From Candidatus Methanomethylophilaceae archaeon (lineage in GTDB: Archaea > Thermoplasmatota > Thermoplasmata > Methanomassiliicoccales > Methanomethylophilaceae): DNA of 64,000 nt. Under the pieces are notes generated by a model. That model saw only the letters and a program-made list of their open reading frames with translations, was not told where the DNA came from and ran no database searches. Shown here piece by piece: positions 1-64,000 of the stretch. Position numbers and translations under genes: made by a program. The DNA is taken from contig JBMNHS010000001.1 in assembly GCA_050950505.1 (NCBI GenBank), positions 992,001 to 1,056,000 on the forward strand, written 5' to 3'. How positions within the stretch are numbered: the first letter of the stretch is position 1; each line of letters begins with the position of its first letter.

Positions 1-1
1 A

Positions 2-850
2 GTCAAAACCGATACGATTGACAGTGGAAGCCGCAAATTCGACGCCGTCGGCACGCTGATTTACGTTACCGCGGTGACACTCACGATGGTGGGACTCATT
101 AATCTCCCGGACTTGAAGTCCTTCCTTTCCATGGCAATAGGATTGATGTTCTTCATTGTATTTTTCAAGTATGAAAACCGTGTGGAAGAACCTGTTCTGA
201 GTGTCAGGATATTTTCCAACAAAGTGTTTTCCAGATCAAGTCTTGCATCTTTTCTGGTAAATACCGCCAACTTCTCGGTTCTGTTTTTCATATCCCTGTA
301 TCTTCAGGAAATAGGTGCTCTCACGGCATCACAGGCAGGTTTTGTGATATTGTCGCAGCCTCTTGTGCAGACGGCATTTACCGCATATTTCGGGAAACTC
401 CATGACAGGATGGCGGATAAGCGCATATTACCGACGGCAGGGGTCATGATAACACTGATTGCCGTTATGCTGATGACCTCGCTGTCTTTGGAACTGAATC
501 TTCATCTTGTGATTGCATCATTGATGCTGTTCGGGATGGGTAATGCGATATTCAACGCTCCGAACACAACCACCATGATGTCTTCCGTTTTCCCCCGGGA
601 CAGGGGTTCCGCATCCGCCACCGTCGCAGTTGTGAGGCAGATGGGGATGGCCACGTCCATGGCGATCGCCATGGGGGCCATATCCATAATCATGGGCAGT
701 TTGGATGTTCTGGGACCTGCCACGTATCCCAAGTTTATGGAAGTCATCCATGTGTCGTTCGTCATTTCTGCGTTTATGTGCGTATTGGCGATGCTGGCAT
801 CATGGTTCAGAGGCAACTGTCCCATGGAAACTTTTGACATACCTGAATAA
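2..850 (+). CDS. MFS drug-efflux-type transporter (DHA2/EmrB-like), 5' end outside the window
   Basis: Frame is open from the window edge to TAA at 850; multiple TM helices; LYLQ...G, G-x-L-x-D-R and FNAPNT motifs. Confidence 0.85.
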   Translation, partial: VKTDTIDSGSRKFDAVGTLIYVTAVTLTMVGLINLPDLKSFLSMAIGLMFFIVFFKYENRVEEPVLSVRIFSNKVFSRSSLASFLVNTANFSVLFFISLYLQEIGALTASQAGFVILSQPLVQTAFTAYFGKLHDRMADKRILPTAGVMITLIAVMLMTSLSLELNLHLVIASLMLFGMGNAIFNAPNTTTMMSSVFPRDRGSASATVAVVRQMGMATSMAIAMGAISIIMGSLDVLGPATYPKFMEVIHVSFVISAFMCVLAMLASWFRGNCPMETFDIPE

Positions 851-903
851 GACGGTTCCGAGTCCCTGATATTTTTAATACAATAACAAACATAGCGGAA
901 CCG

Positions 904-1917
904 ATGTCCGGCATATCCGGCCCTGGGGAAAATTTCCGATTCCAGACGATAATAGTGTTTGTCGGCGGTTTGCTGATGGTATCCAAGTTCATCGCTTACT
1001 TCATGACCAATTCGGTTGCCATTTTCACCGACGCCATGGAGAGCATAGTGAACATTCTGGCAGGGTCCGTCGGACTGTATGCTTTGTATATTTCTCCGAA
1101 ACCTCCGGACGAAGACCATCCTTACGGTCACGGCCGTGCCGAAGTGATTTCCGCTGCATTCGAAGGTGCACTGATTCTTGTTGCCGGCATAATCATCGTC
1201 TGGTCCGCAATACGGGGTCTGCGTTCCCCGCCGGAAATATCCGATCTCGACTTCGGTTTGGTTATCATATTCCTTGCGGCCATCGTCAATCTGATAATGG
1301 GAAGGGCCGCAATCAGAATAGGGAAAAAGAACAGGTCCCAGGCATTGGTAGCCAGCGGCAAACATCTCTGTACGGACACCTTTGATTCTTTCGGGATAAT
1401 CATCGGACTTCTGGTCGTCTACGCCGGCATGCATTTCGGATACGATGTCGCATGGATGGATCCCGCAATCGCATTGCTGTTCGGATTGGTCATCATGAGT
1501 ACCGCATACAAAGTTCTGAAAGGAACCGTGGACACAATCATGGATCGCGTGGATCCCGAAGTGGTATCGGAAATTGCCGACAACATAATAGAAAACAGAC
1601 ATGAAAACTGGATTGACATCCACTGTCTCAGAGTCAAAAAATACGGTACTGATTATTCTGTGGATCTTCATGCGACGTTCCCGAGATACATGACCGTCGG
1701 TGAAATAGAGAAAGAAACGAAACGTCTCAATACTTATCTGAAAAACGAATTCGGTCAGGGGTCGGAACTTACTGTAAAAGCGGAACCCTGCCGTGATTTT
1801 TCCTGTGTCATATGCGCATTGGAGTGTCCCATAAGAGTCTCAGAATTCGTCAAAGCCTTGGAATGGTCCGAAGAAACCATGGTAAAGTCCACGCAGCACA
1901 GGCTCAATGACGAATAA
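904..1917 (+). CDS. Cation diffusion facilitator (FieF/CzcD-like)
   Basis: SVAIFTDAMES, PPDEDHPYGHGRAE and HLCTD motifs; C-terminal cytosolic domain. Confidence 0.9.
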   Translation: MSGISGPGENFRFQTIIVFVGGLLMVSKFIAYFMTNSVAIFTDAMESIVNILAGSVGLYALYISPKPPDEDHPYGHGRAEVISAAFEGALILVAGIIIVWSAIRGLRSPPEISDLDFGLVIIFLAAIVNLIMGRAAIRIGKKNRSQALVASGKHLCTDTFDSFGIIIGLLVVYAGMHFGYDVAWMDPAIALLFGLVIMSTAYKVLKGTVDTIMDRVDPEVVSEIADNIIENRHENWIDIHCLRVKKYGTDYSVDLHATFPRYMTVGEIEKETKRLNTYLKNEFGQGSELTVKAEPCRDFSCVICALECPIRVSEFVKALEWSEETMVKSTQHRLNDE

Positions 1918-1945
1918 TTTAATACGGACCCCCCGATTACGGAGT

Positions 1946-2521
1946 ATGATTTTAAACAGGGGCGTTCCGAAGGAAATATCCGCGGTAAAACTTAAAAAAT
2001 GGTTTAAATCACTTGACGAAAGAGACGGAAACAGAATCTCCAGATATGCTTCCGGCGCGGACACTTCTTCTCAGATTGCCTTTATCACGGACATCATGTC
2101 CAAAGCCAACGCCGAAGAAAATTACGCCGTTGCCCTGATAGCGGGGGAATTCGGCAATTCCCTGGATATGAACGAGGACGAAAGATTCGATTTTTTGAAT
2201 GAATACATAGAATCCCTTTTCTTTTCCGGTGATTCCTGCCGCGCCAAAGATCTCTGTCACGAAAATCTGGAACTCGTTCCGAAGGTTTTGACTTCCATGA
2301 CTGCAGAGGGAATACCCGAACGCATGCCCTGCCGCAACAGACTCATCGACATACTGGTGGGCGTCGAAGGCGATTACGACGGAGCCAATGAAATGTTGGT
2401 CCGTTTCAACGAGATGAACATACTGTCCGACGAAGATTTGGAATTCAGAATCCAGAGTCTGAGGATTCACAGGCTCCAGAGAACTTTCGATTCGGTTTTC
2501 ACTCTCAAACCCCGCGAGTGA
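1946..2521 (+). CDS. Hypothetical helical protein
   Basis: ORF co-oriented with the CDF gene; ATG at 1946 after GGAG (alternative start 1907); no recognised motif. Confidence 0.6.
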   Translation: MILNRGVPKEISAVKLKKWFKSLDERDGNRISRYASGADTSSQIAFITDIMSKANAEENYAVALIAGEFGNSLDMNEDERFDFLNEYIESLFFSGDSCRAKDLCHENLELVPKVLTSMTAEGIPERMPCRNRLIDILVGVEGDYDGANEMLVRFNEMNILSDEDLEFRIQSLRIHRLQRTFDSVFTLKPRE

Positions 2522-2846
2522 AGCCTTTCCACCCGTACATGGGTATGACATCTATCGCCGGCTCTTCGTAAGGATGCACTGACAGGATGGTATTTACCAC
2601 GTCCTTCAGGTACCGTTCCCTGACAGAGAATTCCACTTTGATTTCTTTTTCGACGGAAATTTTGCCGGTGTCTCCGATGAAAGGATTCGAACCTTCCAAA
2701 GGCCTCCACATTCCGGTTACTTCAGTCAAAGAAAACACCATATCGTAACCGGGATAAAGCGGCTCCATGGAATCATTGATTTTCGCCGTCAGTTCATCCA
2801 CATATTCTTCGGGGATGCATACCGCGATTTTGTAAACGTCATTCAT
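2505..2846 (-). CDS. YqfO/Nif3 PII-like domain protein
   Basis: G-x-W-R-P-L-E-G-S-N-P-F-I-G and HPYEEPAIDVIP signature. Confidence 0.8.
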   Translation of the reverse strand: MNDVYKIAVCIPEEYVDELTAKINDSMEPLYPGYDMVFSLTEVTGMWRPLEGSNPFIGDTGKISVEKEIKVEFSVRERYLKDVVNTILSVHPYEEPAIDVIPMYGWKGFTRGV

Positions 2847-3002
2847 GCACATCCAAACAAATCAAGTCGTATTAAATCCAACCCTGCAGTTCGGTGCCTT
2901 CGCAGATTCGGTAACTTGAAACCCGAAACGGTACGACAAACCGCAGTTGTTCCGATAGGAAAACGCAACCGAATCCCGGTTCCGATGCCGCAGTGCCGTA
3001 AT

Positions 3003-3986
3003 TCAGATGCTTAGATTGGCGGTGTCACCCGTTCCGGTGTCGGCAGGGGCTTCTATCATCAGTCTTTCGACATTCGCAAGCCTCTCCTGTTTACTTCTGT
3101 TCATCTTCTTTGCATTTTTCTTGAGGAACGATGTGCTGAGCCATGTGGCTATGAAACTCACCGGGGGGATTACGTAGAAAACACCGGCGACTATGCCGGT
3201 GGCCTTCTTGAGTTTAGTCAGACTGTTGATTTTCTTTACCAGGGGTTTTTCGTCATCGGCGGGCAAACGGTGAATGATGGAGCGGTACATCATGTGCTGG
3301 CCTCCCCATACCACTTCCATGCTCCATTTCAATTCATTGAACACCGGGGCCGGCACGCCGACGGGAATCGTGGTTTTGTTAAGGACGGCTCTTCTGAAAT
3401 CTTCGGCGGTGTTGCCTTCGAATTCGGTCCAGTTGAATCCAGTGGTATGTACGGAATGGGCATCGCTGCCGGAAATGGGCGCCCATCTTCCGGGATATCT
3501 GTCCATGACGGCTTGAGCAAAGGCATTGGAATAATTGTCAACGTGACCTCCGTTGATGACTTCGAAACCGTCAATGTCGAGTGAGAATATTTTTTCCTGA
3601 AGCCCGTCGACATGGAAGCTGAAAGGATGGGGTGCGATGGTGATTCCTCCCTGTGAGCGGATGATGTCAACGGTCTCTTCGACGGAAAGTCCGTCGGGTA
3701 TCTTTTCGTTCAAAAACAGTCCGATTATTTCTCCGTCGGCCGTGGTGACTTCCTCACCGATGACGACTTCGATGTCATCGAACCGTTTTGCATACTCTTG
3801 AGCTTTGAAGGCCCCGATGACTTCATCGTGATCCGTTATGCACAAAACATCCATTCCGTTTTTCCGTGCGCGGTCCACATGCTGTTCGGGTGTAGTCACG
3901 GATTCGGGAAATTTAAGAGCGCCGAGTCTGGCGATTCCTGAATATTCGGTATGTACGTGTGTGTCCACCCTCCCCATCTCCGACAT
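3003..3986 (-). CDS. PHP-domain metal-dependent phosphoesterase with C-terminal hydrophobic segment
   Basis: DTHVHT, ITDHD, APHP, GSDAH; ATG at 3986 after GAGGT. Confidence 0.85.
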   Translation of the reverse strand: MSEMGRVDTHVHTEYSGIARLGALKFPESVTTPEQHVDRARKNGMDVLCITDHDEVIGAFKAQEYAKRFDDIEVVIGEEVTTADGEIIGLFLNEKIPDGLSVEETVDIIRSQGGITIAPHPFSFHVDGLQEKIFSLDIDGFEVINGGHVDNYSNAFAQAVMDRYPGRWAPISGSDAHSVHTTGFNWTEFEGNTAEDFRRAVLNKTTIPVGVPAPVFNELKWSMEVVWGGQHMMYRSIIHRLPADDEKPLVKKINSLTKLKKATGIVAGVFYVIPPVSFIATWLSTSFLKKNAKKMNRSKQERLANVERLMIEAPADTGTGDTANLSI

Positions 3987-4075
3987 ACTTAACCTCAAAA
4001 CCATAAACAACGCTCTTTCTTTAATAATGCTGGTATTAACGAGTATATTCTTTGTGAACAACAAGCACCGTATGT

Positions 4076-5842
4076 TCAGGCGTAGTAATATTCTCCGGCG
4101 GATTTCTGTTCACGGTCAAGTCTGGAACCCGATTTGTTGATTCTGGGCCGGTGACTCTCCGCGTCTCTTCTGAAGGTTATATCGACGGCGGAAAGGAATT
4201 TGTTCATTCCGTCTCTCATGTCGAAGGGGCCCTCCCCTATACCGTGAACCCCGGGTTCTCCCCCGAAAACCATCATGGAATCGGAAACCATGTCCAGGAA
4301 ATAAATGTCGTGATCGACGACCATGCCGCTCCGTCCGGTTTTTTCCATCATTCTCCTTATGGTGCGGGCGGCGTTCATTCTCTGATTTGAATCCAAATAT
4401 GCGGAAGGTTCGTCAAACAGGTAGATATCGGCGTCGGCCAGCAGGCATTGGGTTATGGCGACCCTCTGCAATTCCCCTCCGGACAACGTGTCCACGTCTT
4501 TGTCCATCAGATGTTTGACGCCAAGAGGTTCTATCACTTCCCCTTCGAATAAACTGGACGTCGCTTTTTCATAATTCTGGCGGTAGAGCAGATCTCTGAC
4601 GCTGTCATCGAAATCTCCGGAAATATACTGGGGTTTGTAGGACACCTTCACGTCTCCGTCTATTTTGCCGCCGTCGGGTTCAATCACGCCGGCCAGCATT
4701 TTAACGAAAGTCGTTTTACCGGTGGCGTTGGGACCGACCACACCGACGGTTTCCCCCATTTTGATGGAACCGCCGGTGACGTCAAGTTTGAATTCTCCGA
4801 AATCTTTGCTCAGCCTGTCAAAAGAAAGCAAATCCGCCGTGACCCAATCATCCCTGGGCGGCGAAGCGAAGAATTCGATGGGGCGGTCTCTGAATCTGAT
4901 GTTTTCTTCGGGCAGGTATCCGTCCAGATAAACGTTTATTGCGGTTCTTACCTGTCTTGACTGTGTGAAAACTCCGTAGGCTCCTTCGGAACCGTAGACC
5001 ACGTTTACGACATCGGCCAGAAAATCCAAAATGGCCAGGTCGTGTTCGATGACCACAACCTGCTTTTCTTCGCTGAGTTCTTTGATGACTCTTGCGATTT
5101 TGACCCTTTGATAAATATCGAGATAAGAAGTGGGTTCGTCAAAGAAGTATACGTCCGCGTCTTTCATCATGGTGGCGGCCATTGCGACTCTTTGCATCTC
5201 TCCCCCGGACAGTTTGCTGATGTCTCTGTCAAGCAGCCCTTCGAGGTCGAAAACCGTCGCGGCTTCATCCAGCGTCATGCGTCCTTCCACGGTGGACAGC
5301 AAATCTTTTACGGGTCCGGATGCCGCTTTCGGAATAAGATCCACATACTGCGGTTTTATGGCTGTTTTGACTTTTCCGTCATAAACTTCAGAAAGATACG
5401 CTTTGACTTCGGTTCCGTCGTAATGCGTCAGAACTTCTTCCTTTGAATACGGTTCCCCGTAATTGCCCAAGTTGGGTATGAGGTCCCCGGAAAGCACTTT
5501 GATTGCGGTGGTTTTGCCTATTCCGTTCGGACCCAAAATACCGGTGACCACGCCCTTTTTCGGGATGGGTATGCGATAAAGTCTGAATGAATTTTCCCCG
5601 TACTGGTGCACCATCTCGGAACTCAGTTCGTCAGAAAGTCCGATGATTTTTATGGCTTCGAACTGACACTTGTTCACGCATATCCCGCAACCTTGGCAGA
5701 GAGTTTCGGAAATTATGGGCTTGCCCTTCTCTCCGAACACAATGCATTCAACTCCGGTTCTGACCAAGGGACAGAACTTGTAACACTCTTTGTTGCATTT
5801 TATATTCTGGCATCTGTCCTGCAGGACGACGGCTATACGCAT
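4076..5842 (-). CDS. rli1: Ribosome recycling ATPase ABCE1/Rli1
   Basis: N-terminal Fe-S Cys motifs; two Walker A motifs (GPNGIGKT, GPNATGKT); two LSGGE signatures; C-terminal RPRINK...EQK..GEYYY. Confidence 0.95.
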   Translation of the reverse strand: MRIAVVLQDRCQNIKCNKECYKFCPLVRTGVECIVFGEKGKPIISETLCQGCGICVNKCQFEAIKIIGLSDELSSEMVHQYGENSFRLYRIPIPKKGVVTGILGPNGIGKTTAIKVLSGDLIPNLGNYGEPYSKEEVLTHYDGTEVKAYLSEVYDGKVKTAIKPQYVDLIPKAASGPVKDLLSTVEGRMTLDEAATVFDLEGLLDRDISKLSGGEMQRVAMAATMMKDADVYFFDEPTSYLDIYQRVKIARVIKELSEEKQVVVIEHDLAILDFLADVVNVVYGSEGAYGVFTQSRQVRTAINVYLDGYLPEENIRFRDRPIEFFASPPRDDWVTADLLSFDRLSKDFGEFKLDVTGGSIKMGETVGVVGPNATGKTTFVKMLAGVIEPDGGKIDGDVKVSYKPQYISGDFDDSVRDLLYRQNYEKATSSLFEGEVIEPLGVKHLMDKDVDTLSGGELQRVAITQCLLADADIYLFDEPSAYLDSNQRMNAARTIRRMMEKTGRSGMVVDHDIYFLDMVSDSMMVFGGEPGVHGIGEGPFDMRDGMNKFLSAVDITFRRDAESHRPRINKSGSRLDREQKSAGEYYYA

Positions 5843-6298
5843 GCTTCCGCTATTCTCACGTTAGATATAATCTTTGGCGGTCGTCCCGTTCTGTTTGATA
5901 ACCCGGACCGATGTCAAAGGCAGTCCATAATGCCGTATCCGTCTGACGGCGGGAATTACGTTCAGACTATGTCCACGATATTCGATCTGTACACGTTGAA
6001 CTGTAATCTCCCGGAAATCTGACGGAACATGTCCTTTTTCGATGATGCAGTCACTGTTTCAGGAAATACATGCTCAAAATCCAAAAAACACATTTCCGCT
6101 TCCCGCCGGAGAATTCATGCCGCTGAAAAACAATTCATTCCCGACACTAAAAGAAACGAAGGACAAGCAAAAAATCAGCCCAACCGCATTAAAATCGGAT
6201 TACTGGACGCGATTGCAACCGGTCGGAATTTCAAATGCAGTAAAACAAACAGTCACGGTTTTAAATGAGTTCGTATATCAGAGAGGCGAGGTTATCGA

Positions 6299-6463
6299 AT
6301 GGTATCCGTAAATGAATCAGAATGCACCGCCTGCGGTGCATGTGCAGACGTGTGCCCCGAAGAAGCCATCACCGTTGAAGACGTGGCCGTCATCGATGCT
6401 GAAAAATGCATCGAATGCGGTCTCTGCGTCGACGAGTGTCCGGTTTCCGCAATCGAGGAGTAA
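6299..6463 (+). CDS. 2x[4Fe-4S] ferredoxin, 54 aa (absent from the ORF track)
   Basis: Hand translation MVSVNESECTACGACADVCPEEAITVEDVAVIDAEKCIECGLCVDECPVSAIEE*; two CxxCxxCxxxCP motifs; GAGG upstream. Confidence 0.92.
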   Translation: MVSVNESECTACGACADVCPEEAITVEDVAVIDAEKCIECGLCVDECPVSAIEE

Positions 6464-6606
6464 ACGTTTCAATCGAACCCTTTATCCTTTATCATTCCGA
6501 ACGGAATTGCAATCTCAATGGTCATTCGACAAAGATTTACATCTTTCATATTCGGTGACAGGCAAGGACGTCCGTATAATTCGCAACTGTACGATAGGTG
6601 TATCTG

Positions 6607-7956
6607 ATGAACATAATAATCATAGGCGCCGGTAATGTGGGATTTACTTCCGCCGAGGTTCTTGCGGAAGGTCATAACGTTCTTGTGGTGGAAAACGACA
6701 GAACCAAGGCCGATTCCGTCAAAGATCTGTTAAACGTGTCTGTGTTGTACGAGGACGGAACAAATCCCAAGATTTTGGAATCCGTTATTGACGAACATGA
6801 TGCCGAACTTGTTGTCGCCACCCTCCCGGAAGACGGACTCAATCTGTTCGCATGTATGATTTGCAAAAAATACAAGCCTTCCGTCCGGACCGTTGCCACG
6901 GTGAAGAATCAGGATTTTATCATCGATACGTCCGAAGAAAACGGATTGGGGGTGGACATGATAATTTCTCCGGAAGTCATCATTTCCAAAAAAATGTTCA
7001 AATTGGCGATTTTGGAAAACGCTGTTGATTACGAATCGACGCATTTTCTGGATCTGGCCATAGCCACGTTCAAGATAGTTGACGGCCACGATATTGTCGG
7101 CAAAGCCGGCATGAACCTTGAGATTCCGGAAACCTGCAACATCGTCTGCATTTACAGGGACGAGGAAGTCATCACCAACGTGGAAACCACCGTGATTCTT
7201 CCGGACGACCGCATATCCGTAATCGGCAACGAAGCGGGAATCGGATTGTTCAACAAAATGATGGGGGCCGGGAGAGAGAACGAAGAATTCGTTATCATGG
7301 GGGCGAATGCCGTGGGACTCAATATCGCAAAAGCTTTGGATTCCATGGACAGAAAGGCCCATATAAAAATTATCGACGAGAATCCGGATCTTTGCGTCAA
7401 GGCATCCCGTGAACTTTCGAACGCCGTCGTCGTCAATGCGGATGTTGTGGATCCCAATATGCTTAAACTGGAAAACGTGGGTCGGGCGGATGTTTTGATC
7501 AGTGTAACAAATTCCGACGAAAAGAATCTGCTTGCGTGTATGGCCTCACTTAAATTCGGTACGGGAAAAATCATATCCCGATATTTGACAAAACAGTACG
7601 GGGAAATTTTCAAATATACCGGTATAGAAACCATTTTCGGATACCATCTTGCGATAGCCAATGAGATTACCAAAGGGCTTATTTCGGACGAGGACGCGAT
7701 ATTGAGGATGAAACACGACGGAGAATACTTTTTCAGTGTCGTGACCGACAGTCATTCCCCATTGCTGGGAAAATCCTACGGAAATCTGTCTTTGCCGGAA
7801 GGGGTGCGTTTTGTTACTGTGATACGCAACGAATGCACCGTGTTCCCGAGATACGACACCGTTTTCGAAGAAGGGGACCGTGTCTTGGTTTATACTTACA
7901 AAGTGAAGAGAGGGGCCGTCAGAAAGCTGCTCGGTAAAAAAGTAATGGAGATATGA
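6607..7956 (+). CDS. trkA: Trk K+ uptake NAD-binding subunit
   Basis: IIIGAGNVG Rossmann motif; two RCK units; adjacent to trkH. Confidence 0.9.
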   Translation: MNIIIIGAGNVGFTSAEVLAEGHNVLVVENDRTKADSVKDLLNVSVLYEDGTNPKILESVIDEHDAELVVATLPEDGLNLFACMICKKYKPSVRTVATVKNQDFIIDTSEENGLGVDMIISPEVIISKKMFKLAILENAVDYESTHFLDLAIATFKIVDGHDIVGKAGMNLEIPETCNIVCIYRDEEVITNVETTVILPDDRISVIGNEAGIGLFNKMMGAGRENEEFVIMGANAVGLNIAKALDSMDRKAHIKIIDENPDLCVKASRELSNAVVVNADVVDPNMLKLENVGRADVLISVTNSDEKNLLACMASLKFGTGKIISRYLTKQYGEIFKYTGIETIFGYHLAIANEITKGLISDEDAILRMKHDGEYFFSVVTDSHSPLLGKSYGNLSLPEGVRFVTVIRNECTVFPRYDTVFEEGDRVLVYTYKVKRGAVRKLLGKKVMEI

Positions 7957-9491
7957 TTGTGTCCAATCCGGAATCCTTGTTGCGGAACGGTCTCTACAAA
8001 AGTACTGTTTTGAGATATGCCGGCTTTCTTATTGTTTCCATAGGGCTGTTGCTTATTTTCCCCGCTATACTGGCTATGTTCCTGAATGAGAACTATTGGA
8101 TGTTTCTGATTCCCTCGGCAATCGCTATTCCGATCGGATTGACCATTCTGGTTTTGTTCAGAGAAAACAAAGAAGGAATACGGATCACGTCCGGTGTGCT
8201 TATGATAGGCGGAACATTTCTGATTATGCTGTTGATGGGTTCCGCCCCTTATGTTGTATTCGGGATGAGCGTGATTGATTCGATGTTTGAATCCCTGAGC
8301 GGCTTCACAACAACCGGATTTACCATGGTAAATGATTTTGAAAGGTTTCCCGACAGTCTCTTTGTTTGGCGTTCTTTGACGCAATGGGCGGGCGGTATAT
8401 CGGTTTTGCTTATTTTCATGTACATGCTTCCGGTCATGGGTCTCGGAAGCAGAGGTTTTTTCATAAACGAAATGTCGGGTTCCGGCACCGGAAACCTTTC
8501 GGTCAGGCTAAAAGATTCTGTTGGAAGTTTTCTTAAAATTTATATGGCCCTGACTTTGATTCAGGCGATACTTTTGATACTTTTGGGAATGAATTTCATC
8601 GATTCCCTCTGCATTACCTTCTCAACCGTATCCACCGGCGGTTTTGCAACGAATCCCAACAGTCTTACGGAGTATGGATGGGGGATAAAAGTACCGGTTA
8701 TGATTTTCATGTTCCTGGGCGGGACGAACTTTTACCTTCATTACAAGGGGTTGCACAAGAGGATGTACAAATCTTATGTCGGAAACACCGAATTCAGATG
8801 GACGGCGAGCTGGTATCTCGTCATTGCGGTTCTGATTGGAATTCTTCTGACATTTGCGGGCAAAGTCGGAGTCCTGAACAATTTCGGAGAATCCCTGTTC
8901 TCCGTGATTTCCGCCGGAACCTCCACGGGATTTGCCGTTACCGATTACGCCGATTCGGGCGTTTGGCCGGCGCAATTATGCATGATGCTTCTTTTGCTGG
9001 TGGCTTTCATCGGCGGCATGAGCGGTTCCACTGCGGGAGGCGTGAAAATGTACCGGATTGTGATTATCGTCAAACACGTCAAAAACAGCATTTACAAAAT
9101 ACTCCATCCCATGGCGGTTTACGATATCAAAATGGATGAACACAGTGTGGAAGAGTCTTCGGTTTCCGGGGCATTTGTGACTGTGGCTCTGTTTGCGATG
9201 ACGGTGACGATAACTTTCATAGGCCTGATGATGACCGGTATATTGCCGGCCGATTCAATCGGTTTGGCAGTATCTTCGGTCAGCAATACCGGAGTCGTCA
9301 TCGGAGGACACGGATCCTTTTCCGATTTGTACATGTTAAGCACTTCCGCAAAAATCATCATGATGTCGGCAATGTTTTTGGGCAGGTTGGAGATTGCGAC
9401 TGCTCTGTTGCTGTTTATGCCGGGTTTTTGGAAAGAAGTCAGAAGGAACATGAAATCCGACAAATCACGGGGACACGCCGATTCCGAATAA
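7953..9491 (+). CDS. trkH: Trk K+ uptake membrane subunit
   Basis: FESLSGFTTTG, STVSTGGF and GGMSGSTAGGVK pore motifs; ATGA overlap with trkA. Confidence 0.92.
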   Translation: MIVSNPESLLRNGLYKSTVLRYAGFLIVSIGLLLIFPAILAMFLNENYWMFLIPSAIAIPIGLTILVLFRENKEGIRITSGVLMIGGTFLIMLLMGSAPYVVFGMSVIDSMFESLSGFTTTGFTMVNDFERFPDSLFVWRSLTQWAGGISVLLIFMYMLPVMGLGSRGFFINEMSGSGTGNLSVRLKDSVGSFLKIYMALTLIQAILLILLGMNFIDSLCITFSTVSTGGFATNPNSLTEYGWGIKVPVMIFMFLGGTNFYLHYKGLHKRMYKSYVGNTEFRWTASWYLVIAVLIGILLTFAGKVGVLNNFGESLFSVISAGTSTGFAVTDYADSGVWPAQLCMMLLLLVAFIGGMSGSTAGGVKMYRIVIIVKHVKNSIYKILHPMAVYDIKMDEHSVEESSVSGAFVTVALFAMTVTITFIGLMMTGILPADSIGLAVSSVSNTGVVIGGHGSFSDLYMLSTSAKIIMMSAMFLGRLEIATALLLFMPGFWKEVRRNMKSDKSRGHADSE

Positions 9492-9649
9492 TCGGTTTTT
9501 AAAACCGTTGGAGCATTATGGACTGCTTTTGACATCGGTCCGAATTATCGAACCGAGTGCAGTCATCTCGACCAAGAAAACTACCGGGTACCGAAACGGA
9601 GAAGAAAACAACCAACAGAAATTATAACCGCCGGGAGTATTGTCGTTTC

Positions 9650-11032
9650 ATGATTCCCGGAGCAGTATCTCTTGCAGGCAGTTCTTCCGAGAATCTGTTC
9701 GGAGATCCGAAACGGGCCGTAATCCGAATGTCTTTGCCGATTGCTTTGGCATTGTTGGTACAGTATCTCAACAGCGTTGTGGATATGTTTTGGGTGTCCG
9801 GGCTCGGCGCGGATCATATTGCGGCCGTCAGCGTAACGGCGCCGATTTATTCCGCCATTGTCAGCATCGGCACCGGCATAGGGATAGGCGCTTCTTACGC
9901 AATATCCAAACGTATCGGCGGAAGGGACGCAGAATCCGCCGTCAGAGCATCCTCACAGGCTTTTGTCATGATGATCATTGCCGGCATCATCACGATACCG
10001 ATTCTGTGTTTAACCATCGGTCCGATGATAAATTACATGGGTGCCGCAGACATCTCCGATCTTTGCAATGCCTACATATATCCGATAATATTGACGTCGC
10101 CCCTTCTCATGGCCGGGGGACTTCTTGCCGGCAATCTTCGGGGAGAAGGCGCCGCGACCAGGGCAATGGTCGTGCTTTCCGTTGCCGCCGTCCTCAACAT
10201 GATTTTGGATCCCATTTTCATTTTTACGCTGGGATTCGGCATTGCGGGCGCGGCATACGCAACGGTGATATCGGCGGCCGTATCCATGATTCCAGCCATA
10301 TACTGGTATTCTATCAAAAAGGATGTCGCGGTTCCCATAATCCTTAAAAAATTCAGATTCACCGGCAACGAAGTAAGATCCATTTCGGAAGTCGGCATTC
10401 CGCAGACGGCGGAACTCATGTTCATGTCGTTGATTTCCGTTGTTTTCGTAAGATACATAGCATTTGCCGGCGGAACCGATTTGGTGGCGGTTTTTGAGAT
10501 CGCTTGGAGAATCGCAATAATTCTGATGGTTCCCGCACATGCAATCAGCATAGCCTTCGTTCCTATGCTGTCGGTGTCCTTCGGCATGAAAAATCTCAAA
10601 CGGGTAAAAGAGATTTTGATCATAGGGTTCAAAATCTCGTTGTCGGTAATGATTGTGCTTGCAGTCATAACGTATTTCACGGCGCCTTATATGGCGCAAA
10701 TCATGACTCTTTCCGAGGATTCGGCAAGACTGAGGGGGCCGATCGCGGAAATGCTGAAAGTCTGTACGCTGACGTTCCCCGCATTTACTCTGGTCCATTC
10801 CTCGGCGGCGTTGTTGCAATCAATGGGCAGAGGCATGACTTCGCTGTTGGTCACCGTTGTCAGAAATCTTTCCATAGCCGTCGTTTACGCAGTCATTTCC
10901 GTCGAACAGGTCGCTTCGCACATGTGGTGGGGATTTACTCTGACCGAGGTCGTTTTCGGATTTGTGGGAATAACCGTCGCGATGACGGCCTTCAAAGTTT
11001 ACGGCAGGAAGCATGGAATGAAATTTTCATAA
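9650..11032 (+). CDS. MATE family efflux transporter
   Basis: VDMFWVSGLG, LRGEG, NMILDPIFIF..GIAGAAYAT; start position approximate. Confidence 0.88.
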   Translation: MIPGAVSLAGSSSENLFGDPKRAVIRMSLPIALALLVQYLNSVVDMFWVSGLGADHIAAVSVTAPIYSAIVSIGTGIGIGASYAISKRIGGRDAESAVRASSQAFVMMIIAGIITIPILCLTIGPMINYMGAADISDLCNAYIYPIILTSPLLMAGGLLAGNLRGEGAATRAMVVLSVAAVLNMILDPIFIFTLGFGIAGAAYATVISAAVSMIPAIYWYSIKKDVAVPIILKKFRFTGNEVRSISEVGIPQTAELMFMSLISVVFVRYIAFAGGTDLVAVFEIAWRIAIILMVPAHAISIAFVPMLSVSFGMKNLKRVKEILIIGFKISLSVMIVLAVITYFTAPYMAQIMTLSEDSARLRGPIAEMLKVCTLTFPAFTLVHSSAALLQSMGRGMTSLLVTVVRNLSIAVVYAVISVEQVASHMWWGFTLTEVVFGFVGITVAMTAFKVYGRKHGMKFS

Positions 11033-11065
11033 TTTATATATACAAGTTCAATCTAACTTCGGAAT

Positions 11066-12472
11066 ATGTCAGAGGGGGCCACCAAAGGTACTGAGTTACT
11101 TCTCGGAAATCCGAAAAAAGCCATGATAGGCATGATGGTTCCCGTGATCGTCGCACTCACGTTTCAAAGTCTCAACAGTGTAATTAACTCAGTGTGGGTA
11201 ACGGGATTGGGCCCTGACGCTTTGGCGGCCGTGGGTATCGTTTTCCCTCTGTTTATAATCATACTTTCTGTAGGAAACGGCATAGGCATAGGTGCGTCAC
11301 AGACCGTCGCTATGTACATAGGGATGGAGGACAAAAAAGGTGCGGATCGGGCAGCTGCCCAAGCTCTTGTCCTGACTATAATCGGCGGTATCGTAATGGC
11401 GGTCGTCCTTACGATATTCCTCAAACCCATTTTGATACTGATGGGCGGGGAAAGCATCATCGATGTGTGTTACAGCTACGCGTTCCCGATTGTGTTGTTC
11501 GCGCCTGTGATGATGTTCAGCGCATTGTTTTCCAATCTGCTCAGAGCGGAAGGCGCTGCCAAAAAATCCATGGCCATTCAGATATTCGCCGCCGTGGTAA
11601 ATCTTATAATCGACCCCTTCCTGATTTACAAACCCTTCGGATTCGGTCTTGGACTGGGTATATCCGGTGCGGCTTACGGCACCGTGATCGCGATGTTGGC
11701 AAGTATGTGTATGGGACTGTACTGGTTCAAAAAGAAAGACGGAACCTATCTTACGCTGTCCCTCCGGGGGTTCAAATTCGATACCTTAATTTGCAGACAG
11801 ATTTTCAAAGTCGGAATACCGGCGAGTCTGGAGATGATGATAGTGTCCCTGGTTTCCATAGTCATGAACAACATTCTTCTCTGGGCGGGAGGATCCGATG
11901 CCGTTGCCATTTATGCCAACAGTTGGCGTATAATCAATATCCTGATGATTCCGTTGATGTCGACGGGAAGCGCCATGATTCCCGTCTGCGCCGCGGCGTT
12001 CGGAGCAAAAAGGTTCGACAGGGTGCAGGAAACTTATCGGTTCACCCTCAAATTGGTTGTGACGATAATGATCATAATCAGCATATTCACACTGTTTACC
12101 GCCAAGTACATGGTGGCCATAATATCTTACACGCCGGAGACGGTGCATCTGAGGGGACCGATGTCCCATGTGATGTATGCCGCCTGCCTGTTCCTGCCTT
12201 TTGCAAGCTGGGGTTCCACAGCCTCTGCGCTGTTCCAATCATTGACTCTCGGAACATACTCTCTTATCTGCACGCTGATAAGGAACCTGATGCAACTGCC
12301 CCTATGCATTTACCTGTTCAATTTCGGCGGAACCCTGGATTATATCTGGATGGGAATCGCCGCGGGACAGATTCTGGGTTCTCTGGTGGCAGGTATATGG
12401 GGAGAATTCGTTCTCAGGCATTTTGTCAAGAAGGCGGATGCTTACCACCCCAGAAAAGGTTCGGTCGGATGA
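11066..12472 (+). CDS. MATE family efflux transporter (tandem paralog)
   Basis: WVTGLGPDALAAV, LRAEG, NLIIDPFLI, GISGAAYGT. Confidence 0.88.
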   Translation: MSEGATKGTELLLGNPKKAMIGMMVPVIVALTFQSLNSVINSVWVTGLGPDALAAVGIVFPLFIIILSVGNGIGIGASQTVAMYIGMEDKKGADRAAAQALVLTIIGGIVMAVVLTIFLKPILILMGGESIIDVCYSYAFPIVLFAPVMMFSALFSNLLRAEGAAKKSMAIQIFAAVVNLIIDPFLIYKPFGFGLGLGISGAAYGTVIAMLASMCMGLYWFKKKDGTYLTLSLRGFKFDTLICRQIFKVGIPASLEMMIVSLVSIVMNNILLWAGGSDAVAIYANSWRIINILMIPLMSTGSAMIPVCAAAFGAKRFDRVQETYRFTLKLVVTIMIIISIFTLFTAKYMVAIISYTPETVHLRGPMSHVMYAACLFLPFASWGSTASALFQSLTLGTYSLICTLIRNLMQLPLCIYLFNFGGTLDYIWMGIAAGQILGSLVAGIWGEFVLRHFVKKADAYHPRKGSVG

Positions 12473-12525
12473 GGGCGTTCTGTTCATGTTTTTATATTCG
12501 GCATGTATTGGCTTAAACCGGTAAC

Positions 12526-14772
12526 ATGTCAAAAGTCTGTATAAACATAGCCTGGCCTTATGCCAACGGGAAAATACATCTCGGGCACGTGGCCGGATCT
12601 CTCTTACCCCCGGATATATTCAGCAGATACAACCGCCTTCTCCGCAACGAAGTTCTCATGGTCGGCGGGTCCGACCAGCACGGGACGCCGATAACCGTCA
12701 CGGCAGAAAAGCAAAAAACCACCCCTGAAGCGATTGCGGAAAAATATCATGAACTGAACAAGAAGGCCATTGAGGATCTCGGCATAGAATACTCACTTTA
12801 CAACAAGACTTACTGTGACACCCACTACGAAGTCGTCAGGGAAATGTTCCTGAAACTTCTCGAAGAAGGCTATCTTTACAAAAAAGAAACCAATCAGTAT
12901 TTCTGTGAAGAATGTGACAGATTTCTTCCCGACCGATATGTGGAAGGGGTATGTCCGTCCTGTTCCGCCGCGAAAGTCAGAAGCGATCAGTGCGACAGCT
13001 GCGGAACCACCTTCGAACCCGGGGACATTATATCCCCGGTCTGCATCCAGTGCGGAAAAACTCCCGAAATCAAAGGAACCGAACACTTCTTCCTGAAACT
13101 CAGCGCTTTCGGGGAAAGATTGAAAGAGTTTATGAAAACCAAAGATTTCTGGAGATCCAACGTAAAAACCTTCACGATGAACTGGCTAAACGAAGGTCTT
13201 CAGGACCGGGCAATAACCAGGGACATGTCCTGGGGCGTTCCCGTTCCCGTCGAAGGCTGGGACGGAAAGGTAATCTACGTCTGGTTTGACGCGGTGATAG
13301 GATACCTCAGCGCATCCGTGGAATATTCAAGGATGTGCGGCAAACCCGATCTCTGGAAAGAATATTGGCTGAACCCCGAAGTCAAACATTACTATTTCAT
13401 CGGAAAGGACAACATACCTTTTCACTCTATAATCTGGCCGGCCATGCTTATGGGCAGCGGAGACTACAATCTGCCTTATGACATTCCCGCAAACGAATAT
13501 CTTATGTTCGACGGCGGAAAACTGTCCAAGAGCAGAGGTGGCGCAATCGATGTTCTTTCCGTGCTGAAGAAATACGATGCGGATCTCGTAAGGTATTATC
13601 TGTCGGTCAACATGCCCGACACTCATGATACGGACTTTTCATGGGAAGATTTCATGATTAAGATAAACAACGAGCTTGTGGCGGTTCTGGGAAACTATTA
13701 CCACAGATGCCTCAGTTTTACCCACAAGAACTTCGGTTCCGTGCCCGAACCCGCTTCCTACGAAGAGTCAAAGGAAGTCATTGACATGATTTCTTCGGTG
13801 TTCGAAAGATACGACGGATATCTTTCCGACTGCGAATTCAAGAAAGCTCTCAGAGCGATGATGGAACTGGCTCATTTCGGAAACAAGTATTTTGACTCGT
13901 CAAAACCATGGGCACTCATAAAGACCGATAGGGAGGCCTGCGGCAGGGTCATGAACACCAATCTGCGCATCGTCAAAGCCCTGGCGGTCATGGCTTGGCC
14001 CTTCCTTCCCAAATCTTCCGAAAAAATCTGGGAATATCTCGGATCCGAAGGAACCGTCGAAGAATGCGGATATGACGGAATGACGGAACCTCTCACGGCA
14101 GGCACCGTAATCCCCGAACCGGTTCCGGTGTACAAAAAGGTCGAATTCGAAGAAGAGGACAAGAAACGTAAAGAAAAAATCAAGGAACCGGAAATCACCG
14201 GTCCCTTTGCGGAGTTCAGAAAACTCAATCTGAAATCCGCCACGATTCTGGAAGTGAACAATCATCCCGACGCGGACAAGCTCTACGTTATGAGGGTCAG
14301 CGTCGGAGAGGAGTCGCCCAGACAGATTGTCGCGGGATTGAAAGACTACTATTCTAAAGAAGATCTTACAAACAGAAATGTAATCGTTGTTTCCAACCTG
14401 AAACCGGCCAAACTGAGAGGCATTGAATCCTCGGGCATGCTGCTTGCGGCGGACGATGAGGATCTGGGCGGAAAAAGCGTACTGTTGCTGACTCCTTCCG
14501 CGGAAGTCCCGGACGGCACGGTTTTCGCTTCCGGATTCGAACCTTCATCTTCACGTTTGGAATACAAGGATTTCTTGAAAGTAAATATGAAAGTGACTTC
14601 GGTCAAAAACGGCAAACTTGCCGTCGGCCCCGAGGGAACGGAAATTCCCGACGGAAGTCCGTCTCCCGTCGTGGCGGTCATTGACGGAGAGGAAGCGGTT
14701 CTTCTCGGTGACGGAAAAGGTACTTTCGCAACTCTTGACAAGGACATCACGGACGGTGCCGGCGTAAGATGA
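12526..14772 (+). CDS. metG: Methionyl-tRNA synthetase with C-terminal tRNA-binding domain
   Basis: PYANG-HLGH (HIGH), Zn-knuckle Cys, YVWFDA, GKDNIPFH, KLSKS; HPDADKLY...NLKPAKLRGIES. Confidence 0.96.
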   Translation: MSKVCINIAWPYANGKIHLGHVAGSLLPPDIFSRYNRLLRNEVLMVGGSDQHGTPITVTAEKQKTTPEAIAEKYHELNKKAIEDLGIEYSLYNKTYCDTHYEVVREMFLKLLEEGYLYKKETNQYFCEECDRFLPDRYVEGVCPSCSAAKVRSDQCDSCGTTFEPGDIISPVCIQCGKTPEIKGTEHFFLKLSAFGERLKEFMKTKDFWRSNVKTFTMNWLNEGLQDRAITRDMSWGVPVPVEGWDGKVIYVWFDAVIGYLSASVEYSRMCGKPDLWKEYWLNPEVKHYYFIGKDNIPFHSIIWPAMLMGSGDYNLPYDIPANEYLMFDGGKLSKSRGGAIDVLSVLKKYDADLVRYYLSVNMPDTHDTDFSWEDFMIKINNELVAVLGNYYHRCLSFTHKNFGSVPEPASYEESKEVIDMISSVFERYDGYLSDCEFKKALRAMMELAHFGNKYFDSSKPWALIKTDREACGRVMNTNLRIVKALAVMAWPFLPKSSEKIWEYLGSEGTVEECGYDGMTEPLTAGTVIPEPVPVYKKVEFEEEDKKRKEKIKEPEITGPFAEFRKLNLKSATILEVNNHPDADKLYVMRVSVGEESPRQIVAGLKDYYSKEDLTNRNVIVVSNLKPAKLRGIESSGMLLAADDEDLGGKSVLLLTPSAEVPDGTVFASGFEPSSSRLEYKDFLKVNMKVTSVKNGKLAVGPEGTEIPDGSPSPVVAVIDGEEAVLLGDGKGTFATLDKDITDGAGVR

Positions 14773-15425
14773 AAGCTGACCTGCATATCCATACCACGTT
14801 TTCCAGTGACGGAAGCATAGACCCCTACGAAGCGGTGGAGCTTGCCGTCGAACGGGGTTTGGGGTGCATAGCCATTGCCGATCACAACAGCTTTGAGGCC
14901 TACGATCTGATAAAAGATGACGGAAGGCTTATCGTGGTTCCGGCCGTCGAAGTTTCTTCATCGGAAGGCCACATCCTGGCTTACGGCATCGACAGAGAAA
15001 TCGAATCAAGACTTTCCGCAAAAGAAACCATAGAGGACATCCATGATGCGGGAGGTTACGCTTTCGCGGCACACCCGTTCAGATGGTGGTCCGGACTGGG
15101 CAAGGAAGTCACTTTGGCAAATCCCTTTGACGGCATCGAGGCCGCAAACGCAAGATCGTATCGAAGGGACAACCGCAGCGCGGCGGCTCTTGCAAAAAAG
15201 ATGGACTGCCCCGTTTCCGCAGGTTCCGATGCCCACACGGCGGATCAATTGGGAAAAGGATATCTTGTTTTCCCCGACAATCTGAGAACCTGGCAGGAAG
15301 TCGTCGAAACGATGGTGTCGTCACCCATGGAAGCGGTGAGTGCCAACCGTTCCGTCATCAGCACGTTGAAATACGGAACAAGAGCAATCGGACTTTGGAT
15401 ATCCAGAGGTTTCAGAAGAATGTGA
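14769..15425 (+). CDS. PHP-domain phosphoesterase
   Basis: DLHIHT, ADHN, GHILAY, AHP, GSDAH; ATGA overlap with metG. Confidence 0.87.
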   Translation: MKADLHIHTTFSSDGSIDPYEAVELAVERGLGCIAIADHNSFEAYDLIKDDGRLIVVPAVEVSSSEGHILAYGIDREIESRLSAKETIEDIHDAGGYAFAAHPFRWWSGLGKEVTLANPFDGIEAANARSYRRDNRSAAALAKKMDCPVSAGSDAHTADQLGKGYLVFPDNLRTWQEVVETMVSSPMEAVSANRSVISTLKYGTRAIGLWISRGFRRM

Positions 15426-15427
15426 AA

Positions 15428-15446
15428 CGGCGGGAAAACCCCGCCG
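15428..15446. terminator. Hairpin between convergent PHP and tbp genes
   Basis: CGGCGGG-AAAAC-CCCGCCG followed by T-rich sequence. Confidence 0.55.
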
Positions 15447-15462
15447 ATGTTTTGGTTAAAGT

Positions 15463-16002
15463 TTATCTCATCAATCCGACGGATCTGAGTTCGGCCGCTA
15501 TTTTATCGACGGCACGGTTGACGTCCGGAGGAACCTTCGCACCGGTGCAGACCATTTTACCGCTGCTGAACAGCAGTACGACCACCTTCGGGTCATCAAG
15601 TCTGTAAACCAAACCGGGGAACTGTTCGGGTTCGTATTCGACCTTTTCAAGTCCCAGGGTTATGGCAACGGTATTCAGGTTCACTTCCTGACCGAGGTCT
15701 GCGGAAGCAACAATGTTCTGAACTTCGATTTTGGGTGTTATGGTAATCTCGATGCCGGCTTTCTCAAGATCTTTGGCTACGGTGGTCACGGCTCTTACGA
15801 CATCGTCATAATTTTTGGCTCCGGTACAGACAACTTTACCGCTTCTGAAAAGCAGGGTGGCTGTTTTCGGATCCTTGAGTCTGTAAACCAAACCGGGGAA
15901 TCTCTTGGGATTGTATTCGGCACCTTCGAGAGAAGTCTCGATAACATTCAAATCAAGTTCTCTTCCGAGATAACTCGATGCTACAACATTCTCAATTTTC
16001 AT
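15463..16002 (-). CDS. tbp: TATA-binding protein
   Basis: Two repeats of NxVAS...[13 protein letters not shown]...LLFxSGKxVCTGAK. Confidence 0.97.
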
Positions 16003-16192
16003 GATGCACCTAAAATTGCTATATAAAGCGTATTTAAATAGATTGTGTATGTTTTAAAATATCGGAGTCGGACGGGTCCGACCGTTGTACGGCGGAATGA
16101 CTGAGCGTATCCGTTCCGAAACGGGATTCAGACTCCGGAGCACAATCGGCAAAACGGATAAAACCGTAATTGCAAATCACCTTTCTTATACG

Positions 16193-16723
16193 TCATTTGA
16201 ACAGTTTATTGTAATTTTCCAAACTATGTTCTATTATCTCCACCACTTCTCCGGATCCGATCACTTCATCAACCGCAGTATCTTTTTTCTCAAGTGTTTT
16301 GTAAACGGAGAAGAAGTGAGCCATCTCGTTGAAGATGTGTTCCGGAAGATCGGATATGTCCCTGAAAGAATTATAGGTGGGATCTCCGAAAGGTATTGCT
16401 ATGACCTTTTCGTCATTCTCGCCGCTGTCAATCATTTTTATGGCGCCTATTGGATAACATCTCACCAGCGTCATGGGCGTCAAGGGCTCCGAGCAAAGCA
16501 CCAACGCGTCAAGAGGATCCCCGTCATCCGCAAAAGTCCTGGGAATAAAACCGTAATTAGCGGGATAATGCGTCGAGGTGTAAAGTATCCTGTCAAGCAT
16601 CAACATGCCGGTTTCCTTATCCAGTTCGTATTTGTTTTTGCTGCCTTTGGATATTTCCACGACCACTATGAAATCATCGGAGGATATTCTGCCGGGGTCG
16701 ATGTCATGCCATATGTTTCTCAT
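16193..16723 (-). CDS. ppa: Family I inorganic pyrophosphatase
   Basis: KYELDK, YPANYGFIP, DGDPLD, FFSVYK. Confidence 0.95.
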   Translation of the reverse strand: MRNIWHDIDPGRISSDDFIVVVEISKGSKNKYELDKETGMLMLDRILYTSTHYPANYGFIPRTFADDGDPLDALVLCSEPLTPMTLVRCYPIGAIKMIDSGENDEKVIAIPFGDPTYNSFRDISDLPEHIFNEMAHFFSVYKTLEKKDTAVDEVIGSGEVVEIIEHSLENYNKLFK

Positions 16724-16958
16724 GCCCGGGGTATTGACGGGACAATAATTAAGGGTGCTTCCGTTTTTGAAAGATATATCCGCATATATCGGAGGCCGAT
16801 GAAGAAACCAAGATGCCGCGGCAGATGTTTTATGCAGGCGCCCTCAACCGATCCGATGTATGAGACACTGTATCGGCAATACAGTACTGGCATGTTTTAA
16901 AAAGTATTGTTTTACCGATTCACAAAAGAGGGAAATCGACCGAACGGTCGTGATGAAG

Positions 16959-17032
16959 TGGGGTCGGGAGGGAGATTTGAACTCCCGTATGCGGATCTGC
17001 AGTCCGCCACATAGCCTCTGTGTTATCCCGAC
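16959..17032 (-). tRNA. tRNA-Cys(GCA), CCA encoded
   Basis: Acceptor GTCGGGA/TCCCGAC; anticodon arm GCGGA-CTGCAGA-TCCGC; T arm GGGAG-TTCAAAT-CTCCC; 3' end C-CCA. Confidence 0.93.
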
Positions 17033-17122
17033 AGCCAGACTCTCCAATGATTTGATATATTAAACAATTTCGCAGAGGGCTTATGATAACGGTTATTATC
17101 CTCTTTGTGATACACCGTGTTC

Positions 17123-17953
17123 ATGCATTGCAAGGACATATCCGTCCTCGAAGCCGATTTTCCTTTGACGGAAGAAGGAATCCGCGAAGGTCTCGTCGGA
17201 CACAGGGCCTACGTAAGGGCGAAATACGCGGTATTGTCCAAAGACGGCGAATACGCCGTAGCGGAACAGCATCTTTCCGAAGGAAAAGGTCTATTCCGCA
17301 CGATTGAGTCCGTTGATATCATAGCCCTTCCCGATGAAACCGTGTTTGTGAATCTGCCGACGGCCGACGTTCTGAACGAACCCGACAGGGCACGGATCCA
17401 AAAAGAACATCCCGGGAAAACCGTCATCGTTCAGGGGATGTTTTCCCACATCAGTTTCGTAAAAGACGTGGATTACAAAATATTGAGAATCGTTGACAGC
17501 GTTCCCCCGTACCCTTCGAAAACCGATGTGTTGGTAAGGAAGGCTCTGGGTTCCGGGTTCATCGATATTCCCATCGTGACCGAGAATCTCATCATCGATT
17601 ACAAAGATCTGCTTCCGGAAGTGAAAACCGAAGGAGTGGTGTTCCCTTGTGTCGTATCCGGTCTTGAAGCGAACATGCCGCATTACTATCTTGACACGTT
17701 TCCGGACATAGAACACGAAGTCACTTTGATCGGCTGTGAAACATCGAGAAGAATATTCATGGAACTGTACGGCCGTGACGTTCCTTTGTTGAACACCTGT
17801 CCCAAAGACCTGTGTCCCAAGGACGGTGTCAAGACCATAGCCAGATGCTGTAAAATAAAGAAAAATCACATCATCGAAGGCGATGTTGCTTTGGTGCCTT
17901 GGGGCGTCACTGTTCCGGAGATAACCGAAGCAATCAAAGATTTGTTTTCCTGA
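17123..17953 (+). CDS. Cys-rich hypothetical protein, possible metal/Fe-S binding
   Basis: Long ORF with FPC, LIGC, NTCP, RCC and VPWG motifs. Confidence 0.7.
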   Translation: MHCKDISVLEADFPLTEEGIREGLVGHRAYVRAKYAVLSKDGEYAVAEQHLSEGKGLFRTIESVDIIALPDETVFVNLPTADVLNEPDRARIQKEHPGKTVIVQGMFSHISFVKDVDYKILRIVDSVPPYPSKTDVLVRKALGSGFIDIPIVTENLIIDYKDLLPEVKTEGVVFPCVVSGLEANMPHYYLDTFPDIEHEVTLIGCETSRRIFMELYGRDVPLLNTCPKDLCPKDGVKTIARCCKIKKNHIIEGDVALVPWGVTVPEITEAIKDLFS

Positions 17954-18340
17954 TCAAAACTTTTTCCGCCCCTTGGAAAAAGCTTTGTATCCTTCTTCGG
18001 CACGTCCGATTTTGCAAAGGAGTTCTCCAAGAAGATACCAGGAATCGGAATCTTCGGGATTCAGAATCAGCATGTTCTCAAGATGCGTTATCGCTTTTTC
18101 GGTATGGCCTTTCTCTTCCAGATGGCGTGCGGCGGAACGTCCCGAAGTTTCCTCGTCTAGAATTTGAGACATTTCTCTGGAAGCCCTCTCCATAAGGACG
18201 TTCACGGAATTCTCGGTAAGCCAGGGATATCGGTTCATAATCATCTCCCTGAAGGGAGCGGCTCTTTCCGGAACTACGGTTCCGGTGCCTCTTTCGAAAA
18301 TGCTCCGGGGGACCATCACAACGAGATTTCCGTGATGCAC
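17954..18340 (-). CDS. Small TPR-containing protein
   Basis: AITHLENMLILNPEDSDSWYLLGELLCKIGRAEEG TPR pattern; start uncertain. Confidence 0.7.
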   Translation of the reverse strand: MHHGNLVVMVPRSIFERGTGTVVPERAAPFREMIMNRYPWLTENSVNVLMERASREMSQILDEETSGRSAARHLEEKGHTEKAITHLENMLILNPEDSDSWYLLGELLCKIGRAEEGYKAFSKGRKKF

Positions 18341-18371
18341 CTCGATATGCCCCTTTGGGACCTGCAGAAAA

Positions 18372-19136
18372 TCACCTCAGATTTATGATGCATCCGCACT
18401 CGTCTCTTTTCCTGCTGCCGAAATCCGAAAGTCTGTCCAACTGTTCGGAATCGAACACGGGACCGTCTTTGCAGACCCTCTCCCCGTCAATGACGCAGCA
18501 TCCGCACACTCCGGTTCCGCATTTCATATGCCTTTCGAGAGAAAGCAGACAATCGACACCGAGTTCTTTGCAGGCTTTGTGCAAAAAGAAAAGCATTATT
18601 TCAGGACCGCAGCCGATGACCAAATCATATTTTCCGGAAATTATTTTTTCCTTGGCCAATTCCACGGCGTTGCCGTGGAATCCTCTGGAACCGTCATCAG
18701 TGGATATCCAGAGATTTTTTACGTATTTTTTTACCGGTCCGTCAAGTATTATCTCTTTGTCCGAACGGGCGCCGATGATGGTGTCACATCCCGTTTCGGC
18801 GATGGCGGGCAACAGAGCCGCGGCACCCACACCGCCGGCGACGGCAAGGATTTTCTTTTTTCCCTCAAGGTTGAACCCGTTTCCGTAAGGGCCTCTTATC
18901 CGCAGACAATCCCCCTCGTTCATCTTGTGAATGGCATTCGTGGCCTCACCGATTCCTTTTACGGTGATTGATTTGATTTTGCCGGTTTTGGACAGCGACA
19001 TTGGCACCTCGTCGACACCCGGCACCCAGACCATGACAAACTGTCCCGGCACGGCAGAAACGTCCAGTTCGAAATCAAAGGTGTAGGTGTCATGGCTTTC
19101 TTTTGTTTTCTTGATTATTCTGACAACGTTAATCAT
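18372..19136 (-). CDS. pyrK: Dihydroorotate dehydrogenase electron-transfer subunit
   Basis: PGQFVMVW, RGPYGNGF, AGGVG, CGPE, ERHMKCGTGVCGCC, VCKDGPVF. Confidence 0.93.
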   Translation of the reverse strand: MINVVRIIKKTKESHDTYTFDFELDVSAVPGQFVMVWVPGVDEVPMSLSKTGKIKSITVKGIGEATNAIHKMNEGDCLRIRGPYGNGFNLEGKKKILAVAGGVGAAALLPAIAETGCDTIIGARSDKEIILDGPVKKYVKNLWISTDDGSRGFHGNAVELAKEKIISGKYDLVIGCGPEIMLFFLHKACKELGVDCLLSLERHMKCGTGVCGCCVIDGERVCKDGPVFDSEQLDRLSDFGSRKRDECGCIINLR

Positions 19137-20034
19137 GGGCAACACCCACCATGTCTTTAACGGATCCGAATCCCTGTTCATCCATGAAAGCCGAAACACC
19201 TTTGTTGACTTTATCGAAGATTTCGGTGCCGACGGTACCTACGGCGCTTCCTATTTGGAAAGCCGAAGCTCCGGCCATTACGTATTCGACGGCGTCTCTC
19301 CAGTCGGTAATGCCTCCCACGCCGATTATCGGTATGTCAACGGCATTGTAAAGATCGTAAACCGCACGGACTCCGACAGGTTTCACCCCGGGCCCGGACA
19401 AACCTCCGAATTTGTTGCTCAGTACGGGTTTGCGCAGTTCCGGACATATCACCATGGCTTTCAGCGTGTTGATTGCGACCAGGGCATCGGCGCCTCCCCT
19501 TTCCGCGGCCCGGCCCAGAGCGGGAACCGAATCGGTGTTTGGCGTGAGTTTTGCCCAGACCGGAATATCGACGGAAGATTTGACTTCGGAAACCACGGAA
19601 GTTATCATTTCGGGGACCGAACCTATTTCTGCGCCGTAGCCCGCGGCATGGGGACAGGACAGATTCAATTCAACGGCAACCGCGCCGTATTCTTCCATTT
19701 TGGAAGCCAGATATGCAAATTCTTTTTCATCGCCCCCGAACACAGATCCCACCACGGGACCTTCGGCGGAGGCCATTCCGACTTCTGCTTCAAACAAATC
19801 GATGCCCGGGTTCGGCAATCCCATGGCATTCACGTATCCGCATCCGACTTCCGTGAATGTCGGATTGGCATGGCCGGGGCGGGGTTCGGAACCGATGGAT
19901 TTGGTTACCACCGCTCCCGCGCCGGATTTAAACATGCGGACCATTGAATCTCCCGTTTCATCCATTATGCCCGATGCGACGATTCCCGGAAACCTGAAAT
20001 TCAGTTTGCCGACGGTTACTTCCAATTTTCCCAT
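19129..20034 (-). CDS. pyrD: Dihydroorotate dehydrogenase catalytic subunit (family 1B)
   Basis: NAMGLPNPG, ELNLSCPH, AKLTPN, INT, GGLSG; real start at MGKLEV (20034). Confidence 0.94.
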   Translation of the reverse strand: MGKLEVTVGKLNFRFPGIVASGIMDETGDSMVRMFKSGAGAVVTKSIGSEPRPGHANPTFTEVGCGYVNAMGLPNPGIDLFEAEVGMASAEGPVVGSVFGGDEKEFAYLASKMEEYGAVAVELNLSCPHAAGYGAEIGSVPEMITSVVSEVKSSVDIPVWAKLTPNTDSVPALGRAAERGGADALVAINTLKAMVICPELRKPVLSNKFGGLSGPGVKPVGVRAVYDLYNAVDIPIIGVGGITDWRDAVEYVMAGASAFQIGSAVGTVGTEIFDKVNKGVSAFMDEQGFGSVKDMVGVAHD

Positions 20035-20112
20035 TGGCACGGGATATGCCTTCCACATTAAAAACCCGTTCAGATGCATAAATGTAAAGAACAGGAGTAT
20101 CATGGCCTTTTC

Positions 20113-21324
20113 ATGGACCTGACGGCACTCCGCGGAGACTTCCCTACCATGAGGGACGGCAAAGGCGTCTACTTGGACAGCGCCTGCCAATCCCTGCGTC
20201 CCGACAAAGTCATTCAAGCCATCACCCGGTATTATGAAGAAACCCCCACCTGCGGAGGCAGAAGCGTTCACGGCATGGGTTCCAAAGTATCCATAACCGT
20301 TGACGAAACAAGGGAGACGTTGGCGGAATTCTTCAACACCGACGATTCCGGCTGTTACTCTTTCTGCAGAAACACCACCGAAGCGCTGAACACCATAGCT
20401 TTCGGACTTCCTTTCAACCCCGGAGATGCCGTGATGACTTCCGATTCGGAGCACAACTCCAATCATGTTCCCTGGCTGATACTGGCGGAAAAGAAAGGAT
20501 TGAAAAGAAGATACGCCAAAACCACCGAAGAAGGGGAATTCGATCTGGAAGCTTTCAAGGAATCCATGGACGGCAGCGTCAAAGCGGTGTCCGTGCAACA
20601 TGCCAGCAACGTGACCGGGTGCACCATGCCAGTCAAAGAAATCGTTGAAATCGCACGGGATTACGGAGCGGTTTCCATCATTGACGGGGCGCAGGCGGCA
20701 CCTCACATGAAAGTCGACCTGAGCGACATAGATCCGGATTTTTATTGCATGTCCGTACACAAGATGCTCGGACCTTCGGGGATGGGCGTGATGTACGGAA
20801 AGTCCGAGTGTTTGGAAAAACTCAGTCCGTTGATTTACGGGGGCGGAACGGTAGGGATAACCACATACGAATCTGTCAGACTGGCACCCCATCCCGAGAA
20901 GTTTGAAGCAGGATTGCAGGACTATGCGGGAATCGCAGGCACCAAAGCCGCGTTGGAATATCTCATGGACGTGGGAATGGAAAACATAGAAAAACACAAC
21001 AGGATGCTGATGAGAAAAATAGATTCCGGCACCGAAGGCATCGAAGGACTGAAAGTGCTCGGTCCGAAGAATCCAGACAGACGGGGCAGCGTGTTCTCCT
21101 TCAACGTTGACGGAATGTCCCCTCATGACATAGCCGTCATTCTCGACGAAATGGACGGAATCATGATCCGTTCCGGTCTGCACTGCGCTCATCCGATGTT
21201 CGAAGGCAAAGGAATCAAAGGCAGCGCCCGGGCTTCGGTTTATCTCTACAACAATGAGGAAGACATCGAACGTTTCTGCAACGCATTAAGAAAAGCCGCA
21301 GAAATATTCGGCGACAAATCATAA
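20113..21324 (+). CDS. PLP-dependent cysteine desulfurase (SufS-type)
   Basis: YLDSAC, NTTEALN, EHNSN, DGAQ, HKMLG, RSGLHCAHP. Confidence 0.9.
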   Translation: MDLTALRGDFPTMRDGKGVYLDSACQSLRPDKVIQAITRYYEETPTCGGRSVHGMGSKVSITVDETRETLAEFFNTDDSGCYSFCRNTTEALNTIAFGLPFNPGDAVMTSDSEHNSNHVPWLILAEKKGLKRRYAKTTEEGEFDLEAFKESMDGSVKAVSVQHASNVTGCTMPVKEIVEIARDYGAVSIIDGAQAAPHMKVDLSDIDPDFYCMSVHKMLGPSGMGVMYGKSECLEKLSPLIYGGGTVGITTYESVRLAPHPEKFEAGLQDYAGIAGTKAALEYLMDVGMENIEKHNRMLMRKIDSGTEGIEGLKVLGPKNPDRRGSVFSFNVDGMSPHDIAVILDEMDGIMIRSGLHCAHPMFEGKGIKGSARASVYLYNNEEDIERFCNALRKAAEIFGDKS

Positions 21325-21684
21325 CCGGACAAGAACGCCGTCAACGACTTTCAACCGAATCTCTTCGTTGTATCCCAACGTAAGACGGGAGACGTTCAGA
21401 GTATGGGATACGTATTCGCCCTTTGAATTTTTAAGAATGACTTCGTGACCTTCCGCGATCAGGCCGCAGTCCGAACCCGGGAGAACATCCCATCCCCTGA
21501 TTGTGAACTCATCCGCATCATAACCGTGCAGACTGTCCAGCATCCAGGCGATTCGGTCCGCATTTTCGCTCATCAGCACGTCTTCGTTTGAAGAATACAT
21601 TCCCGTCAGGGGAATGCCGACGGAGGCCAACAACGCTATGCCGCAGATGCAAAGCGTCACTCTGGAGTACGTGAATTCAATCAA
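21319..21684 (-). CDS. Membrane-anchored hypothetical protein, third gene of a pilin-like cluster
   Basis: TTG start overlapping the upstream TGA; N-terminal hydrophobic helix. Confidence 0.6.
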   Translation of the reverse strand: MIEFTYSRVTLCICGIALLASVGIPLTGMYSSNEDVLMSENADRIAWMLDSLHGYDADEFTIRGWDVLPGSDCGLIAEGHEVILKNSKGEYVSHTLNVSRLTLGYNEEIRLKVVDGVLVRL

Positions 21685-22112
21685 AGCACACTCACCCTGA
21701 CAGCCGCCCCTCCGTCGCAGGAAACACATTCGAATTCAAGCGTAAGAATTCCTGAAACGGAAACGGGTTCGGCGAATCGGACCGGAGGCCGTTCCATAAA
21801 GACCCTTCCCACTTCTTCGTCGGAATAAACCATCCTTATCTCATAAGCGTCGGAACCTTCCCCGCCTATATCCAATCTGCAACCGGTCCCGATGGAAACA
21901 TCGGCGGTGAAAACACCGCCGATTCCGGCGTAATATGTTTTTTTGGCAGTATCGGACACCGTTTTTGCCTGAATCAGAAGATCGGAGACTTCCGTGTCTT
22001 TGCGGAAATCCCCGATAAAACCCACCGCCACGGGAACGATGAGGGCCAATATCAGGAAAACAACGGTAAGCCGTATCGGCATTCCGATAACGCCTTTGCG
22101 GTCCCGTCTCAG
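21681..22112 (-). CDS. Type IV pilin-like protein (class III signal peptide)
   Basis: In-frame RRDRKG-VIG directly precedes the ATG at 22082, then a hydrophobic helix; probable CTG start at 22112. Confidence 0.6.
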   Translation of the reverse strand: MRRDRKGVIGMPIRLTVVFLILALIVPVAVGFIGDFRKDTEVSDLLIQAKTVSDTAKKTYYAGIGGVFTADVSIGTGCRLDIGGEGSDAYEIRMVYSDEEVGRVFMERPPVRFAEPVSVSGILTLEFECVSCDGGAAVRVSVL

Positions 22113-22579
22113 GCTATCACCGGAATCCTTGTGCTGTTGTGTTCCCCGTATTCCGGTGCGGAGACATTGACGGTAATATATCCTATGGGGCTGTGTTTCA
22201 TTATGATTCTCAACTGGGTAAACGAGACGACTCCGGCATGATTTGTGGTATCGTACGGAACGTCACCGTCGTCTGTGCGGATTCCGAGACCGGTAAGAAC
22301 GACGGAAGCGTTTTCGAGGGGATTGCCGTCCTGATCAGTGACGGTCACCGATATCATGGCATCCGTGATTATCCCGTTCTCCAATTCTATGCTCGGAGTG
22401 TGGACCTGAACCCCGCCGATGTACTTCGGACTTTCGATATTACCCATCCAACCCAGAATGATGCCGGCCCCGATGGTTGCAACCATGATGATTATTATCA
22501 GTTGCAGCGGAAGTCCCTCGATTCCGCCTCTTCTGTCTTTCGACATTCCTCCTTTCATGAGACGCTTGATTATTCTCAT
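22109..22579 (-). CDS. Type IV pilin-like protein (class III signal peptide)
   Basis: KDRRG-GIEGLPLQLIIIIMVATIGAGIILGW; Ig-like tail VTVTDQDGNPLENASV. Confidence 0.65.
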   Translation of the reverse strand: MRIIKRLMKGGMSKDRRGGIEGLPLQLIIIIMVATIGAGIILGWMGNIESPKYIGGVQVHTPSIELENGIITDAMISVTVTDQDGNPLENASVVLTGLGIRTDDGDVPYDTTNHAGVVSFTQLRIIMKHSPIGYITVNVSAPEYGEHNSTRIPVIA

Positions 22580-22645
22580 GATTCCAAGATTCGGAATGTG
22601 CCCGTATAAGAACGGATATCTACAGTTAATCTTACGGTGAAAAAG

Positions 22646-23188
22646 TCAAAGATGTTTTTCGTAAATCGCTTTGTAAACGGGTCCTTCAGGTTTAAGCACG
22701 CTGCGGTATACGGTCACTTTGTCGCATTTGAAAACAAAGAACTCCCTGTCTTTGTTTTCTTCGGAGATTTTTCCCGCCAGTTCGGAACCGTTTATGTCTC
22801 TGGATCTTCCGACGGTGATGTGCGGGACGAACTTTTTTCTGTCATGGGAAATGTTCCGTTCGGAGAGATTGTCCGAAATATCATCGGCAAGTTTTTCGAG
22901 AACGCCGTGGGAATCGGCACCGATCCACAGTACTCTGGGTCCGTTTCTTCCGGGAAAGGTCCCCATGCCTTTTACGGATACTTCGAAAGAATCCAACCCT
23001 TCGGCGGCTTTGTCGAGAGCGCAAACGATGCCCTTCAACTCTTCTTCCGTAATCTCCCCTATGAAACACAGGGTGAGATGCAGTCCGTCCGGTCCGTAAG
23101 TCTTCATCTTTTTTTCGGATTTCAGAAGTGAAATCGGTTCGGCCAAAGATCGGTTTTCGGGAATTCTTATTGCGATGAATGTTCTCAT
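22646..23188 (-). CDS. thpR: RNA 2',3'-cyclic phosphodiesterase / 2'-5' RNA ligase (2H family)
   Basis: MRTFIAI, HLTL and HITV motifs, PRVLW. Confidence 0.9.
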   Translation of the reverse strand: MRTFIAIRIPENRSLAEPISLLKSEKKMKTYGPDGLHLTLCFIGEITEEELKGIVCALDKAAEGLDSFEVSVKGMGTFPGRNGPRVLWIGADSHGVLEKLADDISDNLSERNISHDRKKFVPHITVGRSRDINGSELAGKISEENKDREFFVFKCDKVTVYRSVLKPEGPVYKAIYEKHL

Positions 23189-23192
23189 GTCT

Positions 23193-24302
23193 TCACTTTA
23201 TCTCAGTCAGTTTGTATTCGGAAGAGCCGAAACCCATCTTTTTTGCATGTTCAAAGGTGCTTTGCCATCTTGTTTCGGGATGGATGCAGGCAAACATGTC
23301 TTCGGGAACCTTGTGGCCGCATTTTTCGTACAATGCGCTGCCTATGACCGGCGGCTGCTTAAGGGCCAAATCAATGCAGGCTTTGTCCAAAGCCACGGGA
23401 TCGAAAGACGCCAGCATTCCCACGTCGGGAATCACCGGCGTGTCGTTCTCGGAATGGCAATCGCAGTATGGCGAGACATCCGTCATCACGGTGATGTGGA
23501 AATGGGGTTTGTCCTTGACGGCCGCCATGGCGTATTCAACTATCTTGGCGTTCAATATTTCGGCGTCCTCGTCGTTTTCAGCACTTATGGCGTCATAAAG
23601 ACAGGCGCCGATGCATCTTCCGCATCCGACACACTCATTATAGTCGATGACGGCTTTCTTTTCAATCAGGGTTATGGCATTCTGAGCGCAGTATTTCATA
23701 CACTTTCCGCATCCGACGCATTCTTCCGGATCCACGGAAGGTTTGCCCGCGGCATGCATTTCCATCTTTCCGCGGCGTGACGCACATCCCATGGAGATGT
23801 TCTTCAACGCACCTCCGAATCCTGTCAGTTCGTGGCATTTGAAGTGGGACAGGGTTACGAGTATGTCCGCATCATGAATCGCTCTCCCAATTTTCGCGGT
23901 TTTGACGTATTCGCCGTCAATGGGAATTTCAACTTCGTCGGTGCCTTTCAGACCGTCTCCGATGATTATCTGACAGCCCGCGGACATCCTGTTGAATCCG
24001 TTGTAATTGGCGGTGTCCAAGTGTTCCGGGGCGGTTTTTCGGTTTCCGACGTACAGTGTGTTGCAATCGGTCAGGAAAGGAATGCCTCCGTTGTTTCTGA
24101 CTTCTTCCGCTATTACCCGGGGAAATCCCGGTCTCAGATACGCAAGGTTTCCCAACTCCCCGAAATGCATTTTGATCGCAACGAACTTCTTGTCGCAATC
24201 CATGTTTCCGAATCCGGCTTTAAGCATCAGTCTGCGGAACTTATCGGGTATCGTGTCTCCGATCTCGGCTCGCATGTCGGTAAAGAAAACTTCGGATGCC
24301 AT
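23193..24302 (-). CDS. DUF362-type Fe-S protein with 2x[4Fe-4S] insert
   Basis: KMHFGE, TDCNTLY, SHFKCH..GFGGALKN, two CxxCxxCxxxC motifs, CDC, DPVALD. Confidence 0.85.
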   Translation of the reverse strand: MASEVFFTDMRAEIGDTIPDKFRRLMLKAGFGNMDCDKKFVAIKMHFGELGNLAYLRPGFPRVIAEEVRNNGGIPFLTDCNTLYVGNRKTAPEHLDTANYNGFNRMSAGCQIIIGDGLKGTDEVEIPIDGEYVKTAKIGRAIHDADILVTLSHFKCHELTGFGGALKNISMGCASRRGKMEMHAAGKPSVDPEECVGCGKCMKYCAQNAITLIEKKAVIDYNECVGCGRCIGACLYDAISAENDEDAEILNAKIVEYAMAAVKDKPHFHITVMTDVSPYCDCHSENDTPVIPDVGMLASFDPVALDKACIDLALKQPPVIGSALYEKCGHKVPEDMFACIHPETRWQSTFEHAKKMGFGSSEYKLTEIK

Positions 24303-24552
24303 GACACCGTGATTACTCTCGCGATATATATCGGATGTTTACCCGACGGAGGGAAAAATTGTCGATTCCACGGTTTGTATTCAAGGGAATACCGATGTCT
24401 CCTTTGTAATATATTTGTCTCTCCGCCGACAACTTTCGGCTTCGATTGACGGTAGTCAATCCACGCCCTTTTCGGACGGAGGCATTACTTAAAATACGGG
24501 AATAAATTAACACTGTTCTGACGGAAATTCATTTCTGTCGGAGGAATAAAAA

Positions 24553-24978
24553 ATGTACACAATGAGTCCCTATTCCGGAAAGCTTCTCGACGATAAAGAA
24601 GCCATAGAAAAATATAACGCCGAGAAGCAGTGGGGCCTTCTCGTTTCCGTCGATTTGGGCGGTTGCGACCACGATAAAATATCCAGCAAAGATCACATCA
24701 CGCAGTTTGCCGTGGATCTTGCCAAACACATCGATATGAAAAGATACGGGGAACCTCAGGTGGTCTTCTTCGGCGATGAGCCCAAAGTACAAGGGTATTC
24801 TTTGGTTCAGCTGATAGAAACCTCGATGATTTCCGGTCACTTCGCCGAAGACACCGACCGTGCATTCATCGACATATTTTCCTGCAAGGAATTCGGCCCC
24901 AAAGACGCCGCCGAATTTTCCCAAAAGTTTTTCGGTGCCGAAAAAATGGAATACTCCGTCTCTTTCAGAGACATATGA
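24553..24978 (+). CDS. speD: S-adenosylmethionine decarboxylase proenzyme (pyruvoyl type)
   Basis: GYSLVQLIET-SMISGHF self-cleavage region; IDIFSCKEF; GGAGG RBS. Confidence 0.8.
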   Translation: MYTMSPYSGKLLDDKEAIEKYNAEKQWGLLVSVDLGGCDHDKISSKDHITQFAVDLAKHIDMKRYGEPQVVFFGDEPKVQGYSLVQLIETSMISGHFAEDTDRAFIDIFSCKEFGPKDAAEFSQKFFGAEKMEYSVSFRDI

Positions 24979-24988
24979 AACTTCAATT

Positions 24989-25008
24989 CCCCTCTCCTGC
25001 GAGAGGGG
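24989..25008. terminator. Hairpin between convergent speD and the Fe-S gene
   Basis: CCCCTCTC-CTGC-GAGAGGGG, with T tracts downstream. Confidence 0.6.
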
Positions 25009-25039
25009 TATTCTTATCCCACGATTTTTTATTTTTCAA

Positions 25040-25732
25040 TCAAAGTCTGTTCAGCGGACAGGCTTTCAGGCATAATCCGCATCTCAGCCCTTCCAGAGTT
25101 TTGAACATGTAATCCCTGCATGCGAATTTTTCAATCGTTCCGTCTTCCCCTATGGCTCCGACGGGACAGACTTCCACGCATATGTTGCAATCTTTGCAGA
25201 GATCGCTGATGAATTTTGTTTCATGGGATTCGTGAGGAATTTCCAGGTCCGTGAGAATGGCGATGATTCTGACCCTGGGGCCGTATTCCGGAGTTATTAT
25301 CAGATGGTTTGTCCCATAGGAACCCATTCCGGCGCACTATACCGCCCACTTTATTGAAAGGTTGGCAAGCAATGTTTCTTTGTCGGCGTACCAATAACCG
25401 AACTCGCTTCCTTCGTTGGGAACGATACTGGCCAAGAATCCCTTTTTTTCTATCCTTCTTGCGACTTTGTACGCTGCGACTCTGAGAAATGCCGTGGCGG
25501 ACATCAGCGTGTTCGTGTATTCCGCTCTGCCGGCCGGAAGAGGTTCAACCGCACCGTTGTGTACGGCTGCGGCCAACAACACCACGGATCGGATGTTTTC
25601 AAAAAAGTCCTGAGGTTTTTTTCCTGTATATTTTTCATCAAGGAAACAATTCGCATCGACAACGCCGAACAGATCCATTCCTTCGGCTTCGGCCAACTGT
25701 TTCAATTCGTTGAACAAAGTAATATCCGCCAT
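25040..25732 (-). CDS. QueG/reductive-dehalogenase-like 2x[4Fe-4S] protein with in-frame TAG at codon 132 (probable pyrrolysine read-through), 230 aa
   Basis: ORFs 25337-25732 and 25040-25327 share a frame, joined as SIKWAV-TAG-CAGMGSYGTNHLIITPEYGPRVR; C-terminal CKDCNICVEVCP and C..CGLCLKACP. Confidence 0.8.
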
Positions 25733-26055
25733 TTTTTCACTTTCCGCGTTTATTCATAGGATTATGCACCTTTAAACCGTTTATTCACCATTTAGACCAT
25801 ATGGGCCGGTTGACACAGGGACATGGATTGTCGTTGATATTATGATATTGAAGGAAATCAAAGAATTTACAATTGGCAAACTATATCCTCATTGTATATT
25901 TTCTATATCTCTTTATCACAATGGTATTTTCAACCATCCAGCAGTTATTTTTAACATAAGGTGATTAGTAACCATATTTATCCTAATTGTATTGGATAAT
26001 CCTTATTGTGATAATTTTAGAAACCTATATATTTACCGAGGACGTCGCGTTGTAT

Positions 26056-27264
26056 ATGAAATTGAATTGGAATTTCAAAATGTGGGGAGCCGTCGGCATC
26101 GTGATGTGCCTGCTTCTCGCGTCCGGCGTTTATATGTCGGGTATTGACCGAGAATCTCAATCGGTCTCTATCGTGGCAAGGGTAAACGACGAAGGTTCGG
26201 GCATTTTCATAAAAAGTGACCGACCGGATTTGACATTGGATGATGACGAAGGTTGGGACGGTTTGACCTTCATGACCCCCGGACCGTCATCCATACAACA
26301 TATGATTCTCAATGACATAGTCACGGATTTGGGAATGAAATTTATTCAGAGAGGCACCACCGCCGAAGGCAAAGTAGTCTATTGGACCCAAGTGGCGCCC
26401 GGACAGATGACCGATTACATGTTCAGATCGGACAGAGACGTGGACGGCGGAATCGCATGGGAACCCCACTATTCTGCCGCGGTGAATTATAAAGACAATA
26501 AAAACCCCGGTGACACGTGCAAAGAGGTAATCACGACCGACGTGTACTCACCCGGGCATCCCTGTTGTGTCATAGCAGTAAACAACGGTTATCTGGAAGC
26601 CAACGAAGACACGGTCAAGAGATTCCTTGCGGCTTACGTAAAATCGGTTCAGTGGATCAACAATGCTTTGGACGATCCCGATAGCGACGAGTTCGACAGA
26701 CTCGTGGATGAAACCGTAAGGATAGGAATGCCCAGTTCCGGAGGGGAAGATCAGTCTGCGATAGATAAAAAGAAAGAAACTGTGAAAGAAGCACTGTACA
26801 ATATACGATACACTTACGAGCTCGATAACGACGAAGCGAAGCTTTCCGAGCAACTGGAGGAAATCATAGAAGTGTACAAGAAGTTGAACATCGTTCAACA
26901 GAATACTTTGACCAATGCCGGATTTGCATCATCCAAAGCTTTCACCGAGCACCTCGTTCAAGGAACTTATCTTGATGGTGTGTTTGACGGCGACGACCTA
27001 AAAACTCCCGAAGATCTGGGATACACGGGCGGAAACCTGACGACGATAAACGTTGCATATCTTGCCGCCGATATCCACCAAATGGCACTCCATATAGGGG
27101 TGTCCGAAGGATTCTTTGAGGAATACGGGATACATGTGGATCTGAAAGGACCTTATGCCGCAGGCGGAGACGTCATGAACGCCCTGCTTTCCAAACATGC
27201 AAATCTGGGATTCGTGGGATCGCCTCCGGTGGTTTCATCATCCGTCAATGCGCTGAGGAGTTGA
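26056..27264 (+). CDS. NitT/TauT (SsuA/THI5-like) ABC substrate-binding protein, circularly permuted
   Basis: N-terminal anchor; IVARVNDEGSG, GPSSIQH, DGGIAWEP, HPCCVIAV; the usually N-terminal block lies at the C terminus. Confidence 0.85.
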   Translation: MKLNWNFKMWGAVGIVMCLLLASGVYMSGIDRESQSVSIVARVNDEGSGIFIKSDRPDLTLDDDEGWDGLTFMTPGPSSIQHMILNDIVTDLGMKFIQRGTTAEGKVVYWTQVAPGQMTDYMFRSDRDVDGGIAWEPHYSAAVNYKDNKNPGDTCKEVITTDVYSPGHPCCVIAVNNGYLEANEDTVKRFLAAYVKSVQWINNALDDPDSDEFDRLVDETVRIGMPSSGGEDQSAIDKKKETVKEALYNIRYTYELDNDEAKLSEQLEEIIEVYKKLNIVQQNTLTNAGFASSKAFTEHLVQGTYLDGVFDGDDLKTPEDLGYTGGNLTTINVAYLAADIHQMALHIGVSEGFFEEYGIHVDLKGPYAAGGDVMNALLSKHANLGFVGSPPVVSSSVNALRS

Positions 27265-27268
27265 AAAT

Positions 27269-28087
27269 ATGGAATTGACTGTCGAATCATTCATGTACGA
27301 TGAAGAAAACAAAATTCACCGTTACCTGAGAGCCGCCATAATAATCGCGACGTCTCTGATAGTTTTTGTTCTGATCTGGTGGAATCTCTCACTGATATTG
27401 AACAATCCCGCGATTCCCACGCCGTCGGCGGCATGGGAAGCATTGACGTATCTGTTTGCCAACGGAGACCCCGTATCGGGCATCACCATGTGGGGACACA
27501 TGAGAATAAGTCTGCTGAGATTCTTTGCAGGATTGATATTGGCTCTGGCCGTGGCCGTGCCCTTCGGTCTGTTGCTGGGATACTCAAAGACTTTGGAACA
27601 GTTCTCGTCCCCCACGCTTGAAATTCTGAGGCCCATCGCGCCCATTGCCTGGGCCCCGATTTTCATCTTTACCGTGGGATACAGCTGGGGACCCATACTG
27701 GTGGTTTTCGTCGGCATATTTTTCCCTGTGCTTTCCAACACTATATTCGGTGTGAGGAAAATAGATCCCAATTGGTTGGACGCGTCCAAAACACTGGGTG
27801 CAACCAAACTTCAGACCTTCACGAAAGTGATGCTGCCCTCTGCCGTGCCTTATGTCATGAACGGAATGAGGGTGGGTATGGGAATCGGTTGGATGTGTAT
27901 CGTCGCCTCCGAGCTTTACGCTTCATTCGGAGGGGGTGTGGGATACTTCATAAGCATCCAGGCCCAGATGGGATACTGGCCCAACGTTTACGCAGGAATA
28001 ATCATAATCGCAATTCTGGGAATACTCACGACCAGTCTCGCCGATTATATACACAAAGTCATCACTAAAAGGATGGGGATGGAATGA
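27269..28087 (+). CDS. NitT/TauT ABC permease
   Basis: RPIAPIAWAP; LDASKTLGA (EAA-like loop); VASEL. Confidence 0.92.
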   Translation: MELTVESFMYDEENKIHRYLRAAIIIATSLIVFVLIWWNLSLILNNPAIPTPSAAWEALTYLFANGDPVSGITMWGHMRISLLRFFAGLILALAVAVPFGLLLGYSKTLEQFSSPTLEILRPIAPIAWAPIFIFTVGYSWGPILVVFVGIFFPVLSNTIFGVRKIDPNWLDASKTLGATKLQTFTKVMLPSAVPYVMNGMRVGMGIGWMCIVASELYASFGGGVGYFISIQAQMGYWPNVYAGIIIIAILGILTTSLADYIHKVITKRMGME

Positions 28088-28878
28088 GCGGCAACATCGA
28101 AATCAAGAACCTGAGAAAGGTTTTCAAAGCGGACAACAAAGAAACCGTCGCTTTGGAGGATTTTTCCCTGGACATAAAAAAGGGAGAATTGGTTTCCGTG
28201 GTCGGACCTTCCGGATGCGGAAAGACGACCATGCTCAGAGTGATCGCGGGTCTGTTGGAACCCACTTCCGGCGAAGTCATCATCGACGGCAGGAAGTGCG
28301 AAGGCCCCGGTCCCGACAGAGGCATGGTTTTCCAGGAATTCGCTCTGTTTCCCTGGCGTTCGGTGAGAAAGAACGTTGAGTTCGGTCTCGAAATCGCAGG
28401 GGTTCCCAAAGAAGAACGCAGAGAAAGGGCTTTGAGGTACATCAAAGCCGTGGGATTGGACGGTTTCGAAGACCACAGGGTTCACGAACTGTCCGGCGGT
28501 ATGAAACAGCGGGTCGCACTCGCCCGTGCGATGGTGACCAAACCCGCCGTTCTTCTGATGGACGAACCCTTCGGCGCTTTGGATGCCCAAACAAGGAACA
28601 TAATGCAGATGGAACTGCTGAGGATAGTCAAGAGAACGAGTACGACGATAGTATTCGTGACTCACTCGGTGGACGAAGCGGTGTTCCTGTCGGACAGAGT
28701 CGTGATTCTTACGAAACGTCCCGCCAAAATCAAGGAAATCGTTGATATCGATCTTCCCCGCCCGAGGGACAGAGCGTCTCCCGAATTCATCAAACTGAGA
28801 AGGCACATCCTCAAAGAACTTGAGGATGAGAATATCAAGATGAGTGTCGACGAAAGTTTCCTCAAGGATACGGATTGA
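28084..28878 (+). CDS. NitT/TauT ABC ATPase
   Basis: GPSGCGKTT, LSGGMKQR, MDEPFGALD, VTHSVDEA. Confidence 0.94.
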   Translation: MSGNIEIKNLRKVFKADNKETVALEDFSLDIKKGELVSVVGPSGCGKTTMLRVIAGLLEPTSGEVIIDGRKCEGPGPDRGMVFQEFALFPWRSVRKNVEFGLEIAGVPKEERRERALRYIKAVGLDGFEDHRVHELSGGMKQRVALARAMVTKPAVLLMDEPFGALDAQTRNIMQMELLRIVKRTSTTIVFVTHSVDEAVFLSDRVVILTKRPAKIKEIVDIDLPRPRDRASPEFIKLRRHILKELEDENIKMSVDESFLKDTD

Positions 28879-28910
28879 TTCCTGTCGGAACCGTTGAAAC
28901 ATTTTAATTG

Positions 28911-28970
28911 AAAAAAAGGGTCAGCCCCCCCCCGTAAGAGGAGGGCTGACCTCTTGAATTTGTTTTTTTG
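28911..28970. terminator. Bidirectional hairpin between the ABC operon and ramA
   Basis: GGTCAGCCC...GGGCTGACC flanked by an A7 run and a T7 run. Confidence 0.7.
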
Positions 28971-28973
28971 CTT

Positions 28974-30593
28974 TCACGCAAGTTTGAGGGTGTCGAATTT
29001 CATGACCTTTTCAGGGCAGGCGTACTGACACCTGTAGCAGGCGGTGCCGAGACAGTTCTTGGTCATCACGGTGATGGTCTTGTCTTTGGAGACGGTGAGT
29101 GCGTTCTCCGGACATTCCCTCTCGCAGGCTTTGCAGCCCGTGCAGCCGTCCATTTTGCCGACCAGATCCGTTCCGAGATCGTGCAGTATATGCAATCCTC
29201 TTTCTCCCAAATCGGCGATGTCACGTTTGGATATCCTTATGATTTTGGGCACCCCCCTCGGACGGGGTATGGTCTGTCTTCCGGTCATTTCAAGATTTTC
29301 GTTGTACGTGAACATACTCATGCCCTCTTCGCAGTGGGCGAGTTCCTGAACGTAAATGTCTTCGAAGACAGGGTCTCCGGCGAACATCACGTGGTTTGCG
29401 CGTATGTCGTTGGCGACGGACTGAAGTTCATCCAGCATTTCGGGATTCATCAACAAATCTGTGGCCAAAGCCAACGAGGTGTTTCCGTACTGATAGATGG
29501 TATTGCAGGTGGGCGGAAGCATTCCTATTTCCCTGGCTTTTATGGCATCCACATAGGTACCGGAAGCTCCGGTCATGTACATGGTTTTCAAATCATCGAA
29601 TTTGATTCCAGCATGTTCTATGAGGGTGTAGTGACCCGCCCTCATGGCACCTACGGCCTTCATTGCTTCAACAATATCTTCGGTGGTAATGTATACTCCG
29701 TCCTGCAGGTGCATTTTGCCGTCCGGAGTATGCAATTTGCTTTTTCTGAACAGTCCCGTTTGCTTGGCGACGGCAATCGCGGCTATGACTCCGGTACCCG
29801 TGATTCCTTTGGCTTTGCCGTGCATGGGTCCGTATTCATCTGCGGTTCCGAGAATGAAATCGAATTTGTCCCCGTTCTGAGGCATCAGATTTTCATCCAA
29901 AACTTTGCAAATCCATTGGAAATCATATTCAAGATCGCTTATTGCACCGGGAGCCGCCAACATTCCGTGTTTTATGGACTGACCCTCCATAGCGGGACCT
30001 GCGGCCGCAGATCCGGTATATATTTCGTCGCCGACTTTGAGAGCCATTTCCGCATTGGTTCCGTAATCGGTAACGAGGCAGGTTTCTTTCTCTTCAAGGA
30101 AACCGCTTTTGTACATCATCGCCAAAGCATCGGCACCTATTTCGTGCCGGATTGCGGGAGGCACGTAAAGTTCGGTTCCGTCGGGAACTTCGATGCCGTA
30201 TTCCACGGGATCGAAAACGCCCGCGTCACGTTTCTGTTCAACAATTCCTTTCACTCTTCTGGCGTTTTCTCCCGCAAAGGCAAGATCGTCAATAGGTATG
30301 TTTTGCGCAATCGACAATTGTATCGGATTTCCGCACAAACTCATTCTGACAACGTCCTTGAGGTCTATTCCCAAGGTTTTGATCAATTTGTTCACCGTGT
30401 CGATTGCGACACCGTGGGCCACGTCAAGTCCGACTCTTATGCTGAAGGTCAGGTGGTCCATAATGTTGGCACCCGGCAGCGGATGACATTCCGTGATGGA
30501 GGTTGAAATTATTTTTTTGTTTTTTAAATCAACTGCGTGTGCACGGAACCCGCTAGTTCCTAGGTCCAATGATATTCCGTATTCCATAGACAT
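28974..30593 (-). CDS. ramA: ATP-dependent corrinoid protein reductive activase (RamA/RamM family)
   Basis: LDLGTSGFR, HPLPGANIMDHL, IRHEIGADALAM, TDYGTNAEM, GSAAAGPA; C-terminal 2x[4Fe-4S]; divergent from mtaC. Confidence 0.9.
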   Translation of the reverse strand: MSMEYGISLDLGTSGFRAHAVDLKNKKIISTSITECHPLPGANIMDHLTFSIRVGLDVAHGVAIDTVNKLIKTLGIDLKDVVRMSLCGNPIQLSIAQNIPIDDLAFAGENARRVKGIVEQKRDAGVFDPVEYGIEVPDGTELYVPPAIRHEIGADALAMMYKSGFLEEKETCLVTDYGTNAEMALKVGDEIYTGSAAAGPAMEGQSIKHGMLAAPGAISDLEYDFQWICKVLDENLMPQNGDKFDFILGTADEYGPMHGKAKGITGTGVIAAIAVAKQTGLFRKSKLHTPDGKMHLQDGVYITTEDIVEAMKAVGAMRAGHYTLIEHAGIKFDDLKTMYMTGASGTYVDAIKAREIGMLPPTCNTIYQYGNTSLALATDLLMNPEMLDELQSVANDIRANHVMFAGDPVFEDIYVQELAHCEEGMSMFTYNENLEMTGRQTIPRPRGVPKIIRISKRDIADLGERGLHILHDLGTDLVGKMDGCTGCKACERECPENALTVSKDKTITVMTKNCLGTACYRCQYACPEKVMKFDTLKLA

Positions 30594-30951
30594 ATCCCCG
30601 GTAACGCAATATTGACTCTGAAGGTTGATAATAGGTTCTATGAAAAACATCTTCGGTTCCCGTAATGGTAATTTCACGGAGGCTGAGATTTATTTTGATG
30701 AATTACGTCAAACGTAGAAAATGCCTTGAGAACTACTTTTATATACAAAGATAATACCAAATTGTAATTTTTAAAATTACAGACCTGTTAATTTCTATTA
30801 AAATAAATTTTAGAAAAAATAGTTTTGAAACGGCGCAATTCAGTTTTTAATTATTACTGGCTATGTATTCAAACACACCCCTCGTTGTTGGAATACGAAG
30901 GATCGATATTAATTTTTGAAGTTCAATTTTGACACGAACTTCTGTATCTTC

Positions 30952-30969
30952 ACGGAGATATCATCCATC
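30952..30969 (+). promoter_or_regulatory. Candidate operator upstream of mtaC1
   Basis: ACGGAG-ATATC-ATCCAT-C; core matches the mtaC2 element at 14/16; TTTTAATA at 30981. Confidence 0.5.
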
Positions 30970-31037
30970 CATTATAGCCATTTTAATACCTGCAAATCGA
31001 TGAAAATACGGGTAAAAACCCAAAGGAGAAACTGAAC

Positions 31038-31823
31038 ATGTTAGACAGCAAAGGAGTAGACTTCGGCATGATTCTCAGACGGTACGACGTCGAACTCGAG
31101 GTTGAGGCCACCCCTGAGGAAATGGCAAAGAGCCTGCTTCCCAAAGACCCTATTTTCAAAAAGGTCGCGGAAGAGGTTCTGTACATGAAGTTGAAAACGG
31201 TTATTCCTACTGTAACGGAGGCACTGAAGGAGAAAGACCCTTTGAAGGTTATCAACGAAGGTCTCGTAGTGGGAATGGAAATTGTGTCAAAACTGTACTC
31301 GGAACATGTGTATTACCTGCCTGAAATAATGATGGCGGCAAAAACCATGGAAATGGGGATAGCTTTGGCAGAGAAACAGCTGGAAGGCGGAAAGATGAAG
31401 ATGAAGGCCGATGTGATCATGCACACCGCCGAAGGTGACGTGCACGACATCGGAAAGAACATTGCGGTCATCATGACCCGCGCCGCAGGTTATGAAGTCA
31501 TCGACATGGGTAAGGACGTACCCGTCGACGATGTTGTGGCCAAGACGGTAGAAGTCAAACCGCTCTTCGTATCGGGTACCGCATTGATGACAACCACAAT
31601 GTCTGCATTCCCGAGGATTGCCGCGAAATACGTGGAGAAGGGACTCAAGACCCCCTTCATGGGTTGCGGCGGTGCTGTGAACAGGGAGTATTCCAACTCT
31701 TACGACCTGGGAATATATTCGGATAAAGCGTCTCAGACCCCGCTCATCGCGGAAAAGCTGCTCTCCGGATATGACTGGAAGAAGGTCAGGGAAGAGTGGG
31801 ACAGCATTGTGAGAGGTGAGTGA
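31038..31823 (+). CDS. mtaC: Methanol corrinoid protein, copy 1
   Basis: GDVHDIGKN B12-binding motif; SGTALMTTTM; GGAV; upstream of mtaB. Confidence 0.92.
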   Translation: MLDSKGVDFGMILRRYDVELEVEATPEEMAKSLLPKDPIFKKVAEEVLYMKLKTVIPTVTEALKEKDPLKVINEGLVVGMEIVSKLYSEHVYYLPEIMMAAKTMEMGIALAEKQLEGGKMKMKADVIMHTAEGDVHDIGKNIAVIMTRAAGYEVIDMGKDVPVDDVVAKTVEVKPLFVSGTALMTTTMSAFPRIAAKYVEKGLKTPFMGCGGAVNREYSNSYDLGIYSDKASQTPLIAEKLLSGYDWKKVREEWDSIVRGE

Positions 31824-31824
31824 A

Positions 31825-33222
31825 ATGTCGGTAAAAAGATACACGAAAATGGCTTATGACAACGCCGATGATTTGATATTCGGACGCGCTAAGCACCCCA
31901 TATCCTACGGATACGGAATAAAATTGGGTGCGGGCAAAGTCATAACCGAAATCAACTATGCGCCCCGTCCGGGAACGGAAAAAGATCCCGCAACCCTAAG
32001 AAGGGAGTATGTTGACTATATCTGCAAGGACGCACTCGACAGAGCGATATCCATCGGACTTCCCGACCTTCAGATGGAAACCGAATGGATTTCGCAGATG
32101 AGCGAAGCAAGAATATCGATACCTGTCGTCGAAGGACAGAGGGAAATCGCAGAGAAATACCACGAAGAATACGGTATAAACACCGCTGTCAGACACACCA
32201 TCCCCGACAAGCGCGACACCGATCACGGAATGCGCGTCGGTCAGGATAAAGTCAACGGCGGACCCGAAATGCTCTTCGAATCCGCGGAAATCGCCTGTGA
32301 GAACGGTGCACACGTGTTCTCGGTCGAATCCATGGGAGGAAAGGAACTGGCGGACTATGCCATCACCAACGGTGACATTATCGCTTTCCTTTTCGGAGTG
32401 GGCTATCTCGGATCCATCGATATGACTAACATCTGGCAGGAATTCGTCAAGATTTGTAAGAAGAACAACGTTATCCCCGGAGGAGACACAAACTGTTCCG
32501 GAGCCAACACCTCCATGTTCATGGCGGGCGGTTACTTGGACAACGATGTTCAGAGGACATTCTCTGCGATAACCAGGGCCATCGCTTCCGCGAGAACCGT
32601 GGTTGCGTGGGAATGCGGTGCCGTCGGACCCGACAAGGACTGCGGTTACGAAGGACCCATATGCAAAGCGATTGGGGGCAACCCAACATCTCAGGAAGGA
32701 AAACAGTGTCACTGCGCACACTGCGACATCCAGAGCAACCTGATGGCCTCCACCTGCGACCTTTGGTCCAACGAGTCCGTGGAATACCACCCCGAATTCG
32801 GAGGTTCCTCGGTACAGTGCTGGCTTGCAACCCTCGGAAACGAAGTTATGCTGATGAACACCTCTATCCAGTTCAAGCAGGACAAAGTCCTTAGGGACCT
32901 GTACATGAACGCGGACAGAATCAGAGGGCCTGAGGCATACATTCTCGCTTACGACCACGCATTCGAAATCGGTAAAGCAATCACTGAAAACGGTGACAAT
33001 CTTTATCTCCGTGCGAAGGCCGCCGGTGAGACCGCAGCCAACATAATCCTCAGAGGATACAAGTCCAAGGAACTGCCCCTCACGAGGAAGCAGCTCACTG
33101 TTCTGGAAGACTGCATCAAGCAGTTTGAAGCGCTTCCGGACAACGAGGACGCTTTCGTTGAGATGTGCCTTGAGAAATACAAGGACGTCCCGATGTTCCA
33201 TAAGAACAACTACGGACTCTGA
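31825..33222 (+). CDS. mtaB: Methanol:corrinoid methyltransferase, copy 1
   Basis: KRYTKMAY..ADDLIFG, EINYAPRP, SVESMGGKE, GDTNC, GPDKDCGYE, DLWSNESVE. Confidence 0.95.
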   Translation: MSVKRYTKMAYDNADDLIFGRAKHPISYGYGIKLGAGKVITEINYAPRPGTEKDPATLRREYVDYICKDALDRAISIGLPDLQMETEWISQMSEARISIPVVEGQREIAEKYHEEYGINTAVRHTIPDKRDTDHGMRVGQDKVNGGPEMLFESAEIACENGAHVFSVESMGGKELADYAITNGDIIAFLFGVGYLGSIDMTNIWQEFVKICKKNNVIPGGDTNCSGANTSMFMAGGYLDNDVQRTFSAITRAIASARTVVAWECGAVGPDKDCGYEGPICKAIGGNPTSQEGKQCHCAHCDIQSNLMASTCDLWSNESVEYHPEFGGSSVQCWLATLGNEVMLMNTSIQFKQDKVLRDLYMNADRIRGPEAYILAYDHAFEIGKAITENGDNLYLRAKAAGETAANIILRGYKSKELPLTRKQLTVLEDCIKQFEALPDNEDAFVEMCLEKYKDVPMFHKNNYGL

Positions 33223-33240
33223 ACGAAGGGAAAAACACTT

Positions 33241-33269
33241 TGTCCCCGAAAGGGGACATTTATTTTTTT
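33241..33269 (+). terminator. Hairpin plus T tract after mtaB1
   Basis: TGTCCCC-GAAA-GGGGACA then TTTATTTTTTT. Confidence 0.7.
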
Positions 33270-33287
33270 AAAAAGTTTCAAACATAA

Positions 33288-33845
33288 TCAGTGATGACGG
33301 TGATTGCCGTCGCAACCGCAGCCTCGGTCATCGTCGTGACTGTGACCGCCGCAACCGCAGCCTCGGTCATCGTCGTGACTGTGACCGCCGCAACCGCAGC
33401 CTCGGTCATCGTCGTGACTGTGACCATGATTGTGGTCGTGACTGTGACCGCCTTCTCTGAATTCGATATCCAAAAAAGTATCTTCCAGAGCATGGAACAT
33501 CATATGATCCAGCTCATGTTTGTCCACATCGAGCACTGCGCACAGAATACTGAATTCGACCTTTTCTGAGGGTTCCAAGACTCCGTGAACTTCAACACCG
33601 TTTTCAAGATCGGTTATGTTCAACGTGATTCCGGTTCCATCCTCCAAATGTATTCCGCATTTGATATGACCGAGGAAAACTCCAGCCTCCTCCTTGACCC
33701 ACTTTGCGATTTCGGTCATGGCACCGACGATTCTCGCCTGAGCGTCCGCATTGAAATTGGTGATGTACCCCATGGTTCCGACGGCGACGCCGCCGGCGTA
33801 ATCCATGGAGTTTTCGTCAAATTTAGCACTGTTGTTTTTTTTCAT
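33288..33845 (-). CDS. Metal-binding partner protein with His/Cys-rich tail
   Basis: FLGHIKC motif; tail GHSHDHNH-(GHSHDDDRGCGCG)x3; ATGA overlap with the upstream GTPase. Confidence 0.75.
   Translation of the reverse strand: MKKNNSAKFDENSMDYAGGVAVGTMGYITNFNADAQARIVGAMTEIAKWVKEEAGVFLGHIKCGIHLEDGTGITLNITDLENGVEVHGVLEPSEKVEFSILCAVLDVDKHELDHMMFHALEDTFLDIEFREGGHSHDHNHGHSHDDDRGCGCGGHSHDDDRGCGCGGHSHDDDRGCGCDGNHRHH
33311..33426. repeat. 39-bp in-frame tandem repeat, about 3 copies
   Basis: CGCAACCGCAGCCTCGGTCATCGTCGTGACTGTGACCGC at 33311, 33350 and 33389. Confidence 0.92.
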
Positions 33846-34429
33846 TTCATCAACTCGTGGACTTTGTCCATATTTGTTCCTTCTGTCACGGATATGGAGT
33901 AGATAGGTTTATCAGGATATTCGGAGGCCAACCAATCGGTTACTTCCGCAAGTCTTTCAGGAGTTGACAAATCGGATTTATTGATCAGAATGAAATTGCA
34001 TTCATGCATTTGTCTTTTGAAGAAATCCGTTTTTTTGAGAATAAGATCGTCAAATCTTTGGATATCCACTACGCCTATGATGATGGTTTCTTTCTCGTCA
34101 ATCATTGCAATGCGTACAAGATCTTTGACCCTGTGCGGCAATGCCAAACCTGTGGGTTCAATCAAAATAATATCCGGTTTGATATCTTCGGCGATGTTCC
34201 TGAGTCCGTTCTGAAGGGAGCTTGCCAACGTGCAGCATATGCATCCGTTCGGCATTTCAATAGCATCATATCCTTCCCGCTTCATCGTGATTCCGTCAAC
34301 GCCTACTTTTCCTGATTCGTTGACGAGTAAGGCAACCTTCTGGCCTCTGTCGATGTACATGGAAGTTAGGTCTAACATCAGACTGGTTTTTCCGCTGCCG
34401 AGGAATCCGCCCAGAATATATACGTACAT
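33842..34429 (-). CDS. G3E-family (COG0523/CobW-like) GTPase, short form
   Basis: GGFLGSGKT, VNE.G, NGCICC, IEPTG, NKSD; about 195 aa, no C-terminal CobW domain. Confidence 0.88.
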   Translation of the reverse strand: MYVYILGGFLGSGKTSLMLDLTSMYIDRGQKVALLVNESGKVGVDGITMKREGYDAIEMPNGCICCTLASSLQNGLRNIAEDIKPDIILIEPTGLALPHRVKDLVRIAMIDEKETIIIGVVDIQRFDDLILKKTDFFKRQMHECNFILINKSDLSTPERLAEVTDWLASEYPDKPIYSISVTEGTNMDKVHELMK

Positions 34430-34949
34430 AGGAGGGGTACCATACAAATTGTATTTATGTATTCACTAACGCCGTATACTTACTTTGAACGGTGTGAAAA
34501 CACATCGTTTCATCGGAACAATCCGTGACTCCGCAAGGATGAAACAACTTCATTGTTTTGTTTCCGAATCAACAGGAGATCCGATATATTTTGTCTGTGT
34601 GTGTCGAATTTTCTTTTTCAACCGATGTGAAACCTTTCGATCCATAGTTATCAAAATGTCATTCTTTATATGTAAAAATCCAATAATTTCCTTTTAAACA
34701 GAGGATTTGCCATCGGAATTTAAAATTTACAATAGATATTTTTATATGCCCATTCTATCCAAATTTGATAAAACAATATTTTCAGAAGACTTTAGCAACG
34801 GTATTCAAACATAAATAATTCAGATCCTGCTCCTGTTCCGTCATTAAATAAATTTTGCTGGGTATGGGGCGCGACAAACATTTTTCAAGTTATTAATAAG
34901 TTGCTTTCGGGGTTTATTCGAGATATGGCAAAAAAACATCATTATTTGC

Positions 34950-34967
34950 ATGGATATAACATCCATC
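34950..34967 (+). promoter_or_regulatory. Candidate operator upstream of mtaC2
   Basis: Perfect palindrome ATGGAT-ATAAC-ATCCAT; TTATTATAAA at 34979. Confidence 0.55.
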
Positions 34968-35034
34968 TCACTTAACTATTATTATAAACATACTTTACCC
35001 GCGTTGGGGCTGAGGCCCCCAGGAGGAAAAAAAT

Positions 35035-35820
35035 ATGCTAAGCAATAAAGGCGTAGATTATGGCATGATCCTCAAAAGGTACGATATCGACCTTCAGGTC
35101 GAAATCACACCTGAGGAAAGAGCCAAAAGCATGCTACCCGAAGACCCGGTTTTCAGAAAGGTTGCCGAAGAAGTCTTGTACATGAGGTTGAAGACTGTTG
35201 TCCCGACCGTCGTTGAGGCTTTGAAAGAACGAGACCCCCTCGATGTCATCAACGAAGGGTTGGTTGCCGGTATGGAAATCGTTTCAAAACTTTACGCAGA
35301 GCACGTCTATTATCTGCCCGAAATTATGATGGCCGCCAAAGCCATGGAAATCGGAACCGCCCTTGCCGAGAAGAACCTCGAAGGCGGAAAGATGAAGATG
35401 AAGGCCGATGTGATCATGCACACCGCCGAAGGTGACGTGCACGACATCGGAAAGAACATCGCGGTCATCATGACCCGCGCCGCAGGTTACGAGATTATCG
35501 ATATGGGTAAAGATGTCCCTGTTGACGACGTTGTCGCCAAAGCCGAGGAAGTCAAACCCCTGTTCGTTTCCGGAACCGCACTGATGACAACCACAATGTC
35601 TGCATTCCCGAGAATCGCCGCCAAGTTCGTTGAGAAGGGACTCGAGATACCCCTCATGGGCTGCGGTGGAGCTGTGAACAGAGACTATTCCAACTCCTAC
35701 GATCTCGGAATCTATTCTGACAAAGCATCCCAGACTCCGCTCATTGCGGAAAAGTTGCTCTCCGGATATGACTGGAAGAAAGTCAGGGAAGAATGGGACA
35801 ACATCGTGAGAGGTGAGTGA
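35035..35820 (+). CDS. mtaC: Methanol corrinoid protein, copy 2
   Basis: Colinear paralog of 31038-31823 (offset 3997); GDVHDIGKN. Confidence 0.92.
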   Translation: MLSNKGVDYGMILKRYDIDLQVEITPEERAKSMLPEDPVFRKVAEEVLYMRLKTVVPTVVEALKERDPLDVINEGLVAGMEIVSKLYAEHVYYLPEIMMAAKAMEIGTALAEKNLEGGKMKMKADVIMHTAEGDVHDIGKNIAVIMTRAAGYEIIDMGKDVPVDDVVAKAEEVKPLFVSGTALMTTTMSAFPRIAAKFVEKGLEIPLMGCGGAVNRDYSNSYDLGIYSDKASQTPLIAEKLLSGYDWKKVREEWDNIVRGE

Positions 35821-35821
35821 A

Positions 35822-37219
35822 ATGTCTATAAAAAGATACACAAAAATGGCTTATGACAACCCCGACGATTTGATATTCGGACGCGCTAAGCACCCCATAT
35901 CCTACGGATACGGAATAAAATTGGGTGCGGGCAAAGTCATAACCGAAATCAACTATGCGCCCCGTCCCGGTACGGAAAAGGATGCAAAGACTCTGACAAG
36001 GGAATATGTTGATTACATCAGCAAAGACGCACTTGACAGGGCAATATCCATCGGACTTCCCGACCTTCAGTTGGAAACCGAATGGGTTTCGCAGATGAGC
36101 GAAGCGAAAATCTCAGCACCCGTTGTCGAAGGACAGAGGGAAATCACTGAGAGATACCACGAAGAATACGGTATCAACACAGCAGTCAGACACACCATCC
36201 CCGACAAGCGTGACACCGACAACGGTATGCGCGTCGGTCAGGACAAAGTCAACGGCGGACCCGAAATGCTTTTCGAATCCGCTGAAATTGCCTGTGAAAA
36301 CGGTGCAGATGTGTTCTCCGTCGAATCCATCGGCGGAAAAGAAATGGCAGACTTTGCTATCACCAACGGTGACATCGTAGCTTTCCTTTTCGGAGTCGGT
36401 TATCTCGGATCTCTCGACATGACCTACATCTGGCCTGAATTCGTCGACATATGCAAGAAGAACAACGTTATCCCCGGAGGAGACACAAACTGCTCCGGAG
36501 CCAACACCTCCATGTTCATGGCGGGCGGCTACTTGGACAACGATGTTCAGAGGACCTTCTCCGCAATCACCAGGGCAATCTCGGCCGCAAGAACCGTTGT
36601 TGCTTGGGAATGCGGTGCCGTCGGACCCGACAAGGACTGCGGTTACGAAGGACCCATCTGTAAAGCCATTGCGGGTAAGCCCACATCTCAGGAAGGAAAA
36701 CAGTGTCACTGCGCACACTGCGACATCCAGAGCAACCTGATGGCCTCCACCTGCGACCTTTGGTCCAACGAGTCCGTGGAATACCACCCCGAATTCGGAG
36801 GTTCCTCGGTACAGTGCTGGCTTGCAACCCTCGGAAACGAAGTTATGCTGATGAACACCTCCATTCAGTTCAACCAGGACAAAGTCCTCAGAGATCTGTA
36901 TATGCAGGCTGACAGGGTCAGAGGCCCCGAAGCATACATCCTCGCTTACGACCACGCATTCGAAATCGGTAAAGCAATCACCGAAAACGGTGACGACCTC
37001 TACCTCCGTGCGAAGGCCGCCGGTGAGACCGCAGCCAACATAATCCTCAGAGGATACAAGTCCAAGGAACTGCTCCTTACCAGGAAGCAGCTCACTGTTT
37101 TGGAAGACAGCATCAAGCAGTTTGAAGCGCTTCCGGACAACGAGGACGCTTTCGTTGAGATGTGCCTTGAGAAATACAAGGACGTCCCGATGTTCCACAA
37201 GAACAACTACGGATTCTGA
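35822..37219 (+). CDS. mtaB: Methanol:corrinoid methyltransferase, copy 2
   Basis: Colinear paralog of mtaB1 with the same Glu/Cys/Cys motifs. Confidence 0.95.
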   Translation: MSIKRYTKMAYDNPDDLIFGRAKHPISYGYGIKLGAGKVITEINYAPRPGTEKDAKTLTREYVDYISKDALDRAISIGLPDLQLETEWVSQMSEAKISAPVVEGQREITERYHEEYGINTAVRHTIPDKRDTDNGMRVGQDKVNGGPEMLFESAEIACENGADVFSVESIGGKEMADFAITNGDIVAFLFGVGYLGSLDMTYIWPEFVDICKKNNVIPGGDTNCSGANTSMFMAGGYLDNDVQRTFSAITRAISAARTVVAWECGAVGPDKDCGYEGPICKAIAGKPTSQEGKQCHCAHCDIQSNLMASTCDLWSNESVEYHPEFGGSSVQCWLATLGNEVMLMNTSIQFNQDKVLRDLYMQADRVRGPEAYILAYDHAFEIGKAITENGDDLYLRAKAAGETAANIILRGYKSKELLLTRKQLTVLEDSIKQFEALPDNEDAFVEMCLEKYKDVPMFHKNNYGF

Positions 37220-37241
37220 GCGAAACACAATAAAACATTTA

Positions 37242-37270
37242 GCCCCCGCAAGGGGGCACCTCTTAATTTT
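37242..37270 (+). terminator. Hairpin after mtaB2
   Basis: GCCCCC-GCAA-GGGGGC then T-rich sequence. Confidence 0.65.
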
Positions 37271-37713
37271 CAATTCCGGTCCGTGAGAGAAAATTATCTG
37301 ACGGAACGATTATCATTTCCATCTCACGGAGACTTCCGATTGAACGGGGTTTTTAAAATTCAAAGGATGGGAAAACAGCCGTAAGGCCGAGAAGGTGTGA
37401 AAACGCATCCGTCCCTCACCCGTCCGTGAGGCCCTTGACCGAATACCCGGCCGAAACCGTACACAACTTCTGACACATAATCATACTACATATATTTAAA
37501 ACTAATATTTATACAATATATAGATTTTTTATTTCAGTATATAGTTATGAACCCGCGGTCAAGATCGGAACGGATTCATTCCATTAAATCCGAACAAGTC
37601 GCACCGTACCGATATATATTAACAATATCGCTTTTGTGTCAGGTACCCGAAGTGTACCGACAGGGAGCCGATTTATGATTTCAAACACAAAATTTTATGG
37701 AATATTTTTAAAA

Positions 37714-37803
37714 ATGAAGGAAAATGAAATACTTCTGAAAGAACGGGAAGTCAAGGCATTGGAAACCATAGCGGAGTCACTGAAAGAGATTGCAAAGAAA
37801 TAA
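37714..37803 (+). CDS. Possible 29-aa helical microprotein or gene remnant
   Basis: MKENEILLKEREVKALETIAESLKEIAKK*; in-frame upstream ATG at 37675. Confidence 0.3.
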   Translation: MKENEILLKEREVKALETIAESLKEIAKK

Positions 37804-37931
37804 TCTGACACAGTTAATCCAATAACAAATCTATCTCGGGCAATCCTTGCGGATGATGAAATAAACATCGCTGATGATTTTCAATCAAGATATTTTTGTA
37901 TTCCAGGAAAGCCGTCGGAAGGGAAAGGTAA

Positions 37932-38008
37932 TGGTGGACAAGGCGAGATTTGAACTCGCGGCTTCTTCGTTGCGAACGAAGCGATCTGCCGGGCTGATCT
38001 ACTTGCCC
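37932..38008 (-). tRNA. tRNA-Ala(CGC), CCA encoded
   Basis: GGGCAAG/CTTGTCC acceptor with G3:U70; CTTCG-TTCGCAA-CGAAG anticodon arm; GTTCAAATC; 3' end ACCA. Confidence 0.95.
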
Positions 38009-38196
38009 ATTAGAATCTGTGATTCTGACGTAGGATATAAACCATTTGCATGATTTGGGGAATGAGCCTTTTTCAACATTCTTGAGGGTATGCATTCATC
38101 GCATAAGAATAACAAGAATGTAATATTGGGGTAACACGATTTGAAACTCAGTAATAACATTCAAGTACTTGCCGCGTAATTTCTTTTCCTGATTCC

Positions 38197-38988
38197 ATGG
38201 CGTTCTACAATGTGACGTATAATGAGAAGCACGACTTCGCCACCGTACACAATTACGGATGCACGTTCAAATGTCCCATATGCAGTTACAAATTACGTAG
38301 CGGCCCGGAAGGAAGACCGGGATTGGCATATCCCCGTCCGGAATCCTTCCTCACTCCCGAAGAGGTTGAAAACGCTCTCATTTCCGTCATGCCTTCCAAA
38401 GTAAATTTCATGGGCGGAGAACCCACGGTATCCAAAGATTTGCCGCGGATTCTCAAATTTGTCAAAGACACTCTAGGTGCAACCACATCATTGGGACACA
38501 CCAACGGGTGCAATCTTTCATTGGAAAACATCGATTCCGCCAATGTAGGGTTGAAGGCATGGTATGAAGACGTTCATTTGCATCTGACGGGACTTCCCAA
38601 GGAAAAAATTTACGGGGAAGTAGAATCCGCCGTTGAAAGGGGAATGGATGTTTCTGCGAACATCATTTACATCCCTGACTATGTGGACACCGATCAGATA
38701 GAACTCACCGCCGAATTTCTGAGTTCGATAGGTGTGACCAAATTTCATATCATGGGGTACATACCCGTTCCGGGACAGGATTACAGAAGACCGACCATCA
38801 ACGAAATGGAACATGCCCGCAACATGGCAAGAAAATATATCCCGGACACGGGATATTCTCACATGACTCCCGAAGAAGTTCTGTCTTTGGACAGGGAGGA
38901 CGATCGGTTTGACGTGCGCATCATCGCGGGAACCGACGCCATAAGAGGCATCTCCAAGAAAAACGTTGAAACAGTATCAATCCGTTGA
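38197..38988 (+). CDS. Radical SAM protein (PflA-like)
   Basis: GCTFKCPIC (CxxxCxxC), GGEP, TNG, GLK. Confidence 0.85.
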   Translation: MAFYNVTYNEKHDFATVHNYGCTFKCPICSYKLRSGPEGRPGLAYPRPESFLTPEEVENALISVMPSKVNFMGGEPTVSKDLPRILKFVKDTLGATTSLGHTNGCNLSLENIDSANVGLKAWYEDVHLHLTGLPKEKIYGEVESAVERGMDVSANIIYIPDYVDTDQIELTAEFLSSIGVTKFHIMGYIPVPGQDYRRPTINEMEHARNMARKYIPDTGYSHMTPEEVLSLDREDDRFDVRIIAGTDAIRGISKKNVETVSIR

Positions 38989-39026
38989 CATAAATACTAT
39001 TAATCTTGTAATCCTTCTTTGCATTC

Positions 39027-39434
39027 ATGGCTATAAAAGGCATGAGCAAAGAAGTACAGGAAGCGATGGAAAAACAAAAAATATTCCCTTTTGCCACCGC
39101 ATCCAAAGACGGGGTTCCCAATGTGGTTCCCATAGGATTCCTTTTTGAAGGAAGGGACGGAAACATTTGGGTAATAGACAATTACATGGACAAATCACTG
39201 AAGAATGTCCGCGAGAACCCGAAGGCATCGTTTTACATCTGGGAGCAGGGTTTCAAACAGAGCTACCAGGTAAAATGCTCCGTAATCGTGGAAGATTCAG
39301 GGGACGATTATCAGTTCGCCGTAGATTTCGCCCACGAAAAGAAGGAAACATATCCCGCCAAGACTCTTATGAAACTTGTCGTCGATGACGTATACTACGT
39401 TACCCCCGGCGAGAACGCGGGAAAGAAACTCTGA
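39027..39434 (+). CDS. Pyridoxamine 5'-phosphate oxidase-like FMN-binding protein
   Basis: ATASKDGVPNVVP, DNYMDKSLKNVRENP, TPG. Confidence 0.85.
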   Translation: MAIKGMSKEVQEAMEKQKIFPFATASKDGVPNVVPIGFLFEGRDGNIWVIDNYMDKSLKNVRENPKASFYIWEQGFKQSYQVKCSVIVEDSGDDYQFAVDFAHEKKETYPAKTLMKLVVDDVYYVTPGENAGKKL

Positions 39435-39644
39435 TCAGTCTTTGTCAGACCCGTCATCGGATTCAAGATCCGAATCCCTGACGGTATAGGTGTATCCCCA
39501 CCCCATAAGGGTTCCGAAGGGTATTATGAAGATATACTTCAGCGAAGGGTCCAGATAGTAGAATATCGTGAATACGACAATTCCCACTATGGTTCCGAAT
39601 ATCGCTGATTGTTTCAGTCTGAATTTCCTGTCCGACATCATCAC
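39435..39644 (-). CDS. Small two-TM membrane protein
   Basis: Two hydrophobic segments; overlaps the purB stop. Confidence 0.6.
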   Translation of the reverse strand: MMMSDRKFRLKQSAIFGTIVGIVVFTIFYYLDPSLKYIFIIPFGTLMGWGYTYTVRDSDLESDDGSDKD

Positions 39645-41005
39645 ACCTTTCTGTTCAGGGCCTTCTCCGCGGCCGCTACCATGCGGTCGGTGATTTCCCC
39701 GGAACCTCCGGTATAACCGGCGGGATCCATGACTTCCATTATTTCTTCGGAAGTCAAAACCCCTTTCAGTTCCTTTGTTTCAAGCAGAACATCCCTCAAT
39801 TGACGGTTTTCATCAATCGCCGTCATCGATGCTTTGCGCAATACTTCATGAGCATCCTGTCTTCCCATTCCTTTCTCGGTAAGTTTCATCATGACGGGTT
39901 CGGCCATAATCAAACCCTTGGAAAGCTCGATGTTTCTGAGCATGTTGTCGGCGTGAACAACCATGCCGTCGAAAATGTAATTCGTTTTCTTCAGCATTTC
40001 GTCCAAAAGTGCGAAGACATGCGGCAGCGTGAAACGCTCGGAAGAGGAATTGGAAAGATCTCTTTCATGCCACAGTACCTGACATTCGAAGGTCGGAGTC
40101 ACAAATCCCCTGAGGATTCTGGCAAGTCCGCATACATTTTCCGAGTTTATCGGATTGCGCTTATGCGCCATGGTCGAACTTCCGACCTGTTTCTTTTCAT
40201 CGAACGCCTCGGAAACTTCGGAGAGTTCAGATCTCTGAAGGTTCCTCACTTCCGTGCAGTAACGTTCCAAAGACGTAGCGATGTTTGCCATGAGACAAAT
40301 CAGTTCGGTATACCTGTCCCTTCCCACCACCTGCGTTGCGGCGGGTTCGTATTCCAAACCGAGATTATTCATGACGGTTTCCTGAATTTTAAAGAAATTC
40401 TTTCCCAAAGCGGCCCCGGTTCCCACGGCACCGGCCATTTTGCCCGCGCAGGCTCTGGGCCTCACTTCCTTGAGGCGCTCCCTGTGTCTGAGCATTTCAG
40501 CGACGTATCCTGAAATTTTGAATCCGAATGTAATCGGAATGGCGAACTGAGCGTGGGTTCTTCCGACTTCGAGAGTGTCCCTTTCACGTTTGGCCAATCC
40601 GGCCAAAGTGTATATCAGAGTGTCCACGCCGTCATCTATGATGTCCAACGCGTCTTTTATCTGAAGGGCGGTGGCGGTATCGACGATGTCGTTGGACGTA
40701 GCGCCCAAATGAATGTATTTGCCCGCATCCCCCGAACATTGTTCCGTCATTGCCTTGACCATGGCCATGAGATCGTGTCTGGTTTCAGCCTCGATTTCCT
40801 TTACTCTTTCGGGCTTGACAAATTCCAAAGTGGATATTCTGCAGATCTCTTCGGCATCTTCCGCAGGTATGGTTCCCAGGGAAGCGTGGGCTTTTGCAAG
40901 AGCGGCTTCAACATCCATCTGATACTGGAGACGGCTATCGGCGTAGAATATGGACTTCATATCCTCATGACCGTATCTGTAATCCAGGGGACATAGTTCT
41001 TTCAT
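39641..41005 (-). CDS. purB: Adenylosuccinate lyase
   Basis: TRHD, HLGATSND, GRTH, GSSTMAHKRNP, WHERDL. Confidence 0.95.
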   Translation of the reverse strand: MKELCPLDYRYGHEDMKSIFYADSRLQYQMDVEAALAKAHASLGTIPAEDAEEICRISTLEFVKPERVKEIEAETRHDLMAMVKAMTEQCSGDAGKYIHLGATSNDIVDTATALQIKDALDIIDDGVDTLIYTLAGLAKRERDTLEVGRTHAQFAIPITFGFKISGYVAEMLRHRERLKEVRPRACAGKMAGAVGTGAALGKNFFKIQETVMNNLGLEYEPAATQVVGRDRYTELICLMANIATSLERYCTEVRNLQRSELSEVSEAFDEKKQVGSSTMAHKRNPINSENVCGLARILRGFVTPTFECQVLWHERDLSNSSSERFTLPHVFALLDEMLKKTNYIFDGMVVHADNMLRNIELSKGLIMAEPVMMKLTEKGMGRQDAHEVLRKASMTAIDENRQLRDVLLETKELKGVLTSEEIMEVMDPAGYTGGSGEITDRMVAAAEKALNRKV

Positions 41006-41196
41006 AGTGAATCATGTCTGTGAGTGTATCAGATTATTTATAAGTGATTAGGATAGCAGGTCTCAGTCAAATGAACAGAATCCCAAGTGCGCATTCGTAC
41101 GTTTATAAGAGAAAATCTTATAAGGGAATTGTTTCATTGACCGATATTAAGTGGATTATGCTTTTCTCATAATCAGTCGAACACGAGTGTGGATTT

Positions 41197-42363
41197 ATGA
41201 AAGAGGTTGATTTCAAAGCTCAGCAGAATTCTGAAGAAGTTCAGCAAGAAGAAACCGTATCTGTCGAGAACGAAGTTATTGTGGAAACCGTTGAAACCAA
41301 GGTTGAAGAAACCGCGGAAGAAACCGTTGAAAATATCGTTGAGGACGCAGTAGAAAAACCCGCGGAAGAAACCGCGGAAGAAACCGTCGTAACCGAAGTT
41401 GAAGAAACTGAGGAAGCGGATGAGGGTACGGAAGATTCAGCAGATGCCGGAGAAACGGAATTTGATGAAAAAGAGTCTGAAAAGAGACTCGAGGCCCTTG
41501 AAGAGAAACGCAGCATTGCGGATCTCGATGCGGATAAGCACAGAAAACAGAGGGACGAATACCATGACCTTGCCAGAGAATGGAAGGCTAAGAGGGATTC
41601 GTTGAACGCGCAGGTGAGGGACTTAGTGGCCCATGCCACCGAGAGCAGGGAAAAACGTGACGAGTACAACAATCTCGTCAGGGAATCCAAAGCCCTCCGT
41701 GACGAATGGAACGAGAAAGTATCCGATTTCAAGGTTAAGATGGCTGAACTCAGACCGGAAAGAGCCGACAAAGAGAAACCCAGACAATCGCTCGAAGACA
41801 TGAGAAGACACCTGAGAAGGTTGGAAATTCAGCAACAGACCGCTACGTTGACCAAAGACGCAGAGGAAGCCATCGTCAGACAGATATCCGAAATGGCAAA
41901 GGCAATTGATGAACGTGCATCCGAAGAGGAATCAAGCCTTGAACAGAACACCGAATTCAAGAAGATCCACACAGAGTTCAAGGAAGCAAAGGCAAAAGCC
42001 GAAACTCACCATGCTGAGATGACGGAGTACGCAGACAAAGCGCAGTCCGAACATGAAAACATGATTTCGTTCTACGACCAAGCCGACAGAATCCGCAAAG
42101 AAGCGGACGCGGCTCAGAGCAAACATGTCGAGTACAGGAATCTCGGTGACAAAGAACACAAGAAACACATCGAAATCGTTGGAGCTCTTCAGGAAACGGA
42201 TAAAGAAGCGGCATCTCTCAGAAACCGCAAAACCAGTGTCCGCAGAAGGAAAGCCGAAGCCGAGAACAAGAAAGAAGCCAAGGAAATCTTCGAACGCTTC
42301 AAGAACGGCGAAAAGCTCAGCACCGACGATCTTATGGCGCTTCAGCGTTCCGGATACCTTTAA
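41197..42363 (+). CDS. Archaeal coiled-coil protein (COG1340-like) with acidic low-complexity N terminus
   Basis: Heptad-rich body; C-terminal IFERFKNGEKLSTDDLMALQ; GAAGAAACCG repeats in the 5' part. Confidence 0.78.
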   Translation: MKEVDFKAQQNSEEVQQEETVSVENEVIVETVETKVEETAEETVENIVEDAVEKPAEETAEETVVTEVEETEEADEGTEDSADAGETEFDEKESEKRLEALEEKRSIADLDADKHRKQRDEYHDLAREWKAKRDSLNAQVRDLVAHATESREKRDEYNNLVRESKALRDEWNEKVSDFKVKMAELRPERADKEKPRQSLEDMRRHLRRLEIQQQTATLTKDAEEAIVRQISEMAKAIDERASEEESSLEQNTEFKKIHTEFKEAKAKAETHHAEMTEYADKAQSEHENMISFYDQADRIRKEADAAQSKHVEYRNLGDKEHKKHIEIVGALQETDKEAASLRNRKTSVRRRKAEAENKKEAKEIFERFKNGEKLSTDDLMALQRSGYL

Positions 42364-42371
42364 ACATTTTC

Positions 42372-42405
42372 GCCTGCGGTTTCCGCAGGCAAAATATAAT
42401 TTTTT
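42372..42405 (+). terminator. Hairpin after the coiled-coil gene
   Basis: GCCTGCGG-TTT-CCGCAGGC then A/T tracts. Confidence 0.6.
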
Positions 42406-42595
42406 ACCATTTTTCAGAACATTTATATAGATACCATCTGATGAAGTATCACGGGGATTAGGTCAGTTTTGTAGAGTGCATCCCATCCCTTCTGACCGGC
42501 TGGCCTCTTCCCGCACTTTTATCCTTCACAATCGTGATCGGTTTTTGTAAAAACTAAAATCTATAATATACGTAGCCTATCTAGGTGTTGTTTCT

Positions 42596-43945
42596 ATGGT
42601 AATGGAAGGTTTGGGAAGCTCGTTGAGGAATGTCCTCAAGAAAATTACCGGCGCCTCGTCGGTGGATGAAGAACTTATCAGAGAAGTGTCCAAGGATCTT
42701 CAGCGCGCATTGTTGCAGGCGGACGTAAACGTACAACTGGTGCTTCAGTTGACTTCCGATGTCCAGGAGAGGGCCCTCAACGAAAAACCTCCCGCGGGCA
42801 AAAGCGCCAAAGATCACGTTATAGGCATAATATACGAAGAAATGGTGGCCCTTCTCGACAACGGCGAAGGACTCAAACACAAACCTCAGACCATAATGAT
42901 GGTCGGTCTCTACGGCCAGGGCAAAACCACCACCACCGGCAAACTCGCCAACTATTTCATCAAAAAAGGATTCACCGTCGGACTCATAGGTGCCGACGTT
43001 TACCGCCCGGCGGCTTTGGACCAGTTGAAACAATTGGGTGAAAAAGTCAACGCCGACGTTTACGGCGAACCCGGCGAAAAGAACGCGGCCAAAATCGTGG
43101 AAAACGGAATGAAAGCCTTCAAGGACAAAAAAATCGTCATTGTGGACACATCCGGACGTCATGCCCTTGAAGACGATCTCATCACCGAACTCAAAGATAT
43201 CGCAAAAGTATCCAAACCCGACGAAAGAATCCTTGTTCTCGATTCACAGGTCGGGCAGCAGGCCGGACCGCAGGCCGAAGCCTTCCACAACGCCGTAGGC
43301 GTTACCGGCGTCATACTGACGAAAATGGACGGCACCGCAAAGGGAGGAGGCGCATTGTCCGCAGTCTCCAAAACCAACGCCAGAATCGTATTCCTGGGTA
43401 CCGGGGAGCACATAAGGGACTTGGAGCCCTTTGACGCCAACCGTTTCATATCAAGACTGCTGGGGATGGGCGATCTGTCCTATCTCGCACAGATTGTTCA
43501 GGATGAAATAGGCCATGACAAAGCCATAGAGCAGGCCAGCAGAAATATGCTGTCGGGCAAGTTCACGCTGGTGGACATGTATCAACAGATGGTCGCCGTT
43601 ACCAAGATGGGGCCCCTCAGCAAAGTAATGTCCATGTTGCCCGGAATGAGCAACATGCAGGACAAAATCGATTATGAGGAATCCCAGAAGAGACTTGCGC
43701 AGTTCAGAGTGATTATGGATTCCATGACTCTGGAAGAAAAAGAAAATCCCTCAATCATCAAAGGAAGCAGAATCGAAAGGACCGCCGCCGGCGCGGGCGT
43801 CGAGCCGAAAGACGTAAGACTGCTTCTCAAACAGTATAACCAAAGCAAGAAGATGATGGGCACATTTTCCAAAGACCGCAAGATGCGCAAACAGCTTATG
43901 AAGCAACTCGGCGGCATGGACCTCGATATGGATGCGGAGCAGTGA
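42596..43945 (+). CDS. srp54: Signal recognition particle protein Srp54
   Basis: ALLQADV, GLYGQGKTTT, DTSGR, TKMDG.AKGG; Met-rich M domain. Confidence 0.96.
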   Translation: MVMEGLGSSLRNVLKKITGASSVDEELIREVSKDLQRALLQADVNVQLVLQLTSDVQERALNEKPPAGKSAKDHVIGIIYEEMVALLDNGEGLKHKPQTIMMVGLYGQGKTTTTGKLANYFIKKGFTVGLIGADVYRPAALDQLKQLGEKVNADVYGEPGEKNAAKIVENGMKAFKDKKIVIVDTSGRHALEDDLITELKDIAKVSKPDERILVLDSQVGQQAGPQAEAFHNAVGVTGVILTKMDGTAKGGGALSAVSKTNARIVFLGTGEHIRDLEPFDANRFISRLLGMGDLSYLAQIVQDEIGHDKAIEQASRNMLSGKFTLVDMYQQMVAVTKMGPLSKVMSMLPGMSNMQDKIDYEESQKRLAQFRVIMDSMTLEEKENPSIIKGSRIERTAAGAGVEPKDVRLLLKQYNQSKKMMGTFSKDRKMRKQLMKQLGGMDLDMDAEQ

Positions 43946-43947
43946 GT

Positions 43948-44538
43948 ATGCGATATTTCGTTATAACGGGGCATCGCGCATCCACCACTCCCGATTTCAA
44001 ACTGGACGATATCTGCGGAGGCGCCGGACGTTTGGACGTTCTGGTCAGATGCGTTACGTCCGCATTCTTCCTGAGTCATGAAATACGCAAAGACACAGAA
44101 GTTTTCATTGTTCTTCAGGGAGGAGACGACGCCCCGAAAACTGTACGTTTCTCAGGAGAAACCATAAGATATCTCAATCCTGACGAAAGAAGCACCGCAT
44201 CGTTGATACGCAATGCGCTTCTCAAAGACATTCCCGAAGGGGAAGAGATCCGTTCCTCCCCCGGCGTCTATATTTCAAGAATGTCTTTTGCCGACGTTTT
44301 GAACCATCTGAACGGCAAAGGAGAGTTCGTTTATCTGAAAGAAGACGGGACCGACGTGCGCGATTTCGATTTTCCGGAGAATCCGGTTTTCGTATTGGGA
44401 GACGACAGGGATCTGACCGAAGAGGAAGAAGGGATTATGCTTTCATATTCCCCTTCAAAAATATGTCTGGGTCCCCGCAGCATGCATGCCAACCAATGCA
44501 TAGTGGTTGTTCAGAACGAAATGGATCGTTCGGAGTGA
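43948..44538 (+). CDS. trmY: tRNA (pseudouridine54-N1)-methyltransferase
   Basis: DF.LDD..GGAGRLD, FFLSH.IR, LNPDERS, FVLGD, LGP..HANQCI. Confidence 0.9.
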   Translation: MRYFVITGHRASTTPDFKLDDICGGAGRLDVLVRCVTSAFFLSHEIRKDTEVFIVLQGGDDAPKTVRFSGETIRYLNPDERSTASLIRNALLKDIPEGEEIRSSPGVYISRMSFADVLNHLNGKGEFVYLKEDGTDVRDFDFPENPVFVLGDDRDLTEEEEGIMLSYSPSKICLGPRSMHANQCIVVVQNEMDRSE

Positions 44539-44569
44539 ACCTTTATTATCTTTATTTTAATCCTGTACT

Positions 44570-44767
44570 ATGGCCGACACAGAGAAAATACCGCAACACA
44601 GGCATTGCATCAATTGCGGCAGGGCGTTCACCGGAGTGGGAAACTACTGCACCGATGAATGCAGAGACAGTTCCGGCAAAGACGCCAAGAAAAAACTCAA
44701 AAAATATACCCTTGTTCTGGTAGTTCTCGTCGTATTCACCGTGGCAGTGATGGTTTGGGGGAGCTGA
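44570..44767 (+). CDS. DUF2116-like Zn-ribbon membrane protein
   Basis: PQHRHCINCG...YCTDEC plus C-terminal TM helix. Confidence 0.8.
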   Translation: MADTEKIPQHRHCINCGRAFTGVGNYCTDECRDSSGKDAKKKLKKYTLVLVVLVVFTVAVMVWGS

Positions 44768-44769
44768 CT

Positions 44770-45726
44770 GTGAAAGTGGCCGTCGCCGGCACCTTTGATG
44801 TGTTGCACGACGGACACCGTGCACTTATAAGGCGGGCTTTTGAAATCGGCAGTCACATCTCCGTGGGAATAACCTCGGACAGGATGGCTTCCGAGAATCG
44901 GGACTCCTTTGTACCTTTAAACATAAGGATCTCCGCCCTGGAAGAATTTCTTTCAGAACTGAAAGGGGACTGGGAAGTATTCGTCATCGACGACATGTAC
45001 GGCCCGAAGGAAAAAATGGATTCCGTTGAAGTACTTGTTGTTTCCGAGGAGACGCTTCCCAACGGGAAAAAGCTGAACGGGGAAAGGAAATCCCGCGGGA
45101 TATCTCCTTTGGAGTTTTCGGTGGTTCCTCTTGTGATGGCCTCCGACGGTTCCAAAATAAGTTCCAGAGGGATTCTTGAAGGCAGATACGGCAAAGACGG
45201 AAGAACCAACGTTCCCGACATATCCGTCGGTTCACTGAATCCCGTGAAAGTGGAAGCCGTCAGAACCGTCATGGAGAAAATTTACGGATCTGTCAGAATA
45301 ACTTCCGTGGACGTGGATTCCGAAGTTCCGGAACAGCCCTTTGGGGACGATGTTCGGAAAGGAGCAATCAACCGTGCAAAAAACGCACTTGGGAAACATG
45401 ATATGGCCGTCGGCATCGAAGCCGGTGTTTTCGAAACCGAAGACGGTCTTTTCGATATCCAATACTGTGCGGTTTATGACAACGAAGATGTTCTGACAAT
45501 AGGCATGGGACCGGGATTCAGGTATCCCGACGGCATAGCAACGGCGGTTCTCGAAGGAAAAACCGTCAGTGAAGCAATAACCGATCTCTACGGAAAAAGA
45601 AACATCGGAACCGGAGGCGGTGCAATCGGAATGCTGACCGACGGATTGCTGAACCGCAAAGAACTTACCGAACAATCCGTAATCGCCGCAATGGTACCCC
45701 GTATTTCCGATATTCTGGGATATTGA
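44770..45726 (+). CDS. coaD: Phosphopantetheine adenylyltransferase fused to YjjX-type ITP/XTPase
   Basis: AGTFDVLHDGH, VVSEET, ISS; then GSLNPVK, EQP, GA.NRA, GIEAG, GAIG.LT; GTG start. Confidence 0.88.
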   Translation: MKVAVAGTFDVLHDGHRALIRRAFEIGSHISVGITSDRMASENRDSFVPLNIRISALEEFLSELKGDWEVFVIDDMYGPKEKMDSVEVLVVSEETLPNGKKLNGERKSRGISPLEFSVVPLVMASDGSKISSRGILEGRYGKDGRTNVPDISVGSLNPVKVEAVRTVMEKIYGSVRITSVDVDSEVPEQPFGDDVRKGAINRAKNALGKHDMAVGIEAGVFETEDGLFDIQYCAVYDNEDVLTIGMGPGFRYPDGIATAVLEGKTVSEAITDLYGKRNIGTGGGAIGMLTDGLLNRKELTEQSVIAAMVPRISDILGY

Positions 45727-45760
45727 TTACATTAATAGCCCATACCGTTGATACGGGTTT

Positions 45761-46330
45761 ATGGAATACGTAATATCAGTCGCGGATGACCCTTCATCCG
45801 CCATAGGGGCGGCACAATCGCTAATGGGGGAAAAGGATTCAATGATTTCATTGGCTATCGGACCCGAAAGACTGAATCCTCTTCTTGAAGAATGCAAGTC
45901 AGGCGGGGCATCGAAAACTTTTCGGATTATGGACCGGGATTTCATGGGTTCCGATTCCTGGGTGCTGTCCAGAATCTACGCGGCCTTCATTGACGAATAC
46001 TGCAGTGATGCCGGATTGATAATATTCAGTCGATACAGTTCCGCCGTACCGATGCTGTCCCATCTTCTGCAGGTACAGCAATTTTGTTATGTTCGGGAGA
46101 TAGGCCGTGACGATGTTGGGATTTACGTCATTCAGGATTATGACGGCGTTGAGAGAAAATGCAGAGTGCCGGCAGGCTCCGTGGTCTCTTTGGCCGAGAA
46201 CGTTTCAATTCCCTATTCAAAAAAAGATTCAGATGCCGAAATTGAAGTGATCGGGCGCAAAGAACTGAAACTGGCCGAATTTTCCGTTGGCATCAAAGGC
46301 TCCAGAATCATCACTTTGGGGGAATGCTGA
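45761..46330 (+). CDS. Divergent, shortened EtfB-like protein
   Basis: LAIGP...GGA...DRDFMGSDSWVLSRI; C-terminal VGIKGS; adjacent to the EtfA-like gene. Confidence 0.6.
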   Translation: MEYVISVADDPSSAIGAAQSLMGEKDSMISLAIGPERLNPLLEECKSGGASKTFRIMDRDFMGSDSWVLSRIYAAFIDEYCSDAGLIIFSRYSSAVPMLSHLLQVQQFCYVREIGRDDVGIYVIQDYDGVERKCRVPAGSVVSLAENVSIPYSKKDSDAEIEVIGRKELKLAEFSVGIKGSRIITLGEC

Positions 46331-47022
46331 TGAGCGGTTGCAGCACCTGTTCATTAAACGGTTCCTGTTCTTCCAGCGGAGACGGGGGTTCCTGCGAAGG
46401 TGAAAGAAAACTGCCTCCGGGAATGCTTGAAAGATATGACACGAACCAATCCACCGCCGACGGCGCGTTGGTGTTCATAGAAACTTACGAAGAAGACGGC
46501 AGGCCGAAGATCCATCCAGGTTCCGCGCAATTGATAGCAAAGGCCGTTGAGTTGGGAGAAGACAGAGTGTTCGGAGTGATATTCGGAGGATCCGAAATCA
46601 AAGAACTTTACGACGAATCTTTTTCTTACGGTATTGGTTCGCTGTATCACGTAAGGGACGAAAAGCTAAAGGTGTTCCATCCCGAGGCTTACGCGGAAGC
46701 AATAACCACCGTATGTGAAAGAACCATTCCCTCCTCCGTGTACATGGCCTCTACCTCCAAAGGAGCGGAGATTGCGCCGAGAGTGGCCGCCTCCATGGGT
46801 ACGGGAGTGGTCACAAACTGTTGCGGTCTTGAACTCGAAGGACGAAGATTGATAATGTACAAGGAAACCGGAGGCAAGAGCATGCGGTATGGTTGTCTCA
46901 CGTTCCCTCAGGTGGCAACGGTAAAGCCCGGTGTGTTTCCCACACCTGAAAAAATCGAAGGCAGAAAGGGCACTGCCGTCTACTGGCACTACCGCAACGA
47001 CAATTACAAGGAAATCCTCTGA
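46324..47022 (+). CDS. EtfA N-terminal-domain-only protein with Cys-rich leader
   Basis: LVFIE, STSKGAEIAPRVAA.MGTG...C, PQVATVKPGVF; ends before the FAD domain. Confidence 0.68.
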   Translation: MLMSGCSTCSLNGSCSSSGDGGSCEGERKLPPGMLERYDTNQSTADGALVFIETYEEDGRPKIHPGSAQLIAKAVELGEDRVFGVIFGGSEIKELYDESFSYGIGSLYHVRDEKLKVFHPEAYAEAITTVCERTIPSSVYMASTSKGAEIAPRVAASMGTGVVTNCCGLELEGRRLIMYKETGGKSMRYGCLTFPQVATVKPGVFPTPEKIEGRKGTAVYWHYRNDNYKEIL

Positions 47023-47490
47023 TCAGGAGTTTATGAGGGATATCGCGCGGTCAAGTACCTTCTGTGCATGACCCGCGACCTTCACATTTTTCCAAACGGC
47101 TTCTGTTTTTCCGTCCTTGCCGACGATGAAAGTGGAACGGAACACGCCTTCGTATTCCCTGCCGTACATACTTTTCAGCCCCCAGGCTCCCACGGCTTCC
47201 GTCAGGACATGATCGGGATCGCTGAGAAGTTTTACTTTGAGATTGTGTTTGTCGATGAATTTCCTGTGGGATGCGGGAGAATCTCTGCTGACTCCTATTA
47301 CGGGTATGTTCCGCATCATGAAACTTGATATGAGTTCGGTGAACTCCAAAGCTTCCTTTGTGCATCCAGACGTGCTGTCTTTGGGATAGAAGTAAATCAC
47401 ATAACGGACGCCTTCCAGGTTTTTGCTGTCAAACACTTCATCGTTCTCATCCGAGAGAACAAAATCCGGGAACTTATCTCCGACTTCCAT
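47023..47490 (-). CDS. bcp: Peroxiredoxin Bcp/PrxQ
   Basis: YFYPKD.TSGCT.EA; RSTFIV. Confidence 0.92.
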   Translation of the reverse strand: MEVGDKFPDFVLSDENDEVFDSKNLEGVRYVIYFYPKDSTSGCTKEALEFTELISSFMMRNIPVIGVSRDSPASHRKFIDKHNLKVKLLSDPDHVLTEAVGAWGLKSMYGREYEGVFRSTFIVGKDGKTEAVWKNVKVAGHAQKVLDRAISLINS

Positions 47491-47499
47491 AATTACACC

Positions 47500-49158
47500 T
47501 CAAAACAAACTAGAACTTTTTGAAATATATCCGTCAAGGTTCAACTCGAACACCATGATGGGATGATTGATTCCGAATCCGGTAATGACTTCCGGGGACA
47601 CTTCCCCGAATATTCCGATGACTTCCCCGTCGACGATGACGGAAGCCCCCCTTCCGGGGATGAAGGTGCCGTAATCACAGGTTCCGACGGAATATTCGCA
47701 TCCGATTTCCCTCAACACGGATTCGGCCAGAGATTTGGATTCGGTGAACGACGTTCTCGAAGCGGCGGCAACGGCGCAAAGATGAAGAGAATTTTTCAGA
47801 TCCCTAACGACATATCCGACTTCGAATATTTTTTGTGGCAAATCCCTGTGTCTGTTGTGTCTCAGAATCCTCATCAGACTCGGGAACAGGTTTACGCGCA
47901 AACACGTATGGTCTTCCGTGATGGGATTTTTGACGGTCACGGCAACGGCTTCGGGAATTCCGGATTTTGTGAATTCGTCCTTTTCGTTGCTCAACGTAAG
48001 AGTGGTGACTTCGGTGTATCCGAGACCGGTCATTATGTTTCTCACACCGTCGGAAAACACGGTTTCGTCCAGACGGGAAGCGACGGTGCCGTCCAATCCG
48101 TAGGGGCCTCCGAAATTTTCGAATCCGTATCCTATGGCCACATCTTCAAAAATATCCACGTCATGCATGATGTCGGTTCTTGTTGAGGGGATTATTGCAA
48201 TCATGCAATCCTCTTTTCCGACTTTGGCGCCGAGACCCATTTTTTTCAGAGCCGCGCACATTCCGTCGGTGTCCAAATCGGTGCCGAGGAATTCATTGCA
48301 TTTCTTTACGGATACCGTCCTTTCGGAAGGAGTCAAATCGGGGGACGCATACTTTTCTCCGCAATCGTCCATTTTGACGGAACCGATGCGGCCTCCCCTT
48401 TCGGCCAAAGCGGTGCAGACAATGTCCAACGCCCCTTTGACGGCTTTTCTGTCCGTTCCCGTAACGTCAACAAACACGTTTTTGGTATCTGTGGTCACGG
48501 TGGTCAGCGAGCCGTTGATGATCGGCGGGAAGGAAAGCACTTCTCCGTCATGGTCGCGTATAATGGGATATTTTTCCGTGTTTTTCAGCAAGGAAGCATA
48601 CTCTTTGCCTTTTTCATGTTTTTCAAGAATCCCGTCAAGATCCATCTCCTCCGTATGACCCAGGGGAACAAATTTTATCTCTTTCGGATTTTCAAGCGAA
48701 TATGTGAAAGGAGGTTTGATTTTGTCCAAATCGTGAATGCCTATGGCAAGTTTGCTTCTTTTGCGGCCGATGGTAAGGTGGAGTTTTTCCTGCATGTCCA
48801 TCATGGATTTCAGCAGTTCATCGTCAATTTGAAGTCCGGACACCGTGCCGCAGAGGAAATAAGGTCTCACGGGTTTGACGCTTTCATCGACAATGACGTC
48901 GATATCCGTTTCTTCCACATCATAAGTATGTATTCCGGGGGATATGCCGAAGAAAGCTCTCAGAGACCTTGCTATCCCTTCCGCACTGTACAAATCGGGA
49001 CGGTCAGGGAAGAACTCAACGGACATTTCATCTGTACTGTCTTCGGAGTCACCCATATCCGCGCCCATGAGCGGTATTCTTTCATCGAGTTCCGAACGGG
49101 GTATTTCCTCACCTATCAACGAACACAAATCGCTGTAGCTGAAGTTTATTACCGGCAT
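47500..49158 (-). CDS. pheT: Phenylalanyl-tRNA synthetase beta subunit (archaeal type)
   Basis: PDRPDL, QEKLH..IGRKR, LSFPPIIN, RTDIMH..DIFEDVAIGYG. Confidence 0.95.
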   Translation of the reverse strand: MPVINFSYSDLCSLIGEEIPRSELDERIPLMGADMGDSEDSTDEMSVEFFPDRPDLYSAEGIARSLRAFFGISPGIHTYDVEETDIDVIVDESVKPVRPYFLCGTVSGLQIDDELLKSMMDMQEKLHLTIGRKRSKLAIGIHDLDKIKPPFTYSLENPKEIKFVPLGHTEEMDLDGILEKHEKGKEYASLLKNTEKYPIIRDHDGEVLSFPPIINGSLTTVTTDTKNVFVDVTGTDRKAVKGALDIVCTALAERGGRIGSVKMDDCGEKYASPDLTPSERTVSVKKCNEFLGTDLDTDGMCAALKKMGLGAKVGKEDCMIAIIPSTRTDIMHDVDIFEDVAIGYGFENFGGPYGLDGTVASRLDETVFSDGVRNIMTGLGYTEVTTLTLSNEKDEFTKSGIPEAVAVTVKNPITEDHTCLRVNLFPSLMRILRHNRHRDLPQKIFEVGYVVRDLKNSLHLCAVAAASRTSFTESKSLAESVLREIGCEYSVGTCDYGTFIPGRGASVIVDGEVIGIFGEVSPEVITGFGINHPIMVFELNLDGYISKSSSLF

Positions 49159-49202
49159 GATTCACACCAACGGTAAATTCCTATAAAAGGGCTTGTCGTA
49201 CC

Positions 49203-50357
49203 TCAGCGCCCCAATGCCGAATGGGCGGAACCCAGATGACCCGCCGCCTGAGCGGCCAAAGTGGACAGTTCCCCCGCAAGGACGGTGGCTGCGACAATTT
49301 CCGCAAGCTTCTTCGCTTTTCCGGCCCCGTGGCAATCCAGCATTTTCAAGGCCTCTGCCTGACAAGGCAATGACGTGCCTCCGCCCACGGTTCCGATTTC
49401 CACGGCGGGCATTCTTACGGATATGTACAAATCGCCGTCAACATTTTCGCAGGAAACATATGTCATGCTGGCACCTACAACTTGGGCGGGATCCTGACCT
49501 GTTGCGATATAAAGCGCGGCGGCCATGTTTGCCGCATGCGCGTTTGCCCCCAAAGTTCCGGACAATGCGCTTCCCATGAGATTTTTGCGGTAATTGATTT
49601 CGATAACGGAATCAACCGTGGCATGAAGTCTTTTTTCAACGATTTCTTCGGGAATCAATGCTTCCGCGACAACGGTCTTACCTCTTCCTTTGATTACATT
49701 GATGGCCGCCGGTTTCTTGTCGCTGCACATGTTTCCTGAAACAGAGACCATCCGGGCGCCGGTATGCTTCTCAATCTCCTTGCATGCGGCTTCCGTGGCG
49801 ATGGTGGCCATGTTCATTCCCATGGCGTCACCGGTGGAAAACGCGAATCTCAGGTACAGATTCCTTCCGCTGGGATATGGTTCGATTTCCAGAAGTTTTC
49901 CGTGAGAAGTGGTTTCTCCAACTGCCTTTTCGAGTACATTCATATTGTTTCCGATCCACTCAATCACTTCCGCCGAATGGGCGATATCCCTTACTTTGAA
50001 AACGGGTGCCCTGGTCATGGCATCCCTGAAAACCCTGGCTCTTATCCCCCCTCCGGACTCGGCAACGGACATTCCCCTCGATATGGATGCAATCAATGCC
50101 CCCTCCGTTGTGGCCAACGGCACAAGGAATCTGCCTTTGGCATATTCTCCGTCTATGGTGACGGGACCGGCATACCCCAACGGAATCTGTGTCGCTCCGA
50201 TCATATTCTCAATATTTTTCGATACGGCTTCCGAATCAAAGCAAAATTTCGATACGGCTTCCAATGATGTGCCGGTAAACTCTTCCGCAGCCGTTCTGCG
50301 GGCGTCTACGTCACTGTGGGAATATCCTCTCAACTTCAGTCCTGAAGGGTCGGCCAT
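49203..50357 (-). CDS. hmgA: HMG-CoA reductase, class I
   Basis: ENMIG, PLATTEG, TGDAMGMN, DKK, GQD, GTVGGGT, C-terminal His. Confidence 0.95.
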   Translation of the reverse strand: MADPSGLKLRGYSHSDVDARRTAAEEFTGTSLEAVSKFCFDSEAVSKNIENMIGATQIPLGYAGPVTIDGEYAKGRFLVPLATTEGALIASISRGMSVAESGGGIRARVFRDAMTRAPVFKVRDIAHSAEVIEWIGNNMNVLEKAVGETTSHGKLLEIEPYPSGRNLYLRFAFSTGDAMGMNMATIATEAACKEIEKHTGARMVSVSGNMCSDKKPAAINVIKGRGKTVVAEALIPEEIVEKRLHATVDSVIEINYRKNLMGSALSGTLGANAHAANMAAALYIATGQDPAQVVGASMTYVSCENVDGDLYISVRMPAVEIGTVGGGTSLPCQAEALKMLDCHGAGKAKKLAEIVAATVLAGELSTLAAQAAGHLGSAHSALGR

Positions 50358-50431
50358 AATAATGTCTAGCTGTTACGGATAAATAAGGATATTTGCGTAA
50401 TTATTTGATACTGGTAGTGAATACAGGGTCA

Positions 50432-51559
50432 ATGAAGGGATCGGATCTGTCAAACAATGATGAAAATCGATACTACAGGAAGCTCGATCACTTCATAGTA
50501 AAATATTTTCCGTTGGTGATTCTGTTTTGTCTGATTCTTGTTGCAGGGTACATTGTAAGAAGCTCTGCCAGCGAGATTCATGAGTATGTCTACAACATCT
50601 GTCTGGGATTCGCTTCGGGATTCGTTCTTTTCGGAATCATATGTTTGTTGTTTATGGACAAACCCATCGTGAAATACCGTTATTTCGTGCCTCCGATGCT
50701 GGTGGTCCCGATTCTGCTCTCCGTGGCACTGTTTGAATTCGGCGGGTCCGAATTCACTCCGAACATATTCATCAGTCAGTTCTATCTGTTCATGTTCGGG
50801 GGGGACGTTACCCTGAAAACGGTAATAATGGGTTGTTATGTCATCGAATTGACGATACTGTCCGTGACCGCGGCGGTATCCACGGTGATTTCCGCATATT
50901 TCAGAAAATATTTTTCAAAGATACTGATCGGTCCGATCAAAAACAATCCCAACCCAACCGTCAATAAAGTTTCCCTCTGGCTGTTCAATATACCTGATGT
51001 TTTGGATATCCACGACGTTGTGCTGGAACCGGAACCCGACGACGGAAAATTCAACAGAAGGGTTTTTTGGGAAATCATGTCCCGTATAATGCTGTCCGGC
51101 ATCGTAATCTGTTCTTTCATATTCCTGAGCCCTTATTTTATCAGTGAAATGCCGATAGAAATCATGTTGATGACATCGGTGCTTCTTTCACTGTTCATTT
51201 CGGCACTGGTTGTGCCCTGGCATATTATCAGGTGCATCGGAGTGAAAGCAAAATCCGATGCACCCAGAGATGTTTATCTCTGGAAAGGGATGAGTAAAAG
51301 ACTTACCACCAGTGCGATGGTCGTAATGTTCTTTTTGTTGTTGTTCACGATGCTGGCATATCTTCAGATGGATCTGGCCAAAGTTTTCATCATATACGCA
51401 AGCTACGGAATCTTCATAACATTGATTTCGGCATTCTATTCTTTCTTCTATGTTAACAACTTTTACTACCGTTTCAAAAGCGGAATGGAAAAAAGTTTTG
51501 AATCCGAAAAAGAAAAGATGTACGAAACGATAAAAAAAAGGTCTGAACGACCTTTGTGA
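50432..51559 (+). CDS. Polytopic membrane protein of unknown function
   Basis: About 8 hydrophobic segments; no recognised motif. Confidence 0.65.
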   Translation: MKGSDLSNNDENRYYRKLDHFIVKYFPLVILFCLILVAGYIVRSSASEIHEYVYNICLGFASGFVLFGIICLLFMDKPIVKYRYFVPPMLVVPILLSVALFEFGGSEFTPNIFISQFYLFMFGGDVTLKTVIMGCYVIELTILSVTAAVSTVISAYFRKYFSKILIGPIKNNPNPTVNKVSLWLFNIPDVLDIHDVVLEPEPDDGKFNRRVFWEIMSRIMLSGIVICSFIFLSPYFISEMPIEIMLMTSVLLSLFISALVVPWHIIRCIGVKAKSDAPRDVYLWKGMSKRLTTSAMVVMFFLLLFTMLAYLQMDLAKVFIIYASYGIFITLISAFYSFFYVNNFYYRFKSGMEKSFESEKEKMYETIKKRSERPL

Positions 51560-51564
51560 AAATA

Positions 51565-51789
51565 TCAGATATACTCCTGAATCTTTCCGTCTTTTCCGTG
51601 AACGGAAATCTTGGCATCCGCGTTTTTGGATTTCAGTTCCTTCGCTTTCTTCAAAGCCTCCGCTTTTGTGTTGTAGTATCCTATCGCTCTCTCCGCACCG
51701 TCGGCTTTGATCCGCCACTTGTTGCGTTCTTTGTCGGGAGTCACTCTGTATATCTTGGTGTTTGATTTCTTATTGTCATCTTTGGACAT
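51565..51789 (-). CDS. DUF2188-like small protein
   Basis: W.IK..GA.RA...TKAEA...A, IxVHGKDGKIQ. Confidence 0.8.
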   Translation of the reverse strand: MSKDDNKKSNTKIYRVTPDKERNKWRIKADGAERAIGYYNTKAEALKKAKELKSKNADAKISVHGKDGKIQEYI

Positions 51790-51815
51790 GTCATTAAAAA
51801 CTGATTTCCAGATAT

Positions 51816-52259
51816 TTAATCCTTGGACAGTCCGAGGACATTTCTTATGGATTTGCCGAGATTTTCCGGGTTATCGAAAACCCTTCCCTTCAACGCTCCG
51901 GTAATCATGAAATTATCCCTGCCGTACTCTGAAGTGCGGACATCGGTTTTTATTCCGAAGCACTCAATTCCGGAGGCATAGGCGATTCCGAGTTCCACGC
52001 AGGCCCCCTCGTCCGGAACCCTTCCGTCCATTACCATGACCAGCACATCACAGGAAAGCAAGGCGACGAGATCCATGTTGAAAATTTCCCTGTATGCTTC
52101 GTCAGGTCGGGATTTTATAAGTTCCTCTATATCGGATTCCAAATCCTGAGGAAGAATGACGGTGAACCCTTCTTCTGTGAGTTTCTCTGCCAATTTTCTG
52201 TTGTAATCCAATTCGGCTTCGCAGAACAGCGGAGCCGCCAGGTAAATCTTCACGGACAT
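51816..52259 (-). CDS. Nucleoside 2-deoxyribosyltransferase family protein
   Basis: KIYLAAPLF, LPQ, IF..D, DGRVPDEGACVELGIA, DVR, NFM. Confidence 0.85.
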   Translation of the reverse strand: MSVKIYLAAPLFCEAELDYNRKLAEKLTEEGFTVILPQDLESDIEELIKSRPDEAYREIFNMDLVALLSCDVLVMVMDGRVPDEGACVELGIAYASGIECFGIKTDVRTSEYGRDNFMITGALKGRVFDNPENLGKSIRNVLGLSKD

Positions 52260-52326
52260 ATCCTCGAACTCCAGGTATGATACAACGTTCCTAAGGATTA
52301 TAACACAGTCGCACATATCCGGAATC

Positions 52327-52956
52327 ATGAGGAACTCCGCATTCGAAATCATGGAAAGAGCCAAACGTCAGAACAACAGCGGCAATTCCGAAGGCGCCGC
52401 CAAAACCTTGGAGGATTATCTTGCCACCGATCCGGGAAATCACAAGGCGCGAATCCTTCTTTCCAACATTTACATATACAATCTCGAAGAGTTCGAATTC
52501 GGTATTTTTCAGCTTGACGCAGTTTTGGAAAGGGACCCGGAAAACATCGAATGCATGAAAGCCAAAGCCACCGCCCTGAGCGCATACAAAAAATACAACA
52601 AGGAAACCGACGAGCTTTATCAACACATACTTCAAGCCGACCCCTCCGCCGAAGTCTACAACGCTTACGGAAAATTTCTGAGAATGCAATTGTTGGATTT
52701 CAGAAAATCCGCCGAACATTTCCTCAAAGCCATCGAACTCGAACCCAATGACGTGGATTACAGAATCAACTACGTTTCTGTTCTTCTGAACGATCTTAAG
52801 GAATATGCCAGGGCAAAAAAAGAACTGGAAATACTGCTGAAACTGGATCCTGAAAACTACACCGTCAGAAAGAATCTGACCCAGCTTATGAAACAACATT
52901 TCGACAAAGACGGAAATCTGAAAAAAGGATATTTCCACCGTCCCAAAAAGATTTGA
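52327..52956 (+). CDS. TPR protein
   Basis: Repeated TPR-like helix pairs, e.g. AEHFLKAIELEPNDVDY. Confidence 0.75.
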   Translation: MRNSAFEIMERAKRQNNSGNSEGAAKTLEDYLATDPGNHKARILLSNIYIYNLEEFEFGIFQLDAVLERDPENIECMKAKATALSAYKKYNKETDELYQHILQADPSAEVYNAYGKFLRMQLLDFRKSAEHFLKAIELEPNDVDYRINYVSVLLNDLKEYARAKKELEILLKLDPENYTVRKNLTQLMKQHFDKDGNLKKGYFHRPKKI

Positions 52957-53031
52957 TTCGGATTACCCTTAATATATTCGATTGGGAAAGTACATTATAT
53001 AAGATTACTTTTTAGCAGACCGGGTGAAAAC

Positions 53032-53571
53032 ATGGAACTTAAAGGATCCAAGACCGAAGCCAACCTCAATACCGCTTTTGCGGGAGAGAGCATGGCCAGA
53101 AACAAGTACTCCTATTATGCCTCTCAGGCAAACAAGGACGGATACGTGCAGATTTCGAACATATTCCTTGAAACCGCAGACAATGAAAAAGAGCATGCAA
53201 AACTCTGGTTCAAGGCACTCTGCGGAGGATCTATTCCCGATACCGTGACCAACCTTAAGGATGCGGCCGCCGGTGAGAAATACGAATACGACGAGATGTA
53301 CCCCGAGTTCGCCAGAGTCGCACGCGAAGAAGGTTTCGACGACATTGCGACCCTCTTTGAGAATGTGGGGGAAGTCGAGAAGCATCACGAAGCCAGATAC
53401 CTGGCTTTCCTCAAGAACCTCGAAGAGGGCGTCGTCTTCAAGAGAGGCGAAGCAGTCATGTGGAAGTGCAACAACTGCGGTCACATACACGTGGGCAAGG
53501 AAGCTCCCGAAGAGTGCCCCGCATGTCATCACGCACAGAAGTACTTCGAAATCAGAGCGACCAACTGGTAA
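53032..53571 (+). CDS. rbr: Rubrerythrin
   Basis: AFAGESMAR, two ExxH motifs, WKCNNCG...CPAC rubredoxin domain. Confidence 0.95.
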   Translation: MELKGSKTEANLNTAFAGESMARNKYSYYASQANKDGYVQISNIFLETADNEKEHAKLWFKALCGGSIPDTVTNLKDAAAGEKYEYDEMYPEFARVAREEGFDDIATLFENVGEVEKHHEARYLAFLKNLEEGVVFKRGEAVMWKCNNCGHIHVGKEAPEECPACHHAQKYFEIRATNW

Positions 53572-53596
53572 GTCCGATAACGATTCAAACCCTTTA

Positions 53597-53614
53597 CCCC
53601 TTCGGGGATTTTTT
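53597..53614 (+). terminator. UUCG hairpin plus T tract after rbr
   Basis: CCCC-TTC-GGGG then ATTTTTT. Confidence 0.55.
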
Positions 53615-53783
53615 CAGAACGCATAAACAATACATCAATCTCGGAAGGCATCGAATCCTTCGGCACCGCAATTGACAATAACCTGTTCCGGTCCTGCTAT
53701 GTTGCGTAAACAGCCGGAGCTGTTCGGTATAGTTTTCAGATATACGCATCCGGGAATAAAGTACGGAGGGCGGTTGTTTCCGC

Positions 53784-55688
53784 TTATCTCAACCTTATTG
53801 TTTCCAGATTCAGAGGCGCTTTGGTCTCAATGCCGTATTTTTTGTAAAGCGATGAAGCCAGATCCGAGCACTTGCGGTCTTCGCCGTGTCCGATGATGAT
53901 CCTGTCGGGACGGGGTTCCATGGTCGAGATGTATTTCATCATCTGTTTTCTGTCCGAGTGACCGGAGAAACCGTCCAGAGTTTCCCTCTGCATTCTGATT
54001 TTCAGGTTGATGGAGTTTCCGCGGTGGTTAAGGGTGATTTCGTTGCGTCCCCTCTGTATGGTTCTTCCGATGCTTCCCTCACTTTGATAGCCCACAAAGA
54101 GCAGCCAGTTCCTTTCGTCATCCGCCCACTCTCTGAAGTATTCCATGACCGGACCCCCGGACATCATACCGCTGGTGGCCAAAACGATACATGGATCGGG
54201 GGAGTGGCATATTTCCTCCCTCATGCTCTGGGTTTCCACCCTCTTGAATATGGGTGAAAGGAAAGGATTTTCGTCCTGCTGGAATATTTTGGTTCTGAGC
54301 TGGGTGTTGAGGAATTCGGGATATGCGGTATGAATCGCGGTGGCCTCCCATATCATTCCGTCCAGATACACGTCAAGTTTGGGAATCTTGCCGGTTCTCA
54401 TGAGTTCTTCGATGACCAACATCACTTCCTGGGATCTTCCGACGGCAAAAACAGGAATCAAAACCTTTCCGCCGCTCTCGGTTGCCTGTTTCAGCACTTT
54501 GCCCATTTCTTCGCTGGCATCGCTTCTGGAAGGCTGAACGTCGTTCCTCCCTCCGTATGTGGATTCTATCACCAGGGACTCGAGCCGGGGGAATTTGTTG
54601 TGGGCCGGGTTGAACAGCCAGGTCTTTTCAAATTTGGAGTCTCCGCTGAACGCAATGTTATGGAGACCGTCCCCGATGTGGAAATGGGCGATGGATGAAC
54701 CCAGAATATGTCCCGCATTGTACATCGTGAGACGTATGTCGGGGGAGATATCCGTGGTTTCGTTGTATCTCATGGTGATGGTGTGCATGATTTCCTTGCG
54801 GACGTCCTTGGCTTCATAGAGATTTTTCTTGCCTTCGCCGAAACCGAGTTTGATGTTGTCCAATTGGAGCAGAGCCATCAGATCTCTTGTGGGAGCGGTG
54901 CAGTAAACCGGTCCTTCGTAACCGTATTTGAACAAAGCCGGAAGAGTTCCGCTGTGGTCCAAGTGGGCGTGAGTGATGACGACCGCATCGATTTCACTGA
55001 GCGGCTGTATCTCGGGAATTGCGAAATAAGGCGTATCGTCGCTGCCGGGATCCAATCCGCAGTCGATCAAGATTTTGCTTTCTTTCGTCATAAGCAACGA
55101 AGCCGAACGGCCGACCTGCCTGAATCCTCCAAGCGCGGTCATTCTGACCCATTGTTCCCCGCCCAATGTGGGGCGGGCAAGTCTTTTGGCGACCCTCTGA
55201 AGCATAGACTGACGTTCAGATTTGTAATTTCTCAGGTATCCTCGGACATCCGCCACGGTTTTGGAAGGAATCGGAGGCGTCCGCATGACTTTGACGTTCC
55301 ATCCGGTTTCTTGCTTGAGATTGAGAATCAATGCACCCTCGCTGCCCTTCACGACATCGGGTTTTATGGCTTCAACAATAGCCTCTCCGGTATCGTCATT
55401 GAAAAATATATCGAAGATTCCGGCCTCTTCGGGGATAAGTTCCCTTAGTTTGGATTCGACAACATCGGGATCTCCCAGTGTGGACGGATCCGGCCTTATG
55501 TCGACTCTTTTGTGGAGTCCCTGGGCAAGATCTCTCGCGGTTTTGTTGTCTCCGGATACCTTATCGTATTCCTTTGTGTAAATAACAACCATCGGGCCTT
55601 CGAAGTCTATCGAAGATATCTCCAGCGTATCGGGAGCAAGTCTCTTCACCTCTTCCCTGAGGTTATCAAATAATCTGTCTGCGTTCAT
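53784..55688 (-). CDS. beta-CASP ribonuclease aCPSF1 / termination factor FttA
   Basis: N-terminal KH domains; THAHLDH, AGHILGS, ESTYG, FSGHSD, GHGE. Confidence 0.95.
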   Translation of the reverse strand: MNADRLFDNLREEVKRLAPDTLEISSIDFEGPMVVIYTKEYDKVSGDNKTARDLAQGLHKRVDIRPDPSTLGDPDVVESKLRELIPEEAGIFDIFFNDDTGEAIVEAIKPDVVKGSEGALILNLKQETGWNVKVMRTPPIPSKTVADVRGYLRNYKSERQSMLQRVAKRLARPTLGGEQWVRMTALGGFRQVGRSASLLMTKESKILIDCGLDPGSDDTPYFAIPEIQPLSEIDAVVITHAHLDHSGTLPALFKYGYEGPVYCTAPTRDLMALLQLDNIKLGFGEGKKNLYEAKDVRKEIMHTITMRYNETTDISPDIRLTMYNAGHILGSSIAHFHIGDGLHNIAFSGDSKFEKTWLFNPAHNKFPRLESLVIESTYGGRNDVQPSRSDASEEMGKVLKQATESGGKVLIPVFAVGRSQEVMLVIEELMRTGKIPKLDVYLDGMIWEATAIHTAYPEFLNTQLRTKIFQQDENPFLSPIFKRVETQSMREEICHSPDPCIVLATSGMMSGGPVMEYFREWADDERNWLLFVGYQSEGSIGRTIQRGRNEITLNHRGNSINLKIRMQRETLDGFSGHSDRKQMMKYISTMEPRPDRIIIGHGEDRKCSDLASSLYKKYGIETKAPLNLETIRLR

Positions 55689-55757
55689 TCGAATCCTACC
55701 AAGGCGACATTAGAAATTAAGTCGTCAAATGTTAAAAATAACGGTTTGAAAAAAGTT

Positions 55758-56393
55758 TCAGTTGGGATACAGAAATCCGAGTTTCTCGCAACGTTTCTTT
55801 ATTTCGTCCTGCGGAATCTCCTGATACCCGTCTTCCCCTATGAAAGCCATCATGAAGCCGTCACCGCTGTAAGCGTCTCTTCTCCTGGATGAGTTGAGTG
55901 CGGTGATCGCCACATCGATTCCCTCTTCTTTGGTCATGTCTTCTTTGAAATAGGATTCCAAAGATCCCAATGCGAAGACGGATCCCGAACCAACTGACAT
56001 ATAGTTGTCTTCAAGACATCCTCCGGCTCCGTCGATGGTGTAAACGTGTCCGCCGGTGGAGTCGTATCCGCCGACGATGAGGCCGAGGTAAAAGCCCTGT
56101 CTTATGGCGTTGGAAACCAGCGTTGCAGCGGCTTTGACGGTTATGGGCATACCCTTTTTCATTCTGTAAAGAGCTATTTCACCCGTCATGTATCTGACCA
56201 TCAACTGAGCATCGCCGACAACGCCTGCGATGGTCATTCCGATGCTGTCGGACAAGGGGTAGACCTTTCTCACGTCTTTGTTGGCAATCAAGTTGCCTGC
56301 GGTCGCTCTCTGATCAGTGGCCAGTATAACGCCTTCTTTCAATTTCAGACCGATTGTGGTGGTGCCGGTTTTAAGATGTTGTTCATCTGACAT
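55758..56393 (-). CDS. psmB: Proteasome beta subunit
   Basis: KTG-TTTIG propeptide cleavage site; GSGS; RDAYSG. Confidence 0.95.
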   Translation of the reverse strand: MSDEQHLKTGTTTIGLKLKEGVILATDQRATAGNLIANKDVRKVYPLSDSIGMTIAGVVGDAQLMVRYMTGEIALYRMKKGMPITVKAAATLVSNAIRQGFYLGLIVGGYDSTGGHVYTIDGAGGCLEDNYMSVGSGSVFALGSLESYFKEDMTKEEGIDVAITALNSSRRRDAYSGDGFMMAFIGEDGYQEIPQDEIKKRCEKLGFLYPN

Positions 56394-56667
56394 TTATTTA
56401 CCTCATATGTTGAACAATAAGAACAAGTCACGTTGGACTCAGCACTCCATCGACTCGACCGTTATATAATTATTGATTAAAAGCCGAGACCCGCGGAAGC
56501 TGTTTCCGGTTCTGTTACGGCATTGTGCTTAGGGGTATAAGTCTATATCGAAATCTTATTTTCGGTTCCGTTCAAGTTCTGCAAAAAATAAATTTAGTTC
56601 CGCGTCATCCCATGACCGTGCTTCGGCGAGGGACGCATCTTCCGAACCGAAGCGGAGCATCGCTGAA

Positions 56668-58211
56668 ATGAACGGAACCGAAAAAAGAAACGGAATTTCC
56701 GGAATCGACGTTTCCCGTTACGGGAAAGAGATTTCCGAATTTGAAAAAAAGATCATTGATTACGACAAAGGAAAACTTGAACTGAAAGAATACAAACCGA
56801 TATCGGGGAATTTCGGCGTCATTCCCCAACGGGACGGCAAACACGCCGTGAGATTGCGGATGGCCGGCGGAGCAGTGAATGCCGAAAAATTGAGATTCAT
56901 TCTGAACAAGGCGAAAGAACACAATGCGGGTTTCATTCACCTTACCACCTGCCAGACGGTACAGATGCACGGTCTGTCCGGCGAACAGGCCGTTGATGTG
57001 ATACGTTCGGCGACGGATGTCGGTATTTTCACAAAGGGCGGCGGCGGAAACAATCCCCGGAACGTTGCCGCATCCCCTCTTTCCGGGAAGGATCCCGCCG
57101 AAGTCTTCGATGTTCTGCCGTTCGCACAAGCCACGGAGAAATACATTCTCGGGACAATCGACGAATGGAATTTTCCGAGCAAGTTCAAGATATCGTTTTC
57201 CAACGGTGCGGATTATGAAGTCAACGCCGTCGCGAAGGACTTGGGTTTTGTCGCCGCCGGGGATTCATTTGACGTATACCTCGGAGGCGGCATGGGCAAC
57301 AAAGGTTCCAGAACCGGAGTCAGGGTCGTGGAAGGATTGGATCCGAACAAAACGCTGTATGCCGTGGAAGCCGCCTTTTTCCTGTTCACACGGCACGGTC
57401 CGGGGGAGAGCCGGGCCGAATCCAGATTCAGGTTCCTCAGAGACCGTTTGGGCGAGGAAAAATTCGTCTCGGAATTCATGGACGACTTCAGAATATCCGA
57501 AGAAAGAGGCGGTTTGGATCTCAACATCGGATTGTCATTCGGCAACGGCAAAATCAACGGATGCACCAAAAGCATGACGGTTCAGAAAAACGGGAAATAT
57601 TCCGTGAAAATCGTACCTCACGGAGGAGACCCCTCCCTCGAAGAATTGGAAGTTTTTCTCGGACTGTTGGAGAGCAATCCGGAATACGGAATGCGGTTGG
57701 GCTCCGACCAATCGATTTACCTCACGGATCTTGACGGAAACATCGCTGACGGAGATTGCTTCCGAGGTATCCCGTGAAATCGAAATTCGGCAGTTCTCTG
57801 GCCTGTGTCGGATATCCTCTGTGTCAGACAGGAAGACGGAACTCCCGGGGGGTTTTGAAAACTCTGACGGACATGGAAGAGTCCGCGGGACTTCCCGACG
57901 GCGCTTTGCCGAAAATCGCCATATCCGGATGCGGTTCATCCTGTACCTGCCATCAGTTGTTCCCGATAGGGCTGAGGGGTTCATCGATAAAAACCGAGGA
58001 CGGAACCGTTTCCGCATTTGAAGTGCATATCGGAGGGAGTTCGGTCGCCGGCGAAGAAAAGACGGGAAAGGTAATCGGAGACGTGCCCGAAGCGTCGTTG
58101 CCGGAACTTTTCAGGACAATCGGCAAGGAAGCCTCCAAAAAAGGATTCGATGAATGGATTCTGACGAACGGGGAACGTTTGGAAGAACTCGTAAAAGCTT
58201 TTTATGTATGA
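56668..58211 (+). pseudogene. Ferredoxin-type nitrite/sulfite reductase, frameshifted near 57750-57775 (pseudogene or sequence error)
   Basis: HLTTCQ..Q.H, GG.N.PRNV, PSKFKISFS, DLGF in the first ORF; siroheme/Fe-S Cys motifs CVGYPLC and ISGCGSSC in the second ORF. Confidence 0.75.
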
Positions 58212-58303
58212 TACGGATAGCGAAAGAGTTTGGAACGTAGATTGATTCTAATGCTAGAATTGATTACATAGGGTCCATTGTCAGAGAACACAGAAGGTGA
58301 ATC

Positions 58304-60538
58304 ATGGAAGTAGAAGATTGGTTGGGCCGGGATAATCAGATCGGAATTGATATTTGGCAGAAGAAATATTGTCACAGAGGCGAGTCCTTTGACAGTTGGC
58401 TTGACCGCGTATCCGCGGGAAACGCGGACGTCCGGAGACTGACCGCGGAAAAGAAATTCCTTTTCGGCGGCCGCATTCTGGCCAACCGGGGACTTCACAA
58501 ATCCGGAATCAAAGTCACCTATTCCAATTGTTACGTAATCACTCCGCCGGAAGATTCCATCGAATCGATATTCGAAGCCGCCGGGAAACTTGCGAGAACC
58601 TTCAGTTACGGAGGCGGTGCCGGAATCGATTTGTCGAAACTGGCTCCCAGAGGGGCAAAAATAAACAACACGGCGTCGGAAACATCCGGTTCGGTCTCGT
58701 TCACAGATCTTTACTCAATGGTCACCGGACTCATCGGCCAGCACGGACGCCGCGGTGCTTTGATGCTCACGATTTCATGCGAACATCCGGACATGGAAGA
58801 GTTCATGAAAGTCAAGACGGACCTTGACCGGGTCACCAAAGCCAACATGTCCATCCGCATGACCGACGAATTCATGACCGCGGTAAAAGAAAAGAAAAAC
58901 TTCGTTCAGAGATTCACAAGACCCGAAACCAATGAAACCGTGAAGAAAAATCTGAACGCCTACGAATTCTTCCGGGAGATGTGCAAAGCAAACTGGGATT
59001 TCGGGGAGCCGGGGTGTCTTTTCTGGGATTTCATTTCCGACTGGAACCTTCTCAGCGAATTCCCGGATTACGAATATGCCGGAACCAATCCCTGCGGCGA
59101 AGAACCCCTTCCCGCCGGAGGAAGCTGTCTTCTCGGAAGCATAAACCTTGCAGCCTTCGTCAACAGAGAAGGCATGTTCATGGAAGACGAGTTCAAAGAA
59201 GCCGTGAGAATCAGCGTCCGGGGACTCAACGAAGTTCTTGACGAAGGACTGCCGCTGCACCCTCTTGAAGAACAGAGGGAATCGGTAAACGATTGGAGGC
59301 AGATAGGGTTGGGAATCATGGGTTTGGCGGATATGCTGATCAAACTCAGACTCAGATACGGTTCTCCCGAATCCATAGATTTCTGCGACAGATTGGCATT
59401 CATGATGGCCGATACGGCAATAAACGAGTCGGCCGTGATAGCTTCGGAAATAGGAACATTTCCCAAATGCGTCACCGAACATCTTCTGAACTCCGGATAT
59501 TTCAAGGAAAACACCACCCAGGAGACCAAAGACCTGGTTGCAAAACACGGCTTGAGAAACTCTCAGATTCTTACCATCGCCCCTACTGGAACCCTTTCCA
59601 CCATGTTGGGGATTTCGGGCGGAATAGAGCCTATATTCGCGAACTACTACGAGCGCAGAACAGTGTCTCTTTCCGACAGGGATGAGTATTACAAGGTTTA
59701 CACTCCGATAATCAAAGAATTCATGGAAGACCACGGATATCAGGACGATTCCGATCTTCCCGATTATTTCACCAACGCCCAGGTGTTGGATTACAGGGAA
59801 CGCATCAACATGCAGTCCGCCTGGCAGAAACGCATCGACGCGTCCATAAGTTCAACCGTGAACCTTCACAGCGATTTCCCGTTGGAAAACGTGGAAGACA
59901 TTTACATGTACGCCTGGGAAAAGAAATGCAAAGGCATAACCGTGTTCAGGGACGGTTGCATGCGTGACAGCATCCTCACCCCCCAGGAATCAGAAAAGAA
60001 AGAAACTTCCGAACTCTCCGCCGAAGAAAAGAAGAAGAGAGGTTTGGTCGTCGAAGTCGCCGATGACGTCATAGGCAGAAAGAGAAAACTGATGACCGGA
60101 TGCGGCAGTCTGCACTGCACCGCGTTCTTCGATCCGAATACCGGGGATTTGGTGGAAGTATATCTCAACAAAGGTTCGACGGGAGGATGCAACAACTTCA
60201 TGATCGGTCTGTCAAGGATGATTTCTTTGGCTGCCAGAAGCGGCTGCGATGTGTTCTCGATAGTGGACCAGCTAAAGAGCTGCGGATCCTGTCCTTCGTA
60301 CACGGTACGCACGTTCACGAAGCGCGACACAAGCAAAGGTTCCTGCTGTCCGGCCGCGGTCGGATATGCACTCGTTGACATGTGGAAGGAACTGCAGATT
60401 GAAATTAAGGGCGTGGAGAAAATGCCTTCTGAACCCGAAAGGAAGGTCATCAACCCCTGTCCCATGTGCGGTTCCGAATTGGAATTCCAGGGAGGCTGCA
60501 ACGTCTGCAGGGTCTGTGGTTGGACCAAGTGTGATTAA
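58304..60538 (+). CDS. nrdJ: Class II (adenosylcobalamin-dependent) ribonucleotide reductase
   Basis: SNC, GGGAG, RRGA, TNPCGE, CLLGSINL, RQIGLG.MG, TIAPTG, KGITVFR; C-terminal Cys-rich domain and Zn ribbon; no nrdB nearby. Confidence 0.92.
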   Translation: MEVEDWLGRDNQIGIDIWQKKYCHRGESFDSWLDRVSAGNADVRRLTAEKKFLFGGRILANRGLHKSGIKVTYSNCYVITPPEDSIESIFEAAGKLARTFSYGGGAGIDLSKLAPRGAKINNTASETSGSVSFTDLYSMVTGLIGQHGRRGALMLTISCEHPDMEEFMKVKTDLDRVTKANMSIRMTDEFMTAVKEKKNFVQRFTRPETNETVKKNLNAYEFFREMCKANWDFGEPGCLFWDFISDWNLLSEFPDYEYAGTNPCGEEPLPAGGSCLLGSINLAAFVNREGMFMEDEFKEAVRISVRGLNEVLDEGLPLHPLEEQRESVNDWRQIGLGIMGLADMLIKLRLRYGSPESIDFCDRLAFMMADTAINESAVIASEIGTFPKCVTEHLLNSGYFKENTTQETKDLVAKHGLRNSQILTIAPTGTLSTMLGISGGIEPIFANYYERRTVSLSDRDEYYKVYTPIIKEFMEDHGYQDDSDLPDYFTNAQVLDYRERINMQSAWQKRIDASISSTVNLHSDFPLENVEDIYMYAWEKKCKGITVFRDGCMRDSILTPQESEKKETSELSAEEKKKRGLVVEVADDVIGRKRKLMTGCGSLHCTAFFDPNTGDLVEVYLNKGSTGGCNNFMIGLSRMISLAARSGCDVFSIVDQLKSCGSCPSYTVRTFTKRDTSKGSCCPAAVGYALVDMWKELQIEIKGVEKMPSEPERKVINPCPMCGSELEFQGGCNVCRVCGWTKCD

Positions 60539-60677
60539 TAGCACAAACTGCATAGTTTCAAACGAGGGGGCAGCGATAAGACCTGTTCTACGCGCACGAC
60601 ATACTACCGTGCAGCTCAAATAAAAAATTCAGACAGGCCCGCGTTGAGCCTTTCGTTCACCCCCTCACACCCTTTCT

Positions 60678-62063
60678 TCACAGCACGAGTCCCATGCTCA
60701 GAAAAAATACCGTCATGGATATCGGGAGCATCATGGAGAATCTGTACGTCATGTCGCTCACATCGTTTTTCCCTGTGAGCGCCACGGTGAAAATTGCCAT
60801 CAGCGCACAAAGCTCTATGAGATAGATTCCGATTATGTACGACACGCCCGACATGTCGGCCGCTTCCGATATTGCCGTCAGCGGTTTCAGCATGGCCATG
60901 CACAATCCCAGAACCAAAGGGGCGAAGACGGCGGCCGTCGCCGTCATCATGTCCAACATGCTTTTCAGCTTGTTGATTATGTTTTTCATCACGGTTTCCC
61001 GGTCCTGAATCTGTCTTCCCATGGAAATTGCCAGCCGCCCCGCGTCTCTGAGATTCTTCAATGAAGAACGGTATATCTCGGCATAGGTTTCGGCCACGGC
61101 GGGGGATACCGGGGTCAACGCGGCGTACACCGCGGCCTCCACGTCTCCTCTGCAAAGAACCATTTCTTTTCTGAACGTTTCGGATATTCCCGACGTCTCT
61201 TTTTTGGATTCCAATGCGTCTATTGCCGAGTTTTCGAAATTGTTGCCCGAAATCAGCCGGTTGCCCAATTCGAACACCGATTCGTAAAGCATGGTTTCCG
61301 TTTCTTTTCTTTTTGATTCGTTTTTGATCGAGGGACGCAGTCTAACAAAAGCGATGATGCCCACAGGTACCGTTGCCAAGATCAGAACCTGGAGCAAATC
61401 TTTGAAAACGAACCATCCCGCGATTCCCAGCAACGGTGACAGTGCGTACACGGCCAAACCCGAAAAATCCCGGTCCCCGTTCCCCGAACCGAAAGGATTC
61501 TGTTTGCTGATTCCCGCGGATATCGTCAACACCACCGCAGGCACTGCCACGAGTATCGTGAAAATCATCGGGAAAGGAGTCATGGTGCCGTCCATGTCTT
61601 TTCCAAGTTGCAGCAACGGCAGCACGGACATCATTATCATCGGCGTCATGACCCCCAATCCGAAAATCAACATGCACGGATTTGACAGTGATGAGCTGAA
61701 CCTTTCCCCGGCATCTTTCAGACCGTCCAGAGAAATATCCGTGGCCTCCTTCAGAATTCTTGTTTTCTCGGAACCCGAAGGCAACTCCGAAGCCGCCATA
61801 AGGAGATGCATCGAACGTCGGAATCCGGACAGTTCTTTCGGCAGGGATGACAGCATTTCCTCAAGCCCGGACCTTATGTCGGGAACCGTTCTCGTGTCCG
61901 CGTTGTGAACAATGTCAGAGAACAGTTTTCTTATGGTCGCGGGACCGTTTTCAGCCACGCCTCGGACGGCGGAGTCCAAAGATCCCCCGGATTCCACAAC
62001 CACCGACATCATCCCCATAGCTCTGGGCCCTTCTTTCAGTATCGGACGGAAATCCTTTGCCAT
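60678..62063 (-). CDS. Type II/IV secretion-pilus membrane platform protein (GspF/TadBC-like)
   Basis: Two soluble-plus-TM repeats; directly downstream of the secretion ATPase. Confidence 0.6.
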   Translation of the reverse strand: MAKDFRPILKEGPRAMGMMSVVVESGGSLDSAVRGVAENGPATIRKLFSDIVHNADTRTVPDIRSGLEEMLSSLPKELSGFRRSMHLLMAASELPSGSEKTRILKEATDISLDGLKDAGERFSSSLSNPCMLIFGLGVMTPMIMMSVLPLLQLGKDMDGTMTPFPMIFTILVAVPAVVLTISAGISKQNPFGSGNGDRDFSGLAVYALSPLLGIAGWFVFKDLLQVLILATVPVGIIAFVRLRPSIKNESKRKETETMLYESVFELGNRLISGNNFENSAIDALESKKETSGISETFRKEMVLCRGDVEAAVYAALTPVSPAVAETYAEIYRSSLKNLRDAGRLAISMGRQIQDRETVMKNIINKLKSMLDMMTATAAVFAPLVLGLCMAMLKPLTAISEAADMSGVSYIIGIYLIELCALMAIFTVALTGKNDVSDMTYRFSMMLPISMTVFFLSMGLVL

Positions 62064-63812
62064 TCAAACACCGTTTGTCCGGTCTATTTTCAATCTGAAC
62101 GAACCGATAAGTTCTTCCGGGGTTTTGTCCGAATTTCTGGAGACGTGGTCGTTCGCAATGCAGATCCATTCGGGTTCCAGGAACATTTCGTTTTCTTTTC
62201 CTTTTTCCGCCAGCATTCTTCTTATTTCGGATCTGACCGTTATGTCTTCACGTATTTTCTCATCGTCCATCCCGCAGGACATCCTTATTCTGTTCATCAC
62301 CGGTGTTCCGAACAGGGAATCAATTTCGGAAACGTCGATGAATTCCCCGGTTTGGCCTCCGGTGGCCACCATTTCCCTCAAAACTCTTTTTTGACCTCCC
62401 GACCTTCTTTCCCTGACCGTTCCCAACGTAACAAGCACGTCCGTCGCCATGAACGCCTCGGGTTCGACCCCCATGTCGTAAACAACACGGTCAAAAACGG
62501 ATTTGGCCGAGTCTCCGTGAATGGTTCCCATTATGGAACTCCCCGCCCTTCCGGTTCTCATGCTTTGATACAGGGTCCGCACTTCATCTCCGCGGACTTC
62601 TCCCAGTATTATGGCGGATTCCCCCATCCGGAGGGAAACTCTGAGGGCATCGTCCGCCCGGCTTGCGTCACTCCCGTCCAATCTGTCGTTTATCAGCAAA
62701 GTCTGAACTTTGAATCCGATCCGTCTCATTTTCTCTCCCGGAAGTTCCATGGTGTCTTCTATGGTCAGTATCCTCTGTGAAGTCGGAAATTCAAACAGCA
62801 ATGCGGACAGCAAAGAACTCTTTCCCGCCCCTCTCGCACCGCAAACCAGGAAGGTGCACCGGTTATCCACAAGGAAAGACAGCATTCCGGCGGTTTCCGG
62901 ACTCAAAGTACCGTTCGCAACCAGTCTTGACAGCGTCCACAGTCTGTCCGAATGTTTTCTGATTGAAACCGAATCCCCGTTGGGACTCATGGGATATCCC
63001 ACCACCGTCGCTCTTGCGCCGTAACCTTTCATGTCGGATTCCAGAACCGGATTGGATTCGCAGAAGGGAAGCCCGCTGTTTCTTTTCAGAACGTTTATGA
63101 GATTCATCACTTCCTTTCTGTCAACCATGAGATTCGTTCTGCATTTCCGATTTGAATTCATTCCGGAAATTCCGCTCATCGTCACGTGTATGCGGTTTCT
63201 GTCGCAGGGCGCGTCAATGTAAATGTCTTCCAGTTTGGGATCGGAAAGCAACAACTCGAATATTCCCAATCCCACCGTGTACCTGTGAACGGTTTCGCAC
63301 AGAGCGTCCATTATGACATCAAGATCCAAGGTGTTGTTCCCGTAAATGGATTCGACGGTTTCGGAGGAACTCATGAACAGTCCCCTCGCTTCGTTCAGAA
63401 CGCTCTGTCTGTCCATTCTTCCGCCGTGTTTTCTGTAAGATTCCCGGATGTTGTCTATGACGTCCTCAATCAATGCGTTCACCGATTCCGGAGAAACATA
63501 TTCGTAAGGGGTGAGATTGTATTCCGTCTCCCCGTCCGGGGAAGTTCCTATCAGAACCTTTGCCCCGGGCAAACCGTATTCGGCAATGACGTCCAATTCG
63601 TCAGCGGAACCAATGAGCCAGCAATCGGCAAAAATCGGTTTCATCCTGGCGTTGGAACTTATCAGCCTTCCGAAATCTTCCAGCAGTCCGGAGGCATTGT
63701 TCCGTATTCTTTCCGGCGGATTCGGTCTGAAAAACATATTGTCGCGAAAATCGTTTTTTCCTTTTCCGAACCCTTCGTTGCCGAACATGTCGTTTTTGTG
63801 AAATCTGAACAT
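62064..63812 (-). CDS. Type II/IV secretion ATPase (VirB11/TadA/FlaI-like)
   Basis: LLSDPKLEDIYI, SIRK, GARGAGKSS, TIEDTMEL, SLR...ILGEVRG, GTIH. Confidence 0.9.
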   Translation of the reverse strand: MFRFHKNDMFGNEGFGKGKNDFRDNMFFRPNPPERIRNNASGLLEDFGRLISSNARMKPIFADCWLIGSADELDVIAEYGLPGAKVLIGTSPDGETEYNLTPYEYVSPESVNALIEDVIDNIRESYRKHGGRMDRQSVLNEARGLFMSSSETVESIYGNNTLDLDVIMDALCETVHRYTVGLGIFELLLSDPKLEDIYIDAPCDRNRIHVTMSGISGMNSNRKCRTNLMVDRKEVMNLINVLKRNSGLPFCESNPVLESDMKGYGARATVVGYPMSPNGDSVSIRKHSDRLWTLSRLVANGTLSPETAGMLSFLVDNRCTFLVCGARGAGKSSLLSALLFEFPTSQRILTIEDTMELPGEKMRRIGFKVQTLLINDRLDGSDASRADDALRVSLRMGESAIILGEVRGDEVRTLYQSMRTGRAGSSIMGTIHGDSAKSVFDRVVYDMGVEPEAFMATDVLVTLGTVRERRSGGQKRVLREMVATGGQTGEFIDVSEIDSLFGTPVMNRIRMSCGMDDEKIREDITVRSEIRRMLAEKGKENEMFLEPEWICIANDHVSRNSDKTPEELIGSFRLKIDRTNGV

Positions 63813-63816
63813 CGGC

Positions 63817-63999
63817 TCACCCCTTGGCGAAGGAAGAAATTTTCTCTGAAAGTTCGGACATGGAAAGTTCGGCCTGATCCAAAGATCTGTAAGTTCTCTG
63901 AACGCATATTCCGCAGAGTTCGTCCGTTGGCCGGAAAGACATAAGACGCCCCCTTGCCCCTCCGAAATCGGGAACCGGGAAGGACTCCCGGGCTATGCC
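63817..63999 (-). CDS. 3' end of a hypothetical gene continuing beyond the window
   Basis: Open frame GIARESF...KISSFAKG* whose GGTGA end precedes the ATPase ATG. Confidence 0.5.
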   Translation of the reverse strand, partial: GIARESFPVPDFGGARGRLMSFRPTDELCGICVQRTYRSLDQAELSMSELSEKISSFAKG

Positions 64000-64000
64000 C

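Follow-up and report, generated by a model that had tools for sequence, protein, structure and literature searches.

The reading of UAG as pyrrolysine (Pyl) in proteins other than the methyltransferases has already been described for the Methanomassiliicoccales. Sixteen such proteins were predicted in Ca. M. alvus, in which TAG makes up 1.6% of stops, and an amber-containing 'putative Fe-S binding protein' was predicted in Ca. Methanomassiliicoccus intestinalis (AGY50215; Borrel 2014, PMC4153887). The same study argued that an in-frame amber mutation is stable in a genome with so few TAG stops. More recently a 'Genetic Code 34' has been proposed (Kivenson 2024, bioRxiv 10.1101/2024.09.30.615893). 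In that work mass spectrometry found Pyl in 12 of the 15 predicted Pyl proteins that were expressed in M. alvi, and 1903 Pyl proteins were predicted, nearly all of them in one genome or genus and possibly neutral. In M. acetivorans, UAG has been shown to be read both ways (Shalvarjian 2025, PMC12626013). The premise of a first-pass annotation of the locus described here, that Pyl outside the methylamine methyltransferases is unusual, has to be dropped for this group (Borrel 2014; Kivenson 2024). Full-text searches, which covered main texts, turned up no description of a QueG- or RdhA-like protein that contains Pyl. The main text of Kivenson 2024 does not name this protein family, and the supplementary list of 1903 may include it.

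The locus belongs to a Candidatus Methanomethylophilaceae archaeon with a genome of 1.33 Mb (48.8% G+C, 99.6% complete). The window, which is the whole stretch of DNA that was analysed, has 64,000 nucleotides (G000:C1:992001-1056000). Within it, the minus strand of 25040-25732 holds one 230-codon frame that is interrupted solely by a TAG at 25337-25339 (codon 132), where the letters of the plus strand are CTA. Read with table 11, the region yields two minus-strand ORFs that share a frame, one of 131 aa (25337..25732) and one of 95 aa (25040..25327). When the TAG is read through there is a single 230-aa ORF whose sole unusual codon is O132, in the context ...LSIKWAV-O-CAGMGSYGTNHLIITPEYGPR... 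The first-pass annotation had described this arrangement, two same-frame ORFs parted only by a TAG and giving 230 aa when joined, and ORF calls under both code readings bear it out. They also agree with two of its further remarks. The frame contains no second stop and no frameshift, and both [4Fe-4S] motifs lie past the TAG, all eight cluster cysteines (C179, C182, C185, C189, C205, C218, C221 and C225) being located after codon 132. The parts of the gene are these:

25040..25732, minus strand: the complete gene of 230 codons with a TGA stop, encoding a predicted minimal RdhA/QueG-fold protein (ORF, profile and fold evidence)
25337..25339, minus strand: TAG, inferred pyrrolysine codon 132, replacing the Tyr codon (TAC/TAT) of orthologues
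25340..25732, minus strand: residues 1-131, most of the predicted cobalamin-binding alpha/beta domain, with the EGSEFGYWYAD loop (107-117), S126 and K128
25349..25351, minus strand: codon K128, K or R in 120/120 homologues, one helical turn ahead of the TAG residue
25040..25336, minus strand: residues 133-230 and the stop, with the ferredoxin-like domain after the AG(M/L)G motif and the last part of the cobalamin-type domain, and with the signature of purifying selection
25166..25198, minus strand: first [4Fe-4S] motif, CxxCxxCxxxCP (C179-C189), with Cys invariant in 31 aligned sequences
25058..25120, minus strand: second [4Fe-4S] cluster, with its cysteines C205, C218, C221 and C225 invariant in 31 aligned sequences

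One practical consequence of the interrupted frame is that standard gene callers report two ORFs in its place, of 131 and 95 aa, labelled 'hypothetical' or 'ferredoxin'.

The explanation that we favour, and hold to be likely, is that this is an intact and functional gene in which UAG-132 is translated, most probably as Pyl, to give a reductase of the cobalamin/Fe-S fold, and that the change has been tolerated. How might such a gene have arisen? A third-base change in a Tyr codon (TAC or TAT) would have created the TAG in a shared ancestor of two congeneric species. With TAG nearly gone as a stop, the change would have been missense rather than nonsense, and it could have been tolerated and inherited because it was missense in a background from which TAG stops had almost vanished. 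The genome's own PylRS and tRNA-Pyl(CUA) would then read UAG-132, most probably inserting pyrrolysine. The product would be a single-chain reductase of 230 aa with the RdhA/QueG/CblC fold, consisting of an N-terminal domain of the base-off-cobalamin type and a C-terminal part with two [4Fe-4S] clusters that, by analogy, would pass low-potential electrons to a cobamide. Residue 132 would sit on the K128 helix, just ahead of the AG(L/M)G motif and outside the likely catalytic loop.

A sequencing or assembly error at the TAG is ruled out by contigs of four runs and by two metagenome contigs. Among the matches listed, at least 20 public runs from 14 studies contain the stretch, many of them metagenomes of wastewater, digesters, landfill and manure. 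Contigs from X7, X10 and X16 (DNA) and from X18 (an RNA library), which represent four studies, cover the codon and show no variant letter at 25337-25339. The X7 contig has a change close by, 25341 A>G, which turns V131 into A, the residue of the congener. The two metagenome contigs came from a degenerate-motif scan. One (L051) carries an identical gene and the other (L052) a congener-type gene with one amino-acid difference, and the TAG is present in both. The first-pass annotation had asked for this codon to be inspected, and independent assemblies give TAG, never TAT or TAC. The X18 contig has a depth of 2.04 over the TAG and comes from a study shared with a possible source sample, and it may contain DNA; it is not taken as proof of transcription.

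The capacity to decode UAG is well represented in the genome. The PylRS catalytic domain (TIGR02367) is matched at C1:7860-8552 on the minus strand with 267.1 bits against a cut-off of 178.15. pylB (438.3 bits, cut-off 348.2), pylC (315.3 bits, cut-off 248.3) and pylD (217 bits, cut-off 150.05) are contiguous at C1:4851-7841 on the same strand, and together with pylS they make up one minus-strand cluster at C1:4851-8552. A candidate tRNA-Pyl of 71 nt with the anticodon CUA (C1 c[8696,8766], ARAGORN -ps80) lies upstream of the pylS ORF, at a distance of about 20 nt. It is called at this relaxed threshold and missed by ARAGORN at the default one, and Rfam gives no match on the pyl locus at E up to 1. 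Its predicted fold is cloverleaf-like with CUA in the loop, at an energy no better than that of shuffles. There is no second CUA tRNA among the 41 tRNAs. The search for pylT and pylS that had been suggested therefore turned up pylT, pylS, pylB, pylC and pylD alike, and judged by its gene content (pylTSBCD complete) the genome is that of a pyrrolysine-decoding organism.

Could the UAG be read through with a standard amino acid instead of Pyl? A near-cognate tRNA (for Tyr, Gln or Lys) would have to do so. Most homologues have Tyr at the site, and tRNA-Tyr is near-cognate to UAG. However, the genome encodes a CUA tRNA dedicated to this codon together with the full pyl cluster, and no standard residue is reported at the TAG positions of M. 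alvi and M. burtonii in Kivenson 2024 (bioRxiv 10.1101/2024.09.30.615893). We consider this explanation highly improbable.

The use of TAG across the genome agrees with decoding. Stops of the 967 non-overlapping ORFs of at least 150 aa are TGA in 719 cases, TAA in 229 and TAG in 19 (2.0%), and six of these 19 TAG-ended long ORFs stop at internal TAGs rather than at true ends. A codon-usage filter reduced 128 TAG-containing frames to nine candidates, which were then compared with Pfam. The TAG falls within a Pfam domain match in seven of the nine, and the remaining two have no Pfam match. Three of the genes with an in-domain TAG encode the methyltransferases MtmB (O202), MtbB (O358) and MttB (O361). 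The others encode a UbiA-family prenyltransferase (O85), an AAA_14/DUF4143 ATPase with two such TAGs (O286 and O328), a ResIII/DUF3427 helicase (O374) and a KAP NTPase (O281). The gene at 25040-25732 is an eighth internal-TAG gene, with orthologue homology on both sides of the TAG. Counting it, at least five non-methyltransferase genes of this genome have an internal TAG. In its rare TAG stops and in its several internal-TAG genes with homology on both sides (Category 1), the genome agrees with 'Genetic Code 34'.

Whether the part of the gene beyond the TAG is translated can be judged from a comparison with the congener (G161). The two genes align codon for codon along their 230 codons, free of gaps. 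Upstream of the TAG the amino-acid identity is 0.79 and dN is 0.154, with dS saturated. Downstream, over 98 codons, the identity is 0.72, dN 0.171, dS 1.19 and omega 0.145. Both species retain the eight cysteines as well as the motifs AG(L/M)G, GPRVR and CP. In addition, the codon-usage score is 0.28 before the TAG and 0.24 after it, where the in-frame mean is 0.24 and the off-frame mean is -0.34. By these substitution rates the 98 codons past the TAG are under purifying selection. The first-pass annotation had named relaxed selection as the outcome that would count against it, and the opposite was found. A dead tail past the TAG is thus ruled out by the omega of 0.145, the kept cysteines and motifs and the coding-like codon usage.

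These observations weigh directly on the simplest alternative, in which the TAG is a true stop, only a 131-aa product is made and the remainder of a pseudogene goes untranslated. It is the default table 11 reading. The gene is also patchy, occurring in 8 of the 174 family genomes and in 2 of the 16 from the genus, and such a distribution implies that it is dispensable. However, an untranslated remainder would hardly retain an omega of 0.145 at a dS of about 1.2, with 72% identity, 98 codons free of indels and eight Cys in both species, nor would codon usage be expected to look coding-like on both sides of the TAG. The pseudogene reading is strongly disfavoured, and we give it very little credence.

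Downstream selection is also compatible with a second alternative, namely a split gene. Here translation would stop at the TAG and restart 9 nt further on, at codon 136, and a 131-aa cobalamin-domain piece would assemble with a 95-aa ferredoxin piece. Table 11 does give a 95-aa ORF, and a start-type codon follows soon after the TAG in both species (ATG here, TTG in the congener). However, such a break would cut through the motif that is most conserved and would lose A134 (A in 112/120 homologues) and G135 (G in 118/120). Codons 133-135, which would then be untranslated, hardly differ between the species: 8 of 9 nt match, and the one substitution is synonymous. Codon 136 is simply the L/M of AG(L/M)G in the homologues (L99, M10, I10, V1) and not a new start. 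The predicted fold runs continuously through residues 127-147, and no split form occurs among the 19 orthologous loci. On this evidence a split gene has only a slim chance of being correct.

Our preferred explanation, a UAG translated within an intact gene, requires the TAG to have an origin, and the orthologues suggest one. An orthologue (E below 1e-70) is present in 18 of the 201 genomes of the order, and paralogues of about 30% identity occur in many more. Among the orthologue frames examined, only the congener has a TAG at the same codon; its gene is 77% identical to the one in the window, and it also has pylS. The TAG or TGA codons flagged in three other genomes (G019, G035 and G051) are terminal stops, and the orthologue of G008 has an unrelated internal TGA near its N-terminus. 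For that internal TGA the G008 orthologue (L018) was omitted from alignment A1; it has Tyr at the column. In A1 the 16 TAG-free orthologues have Tyr in 13 cases (TAC in eight, TAT in five) and otherwise Phe (TTC), His (CAC) or Arg (CGC), and the 13 paralogues have Tyr in 10 cases and otherwise Val, Glu or Met. This settles the recurrence question raised by the first-pass annotation: the TAG recurs in the congener, and the other orthologues have Tyr, Phe, His or Arg. A search with a TAG-free orthologue as query, with both TAG genes excluded from the count, gave 120 database homologues with Tyr (103), Phe (9), Trp (5) or His (3), so that 120/120 were counted as aromatic. A motif scan over one genome per species, covering 185,579 species and possibly omitting the window's own genome, found the codon-132 TAG in one record, that of the congener. 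Because the scan and the orthologues show the TAG there alone, the change from TAY to TAG probably arose once, in an ancestor of the two congeneric species.

Was the change neutral? We infer that it was neutral or nearly so. However, the site is constrained, and since the residue is aromatic in 120/120 database homologues, neutrality is an assumption. Pyl-132 could be mildly harmful, or it could be of importance. The survival of the TAG in both species is uninformative in this respect, as its odds under neutrality at this divergence come out roughly even (~45-55%) when estimated by hand with a three-state model.

What if the cell made use of both readings of the codon? In this scenario UAG-132 would be read partly as a stop and partly as Pyl, the ratio of full-length to 131-aa product would track the supply of Pyl-tRNA, and that would be why the TAG has persisted. 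M. acetivorans makes a long and a short form of a Pyl protein, and read-through there has been proposed to be linked to supply and demand (PMC12626013). Two species retain the TAG here. However, TAG is very rare as a stop in this genome, it comes without a TAG-specific RNA structure, and its retention lies within neutral expectation. Moreover, it is limited to one genus (one match in the genomes of 185,579 species besides the window's), which fits drift. We regard a dual reading maintained by selection as unlikely. Nevertheless, the two-way reading of UAG in M. acetivorans means that a supply-dependent mixture could exist here too. Part of the product may be truncated, as happens with the long and short forms in that organism, and by the same analogy it is plausible that full-length synthesis depends on Pyl supply, as the first-pass annotation had supposed.

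The matter of RNA structure arose from a small hairpin pointed out just after the TAG. The sequence is there, but its stability is no better than chance. A hairpin 3' of the TAG was sought in 106 nt starting at the TAG (z +0.44), and 132 of 200 shuffles fold equally well. Over the 75 nt after the codon, the two TAG genes have z values of -1.3 and -0.9 and the 16 TAG-free orthologues range from -3.4 to +0.8. A PYLIS-type read-through element is therefore rejected, with folding at chance level and the TAG genes inside the range of the orthologues that have no TAG. PYLIS is not required for Pyl decoding (Kivenson 2024, bioRxiv 10.1101/2024.09.30.615893), so the lack of a TAG-specific RNA structure is as expected for a UAG that is translated.

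What kind of protein would be made? Pfam recognizes only Fer4 families, at residues 170-228, and no dehalogenase N-terminal domain. The family models for RdhA (TIGR02486, 49.5 bits at residues 125-199, cut-off 160.35) and QueG (TIGR00276, 40.5 bits at residues 131-209, cut-off 200) match well below their thresholds. Searches against the PDB find PceA, QueG and NpRdhA, with E values of 3.5e-10 to 1e-6 by sequence and 1e-21 to 1e-17 by profile. An AlphaFold2 model built on A1 (pLDDT 88.1, pTM 0.87) was compared by Foldseek, which matched it with probability 1.00 to PceA (E 1.8e-11, TMq 0.73-0.76), QueG (0.64-0.69) and NpRdhA (0.69), and more weakly to the B12-trafficking protein CblC/MMACHC (E about 1e-4). 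In the predicted fold a two-[4Fe-4S] ferredoxin domain comes after a nitroreductase-like cobalamin domain, which on the model puts the protein among the class III cobalamin plus [4Fe-4S] oxidoreductases. The QueG/RdhA likeness noted in the first-pass annotation thus stands as a likeness of fold (TM 0.64-0.76), but not as membership of either family, both cut-offs having been missed. On the strength of the model, the product is a minimal member of the reductase fold that combines cobalamin with two [4Fe-4S] clusters (RdhA/QueG), and a protein of 230 aa with this fold may bind a cobamide.

Methanogens, among them Methanoculleus, Methanosarcina, Methanosalsum, Methanolacinia, Methanofollis and the Methanomassiliicoccales, commonly have homologues of about 228 aa, which have been named automatically as 'epoxyqueuosine reductase' or '4Fe-4S binding protein'. 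Queuosine is described as a bacterial and eukaryotic modification, and archaea have archaeosine instead (PMC4646009). The former name is therefore doubtful as a statement of function for the archaeal homologues.

The surroundings of residue 132 can be read from the conserved positions and the model. S126 is invariant, and position 128 is K in 106 and R in 14 of the 120 homologues. The predicted helix 127-133 bears K128 and residue 132 one turn apart, and AG(M/L)G follows directly. K128 appears to correspond, with an inferred offset in numbering, to Arg141 of BsQueG, which lies under the corrin ring (PMC5175355). EGSEFGYWYAD (107-117), which is conserved and has low pLDDT, is likely an active-site loop. 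One candidate role for the TAG, the replacement of a catalytic Tyr, was rejected. The TAG column aligns to Glu in BsQueG, Lys in StQueG, Leu in NpRdhA and Val or a gap in PceA, and Tyr246 of PceA falls about 36 residues upstream of it (the QueG and PceA numbers being chain-index offsets).

This leaves the idea that Pyl-132 has itself been selected, its methyl-pyrroline ring packing against the cobamide in place of the aromatic residue or its imine meeting the cofactor or a substrate. If true, Pyl would here, for the first time in a protein other than the methylamine methyltransferases, be linked to corrinoid chemistry and maintained by selection. The notable point is that Pyl would take the place of a residue that is aromatic in 120/120 database homologues, next to a cofactor-binding motif. 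Even so, it is unlikely that Pyl matters at position 132, and we consider this form of selection very unlikely.

In its neighbourhood, the gene stands alone on the minus strand, flanked on the plus strand by an AdoMet-decarboxylase-like gene on one side and an NMT1-type ABC transporter on the other. Behind the ABC transporter, on the strand opposite to the gene and 3.2-10 kb away, are RACo, mtaC and mtaB:

28974-30677, plus strand: RACo-type corrinoid activator
31038-31823 and 35035-35820, plus strand: MtaC, two genes
35813-37219, plus strand: MtaB

To place the gene beside the methanol corrinoid genes, as had been done, is therefore a loose description. Within about 1.5 kb, no neighbour is common to more than 3 of the 19 orthologous loci, and because no neighbour is conserved among these loci a tie to the methanol genes is unsupported.

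How, then, does a translated UAG in a minimal reductase compare with the systems already described? At the level of the protein, the closest are QueG and RdhA. QueG (5d08, 5d6s) has the same order of a cobalamin-type alpha/beta domain and a two-[4Fe-4S] ferredoxin domain, as well as the motif S...(K/R)...AG(L/I/M)G, and both have a basic residue where Arg141 is inferred to align. However, QueG is about 375-385 aa long, and its C-terminal HEAT-like tRNA-binding domain (Leu257-Leu385 of BsQueG; PMC5175355) is missing from the 230-aa protein, which ends five residues beyond the last cluster Cys, at residue 230. The RdhA proteins (PceA, 4ur0/8q4h; NpRdhA, 4ras) are the best matches (phmmer 3.5e-10, TMq up to 0.76), but they are twice the size and have extra regions that are missing here. 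In addition, as the alignment reads, the column in the region of the catalytic Tyr246 of PceA is variable in the family of the window protein.

Within the superfamily there is another gene with a single in-frame TAG. It is a paralogue from a 1.93-Mb genome of another family (G006), about 26-31% identical to the window gene, and it may or may not be the AGY50215 of Borrel 2014. However, its TAG is located elsewhere (...PSMVY-O-ELYNTS...), and it has Tyr at the column of interest. A comparable case from a different lineage is Thg1 of Methanosarcina acetivorans, which is described as having gained Pyl by neutral drift. It too is a housekeeping-type enzyme whose relatives have a standard residue at the site, but it is another protein.

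The closest parallel for the recoding itself is the Methanomethylophilus-type Pyl proteins of Code 34. As with those, the genome decodes Pyl, about 2% of its stops are TAG and several ordinary genes have an internal TAG. The site is likewise confined to one genus, with a standard residue elsewhere and no PYLIS. The difference is that mass spectrometry has confirmed Pyl in proteins of M. alvi, whereas Pyl-132 is deduced from sequence. No new question is opened by this, as Pyl in ordinary proteins of low-TAG Methanomassiliicoccales is in the literature, with proteomic confirmation from a relative. What the catalogue gains is a predicted, well-supported Pyl site that evolution has retained, present in two species at a dS above 1 and followed by codons under selection, in an enzyme family of the cobalamin/Fe-S type that is common in methanogens. 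The recoding itself fits the pattern already described for this group.

The closest orthologue with Tyr at the site of TAG codon 132 is 62% identical to the gene under study (locus L010) and belongs to genome G158. A search of G158 found no pylS at E-values up to 1e-20, in an assembly that is 91% complete, so the gene may fall in the missing part. Two further relatives from genomes of the order have an internal TAG or TGA of their own:

L039:656-1444 (G006:C1), + strand: paralogue of 262 aa, about 26% identical to the gene under study.
G008:C5:162283-162954 (locus L018), - strand: orthologue with an internal TGA (…VQA-TGA-ADLFG…).

The first has Tyr at the column of TAG-132 and an in-frame TAG elsewhere (…PSMVY-O-ELYNTS…). 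Its host, G006, has a 1.93-Mb genome and is from a different family than the source organism. At the TGA site of the second, the remaining orthologues have Gly. Either a lesion or an error may account for this TGA, and the sequence was excluded from the orthologue alignment.

The stretch at window 24900-25900 is nearly complete in metagenomes whose labels name wastewater, an anaerobic digester, a bioreactor, landfill or manure. At least half of its words are present in 17 public sequencing runs, six of which are possible source samples. Contigs were aligned over the stretch for four runs.

Within the window, a methanol-methyltransferase region occupies 28974-37219, and a DUF362 gene lies on the same strand as the gene under study, 0.7 kb off, with an AdoMet-decarboxylase-like gene on the + strand between the two. 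The features are:

23193-24302, - strand: DUF362 protein with a two-[4Fe-4S] insert.
28974-30677, - strand: RACo-type corrinoid activator with a Fer4 domain.
31038-31823: MtaC.
31786-33201, - strand: long TAG-bearing frame with a weak coding score.
35035-35820: second MtaC.
35813-37219: MtaB.

The TAG-bearing frame is probably a shadow of a + strand gene.

Elsewhere in the source genome (G000), in-frame TAG codons are found in the following frames:

G000:C1:223352-224713 (locus L042): AAA_14/DUF4143 ATPase, two internal TAGs within the domain.
G000:C1:255191-257419 (L047): KAP-family NTPase, internal TAG within the domain.
G000:C1:1138060-1140903 (L046): PLD/ResIII/DUF3427 helicase, internal TAG within the domain.
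G000:C1:6696-7835 (L006/L002), - strand, outside the window: pylB frame of 379 codons, TAG at codon 350.
G000:C1:626552-627397 (L043), - strand: UbiA-family prenyltransferase of 281 aa, TAG at codon 85, within the Pfam domain.

The first three all look like genes of the defence or mobile-element type. The TAG of pylB either ends the gene or is read as Pyl, in which case the frame runs on for a further 29 codons; the literature also mentions Pyl or TAG in the PylB proteins or genes of other archaea. As for the prenyltransferase, Ca. M. alvus has a predicted Pyl-containing digeranylgeranylglyceryl phosphate synthase (Borrel 2014, PMC4153887), and the two may belong to the same gene family.
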